From NCBI GenBank assembly GCA_963663475.2, contig CAXXJV010000001.1, positions 192,001 to 256,000 of the forward strand: a stretch of DNA of 64,000 bases, given 5' to 3'. This DNA is from Candidatus Cloacimonadales bacterium (GTDB lineage: Bacteria > Cloacimonadota > Cloacimonadia > Cloacimonadales > JAFGVF01). Position 1 is the stretch's first letter; every line of letters starts with the position of its first letter. The notes under the pieces were generated by a model, which did not search any database, was not told where the DNA came from, and worked only from the letters and a program-made list of their open reading frames with translations. The position numbers and the translations under genes are program-made. Of the stretch, positions 1 through 64,000 are shown piece after piece.

Positions 1-2980
1 TTCCATTTACTGCTACATCTACTGCATCGTCAGCAGGAGCAATATATTCTGTTGAGTCTGGAGCATTGCCTATGGTTGTAAATGACCAAGTAACCACATC
101 AAGTGCAGGTGTTTCACCAGCATAATTGCGATTAACAATTTTCCATTCATATTCAGTATTTGGAGTTAAACCTATTAGAGGATATTCTTCTACAGCAGGT
201 ATATCAGTTTCTACTTGAACCATAGAACCAACTTGACCAAAGTAAATATCTACTGTTTCTGTATAATCTGCATTATCCCAAGTTACAGTGAAGTTAGTTG
301 ATAAATCAACTGCATCATCACTAGGATATGGATTAGAAGCAGCTGCAGGAGCAGGAATATTCTCTGTATTGATAGTCATTGTAAATGGACCATTATTTGA
401 TCCATAACCTGTAACTACTATGTAATAGTCTCCAGCAGGAGCAAAAGAAGGATTCATTTTAGACCATAAAGCTCTATCTCTAGTTTTTACTTCTTCGATA
501 AATCCTCTTCCACCTGTACCAGCAGAAGTCTCATCATCGTTGTAGTACCATGCATCAGTAGAGGTAGTTGCTGTATCTATCTGATCGAAAGAATTAAACA
601 CAAAGAGTTTAGTATCCCATTCAGTTCCTTCAAGTGATATATCCATAACTTTTGCTTGTGGTAAAGTAAGTTTATAAACAACAGATGGACCTGTACAGAA
701 GCTATATGTTTGATTATAAATAGAAGTTGTATTTTGTTCTACAATTTGATCAGCTAAAACCAATGTGAATGGATCAGTATGTTCATCACCAGTAGTACTT
801 ATGATCTCAGTAGTAATATCAATATCATGATTTATGAAGGTAAATAAATCTAATTTTTCCTTTACTCTTAAATAAGAATCATGAACACCTACAAATGCTG
901 TTAATGCTTTAACATCAACGGTTATAAAGGTCTCAGGTTCCAATATATATGGAAGAGTATTTTCATTTATAACTTCGAAATAAGAAGGATGTCCAACAAC
1001 AATTTCAGTAATTTCTGCAGAAACAGCACCAACATTGCTAATAGTAACAGTTTGAGCTACAGCAGTTGTATCTCCCTCTAAATATGTACCACAATCAACT
1101 GCTTCAGGTGAAAATTCAATAACAGCTGCTGTTGGTATTTCTTCAATATTTACATTATCCAGATAGATACTTCTGGAAGTACCACCCAAACCATGTTTAA
1201 AGGCAACATGTTGTAATCCACCTTCACTTGGTAGGTCGACAATATATTGTGTTTGGGTATTTGTTAAATTAAGACTGTCTAATCTTGTAAAAGTTGTATC
1301 ATCTGTTGGGTCTGTCATTGTTCCAACATATAATACATAACCTGCACTTGCACCTCTAGCATAGAATCTAACTCTGTTGCCAGAATTTTCTATTAGTGGA
1401 GTTGACACGATTAAACTTCCACCACTAGAGACAGTACTATTAGTCATATAATAACTATTTGGTGCTGAAACAGGATAAGAAGTAGATACCCTAGTTGTTG
1501 CATTTGCATTTCCTGTTGTATTTACAGTTATCCAACCATTAAGATTATCTCCTGAAGCATATGTATCAAAGTTTTCCATAAATGGCACACTTGCCTCACC
1601 ATAAGCTGTTGTAAAAGACCAAACTTCTGAACTTGTTTCAATAGAAGTTTCATTATTAACAGCTACAACTTTCCAATAATACATAGTGTTATTGGTTAAG
1701 TTAGAAGTTGTATAAAGTAAATCACTAGCATCAAGATCTACAGGAACAGCTCCTGTAAAATCGATACTTTCTGATAGATAAAGTGTGAAGCCATCAGTAT
1801 CAGTTCCTTCACTTGTCCATTCCAAATCACTTATAAGTGGTAGATTTAAAGAACCATCAGCAGGAGATTCAAGATAAGGAGTTGCTGGGGTTCCTGGTAA
1901 AGGTACTGTATAGTTTATTTCAGTAGATGAATTTCCAGATGCTAATAAGTTTTCGAGATGATCATATAGATTAAATGAGCATTCTCCAGGGTAAGAACCA
2001 TTTGTATGGAAATCAGAAGTAATTGTTTGACCTTGTTCAACGTTAATAACAAATTGTACAAATGAACCTGTTGCTACAGTAATATCATCTAAAACAACTT
2101 CATCATCAACAAGAACGTCCATAGCAGCGCCATTCCAACCATCTCCATAAGAATCAAGTAATTCAAAAACAAAATTACCTGCTCCCAGAGCAGTTGTAAA
2201 TGAATATACTGAACTAGCCATTTCAGCACTAGTTGCACTAACCGCAACAACTTTCCAGTAATAAGTAGTACCACTTTCTAAAGAAACAGTATAAGGAGAA
2301 GTTGCAGGGTCAACAACAGTTGCATCTGTAAAAGCTAAATTATCAGCAATATATAATACTGTGTGATCAGTATTTGCACCAGTTGTCCATTCTAAATCTG
2401 TATCAATAGCTACAAGGGTTTCACCATTAGCAGGAGAAGTTAATGTTGGAGCATCAGGAGCTCCTGCTTCAAAGAGGGTAATTGTGAAATCCATATTTGA
2501 GCCCCAAGTAAAGCTTGCAGTGGCATCAAGTGGTAGAGAACCACCTTCTTCTTGCATAACTCTCATTCTTGTTGAACCTGTAAAGTCTGTTGGGACTGTG
2601 AAATTATAAGTTTCTATTGCTTCTGGAGTTCCAGCCCAATCTCCAATAAGTTCACTTTCAGCAAAAGTTCCATCACTATTCCAGTCAATCCATACTGAGC
2701 CTACACCAGAATAGGTATATAAAGGAGTTATATCACCCCAAGTGACTGATACATCATATGAATTACCAGCGATTAAAGTAGCGACTAATGCAGTTTGATT
2801 ATCTAAACCCATAACTGCTGCTGTTGGAGTATAATTAATACTTGAATTTTCTCCTATTAACGTAACATTCATTACATTAGAATCAGCAGTATTTGAAGGT
2901 CCATTTTCACTATAAACCTGAGCAAATAAGCTTGTTATCATTAAAACGCTTAGCAAAAGAGCTAATATAGTTTTTTTCAT
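1..2980 (-). CDS. Large secreted surface protein (GEVED-like N-domain, FN3-like and Ig-like modules), 3' end runs off the window; missing from the ORF track
   Basis: ATG at 2980 after GGGAG; signal peptide MKKTILALLLSVLMITSLFA; in frame at every point checked down to position 2 (~993 codons); motifs VWIDWNSDGTF..TRMRV and TYYWKVVA; segment ISLEGTEWDTKLFVFNSFDQID...WYYNDDE closely matches 27722..31753. Confidence 0.9.
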   Translation of the reverse strand, partial: MKKTILALLLSVLMITSLFAQVYSENGPSNTADSNVMNVTLIGENSSINYTPTAAVMGLDNQTALVATLIAGNSYDVSVTWGDITPLYTYSGVGSVWIDWNSDGTFAESELIGDWAGTPEAIETYNFTVPTDFTGSTRMRVMQEEGGSLPLDATASFTWGSNMDFTITLFEAGAPDAPTLTSPANGETLVAIDTDLEWTTGANTDHTVLYIADNLAFTDATVVDPATSPYTVSLESGTTYYWKVVAVSATSAEMASSVYSFTTALGAGNFVFELLDSYGDGWNGAAMDVLVDDEVVLDDITVATGSFVQFVINVEQGQTITSDFHTNGSYPGECSFNLYDHLENLLASGNSSTEINYTVPLPGTPATPYLESPADGSLNLPLISDLEWTSEGTDTDGFTLYLSESIDFTGAVPVDLDASDLLYTTSNLTNNTMYYWKVVAVNNETSIETSSEVWSFTTAYGEASVPFMENFDTYASGDNLNGWITVNTTGNANATTRVSTSYPVSAPNSYYMTNSTVSSGGSLIVSTPLIENSGNRVRFYARGASAGYVLYVGTMTDPTDDTTFTRLDSLNLTNTQTQYIVDLPSEGGLQHVAFKHGLGGTSRSIYLDNVNIEEIPTAAVIEFSPEAVDCGTYLEGDTTAVAQTVTISNVGAVSAEITEIVVGHPSYFEVINENTLPYILEPETFITVDVKALTAFVGVHDSYLRVKEKLDLFTFINHDIDITTEIISTTGDEHTDPFTLVLADQIVEQNTTSIYNQTYSFCTGPSVVYKLTLPQAKVMDISLEGTEWDTKLFVFNSFDQIDTATTSTDAWYYNDDETSAGTGGRGFIEEVKTRDRALWSKMNPSFAPAGDYYIVVTGYGSNNGPFTMTINTENIPAPAAASNPYPSDDAVDLSTNFTVTWDNADYTETVDIYFGQVGSMVQVETDIPAVEEYPLIGLTPNTEYEWKIVNRNYAGETPALDVVTWSFTTIGNAPDSTEYIAPADDAVDVAVNG

Positions 2981-3073
2981 AATTTTTTTCTCCCATAACA
3001 TTTTAGTGTTATTGTTTTTTGGGTGTAACATATAATTGAAAGTGTTGAAAAATTTCCACAAGTTGGCCGCTAA

Positions 3074-3240
3074 TGATTACTGTGGTGAGGTAATCAAAAG
3101 CGTACCAGACATTGCTTTACGAATTTTTTAAAACTTCTCAATGTGCTGTTACTTATTTAATTTTTACTTACTTAGGTGGTCTAGCAATTTGTTAATTTCT
3201 TACGAGAATTACAGTGGTGACGTAATTACTCATTTAACAA
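3074..3240 (-). promoter_or_regulatory. Two hairpins with 9-nt NGTGGTGAN loops in the putative long leader of the 1..2980 gene
   Basis: TGATTAC-tgtggtgag-GTAATCA at 3074-3096 and AATTAC-agtggtgac-GTAATT at 3207-3227; similar element at 31809-31842. Confidence 0.45.
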
Positions 3241-3387
3241 ATCCTAAACATACACCCCAGTTTCTTAATCCTTAGCCTTAATCACTGGTCTTGGCTACTT
3301 TCTTATAGTAGTGTGGTGGCATTTCTAATGATACATAGCCAAGAGTGACCAAAGAAAAGATCGATTTCTCTTCAATTCTAAGAACAT

Positions 3388-3415
3388 TTTATACTTGATT
3401 GATTTTATCTGTCAA
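3388..3415 (-). promoter_or_regulatory. Putative sigma70 promoter for the 1..2980 gene
   Basis: Minus strand TTGACA (3410-3415), 16 nt, TATAAA. Confidence 0.45.
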
Positions 3416-3562
3416 TATCTTTTTTAATCTATTTTATATTTTTCTCATTTTTGCTACAGTTTCTGAAATTATGTTTTTAATTATTGACTTGCAAATATCG
3501 GCATTTGAAATACATTTTAAGCAATTTTTTTTATTTCTCTGATCAAAATCCTTCTAACATGA

Positions 3563-3631
3563 CTAATCCTTCCTTTACAGTCTTTCGATGAAAGTCCAGG
3601 TTTCATCGAAAGACTGTAAAGGAAGGATTAG
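3563..3631. repeat. Perfect 31-bp inverted repeat with 7-nt loop (copy 1)
   Basis: ctaatccttcctttacagtctttcgatgaaa-gtccagg-tttcatcgaaagactgtaaaggaaggattag; second copy at 53164-53230. Confidence 0.95.
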
Positions 3632-3824
3632 GGATCTTCAAGCTAGGAAGGGAAATTCTAATTATTTTTGCAAAAGTGGTCAATTTATGAAAAAATGGCT
3701 CCTTAAAGATTATGAGGACTCATAAAATTAAAATAAATTTACATGAATGATAGAGCATTAAAGGTCAATAACCCGATGTTCTTATGATAAAACAATCTAA
3801 CACTTATAAAAGGAGGTTAAAACA

Positions 3825-4142
3825 ATGGTTATTGTCGGTTTTAAATTACCCCATGGATTAAAAGCTAAAGCAAAAAGAAATGGATACGCATTTGCTAAAT
3901 ACTCTAATCAACTAAACTATCACCTAAAAAAGAAAAATTCTCCCCCAATTGTGGAAAAACATCAACACTTTGGACAAATTATGAAGCAATTAAAACTTGC
4001 CTATAAAGACCTTAGTGATGAAGATAGACAAGCTTTAAGGCAAAGAAGAAAAGAGGAAGGAAGTACTAAGTCGGACTGGATACACTTTATCAGAGAATAT
4101 TATCAGAAGGAGACAGGAAGACAAAGACAAAGAGAAAGATAG
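3825..4142 (+). CDS. Small basic hypothetical protein (105 aa), possibly nucleic-acid binding
   Basis: Strong RBS AAAGGAGG before ATG; K/R-rich; helical motif FGQIMKQLKLAYKDLSDEDRQAL. Confidence 0.7.
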   Translation: MVIVGFKLPHGLKAKAKRNGYAFAKYSNQLNYHLKKKNSPPIVEKHQHFGQIMKQLKLAYKDLSDEDRQALRQRRKEEGSTKSDWIHFIREYYQKETGRQRQRER

Positions 4143-4155
4143 TTTCACTAAGAAA

Positions 4156-4256
4156 CTATGGACTGAACCATCCTTGCTCTCAGAAGATTGTGCAAGCAAG
4201 GATGCTACCAATAACTGGGAAAGCGGGCATCCCTGCCCGTACCGCTAACTAACTGG
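4156..4256. repeat. REP/REPIN cluster forming the 3' exon side of the intron
   Basis: ctatggactgaaccatccttgctctcag...tgcaagcaaggatgcta doublet (inverse of 6228-6295) and CTGGGAAAGCGGGCATCCCTGCCCG hairpin. Confidence 0.8.
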
Positions 4257-6176
4257 ATAGGGGTAGGGGAGCTACCATTACTGACTCCCCTCCCTCCGAA
4301 CCGTACGTGCGGTTCTCCCGCATACGGCTCTCCAGATAATAATTTACTCTCTGTGTAGAGATTGACATAATTGACGATGGGTTTCGGTTAATGAGAGAAG
4401 CCCAGCGTCTTCAAAGATTTTGTTTGGGTATCTGAAATTATCTCTATATGTTGTTGCAATTCCTTTTCGTTTTTCAAACTTCTTTAGTATACTTCTTAGT
4501 CTTCGTCTTATCCATCCGTCCATATCTGGAAAAGTTGTTTTGTAGCAGTGTTTGTAATATTCAAACCAGCCTCGTATAATCGGATTTATCCTCTTGATTA
4601 TTTCTTTTAAACTTTTCCCATTTGTTCTTCTGGTATGTTTCCTAATACTATCCCTGAATTTCTTTTCACTCTTACGTTTAGGAAACTTTCAGAAAATCTT
4701 TGTCTTCTCGTAGTTCTTAGATTTAACAAATCTATATCCCAAAAATCCTATCTCATCTTGCATACTATCAAGTATTTTAGTTTTGGTAGGATGGAGAATT
4801 AACTCAGCTTTTTCTGTCCATTCCTTTACTGTTTCAAGTGCTTCTTCTGATTCTTTCTGGCTTCTACACATAATTATAAAGTCATCTGCATATCTTACCA
4901 TTTGATAGTTTTTACTACTTATTAACCAGTCAAACTTATTTAGATAGATATTTGCTAATAATGGACTTAATACTGCACCTTGTGGTGTTCCTTTTTCGGG
5001 AATCCATGTATCTAGCCCATTAAATATACTTTGATTCAGAAATTTCTGAATTAGTTCTAGTACACGACTATCAGATATCTCTTCTTTTACTAAATCCATT
5101 AACTTTGATTTAGGTATTGTATCAAAATATCCTTTTAAGTCTGCATCAACTACATATCGATAGCCTCTTTTAAGGTTATTATACACTATTCTGAGTGCAT
5201 CTTTACAACTTCTTTTAGGTCTAAAACCAAAGCTATTTTCTGAAAATTTGATTTCAAATATTGGCTCGATTACATTCCTTATTGCTGTTTGAACTATTCT
5301 GTCTTCAACTGTTGGAATGCCTAAAGGTCGCTTTTCCTTACTTCCAGGTTTATCTATCATTACCCTTTTAATTGCATTTGGCTCGTATTCCTGCATTTCT
5401 AATCGCTTAGCTAATCTTTGCAACCTTTGTTCTACATGTTTCTCATAATGAGAGATACTCATATTATCAACGCCTGCACTTCCTTTATTAGCTTTTACTC
5501 TTTTCCATGCTGATAATAGATTGTCTTTTGAATATACTTTATCTATTAAGCTAAACCATTTGCCTCCTTTGACTCCCCTTTGGAGAGCTGTCAACATTTT
5601 GTCTGTCCAGACAGACGATTCAGTCCATTTCCACTCTAATCTTATGAGAGAATTTTCTTCTTGTCCTTGTCTAGTCTTTTGTGACACTAACGAACATTTG
5701 TCTTTCATCTGTTTTTCCTTTTAAAATTTTATTATCCTGCTCCCCTTCGCTACTTTCAGGTTATGTTGTCCTGAATATCAACACTACTATGAGAGCTCTG
5801 ACTCCTGAATACATCTCTACCTATATTCAGGTCTCATAGCTTACCGATAACGACCTTCTTACCATTCCATCTCCAACCACATCTAACGTCCTGATATAGC
5901 TTACCGTTCAAACATCATACAGCTTATCAGGTGTATGGCAAGCGGTGTAGGTTCTCACACCTTCCTGCAATACCATCATCAGTTTTCACCTTGCAATCGG
6001 AGGCTCAACACTATTAGCTGCCGAATCGAGTTCACTTATGTTACGGACTGGTATTTCACTTCCAGTTACTCCCCACCCAACCTCACGGTTACGCAGTTAC
6101 TTTCAGTTACAGAACTTTTGATGTAAGTTCTGAGTAGGACTTTCACCTACCTGATAGTTATCTATCACTATCGTAC
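4257..6176 (-). mobile_element. Group II intron (~1.92 kb) with RT/maturase ORF, no endonuclease domain
   Basis: Minus strand: 5' GTACG at 6176 (variant of GUGYG); domain V GAGCCGTATGCGGGAGAACCGCACGTACGGTTC with AGC triad; domain VI GGGGAG...CTCCCCTACCCCTAT ending at 4257 (+/-1). Confidence 0.9.
4344..5708 (-). pseudogene. ltrA: Group II intron reverse transcriptase/maturase interrupted by an in-frame TGA (4689-4691)
   Basis: RPLGIPTVEDRIVQ, GTPQGAVLSPLLANIYL, RYADD, FLGY; after the TGA the same frame continues KFPKRKSEKKFRDSIRKHTRR...INPIIRGWFEYYK...MDGWIRRRLR (domain X) to TAA at 4344-4346. Confidence 0.85.
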
Positions 6177-6530
6177 GGTCGCGGGATTCTAGCCCGCGGT
6201 TACGCAGATTACAAGTGGTTACGGGGCCTATGGAGTGGAAGCATCCTTGCTTGCACACACATTATTCTGAGACCAGGGATGGTCTCAGTCCATAGTTTTT
6301 TTAGCCCGCATTTACGCAGATGACAAGCGGTTACGGGAACGGGTCGCGGGATTCTAGCCCGCGGTTACGCAGGTTAAAAAGTGGTTACGGTGCCTATGGA
6401 GTGTGGAAGCATCCTTGCTTGCACACACATTATACTGAGACCAGGGATGGTCTCAGTCCATATTTTTTTAGCCCGCGGTTACGTAGATAAAAAAGTGGTT
6501 ACAGGATTAACCAGCATTCCTGCTAGCATC
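6177..6530 (+). repeat. REP cluster upstream of RAYT (GGTCGCGGGATTCTAGCCCGCG hairpins plus two REPIN doublets)
   Basis: Hairpin copies at 6177 and ~6342, half copies ~6300 and ~6470; tatggagt(gt)ggaagcatccttgcttgcac...ctgagaccagggatggtctcagtccata doublets at ~6228 and ~6394. Confidence 0.85.
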
Positions 6531-6653
6531 TAATGTATCAAAATGAGCAAACAGCATCTTTTTTTTGGGCTAAAAATTCCTTACCCTGTATCCCATTTTC
6601 CTTTAACAAATGAATAATCTATCTATATTACATCCCCAAAAATACGATAATTA

Positions 6654-6681
6654 TTGACAAATAAGTAATATTATCTATAAA
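6654..6681 (+). promoter_or_regulatory. Putative sigma70 promoter of RAYT
   Basis: TTGACA 6654-6659, 16 nt, TATAAA; AGGAGG RBS before ATG 6709. Confidence 0.5.
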
Positions 6682-6708
6682 AGACATATCATGTAGGAGG
6701 TTATTGTA

Positions 6709-7278
6709 ATGAATAAAGATTTAGAAACTAACAAGGGCTGGTACAAAAGAAAATATTTACCCCATTATGATCAGGAAAGAATATATCAGCATATTACATT
6801 TAGACTATTTGATTCTGTACCAAAATCACAAATTGAAAAATGGAAAAATGTTTTACTTGCTAGTAAATCAATGATTGATGATAGTGAATTAGGATTACAA
6901 ATAAAATTACAAGCGAAAATTACGGAATTTGAAGATAAAGGCTTTGGTAATTGCTATTTGCAAAACTCACAAGTGAGACATATTGTTGAAAACTCTCTAC
7001 TTTTCTTCAATGAAAAAAGATACAAATTAATTGAATGGAAAATTATGCCTAATCATGTTCATGTATTAATTGAAGTTTTTGCAGGTGAAAATTTGCCTAA
7101 AATCGTATATAGTTGGAAATCTTATACTGCCAATAAATGCAATAAAATACTTAATCGTAAAGGAAAATTCTGGATGGATGATTATTATGACACTTTCATT
7201 AGAAATGAACAACATTTTTTGAAAGTAATTGAATATATAAGAAATAATGATAAACCACAAGATGAGAAAAGATGCTAA
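6709..7278 (+). CDS. REP-associated tyrosine transposase (RAYT, Y1 HUH family)
   Basis: LPHYD...HITFRL.DS N-terminus, HUH motif IMPNHVHVL, WKSYTA, FW.DDYYD..IRN, candidate catalytic Tyr in EYIRNN; flanked by oppositely oriented REP clusters. Confidence 0.9.
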   Translation: MNKDLETNKGWYKRKYLPHYDQERIYQHITFRLFDSVPKSQIEKWKNVLLASKSMIDDSELGLQIKLQAKITEFEDKGFGNCYLQNSQVRHIVENSLLFFNEKRYKLIEWKIMPNHVHVLIEVFAGENLPKIVYSWKSYTANKCNKILNRKGKFWMDDYYDTFIRNEQHFLKVIEYIRNNDKPQDEKRC

Positions 7279-7440
7279 CTTGTAAGGCAGGACGGTCTGT
7301 GTAAAAAAGAAATAATCTATTCACTAATTTCACTAATTTCACTAAGAATTGGATTAAGATTTCGGGGAAATTCCATAAAATAACTGAAAGTGATAAATAC
7401 TTTAGTTCAAGGTAAAAGCCAGTAAGGCTGGTAAAGTTTC

Positions 7441-7806
7441 GTAAGCACTTGATATCTGAGTAACCGCGGGCTGGAATCCCGCGACCCATTCCCGTAACCA
7501 CTTGTCTTATGCGTAAACGCGGGCTGGAATCCCGCGACCCAATCCCATAACCACTTTTTATCTGCGTAAACGCGGGCTGGAATCCCGCGGCCCATTCCCG
7601 TAAGCACTTGATATCTGAGTAACCGCGGGCTGGAATCCCGCGACCCAATCCCATAACCACTTTTTATCTGCGTAAACGCGGGCTGGAATCCCGCGACCCA
7701 ATCCCGTAAGCACTCGCCTTCTGCGTAATCGCGGGCTGGAATCCCGCGACCCAATCCCGTAAGCACTTGATATCTACGTAACCGCGGGCTGGAATCCCGC
7801 GACCCA
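7441..7806 (-). repeat. Tandem array of seven 53-bp REP units
   Basis: CGCGGGCTGGAATCCCGCG hairpins at 7465, 7518, 7571, 7624, 7677, 7730, 7783, opposite in orientation to the 6177-6530 cluster. Confidence 0.95.
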
Positions 7807-7842
7807 AAGGCGTGCATAACTTTAGCTTTAGGCAAACAAACA

Positions 7843-7869
7843 AAAAGCCCCAGCTTTAGCCAGGGCTTT
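7843..7869 (-). terminator. Putative intrinsic terminator of the 10742-7953 operon
   Basis: aaagccc-cagctttagcca-gggcttt with A-tract on the + strand. Confidence 0.45.
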
Positions 7870-7952
7870 AATTTATTTGAGTTTGCGGACAAGGATGTCC
7901 ACCTTCCCAGTTAGGAAGATGCCTGCAAGGATGCAAGCGCTCCCAGTGTTAA

Positions 7953-10073
7953 TTATTTAATTTTTACAATCTTGAAGTTCTTTGTTTGTGTAGGAGAAGT
8001 CATTCTAACAAAGTAGATACCGTTAGCAACTTTCTTGTTGTTAGCATCTCTACCATCGAATTCGAAGTTATGCTCACCAGCATTGAATGATTCTCTTCTT
8101 ACAACTTGACCTAAAAGGTTGTAGATAGTTACAGTTGCAGTTTCGCCTTCTTTAACTCTTAAAGAAGTAGAAGTTGATGTTGTGAAAGGTGAAGGACCGA
8201 AGTTACGGAAAGTAGTTTCTGTGATACCAGGAACTACAGGATCATCTTCAACTGTTACAACGATAGGACCATGGAAAGAATTTTCGTTTGCTAATTCAGA
8301 AACTTCTAACCAGTAGTAGTAAGTTGTAGATTCAACTTCATTATCTGTATAAGTATAAGTTTGTGTTTGTGTTTGGTTATGTGGAGCTACTATTGTAGGA
8401 TTGATTCTGATAGCTTGTGCTTGGTTATCAGTTTCAGCTCTATATACATTATAACCTTGAAGGTTAGATTCTGACTCAGTTACCCATTTTAATGTAACAT
8501 ATTCGTTAGCATGTGCTACAGCTGTGAATGATGAAAGAGTTACAGGAAGGGTGTTTGGGTCATATGCAAAAATGTCTGTTGGACCTTTAGCACCAAAATC
8601 AATAATAATTGTTAAAACACCACCAACAAATGTATAGTCTGCTGGATCTACTGGATTATCACCATAGTAAACAACAATATCAGACCAACCAAAGTTGAAT
8701 ACAAATGTATATATACCTGAAGCTTGTCCAATATTTGAACTAAAATATTGAAGTCCACTAGGGATAACGATACCAGCTATTTCTTGTCCAACAGTAACAG
8801 GAACTTCTACAGGTGCTGTATATGTTCCACCAGCAGGAATAGTAATATTGATAACTATATCATTTGGATTTTCAGGATCACCAATAACAACTTCATCAGT
8901 TGTTGTAAATGTCCATATTGGCATATCGCCACCTGGATATAATTTTCCAGGAGGAAGATCTCTATTTGTTTTCTTTAAACCTTTTTTTGCTGCATTATTA
9001 ACAAAAGGTTTAACATACCATTCATATTCAGTATTATATTCTAATGGTTCATCAATAGCAAACTCAAGAGCAACAACATCATCTTGATAGAAACCATCAA
9101 CATAAACTTCATAACCGTCAGGGACTACAGTACCTTCATAAGTCCAAGTTAATGTTGGCATAAGTTCTACACCAGTTGCTTCATCAGCAGGTGTGTCAAC
9201 TGTTGCCCATGCATCTGGACCAACAGCAGGAGCAGCCTTTGTAGTGAATGTCCAATCTGCTGGCATGTCGCCTTCTGGGTATAATCTTTCAGGTTCAACT
9301 CTACTTGCTTTCATTCCACGTTTTGCTGCAGGTTCAATATAAGGTTTTATACCCCATGTGTAAGTTGTTTCATAAGCTAAATCAGCAGGATGGATATAAC
9401 CGAACATTGTGTTATCAGCTTCAAAAGCTACATCATCTACATGAGCACCATCAAGCCAGACTTCAAAACCATCTGGTTCAACTGTGCCTTCATAGTTCCA
9501 GCCAAGATTTGGGTAATTCATGTCCATATCGGCATCATTAATACCAACACCAGTTGCACCATCAGCTGGGAACAAGTATGTTGCCCATGCGTCTGGAGCT
9601 ACGGGACCTGTAGGTCCGCCCCATGCGACCGGATTAGCTTCTAATTGTTGGTCAGCACCAGTTTTGCTTATATCAACGGGACCATGTTCATTTCCATCAC
9701 CATCAATAAACCAGAAATTACAATGTACATTACCTCCACCAGCACCGAAATTTGTCATATATTGCATTTGAACCAATAATCTACCAGGTGTATCAGCATC
9801 ATCAGGTCCTAAATATTGAGTAGTTGATGCATTTAAATCTTCTTCATTAGGCCAATTCCAATACATAGTATTTCTTGTTCCATAGAGTACGTCAAACATA
9901 CCATCAATAGCTTCATTTCCAAAGTAAAACTCAACAACTTTGATTCCTACTGTACCAGCTGGATGATAACCTAAAGACTCTGTTTGCAAATCAATTGCAA
10001 CGGTGTAAGGGTTTTGGGCAAAAAGCCCAATCATGCTTAGTAAAAATAGAGATACAATTAATAATTTTTTCAT
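7953..10073 (-). CDS. Secreted protein with two FN3-like repeats and a FlgD-Ig/T9SS-type C-terminal domain
   Basis: Signal peptide; duplicated PDAWAT...PAD.ATGV...W.YEGTV.PDG.EV module; LPVTLSSFTA, IYNLLGQVVR, VANGIYFVRM. Confidence 0.88.
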   Translation of the reverse strand: MKKLLIVSLFLLSMIGLFAQNPYTVAIDLQTESLGYHPAGTVGIKVVEFYFGNEAIDGMFDVLYGTRNTMYWNWPNEEDLNASTTQYLGPDDADTPGRLLVQMQYMTNFGAGGGNVHCNFWFIDGDGNEHGPVDISKTGADQQLEANPVAWGGPTGPVAPDAWATYLFPADGATGVGINDADMDMNYPNLGWNYEGTVEPDGFEVWLDGAHVDDVAFEADNTMFGYIHPADLAYETTYTWGIKPYIEPAAKRGMKASRVEPERLYPEGDMPADWTFTTKAAPAVGPDAWATVDTPADEATGVELMPTLTWTYEGTVVPDGYEVYVDGFYQDDVVALEFAIDEPLEYNTEYEWYVKPFVNNAAKKGLKKTNRDLPPGKLYPGGDMPIWTFTTTDEVVIGDPENPNDIVINITIPAGGTYTAPVEVPVTVGQEIAGIVIPSGLQYFSSNIGQASGIYTFVFNFGWSDIVVYYGDNPVDPADYTFVGGVLTIIIDFGAKGPTDIFAYDPNTLPVTLSSFTAVAHANEYVTLKWVTESESNLQGYNVYRAETDNQAQAIRINPTIVAPHNQTQTQTYTYTDNEVESTTYYYWLEVSELANENSFHGPIVVTVEDDPVVPGITETTFRNFGPSPFTTSTSTSLRVKEGETATVTIYNLLGQVVRRESFNAGEHNFEFDGRDANNKKVANGIYFVRMTSPTQTKNFKIVKIK

Positions 10074-10088
10074 TTTTTCTCCCCGATA

Positions 10089-10742
10089 TTATTTACGTGC
10101 TGAAGCACGTTTACTTGTTATGTTTCTGCCAGCTGGAGCATTCCAACCAGTATATGCTTCATTTGTATAAATTAAGAAACCATCTCCAATGTTGATATCA
10201 AACGATGAACCTGGAGTTGATACTAAATATTGACTCCAACCATGAGTTTCATTATCCCAAGTTGAAATTGAAGTAATGCCTCCACCAATTGCTGCAGCAA
10301 AATCAGCTGTGGTAGTAATATCGCTTCTATTAAGAGGTAACATCATTGTGTGGAAATCATTAGCAACTAAATCATAATTGGCTTGAGTTGGTAGAGTACC
10401 TGCACAGTAAAAATCTACATTAGTTGTTCCACCCATATAAATAAGGAAAGCATCACCAGGCTGAATATCAAATGATGAGCCTGGAGTTGATACAAGATAC
10501 TGCTCCCAACCATGAGTTTCATTATTCCAAACTGATATAGAAGTAACATCTGGGCCAATAGCAGCTGCTAATTCAGCAGTAGTAGTAATCCCAGTATCTC
10601 CCATTGGCAAGGCGATCATATTAAAATCGTTTGCATATAATTCATATTTCACATATCCGACGACGTCGCTGAATTCAGATTCAACAGCGAACATAAAAGT
10701 TACGGACGCAATCAAAAGCGCTAAGACAAGCAACTTTTTCAT
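10089..10742 (-). CDS. Secreted hypothetical protein made of two ~72-aa tandem repeats
   Basis: GGAGG RBS; signal peptide; Y.L.ANDF..M.LP...ITTTA..AAAIG...TSIS.W.NETHGW.QYLVSTPGSSFDI..GD.FLIY occurs twice; 15 nt upstream of the next gene. Confidence 0.88.
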   Translation of the reverse strand: MKKLLVLALLIASVTFMFAVESEFSDVVGYVKYELYANDFNMIALPMGDTGITTTAELAAAIGPDVTSISVWNNETHGWEQYLVSTPGSSFDIQPGDAFLIYMGGTTNVDFYCAGTLPTQANYDLVANDFHTMMLPLNRSDITTTADFAAAIGGGITSISTWDNETHGWSQYLVSTPGSSFDINIGDGFLIYTNEAYTGWNAPAGRNITSKRASARK

Positions 10743-10797
10743 ATACGAACCTCCATAAGTTCTTTTTTTGTTTTGGTCACCACACCACTACAATGTC

Positions 10798-10826
10798 ATA
10801 ATATGCATATAAATAATAAGTGTCAA
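10798..10826 (-). promoter_or_regulatory. Putative sigma70 promoter
   Basis: Minus strand TTGACA, 17 nt, TATTAT. Confidence 0.55.
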
Positions 10827-11100
10827 ATATTTTTTTAGATAAAATAAGTTTTTAGAAGTGAGGAGATGGCGAGATGCTTATTTAGAGGTGTTTTACATGG
10901 GGAAAAAGAATTCTTAATAATTACACAGGGGTATGGGGAGATTCACCACAAAGGCACGAAAACATAAAGGAAAAAGAAGGTGATGAATTACTTATTATTA
11001 TTTGACACTTTCAGGGATTTTCTATATGGTGTGTCTCTACAAGGGGTTTGCACCCCTTGCTGACAAATATCATCCTTTCTGGATTTAATAATTTTGGTGG

Positions 11101-11264
11101 TTAAACCCAAATGGTGCAATAGAGCTTTAGAGAAGAGTGCTAGATTCTTTTAGCAAAATAGCTTACAGTGTAAAGAATCGTTTACTCTCCCCGCCTTACG
11201 GCACCCCTCTCATACCGCTCTTACGAGCTGAAAGGGGAATTAAGAGACAATCCCGCGACCCAAA
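11101..11264. repeat. Repeat patch: partial MITE-like element, inverted B module, half REP
   Basis: agagctttagagaagagtgctagattc...gcttacag (cf. 32411-32578); reverse complement of the B module at 11180-11240; aatcccgcgacccaaa. Confidence 0.75.
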
Positions 11265-11420
11265 TACAGGCAGACTTTTAGTAAGCTAATTTTTTCCTAA
11301 ACTCTGTGTTAAGGATCTTTTTCTTCTTTTTTTTTTGCTTTTAGCAAAAAGTAATTCGTGAAATCCGTGGACAGACTATTTCTATCACACCGTCTCCCCG
11401 TCTTTGAGCCAAAGGGGAAG

Positions 11421-11855
11421 CTACATAATTTCCAGTAATTCTACTTGGAATTTAAGGTCTGCATTTGGTGGGATAACTCTGCCAGCTCCACGGGAGCCGT
11501 AGCCAAGTTCAGCAGGGATAAGCAGGGTTCTTACTTCACCTACTTTCATACCTAGGACACCTTGATCCCAGCCTTTAATAACTCTACCAGCGCCTAATTG
11601 GAAGGTAAAAGCTTGGTCTCTATCTTTAGAGGAATCAAATTTTGTTCCATCCATTAGCCAGCCAGTGTAGTGAACGAGAACCTTATCGCCTTTTTTAGCA
11701 GCAAGTCCATCGCCTTCAACATCAATAGTGTACTTTAATCCGTTTTCCATAGTTATCAATCCTTTTTCATTAGTTTGAGAGTCTTTTCCTTGATTGCTAC
11801 AAGCAAAGCTAGCTAGGGTCAAGACAATCAATAGTAGGTAAGAAATTTTTTTCAT
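11421..11855 (-). CDS. FKBP-type peptidyl-prolyl cis-trans isomerase (lipoprotein)
   Basis: Lipobox-like ASFAC; VHYTGWL.DGTKFDSS.DR, VIKGWDQG, YGSRGAG.VIPPNA.L.F.VELL. Confidence 0.95.
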   Translation of the reverse strand: MKKISYLLLIVLTLASFACSNQGKDSQTNEKGLITMENGLKYTIDVEGDGLAAKKGDKVLVHYTGWLMDGTKFDSSKDRDQAFTFQLGAGRVIKGWDQGVLGMKVGEVRTLLIPAELGYGSRGAGRVIPPNADLKFQVELLEIM

Positions 11856-11956
11856 ATTTTCATCCTTGTCTAGTTTTTTGAACCAAAATATGGGAGCTTG
11901 GCTTTTGTGTAAACATAATTCTTGACTAAATAGGGAAGAAATTTATTGCTATCAAT

Positions 11957-13321
11957 ATGAGAAAATATTTAGACAGAGCCAAAATAGACTATGTAATAGA
12001 GCATTTAAAGTTAAGATGTAAGCTAGATCAAGACTTAGTGGAGAGAATTATCTTTTTACAGGAAGATAATTTAAGTAATTTGCCTAAGAATAGGATAGTC
12101 TTTCCTCTTAGTGCTAAAACTTATAGGGAGGACAAGGAGATTGGAGGATTAGCCATTCTCTACCCTATTTATGGTGATAGACAAGACCATTATTTTTGGG
12201 ATAATGGATGTCTAGTCTTTTCTCATGATATTTTTAAGGAAATCTTTTGTTTGCAAACTTTATATTATGAGCAAGAGATAGTAGGCAGGGATAGGTTAGG
12301 TCGGATAAGGGGTGAAGACAGTTTGAATTACAGGATGAATTTTCTGAGAAAGCCCATAGTAGATTATTTATATGAGCTGATTATCCAGGCTATTGCAGAA
12401 TATGCTAGCAAGAATAATCTGCCTTTTACCAGGAAAGATTTGCTTAGCAAGCATAGCTTTTTGTTGAGTCATGATGTAGATAGGATTGAGACTTATTCCT
12501 TTTATAATTTACTAAATTCTTTTAAGAAGTGTCTACAAAAACCTACAAATTCAAATTTTAAGAATAGTCTAAAACATATACAAGAGTATTTTCGTTTTGG
12601 TAAGAGAGCTAATCCTCTTTGGGATTTCCCTCAACTAAGGGAGATTGAAAAGTCTTTCCAGATTAAATCTACCTATTATTTTTTAAATCGGGGTCAGCTG
12701 CATAAAGATGCTTACTATTCTTTAACCAATCCTAAAATCTTAAGATTAATTAAAGAAATCCAGTCTGACGGCAATGAAGTTGCTTTGCATGTGACTATTG
12801 CTGGCAACAGGAGGCAGGAAGTTCTAGCAGATAATTTAAGGTCTTTAAATAGGGTAATTAAGGGTCAGGTTAGTGGGGTTCGTTCTCATTGGTTGAGATT
12901 TGAAGCTGGAGAGACAGCTGATATTTTAGAAAGGCTGGGACTCAAGTATGATACGTCGATAGGACATTTTTCCCAGGTAGGATTTAGGTCAGGAACCTGT
13001 CTTCCTTACAGACTCTTTTCTTTTGCCCAAAATAGGATGCTTAATGTTTGGGAGATACCTTTAATTTACATGGATTGTATGATTTTAGATTATCAGAATT
13101 ATAGTCAAGAGCAAGCCTTAGAGATTTTAGCAGATCTTTTAGAAGAGGTTAAGAAATTTAGAGGGATTTATAGTATCTTGTGGCACAATGGAAATCTGGC
13201 CCAGACTAGTCCTTTTGGGAGAAAGGATTTTTACGAGAAACTACTTAGAATGATTATGGATTCTAGACCTAACAATATGACTGCTGAGTCTTTAATAAAA
13301 CAAATTGAGGAGACCTACTAG
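11957..13321 (+). CDS. Polysaccharide deacetylase family protein
   Basis: LSHDVD, EVALH, GVRSHWLRF, YDTS.G...GFRSGTC.PY, EIPL..MD, ILWHN. Confidence 0.85.
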   Translation: MRKYLDRAKIDYVIEHLKLRCKLDQDLVERIIFLQEDNLSNLPKNRIVFPLSAKTYREDKEIGGLAILYPIYGDRQDHYFWDNGCLVFSHDIFKEIFCLQTLYYEQEIVGRDRLGRIRGEDSLNYRMNFLRKPIVDYLYELIIQAIAEYASKNNLPFTRKDLLSKHSFLLSHDVDRIETYSFYNLLNSFKKCLQKPTNSNFKNSLKHIQEYFRFGKRANPLWDFPQLREIEKSFQIKSTYYFLNRGQLHKDAYYSLTNPKILRLIKEIQSDGNEVALHVTIAGNRRQEVLADNLRSLNRVIKGQVSGVRSHWLRFEAGETADILERLGLKYDTSIGHFSQVGFRSGTCLPYRLFSFAQNRMLNVWEIPLIYMDCMILDYQNYSQEQALEILADLLEEVKKFRGIYSILWHNGNLAQTSPFGRKDFYEKLLRMIMDSRPNNMTAESLIKQIEETY

Positions 13322-13322
13322 C

Positions 13323-15287
13323 ATGTGTGGAATAAGTGGGATATTTTCTTTTAGGGGAAATGATATAGATTTTACTAGTATAGTAGCTATGAACAATAAG
13401 ATACGGCATCGAGGGCCTGATGATGAGGGTTATTTTATGCAAGGTGGGGATCATAGTGGACCAGGGCTTTATTGTGGTAATGATTCAACTTTAGAGATTA
13501 AGAAAGCTTTTCCCCATGTTAGTAAAAGTCCAGCAACAAATCTTGCTTTAGGATTTAGAAGGCTAGCCATTATTGATTTAAGTGAAGATGGTCATCAGCC
13601 TATGCAAGATAAATCTGGTCGCTATACAATAGTCTTTAATGGTGAGATCTATAATTATCTGGAATTGCAGGCAAGTTTAAAGTCTAAAGGTTATACTTTT
13701 ACGAGTAAGAGTGACACAGAAGTCTTATTAACTATGTTTATTGAATATGGGATAGATTCTTTTAATTATTTAAATGGAATGTGGGCCTTGGCAATCTGGG
13801 ATAGTATGAAAGAAGAGTTAATTTTAGCCAGAGACAGGTGGGGTATCAAGCCCTTATGTTATTATAGGGATGGGGAGCGGATAATTTTTGCTTCGGAAGA
13901 GAAGCAGATAATAGGAGCAGGGGTTAAGATAAGTCCTAATTTAGACATGATTTATAGGTATTTGAATTTGGGTTCGCTGGTTGCATATGGTGATGAGACC
14001 TTTTATAAGGAGATTTCCAGTGTTAAAGCGGGAACTCTTATGAGGATAAGTAAAAATGAATATAAGTCTATTGCCTATTATAACATGGATATTTCTGCCT
14101 TTGAAACTTATGATTTAGCTTTTGAGGAAGCTAGAGAGACTTATCAAGACTTGTTTGCCAGATCAGTTAACTTACGGATGAGATCAGATGTGGAAGTTGG
14201 TTCTTGTTTAAGTGGAGGATTAGATTCTTCGGCAATTGTCTGTCAGGCAGCTAAAGCCTCTAGTAGTTCTTTCAAGACTTTTTCAGCCTACTATGACAAT
14301 TCTCCTGCTTATGATGAGAGGAAGTGGATTGAAATAGTTAATAAGGCTTATAATTGCCATTCTTATCTCATAAGTCCTCATGATAAAGATGTTGCTAGAG
14401 ATTTTGCTAAGATAAGCTATATTCATGATAGACCTGTGATTGGGTCAAGTCCTGTTTCCCAATATTATGTAATGAAAAGAGCTCAGGAAGCAGGGGTTAA
14501 GGTTGTGTTAGATGGACAGGGTTCTGATGAAATAACAGCTGGCTATAATCATGCTTTCTATCGTTATTATGCAGATTTAATCAAGGGGAGAAATTTCATA
14601 AGATTGAGTGATGAGTTACCAGACTATTTACTAAATCACCCTAAGGGCAATTCTCTATCCAAGCTGGGGAAAATCTTATTTACCCTGATTATGAAAGAAT
14701 CTTCTCTCTATAATTTTGAGATTAGGAAGCTTAATCCAGAAGTTATGCATAGTAGGTTTAGGCAGGGTATTTTGTCTGAAATTGAAGATTTAAAGACTTC
14801 TAAATTATCTAATTTTCAATACAATCTCTTAAGGAATATCTTCCTCCCCTCTCTTCTCCACTTTGAAGATAGGAATTCAATGGCCTTTTCTCTAGAAAGT
14901 AGGGTTCCTTTTCTAGATGTTAATTTAGTTGAGTTTGCCTTTTCTCTTCCTTCCCACTATAAGATCCAGGGTAGTCAGGGTAAGTATATCCACAGAAAAA
15001 GCTTACAGAATATTGTACCTGAGGCTATATATAAGCGTAAAGATAAGGTAAACTTTGCAGCTCCTGGAGAGATTATCTGGTTACGCAAGGCTATGCTGGC
15101 AGATTTAAAGGCTACCATTAACTCTCCCCTCTTTACTAAGAGTAAGCTGTTTGATACTATCAAATTAGGGGAAATTATTCATAATTACTTGCTAGGCCAT
15201 AATAGGTATGCAGGACTTGTCTGGAAATTGTATGGACTGGGAGTCTGGTATAATCTAAATTTTGAAGGAAAGTATGCACAAGAATAA
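13323..15287 (+). CDS. asnB: Asparagine synthase (glutamine-hydrolysing) family amidotransferase, polysaccharide-cluster type
   Basis: Start moved to ATG 13323 to give Ntn N-terminus MCGISG; HRGPD, RRLAIID, FNGEIYNY, LSGGLDSS, ESRVPFLD. Confidence 0.92.
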   Translation: MCGISGIFSFRGNDIDFTSIVAMNNKIRHRGPDDEGYFMQGGDHSGPGLYCGNDSTLEIKKAFPHVSKSPATNLALGFRRLAIIDLSEDGHQPMQDKSGRYTIVFNGEIYNYLELQASLKSKGYTFTSKSDTEVLLTMFIEYGIDSFNYLNGMWALAIWDSMKEELILARDRWGIKPLCYYRDGERIIFASEEKQIIGAGVKISPNLDMIYRYLNLGSLVAYGDETFYKEISSVKAGTLMRISKNEYKSIAYYNMDISAFETYDLAFEEARETYQDLFARSVNLRMRSDVEVGSCLSGGLDSSAIVCQAAKASSSSFKTFSAYYDNSPAYDERKWIEIVNKAYNCHSYLISPHDKDVARDFAKISYIHDRPVIGSSPVSQYYVMKRAQEAGVKVVLDGQGSDEITAGYNHAFYRYYADLIKGRNFIRLSDELPDYLLNHPKGNSLSKLGKILFTLIMKESSLYNFEIRKLNPEVMHSRFRQGILSEIEDLKTSKLSNFQYNLLRNIFLPSLLHFEDRNSMAFSLESRVPFLDVNLVEFAFSLPSHYKIQGSQGKYIHRKSLQNIVPEAIYKRKDKVNFAAPGEIIWLRKAMLADLKATINSPLFTKSKLFDTIKLGEIIHNYLLGHNRYAGLVWKLYGLGVWYNLNFEGKYAQE

Positions 15288-16746
15288 AATCAAGAATACA
15301 GCAAAAAATACATTAGTTTATAGCATTAGCAATGTCTTGGTAAAGATGTCAGGACTGATTCTTTTGCCCCTTTATACTTCTCATATTTCACTAGCACAAT
15401 ATGGTTTATTGGGTTTCTATGAAATCACTTTTGAAGTTTTACATTTAATCTCTGGTTTGGGTATAGATAATGCTCTTGCTAGGTGGTATTGGGATAAAGA
15501 TGAGAGATTTACTCAGAAAGAAGTAGTTTTCAATGCTGGATTAGTTTCGCATGTAACAACTTTTCTTATAATGTCCTTAGCCTTTTTAAGTCTAGTAGCC
15601 TTCTCTGATACCCTGCTCTGGGAAAAGCAATCTAATTCTTTACTCTTTTGGTTTGTTATCAGTAGTCTGACAAGAGTCTTAATCAGACAGCCCTTATTGC
15701 TAATGAGGATTCAAGAGTTATCAGTTAGGCAAACTCTGATTAATATTATTCGAATTATTATTGTGGTAGGTATATCCTTTGTTACTATTGCCCATTTAAA
15801 GTTAGGTCTTGCGGGTATTTTCATAGCTGAGACCTGTGCAAATGCTTTAATACTCCCCTATCTTTACCGGTATTTATGGAAAAATATTGTCTTTAAATAT
15901 AATCTATTCTTGATTAAAGATATGCTAGCCTTCTCTCTTCCCCTTGTTTTATCCTCCTTCTTAGCTTTAATTTTAACTCTTTCTGACCGCTATATTATTC
16001 AATACTTTGGTAATTTTGAAGATACAGGAATTTATACTCTGGCCTACAAGATATCTAATATCATAAGGGTCTTTGTAATCCACTCTTTTGCCCAAGCTTA
16101 TATACCCGTCTTTTATAGGTATATGGAAGACCAGGATTCCCGCAATTTCTATGTTAAATCAGTAAGCTACTACACTTTTGTAGCCTCTATTATCGCCTTA
16201 GCTTTGACTATTTTCGGACAGGAGGCTATTCAAATTGTAGCTCAATCTGCAGACTATTATTCTGCTTATAAACTCCTCCCCTACCTAGTGATTGGTGTTA
16301 TCTTTGCTGGACTTAGGCAAATCCTAGTCTTACCAATTAATAAACATAAAAAAACTAAACTTATTTCAATTATAACTATTAGTGCTGGTTGCTTTAACTT
16401 AGTATTAAATATCCTCTTAGTCCCTCTCATGGGGGCCAGAGGTGCAGCCCTAGCCACTGGGCTTGCCAACTTGTTTGTCGTAATCTTCTACTACTATTTT
16501 GTGAATAAACTAGAGAAAATTCGCTATGAAGATAAAAAGATTATCAATGCTATTGGACTTACTATTATCTTATCAGCCATTGCCTTAGCTATCTCAGACC
16601 TTGATATCTATTATCGACTAGCTATTAAAATCATCCTGTTTGCTAGTTTCCCCCTTATTCTCTTTCTCAGTGGTTACTACGATAAAGAAGAAATTCACCA
16701 GATTAAACATGCCCTAGGTCAACTAAAAAATAAGTATGTAAAATAA
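15274..16746 (+). CDS. Oligosaccharide flippase (Wzx/MOP family)
   Basis: Many TM helices; KNTLVYSIS, LLPLYT, SDRYII...GIYTLAYKI, GARGAALAT; likely ATG at 15274. Confidence 0.88.
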   Translation: MHKNKIKNTAKNTLVYSISNVLVKMSGLILLPLYTSHISLAQYGLLGFYEITFEVLHLISGLGIDNALARWYWDKDERFTQKEVVFNAGLVSHVTTFLIMSLAFLSLVAFSDTLLWEKQSNSLLFWFVISSLTRVLIRQPLLLMRIQELSVRQTLINIIRIIIVVGISFVTIAHLKLGLAGIFIAETCANALILPYLYRYLWKNIVFKYNLFLIKDMLAFSLPLVLSSFLALILTLSDRYIIQYFGNFEDTGIYTLAYKISNIIRVFVIHSFAQAYIPVFYRYMEDQDSRNFYVKSVSYYTFVASIIALALTIFGQEAIQIVAQSADYYSAYKLLPYLVIGVIFAGLRQILVLPINKHKKTKLISIITISAGCFNLVLNILLVPLMGARGAALATGLANLFVVIFYYYFVNKLEKIRYEDKKIINAIGLTIILSAIALAISDLDIYYRLAIKIILFASFPLILFLSGYYDKEEIHQIKHALGQLKNKYVK

Positions 16747-16760
16747 TTAAGGAATTAAAA

Positions 16761-18095
16761 ATGAATGACTTAGATATTTTCTCAGTTCAAGAAATTAATA
16801 ATCATATAAAGAATATTTTGGAAAATAATATTCCTAACCTTTATGTCCAAGGACAGATTGCTAACTTTGTCAGACACTCTTCTGGCCATATCTATTTTTC
16901 TATCAAAGATGACTTTTCTACCCTCCGCTGTGTCTTCTTTAAACAATATAATTATGGTCTAGACTTCTTGCCAAAAAATGGAGACCAAGTTATCCTCTTT
17001 GGTAACATCAGTCTCTATGTTAAAGGTGGTTCTTATCAGTTTAATGTGAGAAATATCTTCTCTTCTGGCAAAGGTATCTTGCAAATTAAATTTGAACAAT
17101 TAAAGGCTAAACTGCATGCTCAAGGTTATTTCGACCAAGCCCATAAAAAAACTATACCTAAATTTCCTAATAAAGTAGCTTTGATAACATCTCCCACTGG
17201 TGCAGCCTTGCAAGATTTTAAAAATGTTATCTTTAGACGCTTCCCTATTGAACTTATTTTATACCCAGTAACTGTGCAAGGAGAAAATGCTGGTAAATCA
17301 CTGACTGCAGCTGTTCAGTATTTTACTGCTAACCCCATTGCAGATGTCTTAGTCATCTCTCGTGGAGGTGGCTCTCAAGAAGACCTCTTTTGCTTTAATG
17401 ATGAAGATCTTGTGAAAGCTATTTATGACTGCCCAATCCCTGTCATTAGTGGGGTTGGACATGAAATAGATTTTACTCTGACCGACTTTGTAGCAGACCT
17501 AAGAGCTCCTACTCCTTCTGCTGCTGCTGAACTTGCGGTTCCTGATCGAGGTCAATTACAAGATTCTCTTAATAGAATCAAAACAGAGTTTAAAGTAAGC
17601 TTACAAGGCAAAATTCACTACGAAACTAATAGGCTAAATAGATTTAAAAAAACTCTGTCTGACCTGAAAGTTGAATCTAAGCTAAATCAAAAACGCTTAG
17701 AACTTTTAGAATTGGAAAAAAGCTTGGCTAACATGGCTAGTGTTTCTAATTTCCTTAGACAAAAATTGACTAATCTGGCTGAAAATCTAGAGTATAGGTT
17801 TAAGACTAAAGCTGAAAATAAAATCGCTAGTGATAAAAACTTACTGGCTAATGAGAAAATTAGACTTAGCTCCTTGCTGACTGCTAAACTTGTTGAGGAA
17901 AAACACTACTTTAAACTGCTTAGCAGTAAAGTAGAATCTCATTCTCCTCTGGCTATCCTAAAACAAGGCTTTGCCTATGTTTCCCAGGATGGTAAATTGC
18001 TGGCTAGAGCTAGTAATGTGGATAAAAATACTGAAGTGAAAATTAGATTCTATGATGGCCAAGTGGCTGCTAAAATTGTGGATGATGAGAGTTGA
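16761..18095 (+). CDS. xseA: Exodeoxyribonuclease VII large subunit
   Basis: SGHIYFSIKD, ITSPTGAA, RGGGSQEDL..FN, ISGVGHEID.TL.DFVAD.RAPTPSAAAE. Confidence 0.96.
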   Translation: MNDLDIFSVQEINNHIKNILENNIPNLYVQGQIANFVRHSSGHIYFSIKDDFSTLRCVFFKQYNYGLDFLPKNGDQVILFGNISLYVKGGSYQFNVRNIFSSGKGILQIKFEQLKAKLHAQGYFDQAHKKTIPKFPNKVALITSPTGAALQDFKNVIFRRFPIELILYPVTVQGENAGKSLTAAVQYFTANPIADVLVISRGGGSQEDLFCFNDEDLVKAIYDCPIPVISGVGHEIDFTLTDFVADLRAPTPSAAAELAVPDRGQLQDSLNRIKTEFKVSLQGKIHYETNRLNRFKKTLSDLKVESKLNQKRLELLELEKSLANMASVSNFLRQKLTNLAENLEYRFKTKAENKIASDKNLLANEKIRLSSLLTAKLVEEKHYFKLLSSKVESHSPLAILKQGFAYVSQDGKLLARASNVDKNTEVKIRFYDGQVAAKIVDDES

Positions 18096-18111
18096 GAGCC
18101 TAGCTGGTAAG

Positions 18112-18280
18112 GCGGGCTGGAATCCCACGACCCAATCCCGTAACCACTTGATTTCTGAGTAACCGCGGGCTGGATCCCCTTTCAGCTCGTCAGAGCGGTG
18201 TGAGAGGGGTGCCGTAAGGCGGGGAGAGTAAACAATCCCCTTCACACAGACCGGAGTTCCTCAGCCGTAGGCAAGGGACT
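18112..18280 (+). repeat. Modular repeat array, part 1 (A, A', B, C modules)
   Basis: REP unit A, B module cagctcgtcagagcgg...ggtgccgtaaggcggggagag, C module ccggagttcctcagccgtaggcaagggact cut by IS21. Confidence 0.9.
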
Positions 18281-18350
18281 TGTCAATGGAAGTTTAAACT
18301 GGTACACTTTTGGAAGTCATAACTGGTACACTGTTGTAAACAATTTTTTT

Positions 18351-19079
18351 CTACATTTTTCCTTTCATTCGATAGCTATTTCCATCGATCAGGATAGTTT
18401 CAGCATGATGGACTAATCTGTCGACTATTGCTGTAGTGATAACATTATCTCCAAAAGATTCTCCCCATTCTTGAAAAAGTCTGTTTGAGGTTATTATGAC
18501 TGATCTGAATTCATAAAGTTCATTAACAAGCTTAAAGAATAAACTTGCATTAACTGCCTTAATAGGTAAATATCCTATTTCATCAATAATGATTAAATCA
18601 TTTTTTACTAATTTAGATATCCACTTTTTAAAATCATTTTCATTATTGGCTATAATCATTTCATCGATTAATTCATTCATATTGTAAAATATTACCTTGT
18701 ATCCTTTCAAAATAGCTTCATATCCCAAGGCAATAGATATATGCGTCTTACCAACCCCTGGAGGTCCCATTAATATTTTGTTTTCTCTGTTATCGATCCA
18801 ATTAAACTCCTTCCACTCTGTTATCATTCTTTTAGTTACTGAATGCTGATATTTAAAATCGAACTCATCAAAATTCTTTAATATTGGGAAATTTGCCCTT
18901 CTTAATTGCAAAGATATCAATGTCTGATTTCTGCTATTGCATTCATTTTCAATAACATAAGATAAAAAACTAAGATATGATAATTCTTTATCTTGTGCAT
19001 ATTTTAAATATGATTCTAAATTATTAATTGTATGTCTGCATCTAATTCTTAATAAATTTTTCCTTAAATTTTCTATCAT
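18351..19079 (-). CDS. istB: IS21 helper ATPase
   Basis: GPPGVGKTH, IIDEIGY, IITSN, AIVDRLVHH, GNSYR. Confidence 0.96.
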   Translation of the reverse strand: MIENLRKNLLRIRCRHTINNLESYLKYAQDKELSYLSFLSYVIENECNSRNQTLISLQLRRANFPILKNFDEFDFKYQHSVTKRMITEWKEFNWIDNRENKILMGPPGVGKTHISIALGYEAILKGYKVIFYNMNELIDEMIIANNENDFKKWISKLVKNDLIIIDEIGYLPIKAVNASLFFKLVNELYEFRSVIITSNRLFQEWGESFGDNVITTAIVDRLVHHAETILIDGNSYRMKGKM

Positions 19080-20557
19080 TTTATTATCCTATCATATATT
19101 GATAAATCTCTTTGAATTAAAGATTTTTTAGTGTTTTCTTGATTGTATGAATTAGCCTTTTTGATGTTTAGCAATTTGTATTTTTTGTTTTCTTCATTAA
19201 CTATACTTTCAATTTTAGTTGCTCTTATATCTTCTAATTTAAGAACTTTGGAAATTATTATTGACCAATTAAGATGTTTATTATTATTAATAAATTTAAG
19301 TAATGCTAAAAGTTGCTCTCTTGGATTTTTGCTGTTGTTTGAAATAAGAGAATCTAGCAAAATGGAGATATTAATCTTATTGGGGAATAATGCCTTAATT
19401 TCTTCTTTTAATTTCTCAATTGTTTGAGAATAATCGATATAATGACATTGAGATATAATAGGTCTTCTTTTTTCTTGTGATAATCTGTGAGAAGCAACTT
19501 TTTTTCTACTCTTAGTATCTAATATTTCCAAAGAAGTTCCATTCTCTCTTACATATACACTCTTTTGCTGATAGAGATAAGGTACAGAATATTTATTTCT
19601 TTTCCAGGATATTAATCCTGTTTTATCTACTTTTCTAAGTTCTTCGATATATAAATTATAGGATCTAAGGATCTTCTCTTCTTCTTTAAACATATTGCGT
19701 GGAGTTTCATTTAAGGAACTGTGAATTCGATTATTAACCTCTTCAAACCAATCTTTTGCTCTAACTCTTACTTCTGACAAACCACTAAAAACTTCACCAT
19801 AAAGAAAATCTTCTTTTACTTCTCTAACTGCTCTTTCAACTAATCCCTTACTCTCAGGATCATAACCCTCACAAGAATATGGATTTATTGATAGATTGTT
19901 CATAAATTGGAAAAACTTACTATTATAAGTAACCTCTCTATATATTTCTTTGATTACTACTAGTTTTGTTTGATCATAAATCATTGTCTCTGGTATATAT
20001 CCGTAATATTCAAAACATTCTTTATGAGCACTAATAAAATCATCTGTATTATATGGCTTAAACTGGAAATGCACAAAAGTCATTCTTGAATAGCAATATT
20101 TAAACACGCAAAAATATATCTTTTTCCGCTCTTTATTTGATAGTTTAATATAACATTCTCCAGGATCTACTTGCATCTGAATCCCTGGCTTATAACTTAC
20201 GACTTTGTAATATCTTTTTGTTGGTAGTTCTAAGCTCTCTTTAATTCTTTTAGAAAAATTAAAAAAACCTCTTTGACTTATCTGTAAATCTTCATAATCT
20301 CTCTTAAATATTTTGTATAATTTGCTTAGTCTCATCTTTGGATTTGATGATATTTTCTGAGTTATTGCTTCTCTGTGAACTTCTAAAACACTCGGTCTTC
20401 TAACTTTTGTTAAAAGCTCTTCTACTTCATTATCAGGTACATTTAAATAGCGTAAAACAGTTGTTTTAGATACTTTTAACTGCTTGGCTATATCTCTTAC
20501 ACTATTACCTGCTTTGCTTAACGACTTGATTGCATGATACACTTTGGCTCCTTTCAT
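19076..20557 (-). CDS. istA: IS21 transposase
   Basis: N-terminal HTH, QMQVD, YSR, YDQTK, PESKGLVE, NNRIHS, NKYSVP; ATGA overlap with istB. Confidence 0.95.
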   Translation of the reverse strand: MKGAKVYHAIKSLSKAGNSVRDIAKQLKVSKTTVLRYLNVPDNEVEELLTKVRRPSVLEVHREAITQKISSNPKMRLSKLYKIFKRDYEDLQISQRGFFNFSKRIKESLELPTKRYYKVVSYKPGIQMQVDPGECYIKLSNKERKKIYFCVFKYCYSRMTFVHFQFKPYNTDDFISAHKECFEYYGYIPETMIYDQTKLVVIKEIYREVTYNSKFFQFMNNLSINPYSCEGYDPESKGLVERAVREVKEDFLYGEVFSGLSEVRVRAKDWFEEVNNRIHSSLNETPRNMFKEEEKILRSYNLYIEELRKVDKTGLISWKRNKYSVPYLYQQKSVYVRENGTSLEILDTKSRKKVASHRLSQEKRRPIISQCHYIDYSQTIEKLKEEIKALFPNKINISILLDSLISNNSKNPREQLLALLKFINNNKHLNWSIIISKVLKLEDIRATKIESIVNEENKKYKLLNIKKANSYNQENTKKSLIQRDLSIYDRIIK

Positions 20558-20646
20558 ATTGTCTCCAGGAATTTTTACTTTTTTACTCCTGAAAACTGTA
20601 CCAGATTAAACTGCCATTTGTGTACCAGTTTAAACTTCCATCTACA

Positions 20647-20892
20647 GGACTTCGGGCGAAAGACCAATCCCGTAAGCACTTGTCTTCTGCGTAACCGCGG
20701 GCTGGAATCCCGCGACCCAATCCCGTAACCGCTTTATTATCTGCGTAACCGCGGGCTGGAATCCCTTTCAGCTCGTAAGAGCGGTATGAGAGGGGTGCCG
20801 TAAGGCGGGGAGAGTAAACAATCCCCTTTCAGCTCGTCAGAGCGGTATGAGAGGGGTGCCGTAAGGCGGGGAGAGTAACAATCCCCTTTCAG
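20647..20892 (+). repeat. Modular repeat array, part 2 (C end, A, A', B, B, start of B)
   Basis: Continues the C module interrupted by IS21; ends in a B module cut by IS3. Confidence 0.9.
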
Positions 20893-20944
20893 TGTGTCGT
20901 TCCATAAAAGTGGACTAGAAAATTAAACAAACTAGGAGCTTGAA

Positions 20945-21367
20945 ATGGAAAGAAAAAAGAATATGACTCATAAGATTCAAAAGACCTATAGTGAAAGTTT
21001 TAAAATTAAAGTTGTTGACGAAATAGAGAAGGGAGATTTAACTCAAGCTGGAGCTTGTAGACTTTACAATATTTCAGTTAGCAATGTGAGTAGATGGGTT
21101 GCCAATTATGGTATGAATGAACGAGTTGGAAAAAAGGTGGTAGTTATGACCGATAGAGAAATACGTGAATCTGACCTTTTAAGGAAAGAGAATAAGCAGT
21201 TAAAACGAGCATTAGAAGATAGTCAGTTCTCCAACGAAGTTCTAGAGAAATATATTCATTATATTGCAGAACAAAATGGTATTGATTTAAAAAAAAAGAT
21301 CGATTCAGGTTTATCAGAAGATACTCAGAAACTCTTGATTTCAAGGTTGCTAAAAGGTCAGGAATAA
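20945..21367 (+). CDS. IS3-family OrfA (HTH)
   Basis: YSESFKIKVV, HTH, coiled-coil LRKENKQLKRAL, LKKK on an A9G slippery run at ~21289-21298. Confidence 0.88.
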   Translation: MERKKNMTHKIQKTYSESFKIKVVDEIEKGDLTQAGACRLYNISVSNVSRWVANYGMNERVGKKVVVMTDREIRESDLLRKENKQLKRALEDSQFSNEVLEKYIHYIAEQNGIDLKKKIDSGLSEDTQKLLISRLLKGQE

Positions 21368-21372
21368 GCCAA

Positions 21373-22158
21373 ATGTGTAGTTTATTACAAGTATCTAAAT
21401 CAGGTTACTATAAATATCTTCAAACTGTCTCCCAGAGTTCTACAAATGACTCCCTATGTCTCTCCAGAGTTAAACAATATAGAAAAATTCAGCCTTATGC
21501 AGGCACTTATAAATGTTGGAAAATGCTACATAATGATGGTTTTAAAATTGGGAGAAATCATCTTAACTGCCTGCTTAAAGAACATAATATGTTGATCAGG
21601 AAGAAGAAGAAATATTGCAAAACTTCAATATCAGATGGTAGTAAGGTATATCCTAATTTACTTAAAGATACCGAAGTAAAGAGGAAAAATCAAGTTTGGG
21701 TAACTGATATTACTTATATTTCTAAAGGCAAAGGGTTTTATTATTTGTTTTTGCTAAGTGATATGTATACTAGACAGATATTGGATTATGAAGTTTCTTC
21801 TAATATGTTGACTGATAATCATATAAGGATGTTAAAAAGACAGCTAAACCATGTTGATAATGCTAACGATCTTATTCATCATTCAGATCATGGTTCTCAA
21901 TATACAAGTAATGAGACTATTAGCCTTCTGAAAAAGCATGGTATAAAGATTAGTATGACTGGTGATGGTAAATGCTATGATAACCCTATTGCTGAAAGAA
22001 TAAACTGCACAATGAAGCATGAATTTGGTTTAAATCGGACATTTAGCACTATAGAAAGTCTTAAAAAAGCTACTAAAGATGCAGTAATGATCTATAACTC
22101 TCAGAGACTTCACAAAAGTTTGGGGTATTTTACTCCAAATGATTTTGCAAATCATTAA
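21373..22158 (+). CDS. IS3-family OrfB DDE transposase, probably expressed as an OrfAB -1 frameshift fusion
   Basis: VSKSGYY, WVTDITYI, HHSDHGSQY, DNPIAERIN.TMK.E, YN..R.H.SLG..TP. Confidence 0.93.
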   Translation: MCSLLQVSKSGYYKYLQTVSQSSTNDSLCLSRVKQYRKIQPYAGTYKCWKMLHNDGFKIGRNHLNCLLKEHNMLIRKKKKYCKTSISDGSKVYPNLLKDTEVKRKNQVWVTDITYISKGKGFYYLFLLSDMYTRQILDYEVSSNMLTDNHIRMLKRQLNHVDNANDLIHHSDHGSQYTSNETISLLKKHGIKISMTGDGKCYDNPIAERINCTMKHEFGLNRTFSTIESLKKATKDAVMIYNSQRLHKSLGYFTPNDFANH

Positions 22159-22345
22159 AAGAGGTTACCAGATGATGAACAGATACTTAGCTGAATGTAT
22201 TTTCTTTTGGAAAATGCGACTAAATTACGAATGCAAAATGGAGTCGACAACAGAACTCAAAAGTATGAGTAAATGTCTCATTTTTCAAAAGAGATACATG
22301 ACTCAGGATACATAAAAAAGGTGTCCACTATATTGGTACTTGACA

Positions 22346-23322
22346 CAGCTCGTAAGAGCGGTATGAGAGGGGTGCCGTAAGGCGGGGAGAGTAAACAATC
22401 CCCTTCACACAGACCGGAGTTCCTCAGCCGTAGGCAAGGGACTTCGGGCGAAAGACCAATCCCATAAGCACTTGTCTTCTGCGTAACCGCGGGCTGGAAT
22501 CCCGCGACCCAATCCCATAACCACTTTATTATCTGCGTAACCACGGGCTGGAATCCCGCGACCCAATCCCATAAGCACTTGTCATCTACGCAACCGCGGG
22601 CTGGAATCCCGCGACCCAATCCCGTAAGCACTTGTCTTCTGCGTAACCGCGGGCTGGATCCCCTTTCAGCTCGTCAGAGCGGTGTGAGAGGGGTGCCGTA
22701 AGGCGGGGAGAGTAAACAATCCCCTTTCAGCTCGTAAGAGCGGTATGAGAGGGGTGCCGTGAGGCGGGGAGAGTAAACAATCCCCTTCACACAGACCGGA
22801 GTTCCTCAGCCGTAGGCAAGGGACTTCGGGCGAAAGACCAATCCCATAAGCACTTGTCTTCTGCGTAACCGCGGGCTGGAATCCCGCGACCCAATTACGT
22901 AACCGCTTTATTATCTGCGTAACCGCGGGCTGGAATCCCGCGACCCAATCCCATAACCACTTTATTATCTGCGTAACCACGGGCTGGAATCCCGCGACCC
23001 AATCCAGTAACCACTTGTCATCTGCGTAAATGCGGGCTGGAATCCCGCGACCCAATCCCGTAACCGTTTGTCATCTGCGTAACCGCGGGCTGGAATCCCG
23101 CGACCCAATCCCGTAAGCACTTGTCTTCTGCGTAAATGCGGGCTGGAATCCCGCGACCCAATCCCGTAACCGCTTGTCATCTGCGTAACCGCGGGCTGGA
23201 ATCCCGCGACCCAATCCCGTAACCGCTTGTCATCTACGTAACCGCGGGCTGGAATCCCGCGACCCAATCCCGTAACCACTTGTTATCTGCGTAAGCGCGG
23301 GCTGGAATACCGTGTTCCCAGT
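22346..23322 (+). repeat. Modular repeat array, part 3 (B, C, A x4, B x2, C, A x9)
   Basis: 53-54 bp A units with hairpins at 22488-22648 (4) and 22870-23296 (9), interleaved with ~61-bp B and ~50-bp C modules. Confidence 0.95.
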
Positions 23323-23349
23323 TAGAGCTGTTCGTAAAGGTCTACTGCA

Positions 23350-24003
23350 TTATTTGGGTTTAATAGCATTTAGGAGTAAATCTAAGTAACTATGATACCA
23401 GTTGGTATTGGTTTCATCAGAAAATGGTTGGTTAAGGACAGTTCTTTTATGATTAACAACAGCTGAGGCACAGGCTCTTAGGGTTAGGACTAATTGACCA
23501 AGGAAGTAGTCAATTTTCAGATCAGATCTAATAGAGCCGTCATCAATTCCCTTTTGGAGAGCATCAATAATTAGTTTGGAAGATCTTTCATTAAGATTCA
23601 TAAATCTATCAACAAGGTCTTGAGGAAGTTTATCAAATTCTAAGGGACGAAAGTCTAAGTATTGTTGATGAAAAAGAATTTCAGGATTTTCTTTGTAGAA
23701 ATTAAAGTAAGCTTGACCAAAGTTTTTTATTTCTTCAAAGCCAGTATCACAATGCTTCATATTTTGATAAAGATATTCAGTTCTTTTTTCAAAGCCTCGA
23801 CAATATACTTCCAGATAGATTTCATCTTTACAGCATAAATAAGTGTAGAGAGTTGCTTTAGTATAATGAACTGCTTCAGCTAACTGATTCAAGGTAACAG
23901 CTTCATAGCCAAATTCATAAAATAGTTTTTCAGCATTATCTATAATAAAAGTTCTTCTCAATTCAAATTCTCTTTGTTTCCTTTCAGACATTCCTTTTGC
24001 CAT
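23350..24003 (-). CDS. TetR/AcrR family transcriptional regulator
   Basis: IIDNAEKLFYEFGYEAVTLNQLAEAVHYTKATLYTY HTH; GIDDGSIRSD. Confidence 0.92.
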   Translation of the reverse strand: MAKGMSERKQREFELRRTFIIDNAEKLFYEFGYEAVTLNQLAEAVHYTKATLYTYLCCKDEIYLEVYCRGFEKRTEYLYQNMKHCDTGFEEIKNFGQAYFNFYKENPEILFHQQYLDFRPLEFDKLPQDLVDRFMNLNERSSKLIIDALQKGIDDGSIRSDLKIDYFLGQLVLTLRACASAVVNHKRTVLNQPFSDETNTNWYHSYLDLLLNAIKPK

Positions 24004-24327
24004 TGTTTACTTCCTTTTTATGTAAATCTGAGTTAATCATATTAATTCACGGGTTGACTTGATTAATAAACCCATAGTTTAAAATATTTTAAATCCTCCT
24101 AATATGTCAAGAAAAAATACTTTATATTCTTGACAAAATTCACTCTACTAAAAGTTGTCGATAATAAAAAGAGTTAGCCATGTAGTTTTTTAACCCAGAT
24201 AGTGTAGTAGAGCTTTAGTGAAGAGTGCAGATTATTCTATTCTTACTAAGCTTAGATACAGGTTATTCGGTTAAAATAAACAAGTGTTATTAAATAGATA
24301 AAATAATAGATCAATATAGGAGACTAA

Positions 24328-25317
24328 ATGACAAGAAAACACAAAGCCATAGCCCTCTTTTCTGGAGGTTTAGATAGCATGCTTGCAGTATTGCATATGC
24401 AGAAATTAGGATATCAAGTCATCCCTATATTCTTTGAGAGTCCTTTTTATCCTGCGACTAAAGCCAGACATGGAGCAAAAGTAGCAGGTTTAAAGATAGA
24501 AGTTGTTGATATTACCTCAGACTTGATAGAAGTCCTTAAAAATCCTAGGTATGGATTTGGTAAACATTTAAACCCATGTATTGATTGCCATGGATTAATG
24601 TTTAGAAAGGCAGCAGAGATGCTAGACAAGTTGCAAGCAGACTTTATAATATCTGGTGAGGTAATGGGACAGAGACCAATGTCTCAGAGACCTGACTCTA
24701 TGAATGCAGTTGCTAAGCTAAGTGGAGTTAAAGACTTGCTGGTTCGCCCTCTCTGTCAAAAGTTCCTTTCAGATACCAAGCCTATTAGAGAAGGTTGGGT
24801 TGATAAAGATGAGCTCTTAGACATTCATGGAAGAGGAAGGTACCGTCAACTTGCTCTTGCTGAGGAATTTGGATTAAAAGACTTTGAAATGCCAGGTGGT
24901 GGTTGTCTGTTAACAGATAAGCAAGTTTCTCAGAAGGTAGCTGACTTACTCAAGCACGACCAACTAACCCCTTATTATCTTCGTTTCTTACAAGAAGGTA
25001 GAAGGGTTAGGATCTCAGAAAATATGCTACTAATTGTTACCAGAACCAAATTTGAAAGTGATTATATCACCCCAAAATTAGAGGATGAGATTGTCATAAA
25101 AGCTGCTGATATTGCAGGTCCATTAGGAGTTATCTTAGGACAAGACTATTCTCAAGAAGATTTATATATGGCTGGAAGAGTTATTCTTTCTTATATTAAT
25201 AAATTGAAAGTTGCTAAAGCTAAGATTGAATATGGGAAAAAATTCAAGCTAACTAATAGTTTTGAAGTTGAGGCTCTGGACAGACAAGAACTCAATAAAA
25301 TGTTAATTAATAAATAG
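24328..25317 (+). CDS. PP-loop tRNA thiouridylase-like protein (ThiI/MnmA-related)
   Basis: ALFSGGLDS, NPCIDCH, SGEVMGQRPMSQ, LVRPL, PGGGCLLTD. Confidence 0.85.
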   Translation: MTRKHKAIALFSGGLDSMLAVLHMQKLGYQVIPIFFESPFYPATKARHGAKVAGLKIEVVDITSDLIEVLKNPRYGFGKHLNPCIDCHGLMFRKAAEMLDKLQADFIISGEVMGQRPMSQRPDSMNAVAKLSGVKDLLVRPLCQKFLSDTKPIREGWVDKDELLDIHGRGRYRQLALAEEFGLKDFEMPGGGCLLTDKQVSQKVADLLKHDQLTPYYLRFLQEGRRVRISENMLLIVTRTKFESDYITPKLEDEIVIKAADIAGPLGVILGQDYSQEDLYMAGRVILSYINKLKVAKAKIEYGKKFKLTNSFEVEALDRQELNKMLINK

Positions 25318-25325
25318 AGGAAAAA

Positions 25326-25964
25326 ATGAAATATAAAGTATATAATATTTTGCCAGAATACGGAACAAATACTATCTTACTATGGGATGATGAGAGTAAG
25401 GAAGCCCTCCTTATTGATCCAGGTAAGACTTCTTCGGACCTTCACAAAGAAATAATAAGCATGGGTTTAGAGGTCAAGGGCATACTTAATACCCATGGAC
25501 ATGCTGACCATATTGGTGGTAATGAATATTTTAAAGAAAAATTTAAATGCCCTATTATGATTCATGCAGATGATCAAGCAATGCTTACAGATAGCAAAAA
25601 GAACCTAAGTGCTTTTATGGGACAGGATATTTTATCTCCCCAAGCTGACGTAATTTTGCAGGAAGGAGATAAGATTAACTTGGGTAAATATACCTTTGAA
25701 GTAATCCATACACCTGGTCACACCCAAGGAGGAATTTCTTTATATGGACATAAGATTCTCATCTCAGGAGATACCCTCTTCCAACTAAGTGTAGGAAGAA
25801 CTGACTTCCCAGGTGGTTCTTTTGAGAAATTAGAAAAATCAATTAAAGAAAAACTCTTTATTCTTCCCGACGAAACAATTGTTATCCCAGGACATGGTGG
25901 TTTTACTTCCATAGATAGAGAAAAATTAGAAAACCCTTTTATAGGCTTAGCCTCAAGAATATAG
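25326..25964 (+). CDS. MBL-fold metallo-hydrolase (glyoxalase II-like)
   Basis: THGHADHIGG, HTPGHT, SGDTLF, GRTD.PGG, PGHG. Confidence 0.93.
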   Translation: MKYKVYNILPEYGTNTILLWDDESKEALLIDPGKTSSDLHKEIISMGLEVKGILNTHGHADHIGGNEYFKEKFKCPIMIHADDQAMLTDSKKNLSAFMGQDILSPQADVILQEGDKINLGKYTFEVIHTPGHTQGGISLYGHKILISGDTLFQLSVGRTDFPGGSFEKLEKSIKEKLFILPDETIVIPGHGGFTSIDREKLENPFIGLASRI

Positions 25965-25987
25965 AAAAACAAATTAGGAGAATATAG

Positions 25988-27523
25988 ATGAACCATGAGT
26001 TGCTGTTGATTTTAGATTTTGGCTCTCAATATACCCAATTGATTGCCAAACAAATCAGAAAAATGAAAGTATATTGCGAAATAGTTCCTTTCAACATATC
26101 CTATCAAGAAGTCTTAGATAAAAAGCCTAAAGCCCTTATTCTATCAGGAAGTCCTTACAGTGTTTATGCTGAAGATGCTCCTATTCCTGATCAAAGAATA
26201 TTAGATTTGCCACTTCCAATCTTAGCTGTCTGCTATGGAATGCAGCTGATTGCCCATTTATCAGGTTATAAAGTTGATAAATCAAATGAACGTGAGTTTG
26301 GCTATGCTAAACTTAAAATAATTAATCATGATAATATTTTTAAAGATCTAGCTGATGAAGAAATCGTGTGGATGAGTCATGGTGATAAAGTTCATAACAT
26401 TAATGAGGAATTTGAAAAACTTGCCTATTCTGATAATTGTGAATACGGAGCAATCAAACATAAAGAAAAGCCACTCTACTGCTTGCAGTTCCACCCCGAA
26501 GTTGTTCATACAGACAAGGGTTATAAAATGCTAAGTAACTTCGTAGATTTAGTAGGTTTTAAAAAGGACTGGACCTCTATCTCTTATATCCAAGGTGCTA
26601 TTGCTCAAATTAAAGAGCAAGTAGGGGATAAACAAGTTATCTTAGGCCTCTCTGGTGGTGTAGATTCTTCTGTAGCCTGTGCCCTTCTCTATAAAGCAAT
26701 TGGAGATAAACTAATACCTATCTTTGTGGATAATGGTCTGCTACGTAAAAATGAAGTAGAAGAAGTGGAAAAGATCTTCACTGAAGGATTTGGTATAAAG
26801 TTAAATACTGTAAGAGCAGCTGATATCTTCTTGTCTAAACTGGCAGGCGTTGTTGATCCTGAACAAAAAAGAAAAATAATTGGTAATACCTTCATTGAAA
26901 TATTCGACCAAGAAGCAAAAAAATTCCCTGAAGCTAAATTCTTAGCCCAAGGTACCCTCTACCCCGATGTGATTGAAAGTGTCTCTTTCAAAGGACCTTC
27001 TGCTACTATTAAATCTCACCATAATGTAGGTGGACTTCCCGAAAAAATGAATATGGAATTAGTAGAGCCACTGCGTGAACTCTTTAAAGATGAAGTTAGA
27101 AATGTGGGCAGAGAATTAGGTCTTAATGCTACTTTAGTGGATAGACACCCCTTCCCAGGACCTGGTTTAGCTGTCAGAATCATTAGTGATATTACGCCAG
27201 AAAAAGTTGAATTACTACAAAATATTGACCATATATTTATCTCTGAATTACGTGATAAAGGACTTTACAATAAGACTTGGCAGGCCTTTGCTGTTCTCCT
27301 TCCTATCCAATCTGTTGGGGTTATGGGAGATGAAAGAACTTATGAAAATGTCTGTGCCTTGAGAGCTGTTAATTCTTCTGATGGTATGACTGCTGACTGG
27401 ACAGAATTTCCTTATGAATTCTTGAAAAGAGTTTCTAATAGGATAATTAATGAAGTGCGAGGGGTTAATAGAGTTGTATATGATATTAGCTCAAAACCAC
27501 CTGCAACAATTGAATGGGAATAA
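25988..27523 (+). CDS. guaA: GMP synthase (glutamine-hydrolysing)
   Basis: LDFGSQYTQLIA, CYGMQ, QFHPEV, SGGVDS, HPFPGPGL, KPPATIEWE. Confidence 0.98.
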   Translation: MNHELLLILDFGSQYTQLIAKQIRKMKVYCEIVPFNISYQEVLDKKPKALILSGSPYSVYAEDAPIPDQRILDLPLPILAVCYGMQLIAHLSGYKVDKSNEREFGYAKLKIINHDNIFKDLADEEIVWMSHGDKVHNINEEFEKLAYSDNCEYGAIKHKEKPLYCLQFHPEVVHTDKGYKMLSNFVDLVGFKKDWTSISYIQGAIAQIKEQVGDKQVILGLSGGVDSSVACALLYKAIGDKLIPIFVDNGLLRKNEVEEVEKIFTEGFGIKLNTVRAADIFLSKLAGVVDPEQKRKIIGNTFIEIFDQEAKKFPEAKFLAQGTLYPDVIESVSFKGPSATIKSHHNVGGLPEKMNMELVEPLRELFKDEVRNVGRELGLNATLVDRHPFPGPGLAVRIISDITPEKVELLQNIDHIFISELRDKGLYNKTWQAFAVLLPIQSVGVMGDERTYENVCALRAVNSSDGMTADWTEFPYEFLKRVSNRIINEVRGVNRVVYDISSKPPATIEWE

Positions 27524-27651
27524 GCCCAAATAATGCTATAGACCTTTGCGAATAGCAGAATCTTCTTTTGCAAAAGAGTCTAGCATTCTTCACCTGTGAT
27601 ACGTAGCTTTAGCGAAGTGTTATCAAAGTTCTACTACACCATTCGGGATAA
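27521..27651. repeat. MITE-like element, internally shortened copy, overlapping the guaA stop codon
   Basis: TAAGCCCAAAT...ATTCGGGATAA ends; internal blocks match 35041-35240. Confidence 0.65.
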
Positions 27652-27677
27652 AAAGTAAAAATATATTTAGCAAGCCA

Positions 27678-27707
27678 AAGAAAGCCCTGCGAACGCAGGG
27701 CTTTCTT
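27678..27707. terminator. Bidirectional intrinsic terminator
   Basis: aagaaagccctgcg-aa-cgcagggctttctt between convergent genes. Confidence 0.8.
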
Positions 27708-27721
27708 GTATTTTCTTTAGG

Positions 27722-30700
27722 TTATTTCATTAGAATTGCTTTATTAGTAAAGGTCTTATTTCCTGATTTCATAAGAGTGAAATAAATTCCTGATGCAACA
27801 TCTTTATTATCACTATCCTTACCATTCCAAACAACATTTTGTTTGATATTTGGAGTTTCGACTTTACCATTAAATACTCTCTTTACCAGCTGACCCTTAA
27901 TGTTATAAACATCAATTGTTACAACTTGTGGTTGAGCAACTGAGAAAGATATAGTAGTAGAAGGGTTAAATGGATTTGGGTAGTTCCCTATAAGCTGAGT
28001 ACCAAGAAGTACTTCTCCAATATCATAGTCATTTTCTTCAGATATTTTAATTGTTACTGGACCAAACATTTCAGAGCTTCCATCAAAATCAACAGTTTGA
28101 AGCCAATAGTAATAGCTTGAATTCATCTCTACTTCATCATCAGTAAATGAATAACTTGCACCTGTTGGTGAATTACTTGCTTCAATCATAGTTGCAGTAA
28201 CTCTTAAAGCTTGGTCTTGATTATCATTTTCTCCTCTAAAGAGATTATATCCTAAAACTTCAGATTCAGATGCTGTTACCCAGTTTATTTGAGCAAACTT
28301 ATTGCTTGTTTGCACAGCATTAAAGGAAGCCAAGGTTACAGGAAGAGTTTCATCAATACCAGGAACAAATTCAGAGAAAGTGTCTAGACCTGAGATTGTT
28401 ACCTTACTACCATTCCAGCTTAAAGAAGCACCTAAATTTATTACATCTACCCAGTCTTCAGAACCATCAGCTCTCTTAAAGAATCTTACTAAACCATAGT
28501 TAGTTATTCCTAATCCGGCTAGGTCAAAGGTAATAATATAAGAACCTGGATCTTCAACTGATGATTCTACTCTCCAAGTACGTGGTAAGAAAGAATCCAT
28601 TGTTTCAGGAAGACCATTATCATTTGTTGGTAATGATGGACGCATAAAGATCTGAAGTGAGAATCCAGCAGGATTTGGGTTAGTGAATTCTAACTCAACA
28701 TTTTCATCATTGAAAACGAATGGATCTGTTGGAGAACCACCGGCTGGGATAGTTACCTCAGGAGCATTTCCGAAGAATATGTTATCTATATCGAAATAAT
28801 AGTCATCATGATCATCATCTGCATCTGGACCTACCCATTCCATTTCAAATCTGAAGATAGCAGTTTGACCTGCATAAGCTCCGATGTCAATAGTGTAGTT
28901 TGTCATATCTTGGGTAGAAGTATGATTTAGACTATTAATTTGGTCAATAGCAGTGAAACTTACTCCGTTATCAGTAGATACTTTAGCGACGAAATAGTCA
29001 TGTTCAGCCATAAATGCAGTAGCAGATAGACTAGAAAAATTTACAAGTCTATAATCAAAATTTATCACAGAGTTTTCTGTTATATTATTCATAGATTGGA
29101 ATTGAGCAAAAGCACTTGTAGCAACAGTATAAACATTCTTATAAAGGACATTACTTTCATTTCCATGACTGTTAGTAACCAACATATTATGACTTGTAAT
29201 GTAAGAAGAAGGAACAGTTGTTGAACCCTCAAAATTCAAAGAAACAGGCATAGCAATTGTTGGGTCAGGAATAGTGGTAAATGACCAAATTTCTATACCT
29301 TCAGTAGCATCTCCTACTACATTATAAGGAACAACTTTCCAATAATATGTTGTTTCATAATCTAAACCAATATAAGGATAAGTAGTCCCTTCTTGATCGA
29401 CAGGAGTGATACCTGCAAAAGCATTATCTTCAGATAAATAGACTTTATATCCATCAGCATTATCAGCTGCCTGCCAGCTTAAGTTACCACTAAGAGCAAT
29501 TTCAGGAGCATTATCAGCAGGAGAAGTATAGCTAGTACCTAAAGGTGGATTACCAATAGTAGTAAATGACCATGTTTCTATGTTCTCAGGTAGTGTTGGA
29601 CCTGAACTGTTTTTACATACTACATACCAGTTGTATTCAGTATTTGTAGCTAAATCTGTTACTTCATGCTCTTCAACTGCTTCTACATTATCAAGAAGCT
29701 TAGTTAATGATTTGCTACCAGGAGTACCGAAGTATAAATCAATTGTTTCAGTATATTCTGGGTTTGTCCATTCAAGAGTTAAAGCAAGAGGCTGATCTAC
29801 AGCATCATCTGCAGGAGATGGGCTTGTTGCAGGACTTGGGATAGGCATATCGATAGCATTTATTGTTAGAGTATAATCGCCATTATTTGCCTCATAACCT
29901 GTTACAATAATGTAATAATCGCCAGCTGGGGATAAGGTTTCAAGCATTTCTGACCAAGTAGCTCTATCTCTTGATTTAGATTTAGCACCTCCTTGTCCTG
30001 CACTACTTTCATCATCATTATAATACCAAGCATCATTGGAGGAAGTAGCTTCATCTATTTGTTGATATGAGTTAAAAACATAGAGTTTTGTATCCCAAGC
30101 TGTTCCTTCTAAAGAAATGCTCAGCAACTTTTCACTAGGCAGAGTAAGTTGATAAACAACAGACTGGGATGAGCAGAAATCATAATATGTATCATAATTT
30201 GTAGTAGAACCTGTTTCGATAATCTCATCTGCTAAGGTAAGAACTATTGGGTCATTGTGATGATTTCCAGCAGGCATTACAAAACCTTCACCTGTAAGAG
30301 TTACTGAACTAACTTGTCTACTCTTACTTCCTAAGTCATCTGTTATATCTAAAGAAGCACTTCTGGCTCCCTCTGCTGTAGGAGTAAAATCAACCTGGAT
30401 TACTAACTCTTGTCCAGTTGTAAGAGCCCATGGACCTTCAGTGTCTGTTTGGTAAGCAAAATCTCCTGCATTTGTGCCAGAAATTGCTATATCAGTAATA
30501 TTTAAAGTGCCTGCGCCTGTGTTAGATATTGAGACTAAATCACTCCCTGTTTCACCGACATTGACGGTTCCAAAATCTAATTCAGTATCAGAAAGAGTGG
30601 CGATTGGGTCAGCTGGAGCTTCTTCAATGATAAACCCATCGACATAAGTATTTTTCATTCCATAATCACTAACAGCTTCAAGTTTAACAAATCTAACATC

Positions 30701-31753
30701 TACGTTAATCAAATTAGAGCTCTCAATCCAAGTTGTTGTTCCTGAACCATATACTTCAATATCTTCAACCAATAACCATTCACCTTCTAACTCTTTAGTA
30801 TATACTTTCAAATGAGCAGGGGAAGAGGAACCATCATTATTCCACCAGTAGAATTTTACTAGAGGAGCTGTCATTCCTGATAAATCTAATTCAGGTGTTT
30901 CCATTGATCCAGTTGTTCCATTTGAATAATCATAGTTATTAAACATGGCAGCATAAGTTCCTGCATAAATATTATCTACTCCTGGACCATGGTCTGTTCC
31001 ATCATCTTGCAACCAAGTACCAGTTCCAGACTCTGGATTTAATACCCAGCCTGTAGGTGGCCACATTTCAAAGCCTTGCTCGTAAGGAAATTCTGATATT
31101 GCTTCAAATGGAGTAGTGAAGCTATTGACATTACTTTCAACCTCAATTGTAGTTGGACCTACTGCAACCACTTTCCAGTAATATAATGTACCAGTTTCAA
31201 GACCACTATAGTTGTAGGGGGATGTTGCATTTTCCTCTGTAATTATAGCATCTGTAAATTCTGCATTATCTGCAAGATATAATGTTGCTGTGTTAGTATT
31301 CTCTCCAATTGTCCATTCTAAATTCCCATCAGTAGCAACTGCTGTTGCACCATCAGCTGGTGATTCTAAAACAGGAGCATCAGGTGTGCCAGGGATAACA
31401 GCAGGTACAGTGTAGTTTACATCACCTGGGGTAACTCCACCTTGTCCCGATTGAGCTACAACTTCTCCACTCTCATTTTTGATTTGATATTCATTTTCTG
31501 TTGACCAATAACCAGTTGAAGTATAATCAGCTTCGATAAAGTCCCCTTGTTCAACAGTAAACGAGTGTGATTGAGGACCTGCACCACTGGATAATGTTAT
31601 ATCTTCTAAAATAGGGCTTCCGTTAACACTAACTGTAACGTAACCATCCCACCCATCACCATAGCTATCCACTAATTCAATTGTGTAGTCTAATGAAAAA
31701 ATAGTCATTGTTGCTACTAAGAACAATAATAAAAATAAATGTTTCTTTTTCAA
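27722..31753 (-). CDS. Secreted multidomain surface protein (FN3-like, choice-of-anchor D-like Ig) with FlgD-Ig/T9SS-type C-terminal domain
   Basis: TTG start after AGGAG; signal peptide; YYWKVV repeats; LDFGTV..ISNTG.G.L.I; LPVTLASF, NYPNPFNPSTTISF, YNIKGQ, VASGIYF. Confidence 0.9.
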   Translation of the reverse strand: MKKKHLFLLLFLVATMTIFSLDYTIELVDSYGDGWDGYVTVSVNGSPILEDITLSSGAGPQSHSFTVEQGDFIEADYTSTGYWSTENEYQIKNESGEVVAQSGQGGVTPGDVNYTVPAVIPGTPDAPVLESPADGATAVATDGNLEWTIGENTNTATLYLADNAEFTDAIITEENATSPYNYSGLETGTLYYWKVVAVGPTTIEVESNVNSFTTPFEAISEFPYEQGFEMWPPTGWVLNPESGTGTWLQDDGTDHGPGVDNIYAGTYAAMFNNYDYSNGTTGSMETPELDLSGMTAPLVKFYWWNNDGSSSPAHLKVYTKELEGEWLLVEDIEVYGSGTTTWIESSNLINVDVRFVKLEAVSDYGMKNTYVDGFIIEEAPADPIATLSDTELDFGTVNVGETGSDLVSISNTGAGTLNITDIAISGTNAGDFAYQTDTEGPWALTTGQELVIQVDFTPTAEGARSASLDITDDLGSKSRQVSSVTLTGEGFVMPAGNHHNDPIVLTLADEIIETGSTTNYDTYYDFCSSQSVVYQLTLPSEKLLSISLEGTAWDTKLYVFNSYQQIDEATSSNDAWYYNDDESSAGQGGAKSKSRDRATWSEMLETLSPAGDYYIIVTGYEANNGDYTLTINAIDMPIPSPATSPSPADDAVDQPLALTLEWTNPEYTETIDLYFGTPGSKSLTKLLDNVEAVEEHEVTDLATNTEYNWYVVCKNSSGPTLPENIETWSFTTIGNPPLGTSYTSPADNAPEIALSGNLSWQAADNADGYKVYLSEDNAFAGITPVDQEGTTYPYIGLDYETTYYWKVVPYNVVGDATEGIEIWSFTTIPDPTIAMPVSLNFEGSTTVPSSYITSHNMLVTNSHGNESNVLYKNVYTVATSAFAQFQSMNNITENSVINFDYRLVNFSSLSATAFMAEHDYFVAKVSTDNGVSFTAIDQINSLNHTSTQDMTNYTIDIGAYAGQTAIFRFEMEWVGPDADDDHDDYYFDIDNIFFGNAPEVTIPAGGSPTDPFVFNDENVELEFTNPNPAGFSLQIFMRPSLPTNDNGLPETMDSFLPRTWRVESSVEDPGSYIITFDLAGLGITNYGLVRFFKRADGSEDWVDVINLGASLSWNGSKVTISGLDTFSEFVPGIDETLPVTLASFNAVQTSNKFAQINWVTASESEVLGYNLFRGENDNQDQALRVTATMIEASNSPTGASYSFTDDEVEMNSSYYYWLQTVDFDGSSEMFGPVTIKISEENDYDIGEVLLGTQLIGNYPNPFNPSTTISFSVAQPQVVTIDVYNIKGQLVKRVFNGKVETPNIKQNVVWNGKDSDNKDVASGIYFTLMKSGNKTFTNKAILMK

Positions 31754-31808
31754 AATTTCTTCTCCTTTATATTACTTAGTGTTAAAAAAGAATGTATCAG
31801 ATTGAGTA

Positions 31809-31842
31809 AAGATTACTTTTCTAGTGGTGAGTAGGTAATCTT
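31809..31842 (-). promoter_or_regulatory. GTGGTGA hairpin in the leader of 27722..31753
   Basis: aagattac-ttttctagtggtgagtag-gtaatctt; minus-strand promoter TTGACA(31914-31919)-16 nt-TATTAT upstream. Confidence 0.45.
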
Positions 31843-32017
31843 AAATAATCAAACTAATACTAGTAATTAAATTTATATTAATCATTAGACAATAATATGT
31901 TAAGATTTAAGACTGTCAAATACTTTTTTTAATTATTAATTACAATTAATCTTTTCTTCTTCGTATCTTCGTGCCTTTGTATGACATGCGGGTTGGAATT
32001 TGCAAGCCAAAGGCGAG

Positions 32018-32131
32018 CTAACTGGGAAGGAGGGCATCCCTGCCCGCACTAGGCACGAAGTGCGTGGTAAACTTAAGAATTCCAGCACTTTCGTGCTGGA
32101 CGCGGGCAAGGATGCCCGCATTCCCAGTTAG
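32018..32131. repeat. REPIN (inverted REP doublet)
   Basis: ctaactgggaa-ggagggcatccctgcccgc...gcgggcaaggatgcccgca-ttcccagttag with inner gcacgaagtgc/gcactttcgtgc arms. Confidence 0.85.
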
Positions 32132-32410
32132 TAGGCAGATTTCCAGTTAGAATCTTCTCTTTTTTCTTTTTTTTCTATTTTTTTCTATATAGTGGACCAA
32201 AAATCAAAAAATGTCCTCTTAAATATTATGAAGGCTTGCCTTGGAGAAAGAAATTTTTGAAGAGAGATGTTAAGAAAAAGTTAATTTGACAACTAGTATC
32301 TTTTACTACAAGCAGTCTTGCTTATTATATAATAAATAATTTATGTAAAATATTCATTCTTATATTTGGCTCAGACAAGAGTCTTTCATTTTAGCGAGAC
32401 AAGTGTTTCT

Positions 32411-32578
32411 TAAACCAGAAAGTGTAGTAAAGCTTTAATGAAGAGTGCAGATTATTCTAGTAAAATAGCTTACAGAATTTTGACGCATATATTTTATATA
32501 TTCGGAAAAATTATGGATCTTACTTTTGCAGAAGAATATTCTGCTATTCACAAAGGTCTACTGTACTATCTGGATTAA
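32411..32578 (+). repeat. MITE-like element
   Basis: Near reverse complement of 35041-35240; short terminal inverted repeats taaaccaga/tctggatta. Confidence 0.8.
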
Positions 32579-32646
32579 AATTCTTTATTGACAAAATGTC
32601 TCAAGTTATGTAATTTTGAACATGCTATTAATTATAGGAGAGAAAG

Positions 32647-33306
32647 ATGAAAAAATATTGTGTATTATTGTCAGGATGTGGTCATAGAGATGGTTCGGAA
32701 ATCTATGAAGCTACTTTTAGTCTCTTAGCTTTATCAAGTCAAGGAATAGAATATGATATTTTTGCACCTAACAGACAACAATATGATACAATTGATCACT
32801 TAAGTGGAGCTGAAATAGAGCCTAAGCGTAATATTTTACTAGAATCAGCTAGAATTGCCAGGGGAAATATTAGGCCTCTAGAGGACTGCCAGGCAGATGA
32901 ATATGCAGCCTTAATCCTTCCTGGAGGTTATGGTGCTTTGAAGAATTTCACTAACTTTCCTGCTGAAGATGGTAAATGGCAGGTTAAAGATGATATAAAA
33001 AAAGTAATCTTGAGTTTTCATAATTCTCAGAAGCCTATCGGTGCTATCTGCATCTTCCCTTCTATCTTAGCTATATTATTTAAAGATAAGCAAATCCAAG
33101 TTACTACTGGTTTAAATCCTGAATCTAAGAAATTAATTGATTTTACTAAAGCTAAAGTCCATTTAATTGATTCAGATGATCTTGTTATCGACGAGGAGAA
33201 TTTAATCTACTCAACCCCAGCCTTTATGAATGATGCCTCCTTAGATAAAGTATTCATTGGAATTCAAAAGCTAATCAGTGAAATTAAAAATAGGACACAT
33301 AAATGA
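32647..33306 (+). CDS. elbB: ElbB/ES1-like DJ-1/PfpI family glyoxalase
   Basis: LSGCG..DGSEI.E, RN.L.ESARIARG, LPGG.GA.KN, GAICI.P, STPAFM. Confidence 0.9.
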   Translation: MKKYCVLLSGCGHRDGSEIYEATFSLLALSSQGIEYDIFAPNRQQYDTIDHLSGAEIEPKRNILLESARIARGNIRPLEDCQADEYAALILPGGYGALKNFTNFPAEDGKWQVKDDIKKVILSFHNSQKPIGAICIFPSILAILFKDKQIQVTTGLNPESKKLIDFTKAKVHLIDSDDLVIDEENLIYSTPAFMNDASLDKVFIGIQKLISEIKNRTHK

Positions 33307-34979
33307 ATATAAATGAAATTCTTGCCAAAATAAATGAAGGTCAGCAAAACGTAAGCACTTTAAATTACTTAAAGACATATATTAATTATTTGATTCAAGA
33401 AGAAAAAACATCTGATATTGAAAAATACTTAAATCGTGCTATTAAATTAGCTGGAGATTTGCAGTTGCCAAGAGAAGAGGGAACCCTGCTGATTGAATTA
33501 GGAGTCCATTATTGGAATCAGATTGATTATAAGAGTGCACTCAATATGTTCAGGCTTTCCTGTGGTATCTTCAAACAGAGTAAAAATGAATATGATTTAG
33601 TAGTTGCAACTCATAATGTTGGCGAGACATATACCAAGATTGGTGACTTCAATAATGCTATTTCATTCTTAAAACTTTCACTTGATTTTATCTCAAAAAT
33701 AAAAGATCATGACAAAGTAGAAGTTGATAGCTTATGTTCTGATATTAACAATTCTCTAGGTACAGCTTATCGTAAATGCAAATCTTATGCCTTAAGTATG
33801 AGTACTTATTTTAAAGCTTTAGATTTACAAGAAAGACATGACCTTAAAGCAAAAATATGCACAACAAACCTAAACATTGGCAAAATGTTTATTGATATAG
33901 GCAACTACGAACGAGCCCTCCGTTACTTCAATAAAGCTTTAGAAATATCTGTAGTCCTAAATGATATTTCACTTAAATCTCAAACTCATGCTCTGATTGC
34001 CAAAGTATATTTCAAAAACGCAAAATATTCACAGGCTATACCCTTCTATGAAGAAGCACTTTCTTACATTGATGAGGCAAATTCTAAACTCCTCTACCAT
34101 AAGATTAGAACAAAATACCAGATGGCCTTAAACTATAGTAAATTAAAAAAATATGACAAGGTAATTGAAGTTTGCCAAGATAGCTTAACTTGTATGCAAA
34201 ACAATGACTACCCTGCCTTAGCTTCTAAGATTAAATTCCTTATCGGAAAAACTTTAGAAATACAAGAAAAATATGACCAAGCAATGCCTATGTTAGAATC
34301 AGCCCTCACTCATATAGCTAGTGAAGATGCTAGCAATAGCCTAAAATTTAAAATTCTCCATACTATCTCACAAATTTATGAAAAACAAGAAAACTACTTA
34401 CAAGCCTACTCTCATCTGGTAAGAGCCAATGAATATGTTGATTTGCTTATTCAAGAAAAACAAGATAAAGCTCTTTCAGAGATTGAAGCTAAGTATGAAA
34501 GTCAACAGAAAGTTAGAGAAGAAATTATGCTCAAAAAAGCAAATAAAGAAGTTGAAGAACTTAAAGAAAAAGTTAATAATCTGTCAGGACTAATCCATGA
34601 CTATCAAGAAATTGAACATTTCTTTGGACTAATACCTAAAGAACAAATAATGACTGCAATCAAAAAGAGTAAAGACTTGCATTTACAAGAAGGTAGTGAT
34701 GTTGCTGTAGTTAAAATTACTCTAACTAGTCAAGATGAGTTCTCGCAAGACTTGCTTACCCAAACCCTCAAGGATATATCAAAAGTTGTTATGTTCTATA
34801 CAAGAGCTAATGATGAGGTTGGCTTCTGGGGAGATGACTCTCTTATTCTCATTCTCTCAAATGTGAAAAGCCAGTTTGTTGATAAAGTTATTGAGAAAAT
34901 TAAACTACCTATTTATAGTGATATTCTTTATAAGGTCCCTGAGGCCCGTTTCCAAGTTGACTTTAGTCTGATGGACTAA
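33303..34979 (+). CDS. Tetratricopeptide repeat protein with degenerate GGDEF-like C-terminal domain
   Basis: TPR repeats (NNSLGTAY, NLNIGKMF...GNYERAL.YF.KAL); IEAKYE coiled coil; TRANDEVGFWGDDSLILIL resembles R..D..GRWGGEEF; ATGA overlap with elbB. Confidence 0.8.
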   Translation: MNINEILAKINEGQQNVSTLNYLKTYINYLIQEEKTSDIEKYLNRAIKLAGDLQLPREEGTLLIELGVHYWNQIDYKSALNMFRLSCGIFKQSKNEYDLVVATHNVGETYTKIGDFNNAISFLKLSLDFISKIKDHDKVEVDSLCSDINNSLGTAYRKCKSYALSMSTYFKALDLQERHDLKAKICTTNLNIGKMFIDIGNYERALRYFNKALEISVVLNDISLKSQTHALIAKVYFKNAKYSQAIPFYEEALSYIDEANSKLLYHKIRTKYQMALNYSKLKKYDKVIEVCQDSLTCMQNNDYPALASKIKFLIGKTLEIQEKYDQAMPMLESALTHIASEDASNSLKFKILHTISQIYEKQENYLQAYSHLVRANEYVDLLIQEKQDKALSEIEAKYESQQKVREEIMLKKANKEVEELKEKVNNLSGLIHDYQEIEHFFGLIPKEQIMTAIKKSKDLHLQEGSDVAVVKITLTSQDEFSQDLLTQTLKDISKVVMFYTRANDEVGFWGDDSLILILSNVKSQFVDKVIEKIKLPIYSDILYKVPEARFQVDFSLMD

Positions 34980-35040
34980 GATTTCCAGCTTGGATGAAGA
35001 TACTTGCCACTTATTTCACCAATTACACAAAGAGGTGGAT

Positions 35041-35240
35041 TAAAACCAAATAAGGCAGTAGATCTTTGTGAATAGTAGAATATTCTTCTGCAAAAGTAAG
35101 ATCCATAATTTCTCCGAATATATAAATTATATGCGTCAAAATTCTGTAAGCTATTTTGCTAGAATAATCTGCACTCTTCACCTGTGATACGTAGTTTTAG
35201 TCAAGTATTACTAAAGCTCTACTCCACTATTTGGATTAAA
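35041..35240 (-). repeat. MITE-like element, inverted relative to 32411-32578
   Basis: tattcttctgcaaaagtaagatccataatt...tgcgtcaaaattctgtaagctatttt...agaataatctgcactcttca. Confidence 0.8.
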
Positions 35241-35672
35241 AATTGCTAGAGTTCCCATAAAATCCCTGCAAGAGATAAATACTTTAGACAAGGATAATAA
35301 TTTTGCAGATGGATTTTACTAGAAAAACTTTGGAAAATTCTTCTCTCCTACTTGAGATGTTATTTGTTAATATTTACTTAATGATTATTCCTTGACAAGT
35401 ATCTTAACAATTCTAAATTTAGTATGTAAAAGAAGTTAAATATGCCTTATGGCGTATTATAAGTAGAAAACAATACCACACCATTCTACACAGATCTTTT
35501 AGAAGGATAGATAAGTCTATTTGAGAGCTATAGTTAAAAAATATTTTAGTATAGTAAAAGGGGACTGTTTTGCCTCAGATATGATTAAACTATCACATGA
35601 TTTAGTTAGATAATTTATTAGTTATGAATGAAAATTATTTAACAACAAATAATACAAAAATTTGGAGGATAT

Positions 35673-38600
35673 GTGAAAAGATATCTGAATGTTTTTATCG
35701 TACTAATGATGATGTTAGGCATCACTTCGCTGATGGCTGATACATGGACTGAGACCTTTGATGATCAAACATCAAATACTTATAGTATCACTACATGGAC
35801 AATAAATGGCAGGACATGGACTTCAAACCAAGGTGGAAATTTCGCTTTTGGAAATTCTACCATGGGTTCACCTGCATTTACCATAAATGATAATATAGCA
35901 AATGCAAGTATTACTACCCCAGCTCTAAATACTATTGGAACTGTAAGTTTCAAACATGCAAGTAATGGTCCTGGGGTTGGAGATGTATTTGTTTTACAAA
36001 AGTCTTATGATGGAACTGTTTTTGTTGATGTAGATACTGAAGATTTAGGACCTGATGAAGTATATTTGAATTATACTTTTGATATTAATGATAATGCTTC
36101 ACTAATATACTTAAGAATTGTTAACGACAATCAAAACTCTCATCTCTTCATAGATGATTTTTCTGTTACAGATTATTCTGGTGGCACAGAACCAACTCCT
36201 CTTTCAGTTGATTTCTCAGCTGATGTTACTGCAGGAGAAAGCCCTTTAACAGTTAACTTCACCCCATCAGTATCCGGTGGTACAGAACCTTACGGTTATG
36301 CTTGGGATTTTGATAATGATGATAATGTAGATTCAACTGATGAAAACCCATCCTACACTTACAGCACAGCTGGCACTTACTCGGTTAAACTAACAGTTAC
36401 AGATGGCGCTTTAGCAACTGATATTGAAGAAAAAGTAGATTATATAACAAGTGTTGAGCCAACTAGTGATGATGAATTAATGACTAATGGTAATTTAGAA
36501 TTATGGGATAATTCTACTACACCTTCTGGTTGGGACAAGAGAGAAAGTATAGACCAAGAAGGAACTATTGTTCATTCAGGTTCTTACTCTGCTAAACAAA
36601 CTGCAGGTACTAAAGACTTAGGTCAGTATGTTGAAGGTATTGTAGGTGGAGAAACTTACACTATCTCCTATTGGTTCCTAGATAATGATCCTAATGCAAA
36701 AGGAAGAATTTATTCTTACTGGCGTGAAGGTACAAACACATTATCTGATAATGCATTAGAACTAAGACCAAGTGGATATTCTACAGATAGTTCTGAGTGG
36801 CAACAAATTTCTCATACTCTCACTGCCCCTGCTACTGCTGATAACTTCTATTTTGAAGTTAGAACTTATAATGATAATTCAGGTGGTGGAGTCATCTATT
36901 ATGATGATTTCTCTGTCATGGGTGCAGGTGGAACAAGCCCTGAAATCCTAACTGTTGATTTCGAGGCTGATGTTCTTACTGGTCAAGTTCCTCTTACAGT
37001 AAACTTTACTAACTTAGTTACTGGTGGAACAAGTCCTTATTTATATAGCTGGGATTTTGATGGTGATAATAATGAAGATTCTGATGTTGCAAATCCATCT
37101 TTCACTTATTATGCAGTTGGAACTTATCCTGTGAAACTTTATGTTATAGATTCAGGAACAAGTGATGGAACAGAATATAAGACAGCTTATATTACTGTAA
37201 CTACCTCAGGTGGAGACTCTTACTATAGTGGAATTACAGCTACAGAAGGTGCTACATTAAAGAGCCAACTTAAAACTTTAATTTCAACTAATACAAATAC
37301 AAGCTATGATGGTGCTCGTGCAGCTATGTATAGCAATATTGATAATATAAACAATACAGTAACATGCGTTTATACTGGTTTAGAAGTTGCGCATAATTAT
37401 GGTGATACTACTGCTCCAACTGATATAAACTGTGAACACTCTTATGCCCAAAGCTGGATAGAAGATTATGATAGCCAGAATGAAGAATTAAGAGCAAAAG
37501 CTGATGTACACCATCTTTTCCCAACGGATTCAGGAGTAAATTCTTCTCGTGGTAATTTATCATTTGATGATGTAAACTCAGTTGAATATTCTTATAGTGA
37601 AGCTACCGGTTATGTATCTTATCGTGGTACTAATGGTGAAGCTGTAACAGTATTCGAGCCAACAGACCAACATAAGGGTGATTTAGCTCGTGCCTTGCTC
37701 TATATGAATGTTCGTTATGATTTACCTCTTGCTCCTCCAGTACCTAACCCAGGTCCTATCAATGTTAATATGTTAGCGACCTTGTTAGAATGGCATGGAC
37801 AAGACCCTGTTGATGCTGCAGAAATTACCCGTAATGACGAAATTCATGACTATCAAGGTAATAGAAATCCATTTGTAGATTATCCTGAATGGGTTAATGC
37901 TATCTATGGTGGCGAGCCTGTTTATACCTGTGCTACCCCAACCATGAATCCTGCAGGTGGTACTTTTGACTCAGTTCAAAATGTTACTCTTGAAACAACA
38001 ACTGCTGACGCAGATATCTATTATACAACTAATGGGGATACTCCAACTTCAGCTTCTAGTCTTTATTCTGGAGCAATCGAAGTTGCCACTGATATGACTA
38101 TCAAAGCTATTGCTGTTAAAGCTGGCTGGAATGATTCGCAAATGGCATCAGAATCATATATACTCAATATCATTCCTAGTGTTTCAATCTATGATATCCA
38201 GTATGTTGCAGATCCTGCCACTTCTGACGCTTCTGATTATGAAGGACAGACTGTTAATGTTACAGGTATCGTAACTGCTGTAAATAGCTCAGGTTTCAAT
38301 ATCTCTGCTCCAGCAGGTGGTGCTTGGAATGGAATTCTTGTTTATAATAATACAGCTAATCCAACCATAGGTGATGAAGTTACCTTTAATGGACAAGTTG
38401 TTGAATATAATAATTTAACAGAATTAAGTAATATCAATGGTTTCCAAGTTCTTTCTCAAGGCAACTCAGTTACTCCTACAGTAATTACTACTGCTCAGGC
38501 ATCTACTGAAGCCTATGAAGGTGTCTTAGTTACTGTTGAAAATGTTTCTGTTACTCAAGCTCCATCAAACTACAATGAGTGGTATGTTACTGATGGTTCA

Positions 38601-62779: not shown

Positions 62780-63985
62780 ATGAAATTAGATAATTCAAAA
62801 CAATTGTTTGTTTCAGGTGATGAAGCAGTTGCTTTAGGTGTTAGATTAGCTCGACCCCATGTTATTTCTGCCTATCCAATTACTCCGCAAACTATAGTAG
62901 TTGAAAGACTTTCAGAAATGGTGGAAGATCAAAGTTTAGATGCTGACTTCATGCACGTGGAATCAGAGCATTCTGCTCTTTCTGCTGCTATGGGGGTTTC
63001 TGCTGTTGGTGCTCGTGCCTTCACGGCAACCTCTTCTCAAGGACTGCTCTACATGGCAGAAGTTCTTTCCTACTGTAGTGGTGGTCGCTATCCAGTAGTA
63101 ATGATGAATGCTAATCGTGCCTTAGCCCTTCCTTGGAGTATTTTTGGAGATCAATCAGATTCCCTACTCCTCCTAGGTTCTGGCTGGATTCAATGCTATG
63201 TGGAAGATGCCCAAGAAGCATTAGACATGATGATTCAAGCTTATAAAATTGCTGAACATCCAAGAGTATTAACTCCTTTTATGGTTAATTTAGATGGTTT
63301 TATCCTTACTCATACTTACGAGCTTGTGGATGTTCCTCACCAATCAGAAGTTGATGAATTCCTACCACCTTTCTCAACTCCTAACAAGATGTCTATAGAA
63401 AATCCAATGAATCTAGGTTTCTCTTCAACTCCTGCTGATAATCTAGAATTTAAGTACCAACAACATAAAGCTATGTTAGATGCCCTTCCAATTATAGAAG
63501 ATGTGGATACAGAGTTTGGCGATAGATTTGGAAGATATTATGGCGGTTTATTAGAAACTTATCAAACTGATGATGCCGACCATATCATGATTACTGTTGG
63601 TACTATTACTGGAACAACTAGAGTAGTAGTAGATAGATTAAGAGACCAAGGTAAGAAAGTTGGATTAATCAAGCTTAGATACCTTAGACCAATGCCTGAA
63701 GAAGCACTTGTTGAGGCTATTGGAGATGCAAAAAGTGTTGGGGTTATTGATAAAGATATTTCTTTTGGACACGAAGGAACTATCTTTACTAATGTTAATT
63801 CTGCCTTATCTAAATCTTCCTTATGTCCTAAAAAACATAACTTTATCTGTGGTATGGGCGGAAGAAATATTTCCAAGAATGATATTATTGAAATGTTTAA
63901 TTTACTAGAAGATTCATGTCAGGGTAAAGATGTTCCTCTAGTTAAATTTATTAACTTAAACACTTGTGTGTCAGAAAAGGAGTAA
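62780..63985 (+). CDS. porA: Pyruvate/2-oxoacid:ferredoxin oxidoreductase alpha subunit
   Basis: AYPITPQT, ESEHSA, TATSSQGL, NRAL, DGFILTH. Confidence 0.95.
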   Translation: MKLDNSKQLFVSGDEAVALGVRLARPHVISAYPITPQTIVVERLSEMVEDQSLDADFMHVESEHSALSAAMGVSAVGARAFTATSSQGLLYMAEVLSYCSGGRYPVVMMNANRALALPWSIFGDQSDSLLLLGSGWIQCYVEDAQEALDMMIQAYKIAEHPRVLTPFMVNLDGFILTHTYELVDVPHQSEVDEFLPPFSTPNKMSIENPMNLGFSSTPADNLEFKYQQHKAMLDALPIIEDVDTEFGDRFGRYYGGLLETYQTDDADHIMITVGTITGTTRVVVDRLRDQGKKVGLIKLRYLRPMPEEALVEAIGDAKSVGVIDKDISFGHEGTIFTNVNSALSKSSLCPKKHNFICGMGGRNISKNDIIEMFNLLEDSCQGKDVPLVKFINLNTCVSEKE

Positions 63986-63988
63986 AGA

Positions 63989-64000
63989 ATGCAAAATTTA
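63989..64000 (+). CDS. Probable start of the beta subunit (truncated by window edge)
   Basis: AAGGAG then ATG at 63989; identity inferred only from the usual gamma-delta-alpha-beta order. Confidence 0.45.

What the first reader, a model, noticed from the sequence alone, without database searches (positions are those of the whole stretch)
4156..7946. Group II intron inserted at the foot of a REP hairpin beside the likely cognate RAYT: a possible REP-targeting retroelement
Seen: on the intron strand the 5' exon ends CGCGGGCTAGAATCCCGCGACC|GTACG, a complete REP hairpin plus 3 nt. The 3' exon starts CCAGTTAG, the tail that follows other REPs here (7907, 23318, 32124). Removing the intron rebuilds a CTGG(G)-GTCGCGGG REP (+/-1 nt). 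The RAYT gene starts ~530 bp away. Known: IIC introns home just downstream of stem-loops (terminators, attC), but this intron has a full-length AGC-triad domain V, unlike IIC, and a non-canonical GUACG 5' end. Inference: a non-IIC intron lineage may use RAYT-maintained REP hairpins as an abundant, harmless target, giving a three-part RAYT/REP/intron system. Only one insertion is visible here.
Basis: partly seen in the sequence, partly recalled or inferred. Interest (0 to 1): 0.78.

Follow-up and report, generated by a model that had tools for sequence, protein, structure and literature searches.

The report
Group II intron targeting REP hairpins
This is a complete, probably still mobile group II intron that lands a few bases after the hairpins of a repeated intergenic element (REP), using the hairpin-plus-short-pairing strategy known from class C introns, although it belongs to a separate intron lineage.

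Summary
A 1920-nt group II intron lies at window 4257-6176 on the minus strand, 3 nt after a REP hairpin. The genome's second copy, 1 nt different, sits at the same offset behind another REP.

The pattern holds across relatives:
- All 17 copies in five Cloacimonadales genomes follow GC-rich hairpins of genome-specific dispersed repeats.
- 47 of 57 more distant relatives do so under a strict test, against 13-18% of controls.
- Covariation over 63 introns locates EBS1 (nt 179-184, 4-5 bp) and EBS3 (G300).
- Hairpin sequences differ between identical intron copies, so there is no IBS2.

The mechanism is therefore class-C-like: stem-loop, short IBS1 and IBS3.

The intron is not a canonical IIC intron. 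Its domain V is 33 nt with an AGC triad and a 5-nt loop, and its protein forms its own clade.

Only 1 of 17 copies lies within 1 kb of a RAYT gene, so a functional three-part system is not supported.

An in-frame UGA in the intron protein is conserved, and the sequence after it is under purifying selection.

Verdict: a new variant of a known kind, of moderate interest.

The parts
4257..6176 (-). Complete group II intron, 1920 nt: 468 nt of ribozyme 5' of the ORF, the ORF in domain IV, and 86 nt 3' of it. It starts GUACG and ends CUAU.
   Evidence: Rfam match, second copy, end-to-end homology, contig ends in 4 runs.
4343..5708 (-). Intron-encoded protein: 454 codons plus stop, with RT and X/maturase domains and no endonuclease domain.
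4689..4691 (-). In-frame UGA at codon 340, where 5 of 5 closest full-length relatives have Trp.
   Evidence: It is kept in G000 (2 copies), G004, G008 (2 copies) and 4 metagenome variants. dN/dS downstream of it is 0.04-0.06.
5993..5998 (-). EBS1 (intron nt 179-184, GAUUGC), which pairs with the last 4-6 nt of the 5' exon.
   Evidence: Covariation over 63 introns. Differences between near-identical copies cluster here.
5877..5877 (-). EBS3 (intron nt 300, G), which pairs with the first base of the 3' exon.
   Evidence: 52 of 54 pairs (G:C 39, A:T 5, G:T 4, T:A 4, G:G 2).
4298..4330 (-). Domain V: 33 nt, AGC triad, 4-bp distal stem, 5-nt loop.
4257..4297 (-). Domain VI, with a bulged A at 4264, 8 nt from the 3' end.
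   Evidence: alignment and the sequence. The branch point is inferred, not tested.
6177..6198 (-). 5' exon: REP hairpin CGCGGG-CTAGAAT-CCCGCG (6198-6180) followed by ACC. IBS1 is GCGACC (6182-6177), with an A:C mismatch to EBS1 at position -2.
4256..4256 (-). IBS3, the C that is the first base of the 3' exon. It begins the REP tail CCAGTTAG.
6177..6500 (-). Left REP array. Units with intact hairpins lie at 6180-6198 and 6345-6363, with degenerate units between them. It is inverted relative to the right array.
6709..7278 (+). RAYT (REP-associated tyrosine transposase), the only copy in the genome.
   Evidence: In one search REP_Tyr_transpos scores 60 bits, below its cut-off of 80, against 29 bits for IS200.
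7465..7801 (+). Right REP array of seven units with a 53-nt period.
4212..4250 (-). Second-type REP unit in the 3' exon (GGGCAGGGATGCCC hairpin with TTCCCAGTTA tail).
7886..7946 (+). Two second-type REP units with the TCCCAGT tail, on the far side of the RAYT module.

Best explanation
The feature is an autonomous group II intron without an endonuclease domain that retrotransposes to sites a few nucleotides 3' of stable GC-rich stem-loops. In this genome, and in its family-level relatives, those stem-loops are REP hairpins maintained by RAYT transposases.

The target is read in three parts: a stem-loop, which stands where IIA and IIB introns have IBS2; 4-5 bp between EBS1 (nt 179-184) and the last bases of the 5' exon; and one pair between EBS3 (G300) and the first base of the 3' exon.

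By analogy with class C introns, insertion is inferred to occur by reverse splicing into single-stranded DNA of the lagging-strand template, where the hairpin can extrude. New REP families are reached by point changes in EBS1.

The RAYT gene is a neighbour only because REP arrays flank it. The intron protein is made by read-through of a conserved UGA at a Trp codon.

Shown: anatomy, boundaries, target pattern, EBS1 and EBS3 covariation, and purifying selection after the UGA. Inferred: recognition of the hairpin as a structure, the single-stranded DNA and replication-fork route, and read-through.
For: Copies in this genome:
- Two copies differ by 1 nt and sit behind the same REP junction, with unrelated 3' exons and different sequence beyond 49 nt upstream.

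Copies in relatives:
- All 17 copies in G000, G004, G008, G027 and G013 follow a hairpin ending 0-6 nt before the junction. The folds give -10.8 to -17.8 kcal/mol for the 16 copies, and the 17th has an imperfect stem.
- Identical intron copies follow different hairpin sequences: 3 variants in G027 and 3 in G013.
- The hairpins are dispersed repeats, with 0 hits for the control patterns. Counts: 142 REP in G000, 57 in G004, 66 in G027, about 30 in G013, and 71, 110 and 161 GTTCCCAGT tails in G000, G004 and G008.
- REP-RAYT linkage is seen in G000, G004 and G008.

Distant relatives:
- 47 of 57 sites have a strict hairpin, against 17.9% of shuffles and 209 of 1568 (13.3%) intron-internal windows.

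Pairing:
- EBS1 pairs at positions -1 to -4 in 59-61 of 63 introns each and at -5 in 42 of 63, with 0 of 500 permutations reaching these values. At -6 it pairs in 17 of 63 and at -7 there is no signal.
- The best 4-column window pairs in 95.6% of cells against 72% for the next best, and 0 of 200 permutations reach it.
- EBS3 pairs in 52 of 54 introns.
- EBS1 is the variable spot between copies that are otherwise over 97% identical. G000 and G004 differ there in line with their REP tails. A metagenome variant with EBS1 GAUGGU sits behind ACCGUC after a different hairpin.

Strand:
- Both copies lie in the minority REP orientation relative to the GC-skew domains: 2 of 22 REPs in that orientation carry the intron, against 0 of 115 in the other.

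Activity:
- dN/dS is 0.04-0.07 before the UGA and 0.04-0.06 after it.
Against: - In G000 alone, sequence could explain the site. The 7-mer GCGACC|C occurs 159 times and 117 of these are in REPs, because IBS1 overlaps the stem.
- G000's own EBS1 has an A:C mismatch at position -2. It would pair better (5 contiguous bp) with CAATC|C, 8 nt further along most REP tails, yet no copy sits there.
- 10 of 57 distant sites fail the strict hairpin test, although several have 5-bp stems.
- The replication argument rests on GC skew only. dnaA lies at 1.43 Mb, at neither skew switch.
- No experiment or RNA data shows splicing, mobility or read-through.
- In G027 and G013 the hairpin repeats were not linked to a RAYT.
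Confidence: 0.8

Rival explanations
1. It is simply an ordinary member of bacterial class C (IIC), so nothing beyond the known terminator and stem-loop targeting is present.
For: - The nearest solved proteins are IIC RTs: GsI-IIC at 1.6e-62 and 215 bits, and 7uim at 213 bits. T.el4h scores 147.5 bits and LtrA 141.7 bits.
- There is no endonuclease domain.
- The target is a stem-loop with a short IBS1 and IBS3.
- Toor 2006 (PMC1702495, abstract and Introduction read) already says IIC introns follow terminators 'or other inverted repeats'.
Against: - Domain V is 33 nt with AGC and a 4-bp distal stem. Toor 2006 describes IIC domain V as having CGC and a distal stem 2 bp shorter. All 71 of the 86 relatives in which my pattern found domain V have the 33-nt form.
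- EBS1 pairing is 4-5 bp, not 3-4.
- The targets lack a T-run.
- The IIC-type intron family of the same genome (31-nt domain V, terminator plus T-run, Rfam D1D4-3) is only about 38% identical and falls in another clade.
Confidence: 0.15
2. This is conventional sequence-specific retrohoming. The intron recognises a REP sequence by base pairing alone, and the hairpin is irrelevant.
For: - In G000 the IBS1+IBS3 7-mer is mostly REP-borne, 117 of 159 occurrences.
- The two 5' exons are identical for 49 nt except at one base.
Against: - Covariation ends at position -5 or -6.
- Identical copies in G027 and G013 sit behind different stems.
- A 5-6 nt specificity would give thousands of sites per genome, yet 17 of 17 copies and 47 of 57 distant sites follow hairpins, against 13-18% of controls.
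Confidence: 0.07
3. This is a functional three-part system in which RAYT, REP and intron depend on each other.
For: The intron lies 533 nt from the only RAYT gene, inside its flanking REP array.
Against: - Copy 2 and all 15 copies in the other four genomes are not beside a RAYT. The nearest are about 14-30 kb away.
- The syntenic RAYT locus of G004 has REP arrays and no intron.
- RAYT-flanking arrays are inverted, so one arm necessarily offers the rare orientation the intron uses. That alone explains the adjacency.
Confidence: 0.04
4. The copies are dead relics, inactivated by the stop codon and multiplied by duplication or by another intron's protein.
For: - There is an in-frame TGA.
- One G008 copy has a second TGA at codon 403.
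- The genome holds two other intron families.
Against: - dN/dS after the stop is 0.04-0.06 over dS up to 0.85.
- The TGA is retained in variants with different EBS1 sequences and different insertion sites.
- The two G000 copies differ by 1 nt.
- The other intron families are at most 40% identical.
Confidence: 0.04

Closest known systems
Bacterial class C (IIC) group II introns, e.g. B.h.I1, GsI-IIC, O.i.I1
   Same: - The protein lacks an endonuclease domain.
- Insertion is a few nucleotides 3' of a stem-loop that takes the place of IBS2.
- There is a short IBS1-EBS1 pairing plus IBS3-EBS3.
- Copies lie outside genes.
- The orientation fits insertion into the lagging-strand template.
- The nearest solved proteins are IIC RTs.
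   Different: - Domain V is 33 nt with AGC and a 5-nt loop, not the shortened CGC form (Toor 2006).
- IBS1 is 4-5 bp.
- The targets are REP-type hairpins with tails such as CTA, CTC, TTC or ACC, not terminators with a T-run.
- The protein clade is separate from the IIC-type family sampled here.
IIC-attC introns (S.ma.I2 lineage)
   Same: An intron sublineage specialised on one family of recombination hairpins that another element's recombinase maintains (attC and the integron integrase there; REP and RAYT here).
   Different: The hairpin family and the intron lineage both differ. Comparison with attC introns rests on papers (PMC4424553 and PMC7923331, passages), not on sequences tested here.
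IEP types g6, U1 and U2 of Miura et al. 2022
   Same: The paper reports them as non-C types lying next to class C in the protein tree and sitting directly after rho-independent terminators (PMC8919778, passages). This clade may be one of them.
   Different: I could not test membership, because no labelled sequences were on hand and supplements are closed. That survey measured distance to predicted terminators, not to REPs, and did not map EBS1.
IIE and IIF introns
   Same: They have a 5-nt domain V loop, a small ribozyme (450-700 nt; 554 nt here) and no endonuclease domain (PMC3753933, passages).
   Different: Those introns show a covarying EBS2-IBS2. Here the corresponding exon stretch is a hairpin that varies between identical copies.
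REP-targeting insertion sequences (ISPpu9, ISPpu10, ISPa11, IS1397)
   Same: They use REPs as harmless landing pads. The same table lists a P. putida group II intron with 2 of 9 copies REP-associated (PMC1525189, one table passage).
   Different: They are DNA transposons, not retroelements, and no mechanism was given for the intron.

Membership tests
Group II intron (mobile, ORF-bearing) | Domains V and VI match the family model. | tested here: met
   RF00029 scores 60.2 bits against a gathering score of 40 at 4257-4332, minus strand.
Group II intron (mobile, ORF-bearing) | RT plus maturase protein encoded in domain IV. | tested here: met
   RVT_1 and GIIM are present. TIGR04416 scores 409.8 bits against a cut-off of 300. 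The ORF is read through one UGA.
Group II intron (mobile, ORF-bearing) | 5' GUGYG and 3' AY ends. | tested here: inconclusive
   The 3' end is AU. The 5' end is GUACG, one departure from the consensus. The same variant is kept in G004, G008, G013 and the Burkholderiaceae plasmid copies, while most relatives have GUGCG.
Class C / IIC | Insertion shortly 3' of a stem-loop, with no IBS2-EBS2. | tested here: met
   17 of 17 copies and 47 of 57 distant sites follow hairpins, against 13-18% of controls. Stems differ between identical copies, and there is no pairing signal beyond -6.
Class C / IIC | IBS1-EBS1 of 3-4 bp, plus IBS3-EBS3. | tested here: inconclusive
   There are 4 strongly paired positions plus a fifth paired in 42 of 63 introns. 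EBS3 is present.
Class C / IIC | Domain V distal stem 2 bp shorter, and CGC instead of AGC. | tested here: not met
   Domain V is 33 nt with AGC, a 4-bp distal stem and a 5-nt loop, here and in 71 of 86 relatives; the other 15 were not recognised by my pattern. Caveat: the terminator-targeting family of this genome has the short stem but also AGC.
Class C / IIC | Epsilon-prime 11-nt bulge with AGGAA. | tested here: inconclusive
   The AGGAA that I noticed by eye in the 5' ribozyme part lies in a stem-loop that is deleted in G008. No full secondary structure was built, and the fold was partial.
Class C / IIC | The protein falls inside the class C clade. | tested here: inconclusive
   The clade is monophyletic and separate from the IIC-type (D1D4-3) group sampled. 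No class-labelled references were available, and the two trees disagree on where the outgroup attaches.
IIE / IIF | 5-nt domain V loop. | tested here: met
IIE / IIF | Covarying EBS2-IBS2. | tested here: not met
REP / RAYT system | HUH/Y1 transposase of the RAYT type, single copy. | tested here: met
   Y1_Tnp scores 5.4e-11. The best NCBIfam model is REP_Tyr_transpos at 60 bits, below its cut-off of 80. There is 1 match in the genome.
REP / RAYT system | The gene is flanked by inverted REPs that are abundant elsewhere in the genome. | tested here: met
   Inverted arrays lie at 6180-6363 (minus strand) and 7465-7801 (plus strand). There are 142 copies genome-wide.

The most novel reading that the evidence does not exclude
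A widespread, so far unnamed lineage of group II introns uses the stem-loop targeting strategy thought typical of class C and is specialised on REP-type single-strand DNA hairpins rather than terminators. The lineage is marked by a 33-nt AGC domain V and a 4-5-bp EBS1. It is found in Cloacimonadota, on Burkholderiaceae plasmids and in many soil and sediment metagenomes. It follows the turnover of REP families by rapid point changes in EBS1 and can use only the minority of REPs whose tail strand is the lagging-strand template. It keeps its own expression low through a conserved leaky UGA. REP/RAYT systems would then be a general niche for retroelements, comparable to attC sites for IIC-attC introns.
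Probability: 0.4. Interest if true: 0.65.

Novelty: new variant of a known kind. Interest (0 to 1): 0.5.

Why it matters
- **Reach of hairpin targeting.** Stem-loop targeting would not be confined to canonical IIC ribozymes. A whole intron clade has made the hairpins of another selfish or domesticated element (REP/RAYT) its habitat.
- **Testable targeting rules.** The mapped EBS1 and EBS3, together with natural near-identical variants that have different EBS1 sequences and different targets, give a ready system. It can test how much of target choice is structure and how much is pairing.
- **Expression control.** The conserved UGA at a Trp codon, followed by sequence under selection, is a candidate case of read-through control of a retroelement protein.
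- **Genome annotation.** In these genomes, REP arrays are places to expect such introns.

Tried and rejected
Class labelling
- PDB chains cannot be fetched as sequences, so IIC references could not enter the tree.
- I looked for Ca.ac.I1, the g1 intron of Toro and Martinez-Abarca 2013. In three genomes of a related genus I found only a 29% RT and a 43% one. I cannot say which, if either, is that intron.
- The 419-aa pSymA protein served as outgroup. That it is RmInt1 and class D is my recollection, not a test.

Trees
- The IQ-TREE run contained a wrong ORF for G027, which is not an intron protein, so its root and that row are meaningless.
- The FastTree rerun fixed this, but I printed no support values.
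- The two trees differ in where the S. meliloti branch attaches.

Structure
- The RNAalifold fold of domain I gave only a partial structure. It did not resolve the EBS1 loop or the epsilon-prime region.

Reads
- A joint 4234->6192 in two runs has only 23 letters on its shorter side and lies in REP-like sequence. I do not read it as an empty site.

Ideas rejected
- I first suspected that copy 1 is a recombinant, with a REP 5' exon and the tail of another REP type as 3' exon. The G004 locus shows natural units built as the same hairpin, then GTTC, then CCAGTTA, so the empty site is an ordinary unit type.
- Reassignment of TGA was rejected. Reading TGA as sense lengthens ORFs no more than doing so for TAG or TAA, and the tRNA-Trp has anticodon CCA.
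- Selenocysteine was considered because a tRNA-Sec exists. It was not tested beyond seeing no GC-rich hairpin after the UGA by eye, and relatives have Trp at this codon.

Not examined
- The G010 copy (L009) was not examined for its 5' exon.

Literature
- Searches for REP or RAYT together with group II introns gave only the P. putida table entry.
- Robart 2007 is not held.
- Supplements of Toro 2013 and Miura 2022, which may list class labels or sites for these introns, were not seen.

Full report
**1. What is there**

The window is G000:C1:192001-256000. On the minus strand, a group II intron runs from 6176 (GUACG) to 4257 (CCCCUAU), 1920 nt in all.

- Rfam's domain V/VI model matches 4257-4332 at 60.2 bits against a gathering score of 40.
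- The ORF in domain IV (5708-4343) gives a 454-residue protein with RVT_1 and GIIM and no endonuclease domain. It scores 409.8 bits on TIGR04416.
- The 5' exon ends with a complete REP hairpin, CGCGGG-CTAGAAT-CCCGCG, followed by ACC. The 3' exon starts CCAGTTAG.
- A RAYT gene (6709-7278, plus strand) starts 533 nt away. It matches Y1_Tnp at 5.4e-11, and its best NCBIfam model is REP_Tyr_transpos at 60 bits, below the cut-off of 80.
- That gene is the only RAYT homologue in the genome and is flanked by inverted REP arrays.
- The REP has 142 copies in the genome and none for the reversed control pattern.

Two small corrections apply: domain V is 33 nt, not 34, and GUACG is a lineage variant shared by relatives.

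**2. Boundaries and a second insertion**

The genome holds a second full copy at C1:2658737-2660656, 1 nt different.

- Its 5' exon is again ...CGCGGGCTAGAATCCCGCGACC|.
- Its 3' exon is unrelated (CAAAGATGGG...). It completes the common terminal REP tail ACCCAAAG, which 22 REPs carry.
- Relatives align from intron nt 1 to nt 1920.
- In four public runs from four studies, the long contig pieces stop at 6177 in 4 of 4 and at 4256 in 3 of 4, as expected for a multi-copy element with varying flanks.
- The G004 genome has the syntenic RAYT locus without the intron. There the REP units read hairpin-GTTC-CCAGTTA, so the empty site of copy 1 (hairpin-ACC|CCAGTTAG) is an ordinary unit type and not a recombinant.

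**3. The pattern in relatives**

I searched 61 related genomes with the intron protein, and 12 (G000 among them) had a match at E <= 1e-60. The same intron family (55-99% protein identity) was found in G004 (1 copy), G008 (2), G027 (6), G013 (6) and G010 (1, not examined).

- All 17 copies examined follow a GC-rich hairpin ending 0-6 nt before the junction. One G013 stem is imperfect.
- The hairpins differ by genome, and they differ among identical intron copies within G027 and within G013.
- They belong to dispersed repeat families: 66 copies in G027, about 30 in G013, and 71, 110 and 161 GTTCCCAGT tails in G000, G004 and G008, with controls of 0 to 21.
- In G000, G004 and G008 these repeats flank RAYT genes in inverted orientation.
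- In G027 and G013 I found none of the target hairpins at the three RAYT loci examined in each genome. There they are REP-like, but a RAYT link is not shown.
- A scan of one genome per species found close relatives only in Cloacimonadota MAGs: 11 of 12 loci, the twelfth being a 35% match.
- A metagenome scan gave 80 loci at 45-57% identity, and plasmids of Cupriavidus and Paraburkholderia carry members at 45-46%.

I then tested 57 sites for a strict hairpin. These were 54 metagenome contigs plus 3 MAG loci, one of which is the G008 copy already counted. Five loci whose 5' end was not in the contig were dropped: L056, L060, L089, L106 and L123.

- 47 of 57 have a stem of at least 6 bp, with at most one mismatch, ending 1-5 nt before the junction.
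- The same test passes in 17.9% of shuffled flanks and in 209 of 1568 intron-internal windows.

**4. How the site is read**

I aligned 63 introns and looked for the columns that best complement the exon ends.

- EBS1 lies at intron nt 179-184. The best four-column window pairs in 95.6% of cells against 72% for the next best, and 0 of 200 permutations reach it.
- By position, pairing is 61, 60, 61 and 59 of 63 at -1 to -4, 42 of 63 at -5, 17 of 63 at -6, and none at -7.
- EBS3 is G300, which pairs with the first base of the 3' exon in 52 of 54 introns.
- There is no room for an IBS2. That stretch is the hairpin, and it varies between identical copies.
- EBS1 is the variable spot of the element. 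G000 and G004 are 97.9% identical, yet four of their few differences in the 5' ribozyme part fall in this loop, in line with REP tails GACC and GUUC.
- In three runs, 4 of 10 differences from the window cluster within 9 nt there. A fourth variant has EBS1 GAUGGU behind the exon ACCGUC, preceded by a different hairpin.

Two points do not fit neatly.

- G000's EBS1 (GAUUGC) has an A:C mismatch at -2 with its own exon. It would pair better with CAATC|C further down the usual REP tail.
- In G000 alone, the 7-mer GCGACC|C is mostly REP-borne (117 of 159), so sequence by itself would often find a REP there.

**5. Strand**

On contig C1 the REP orientation follows the GC-skew domains: 71 to 17 in one domain and 5 to 44 in the other.

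- Both intron copies sit in the minority orientation: 2 of 22 REPs in that orientation carry the intron, against 0 of 115 in the other.
- The intron strand is the G-rich strand. By the usual rule this is the lagging-strand template, as reported for class C introns (Miura 2022, passages).
- This would also explain why one copy lies beside the RAYT. The two flanking arrays are inverted, so one arm must offer the rare orientation.
- The origin is inferred from skew alone, and dnaA lies at 1.43 Mb, at neither switch.

**6. Which kind of intron**

[quoted passage not shown] Its domain V is 33 nt with AGC, a 4-bp distal stem and a 5-nt loop.
- The same form is found in 71 of 86 relatives. The other 15 were cut contigs or variants that my pattern missed.
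- A 5-nt domain V loop is described for IIE and IIF introns (Nagy 2013, passages), but those have a covarying EBS2.
- The nearest solved proteins are IIC RTs at 215 and 213 bits, against 147 and 142 for T.el4h and LtrA.
- The same genome has a second intron family with a 31-nt domain V, placed after terminators with T-runs and matching Rfam D1D4-3. It has a third family of the D1D4-4 type.
- In a FastTree of 36 proteins, the clade studied here is monophyletic and separate from both of those groups, at about 36-38% identity to each.
- An earlier IQ-TREE run was spoiled by a wrong ORF.
- I had no class-labelled references, so I cannot say whether this clade is one of the types g6, U1 or U2. Miura 2022 found those next to class C and directly after terminators. 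It could also be the g1 group of Toro and Martinez-Abarca 2013 (main text read). Supplements that may settle this were closed.

**7. The stop codon**

Codon 340 is UGA, where the five closest full-length relatives have Trp.

- TGA is an ordinary stop in this genome.
- The UGA is kept in both G000 copies, in G004, in both G008 copies and in four metagenome variants.
- dN/dS after it (0.04-0.06) equals that before it (0.04-0.07), over dS up to 0.85.
- The maturase part is therefore still made, most simply by read-through. This is inferred, not shown.

**8. Comparison and verdict**

The mechanism is that of class C introns, and the element is a distinct lineage that applies it to REP hairpins.

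- In the held literature I found REP-associated group II introns only as a table entry, 2 of 9 copies in P. putida (Tobes and Pareja 2006).
- I found nothing on RAYT and introns.
- Reviews state that only class C departs from site-specific homing (Zimmerly and Semper 2015, passages; Waldern 2020, passages), with the 2022 survey as the exception noted above.
- Two earlier notes of this scan describe hairpin-sited introns on other DNA. One prompted the class D comparison.

I rate this a new variant of a known kind and of moderate interest. The three-part-system reading is not supported. The REP-targeting reading is supported.

Noticed in passing
window 4689-4691 (minus strand): There is an in-frame UGA at a Trp position of the intron protein. 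It is conserved across three genomes and four metagenome variants, and the 114 codons after it are under purifying selection as strong as the codons before it. This is a candidate read-through control.
   Followed up: yes
G000 contig C1, whole: REP orientation tracks the GC-skew domains: 71 to 17 in one domain and 5 to 44 in the other. The minority orientation is enriched in the CTAGAAT loop variant. dnaA (1.43 Mb) lies at neither skew switch (about 0.6 and 2.2 Mb).
   Followed up: partly
loci L046-L125, 5' exons: 15 of the 47 target hairpins that passed the strict test have the triloop GGA, and 21 have GGA somewhere in the loop. I do not know whether this reflects REP families or a preference of the intron. 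The two G000 targets lack it.
   Followed up: no
G000:C1:501705-502880 and 1832393-1833568 (L025, L029); G000:C1:1957505-1960576 (L003): The same genome holds two further group II intron families. One is a IIC-type family (31-nt domain V, Rfam D1D4-3) placed after terminator hairpins with T-runs. The other is a D1D4-4-like family with a 33-nt domain V.
   Followed up: partly
L145 (G004:C1:238800-240450), compared with window 3300-8000: The RAYT locus is syntenic between the two genomes. However, the RAYT gene is on the opposite strand and only 52% identical, and the REP unit has a 28-nt period with a GTTCCCAGTTA tail instead of a 53-nt period.
   Followed up: partly
L040 (two copies about 2 kb apart), L049, L062: Introns occur in tandem. 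Two copies lie in successive units of one REP array in G013. Two metagenome contigs have an intron 5' end directly after another copy's 3' end.
   Followed up: no
window 3563-3632: A long, nearly perfect palindrome (arms of about 30 nt) lies upstream of the small ORF at 3825-4142. The stretch matches two places in G004 on both strands, so it is another repeated element. The 105-aa ORF has no Pfam match.
   Followed up: no
window 18471-18776 (minus strand) and 46415-46720 (plus strand), and 14 other places in G000: Sixteen copies of a roughly 245-aa ORF match the DnaA ATPase family weakly, at 44-45 bits. I take them for IstB-like helpers of an IS21-type element, which is recalled and not tested. 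One copy lies about 570 nt from intron copy 2.
   Followed up: no
window 47496-52529 (minus strand): A complete rRNA operon (16S, 23S and 5S) is present.
   Followed up: no
L139, L140 (Cupriavidus and Paraburkholderia plasmids): Members of the clade on plasmids of two genera share the same 23-nt 5' exon. It contains a 5-bp hairpin (ACCGC-GTCA-GCGGT) followed by TTAGT, and in one case it lies between integrase genes. This looks site-specific rather than REP-like.
   Followed up: no
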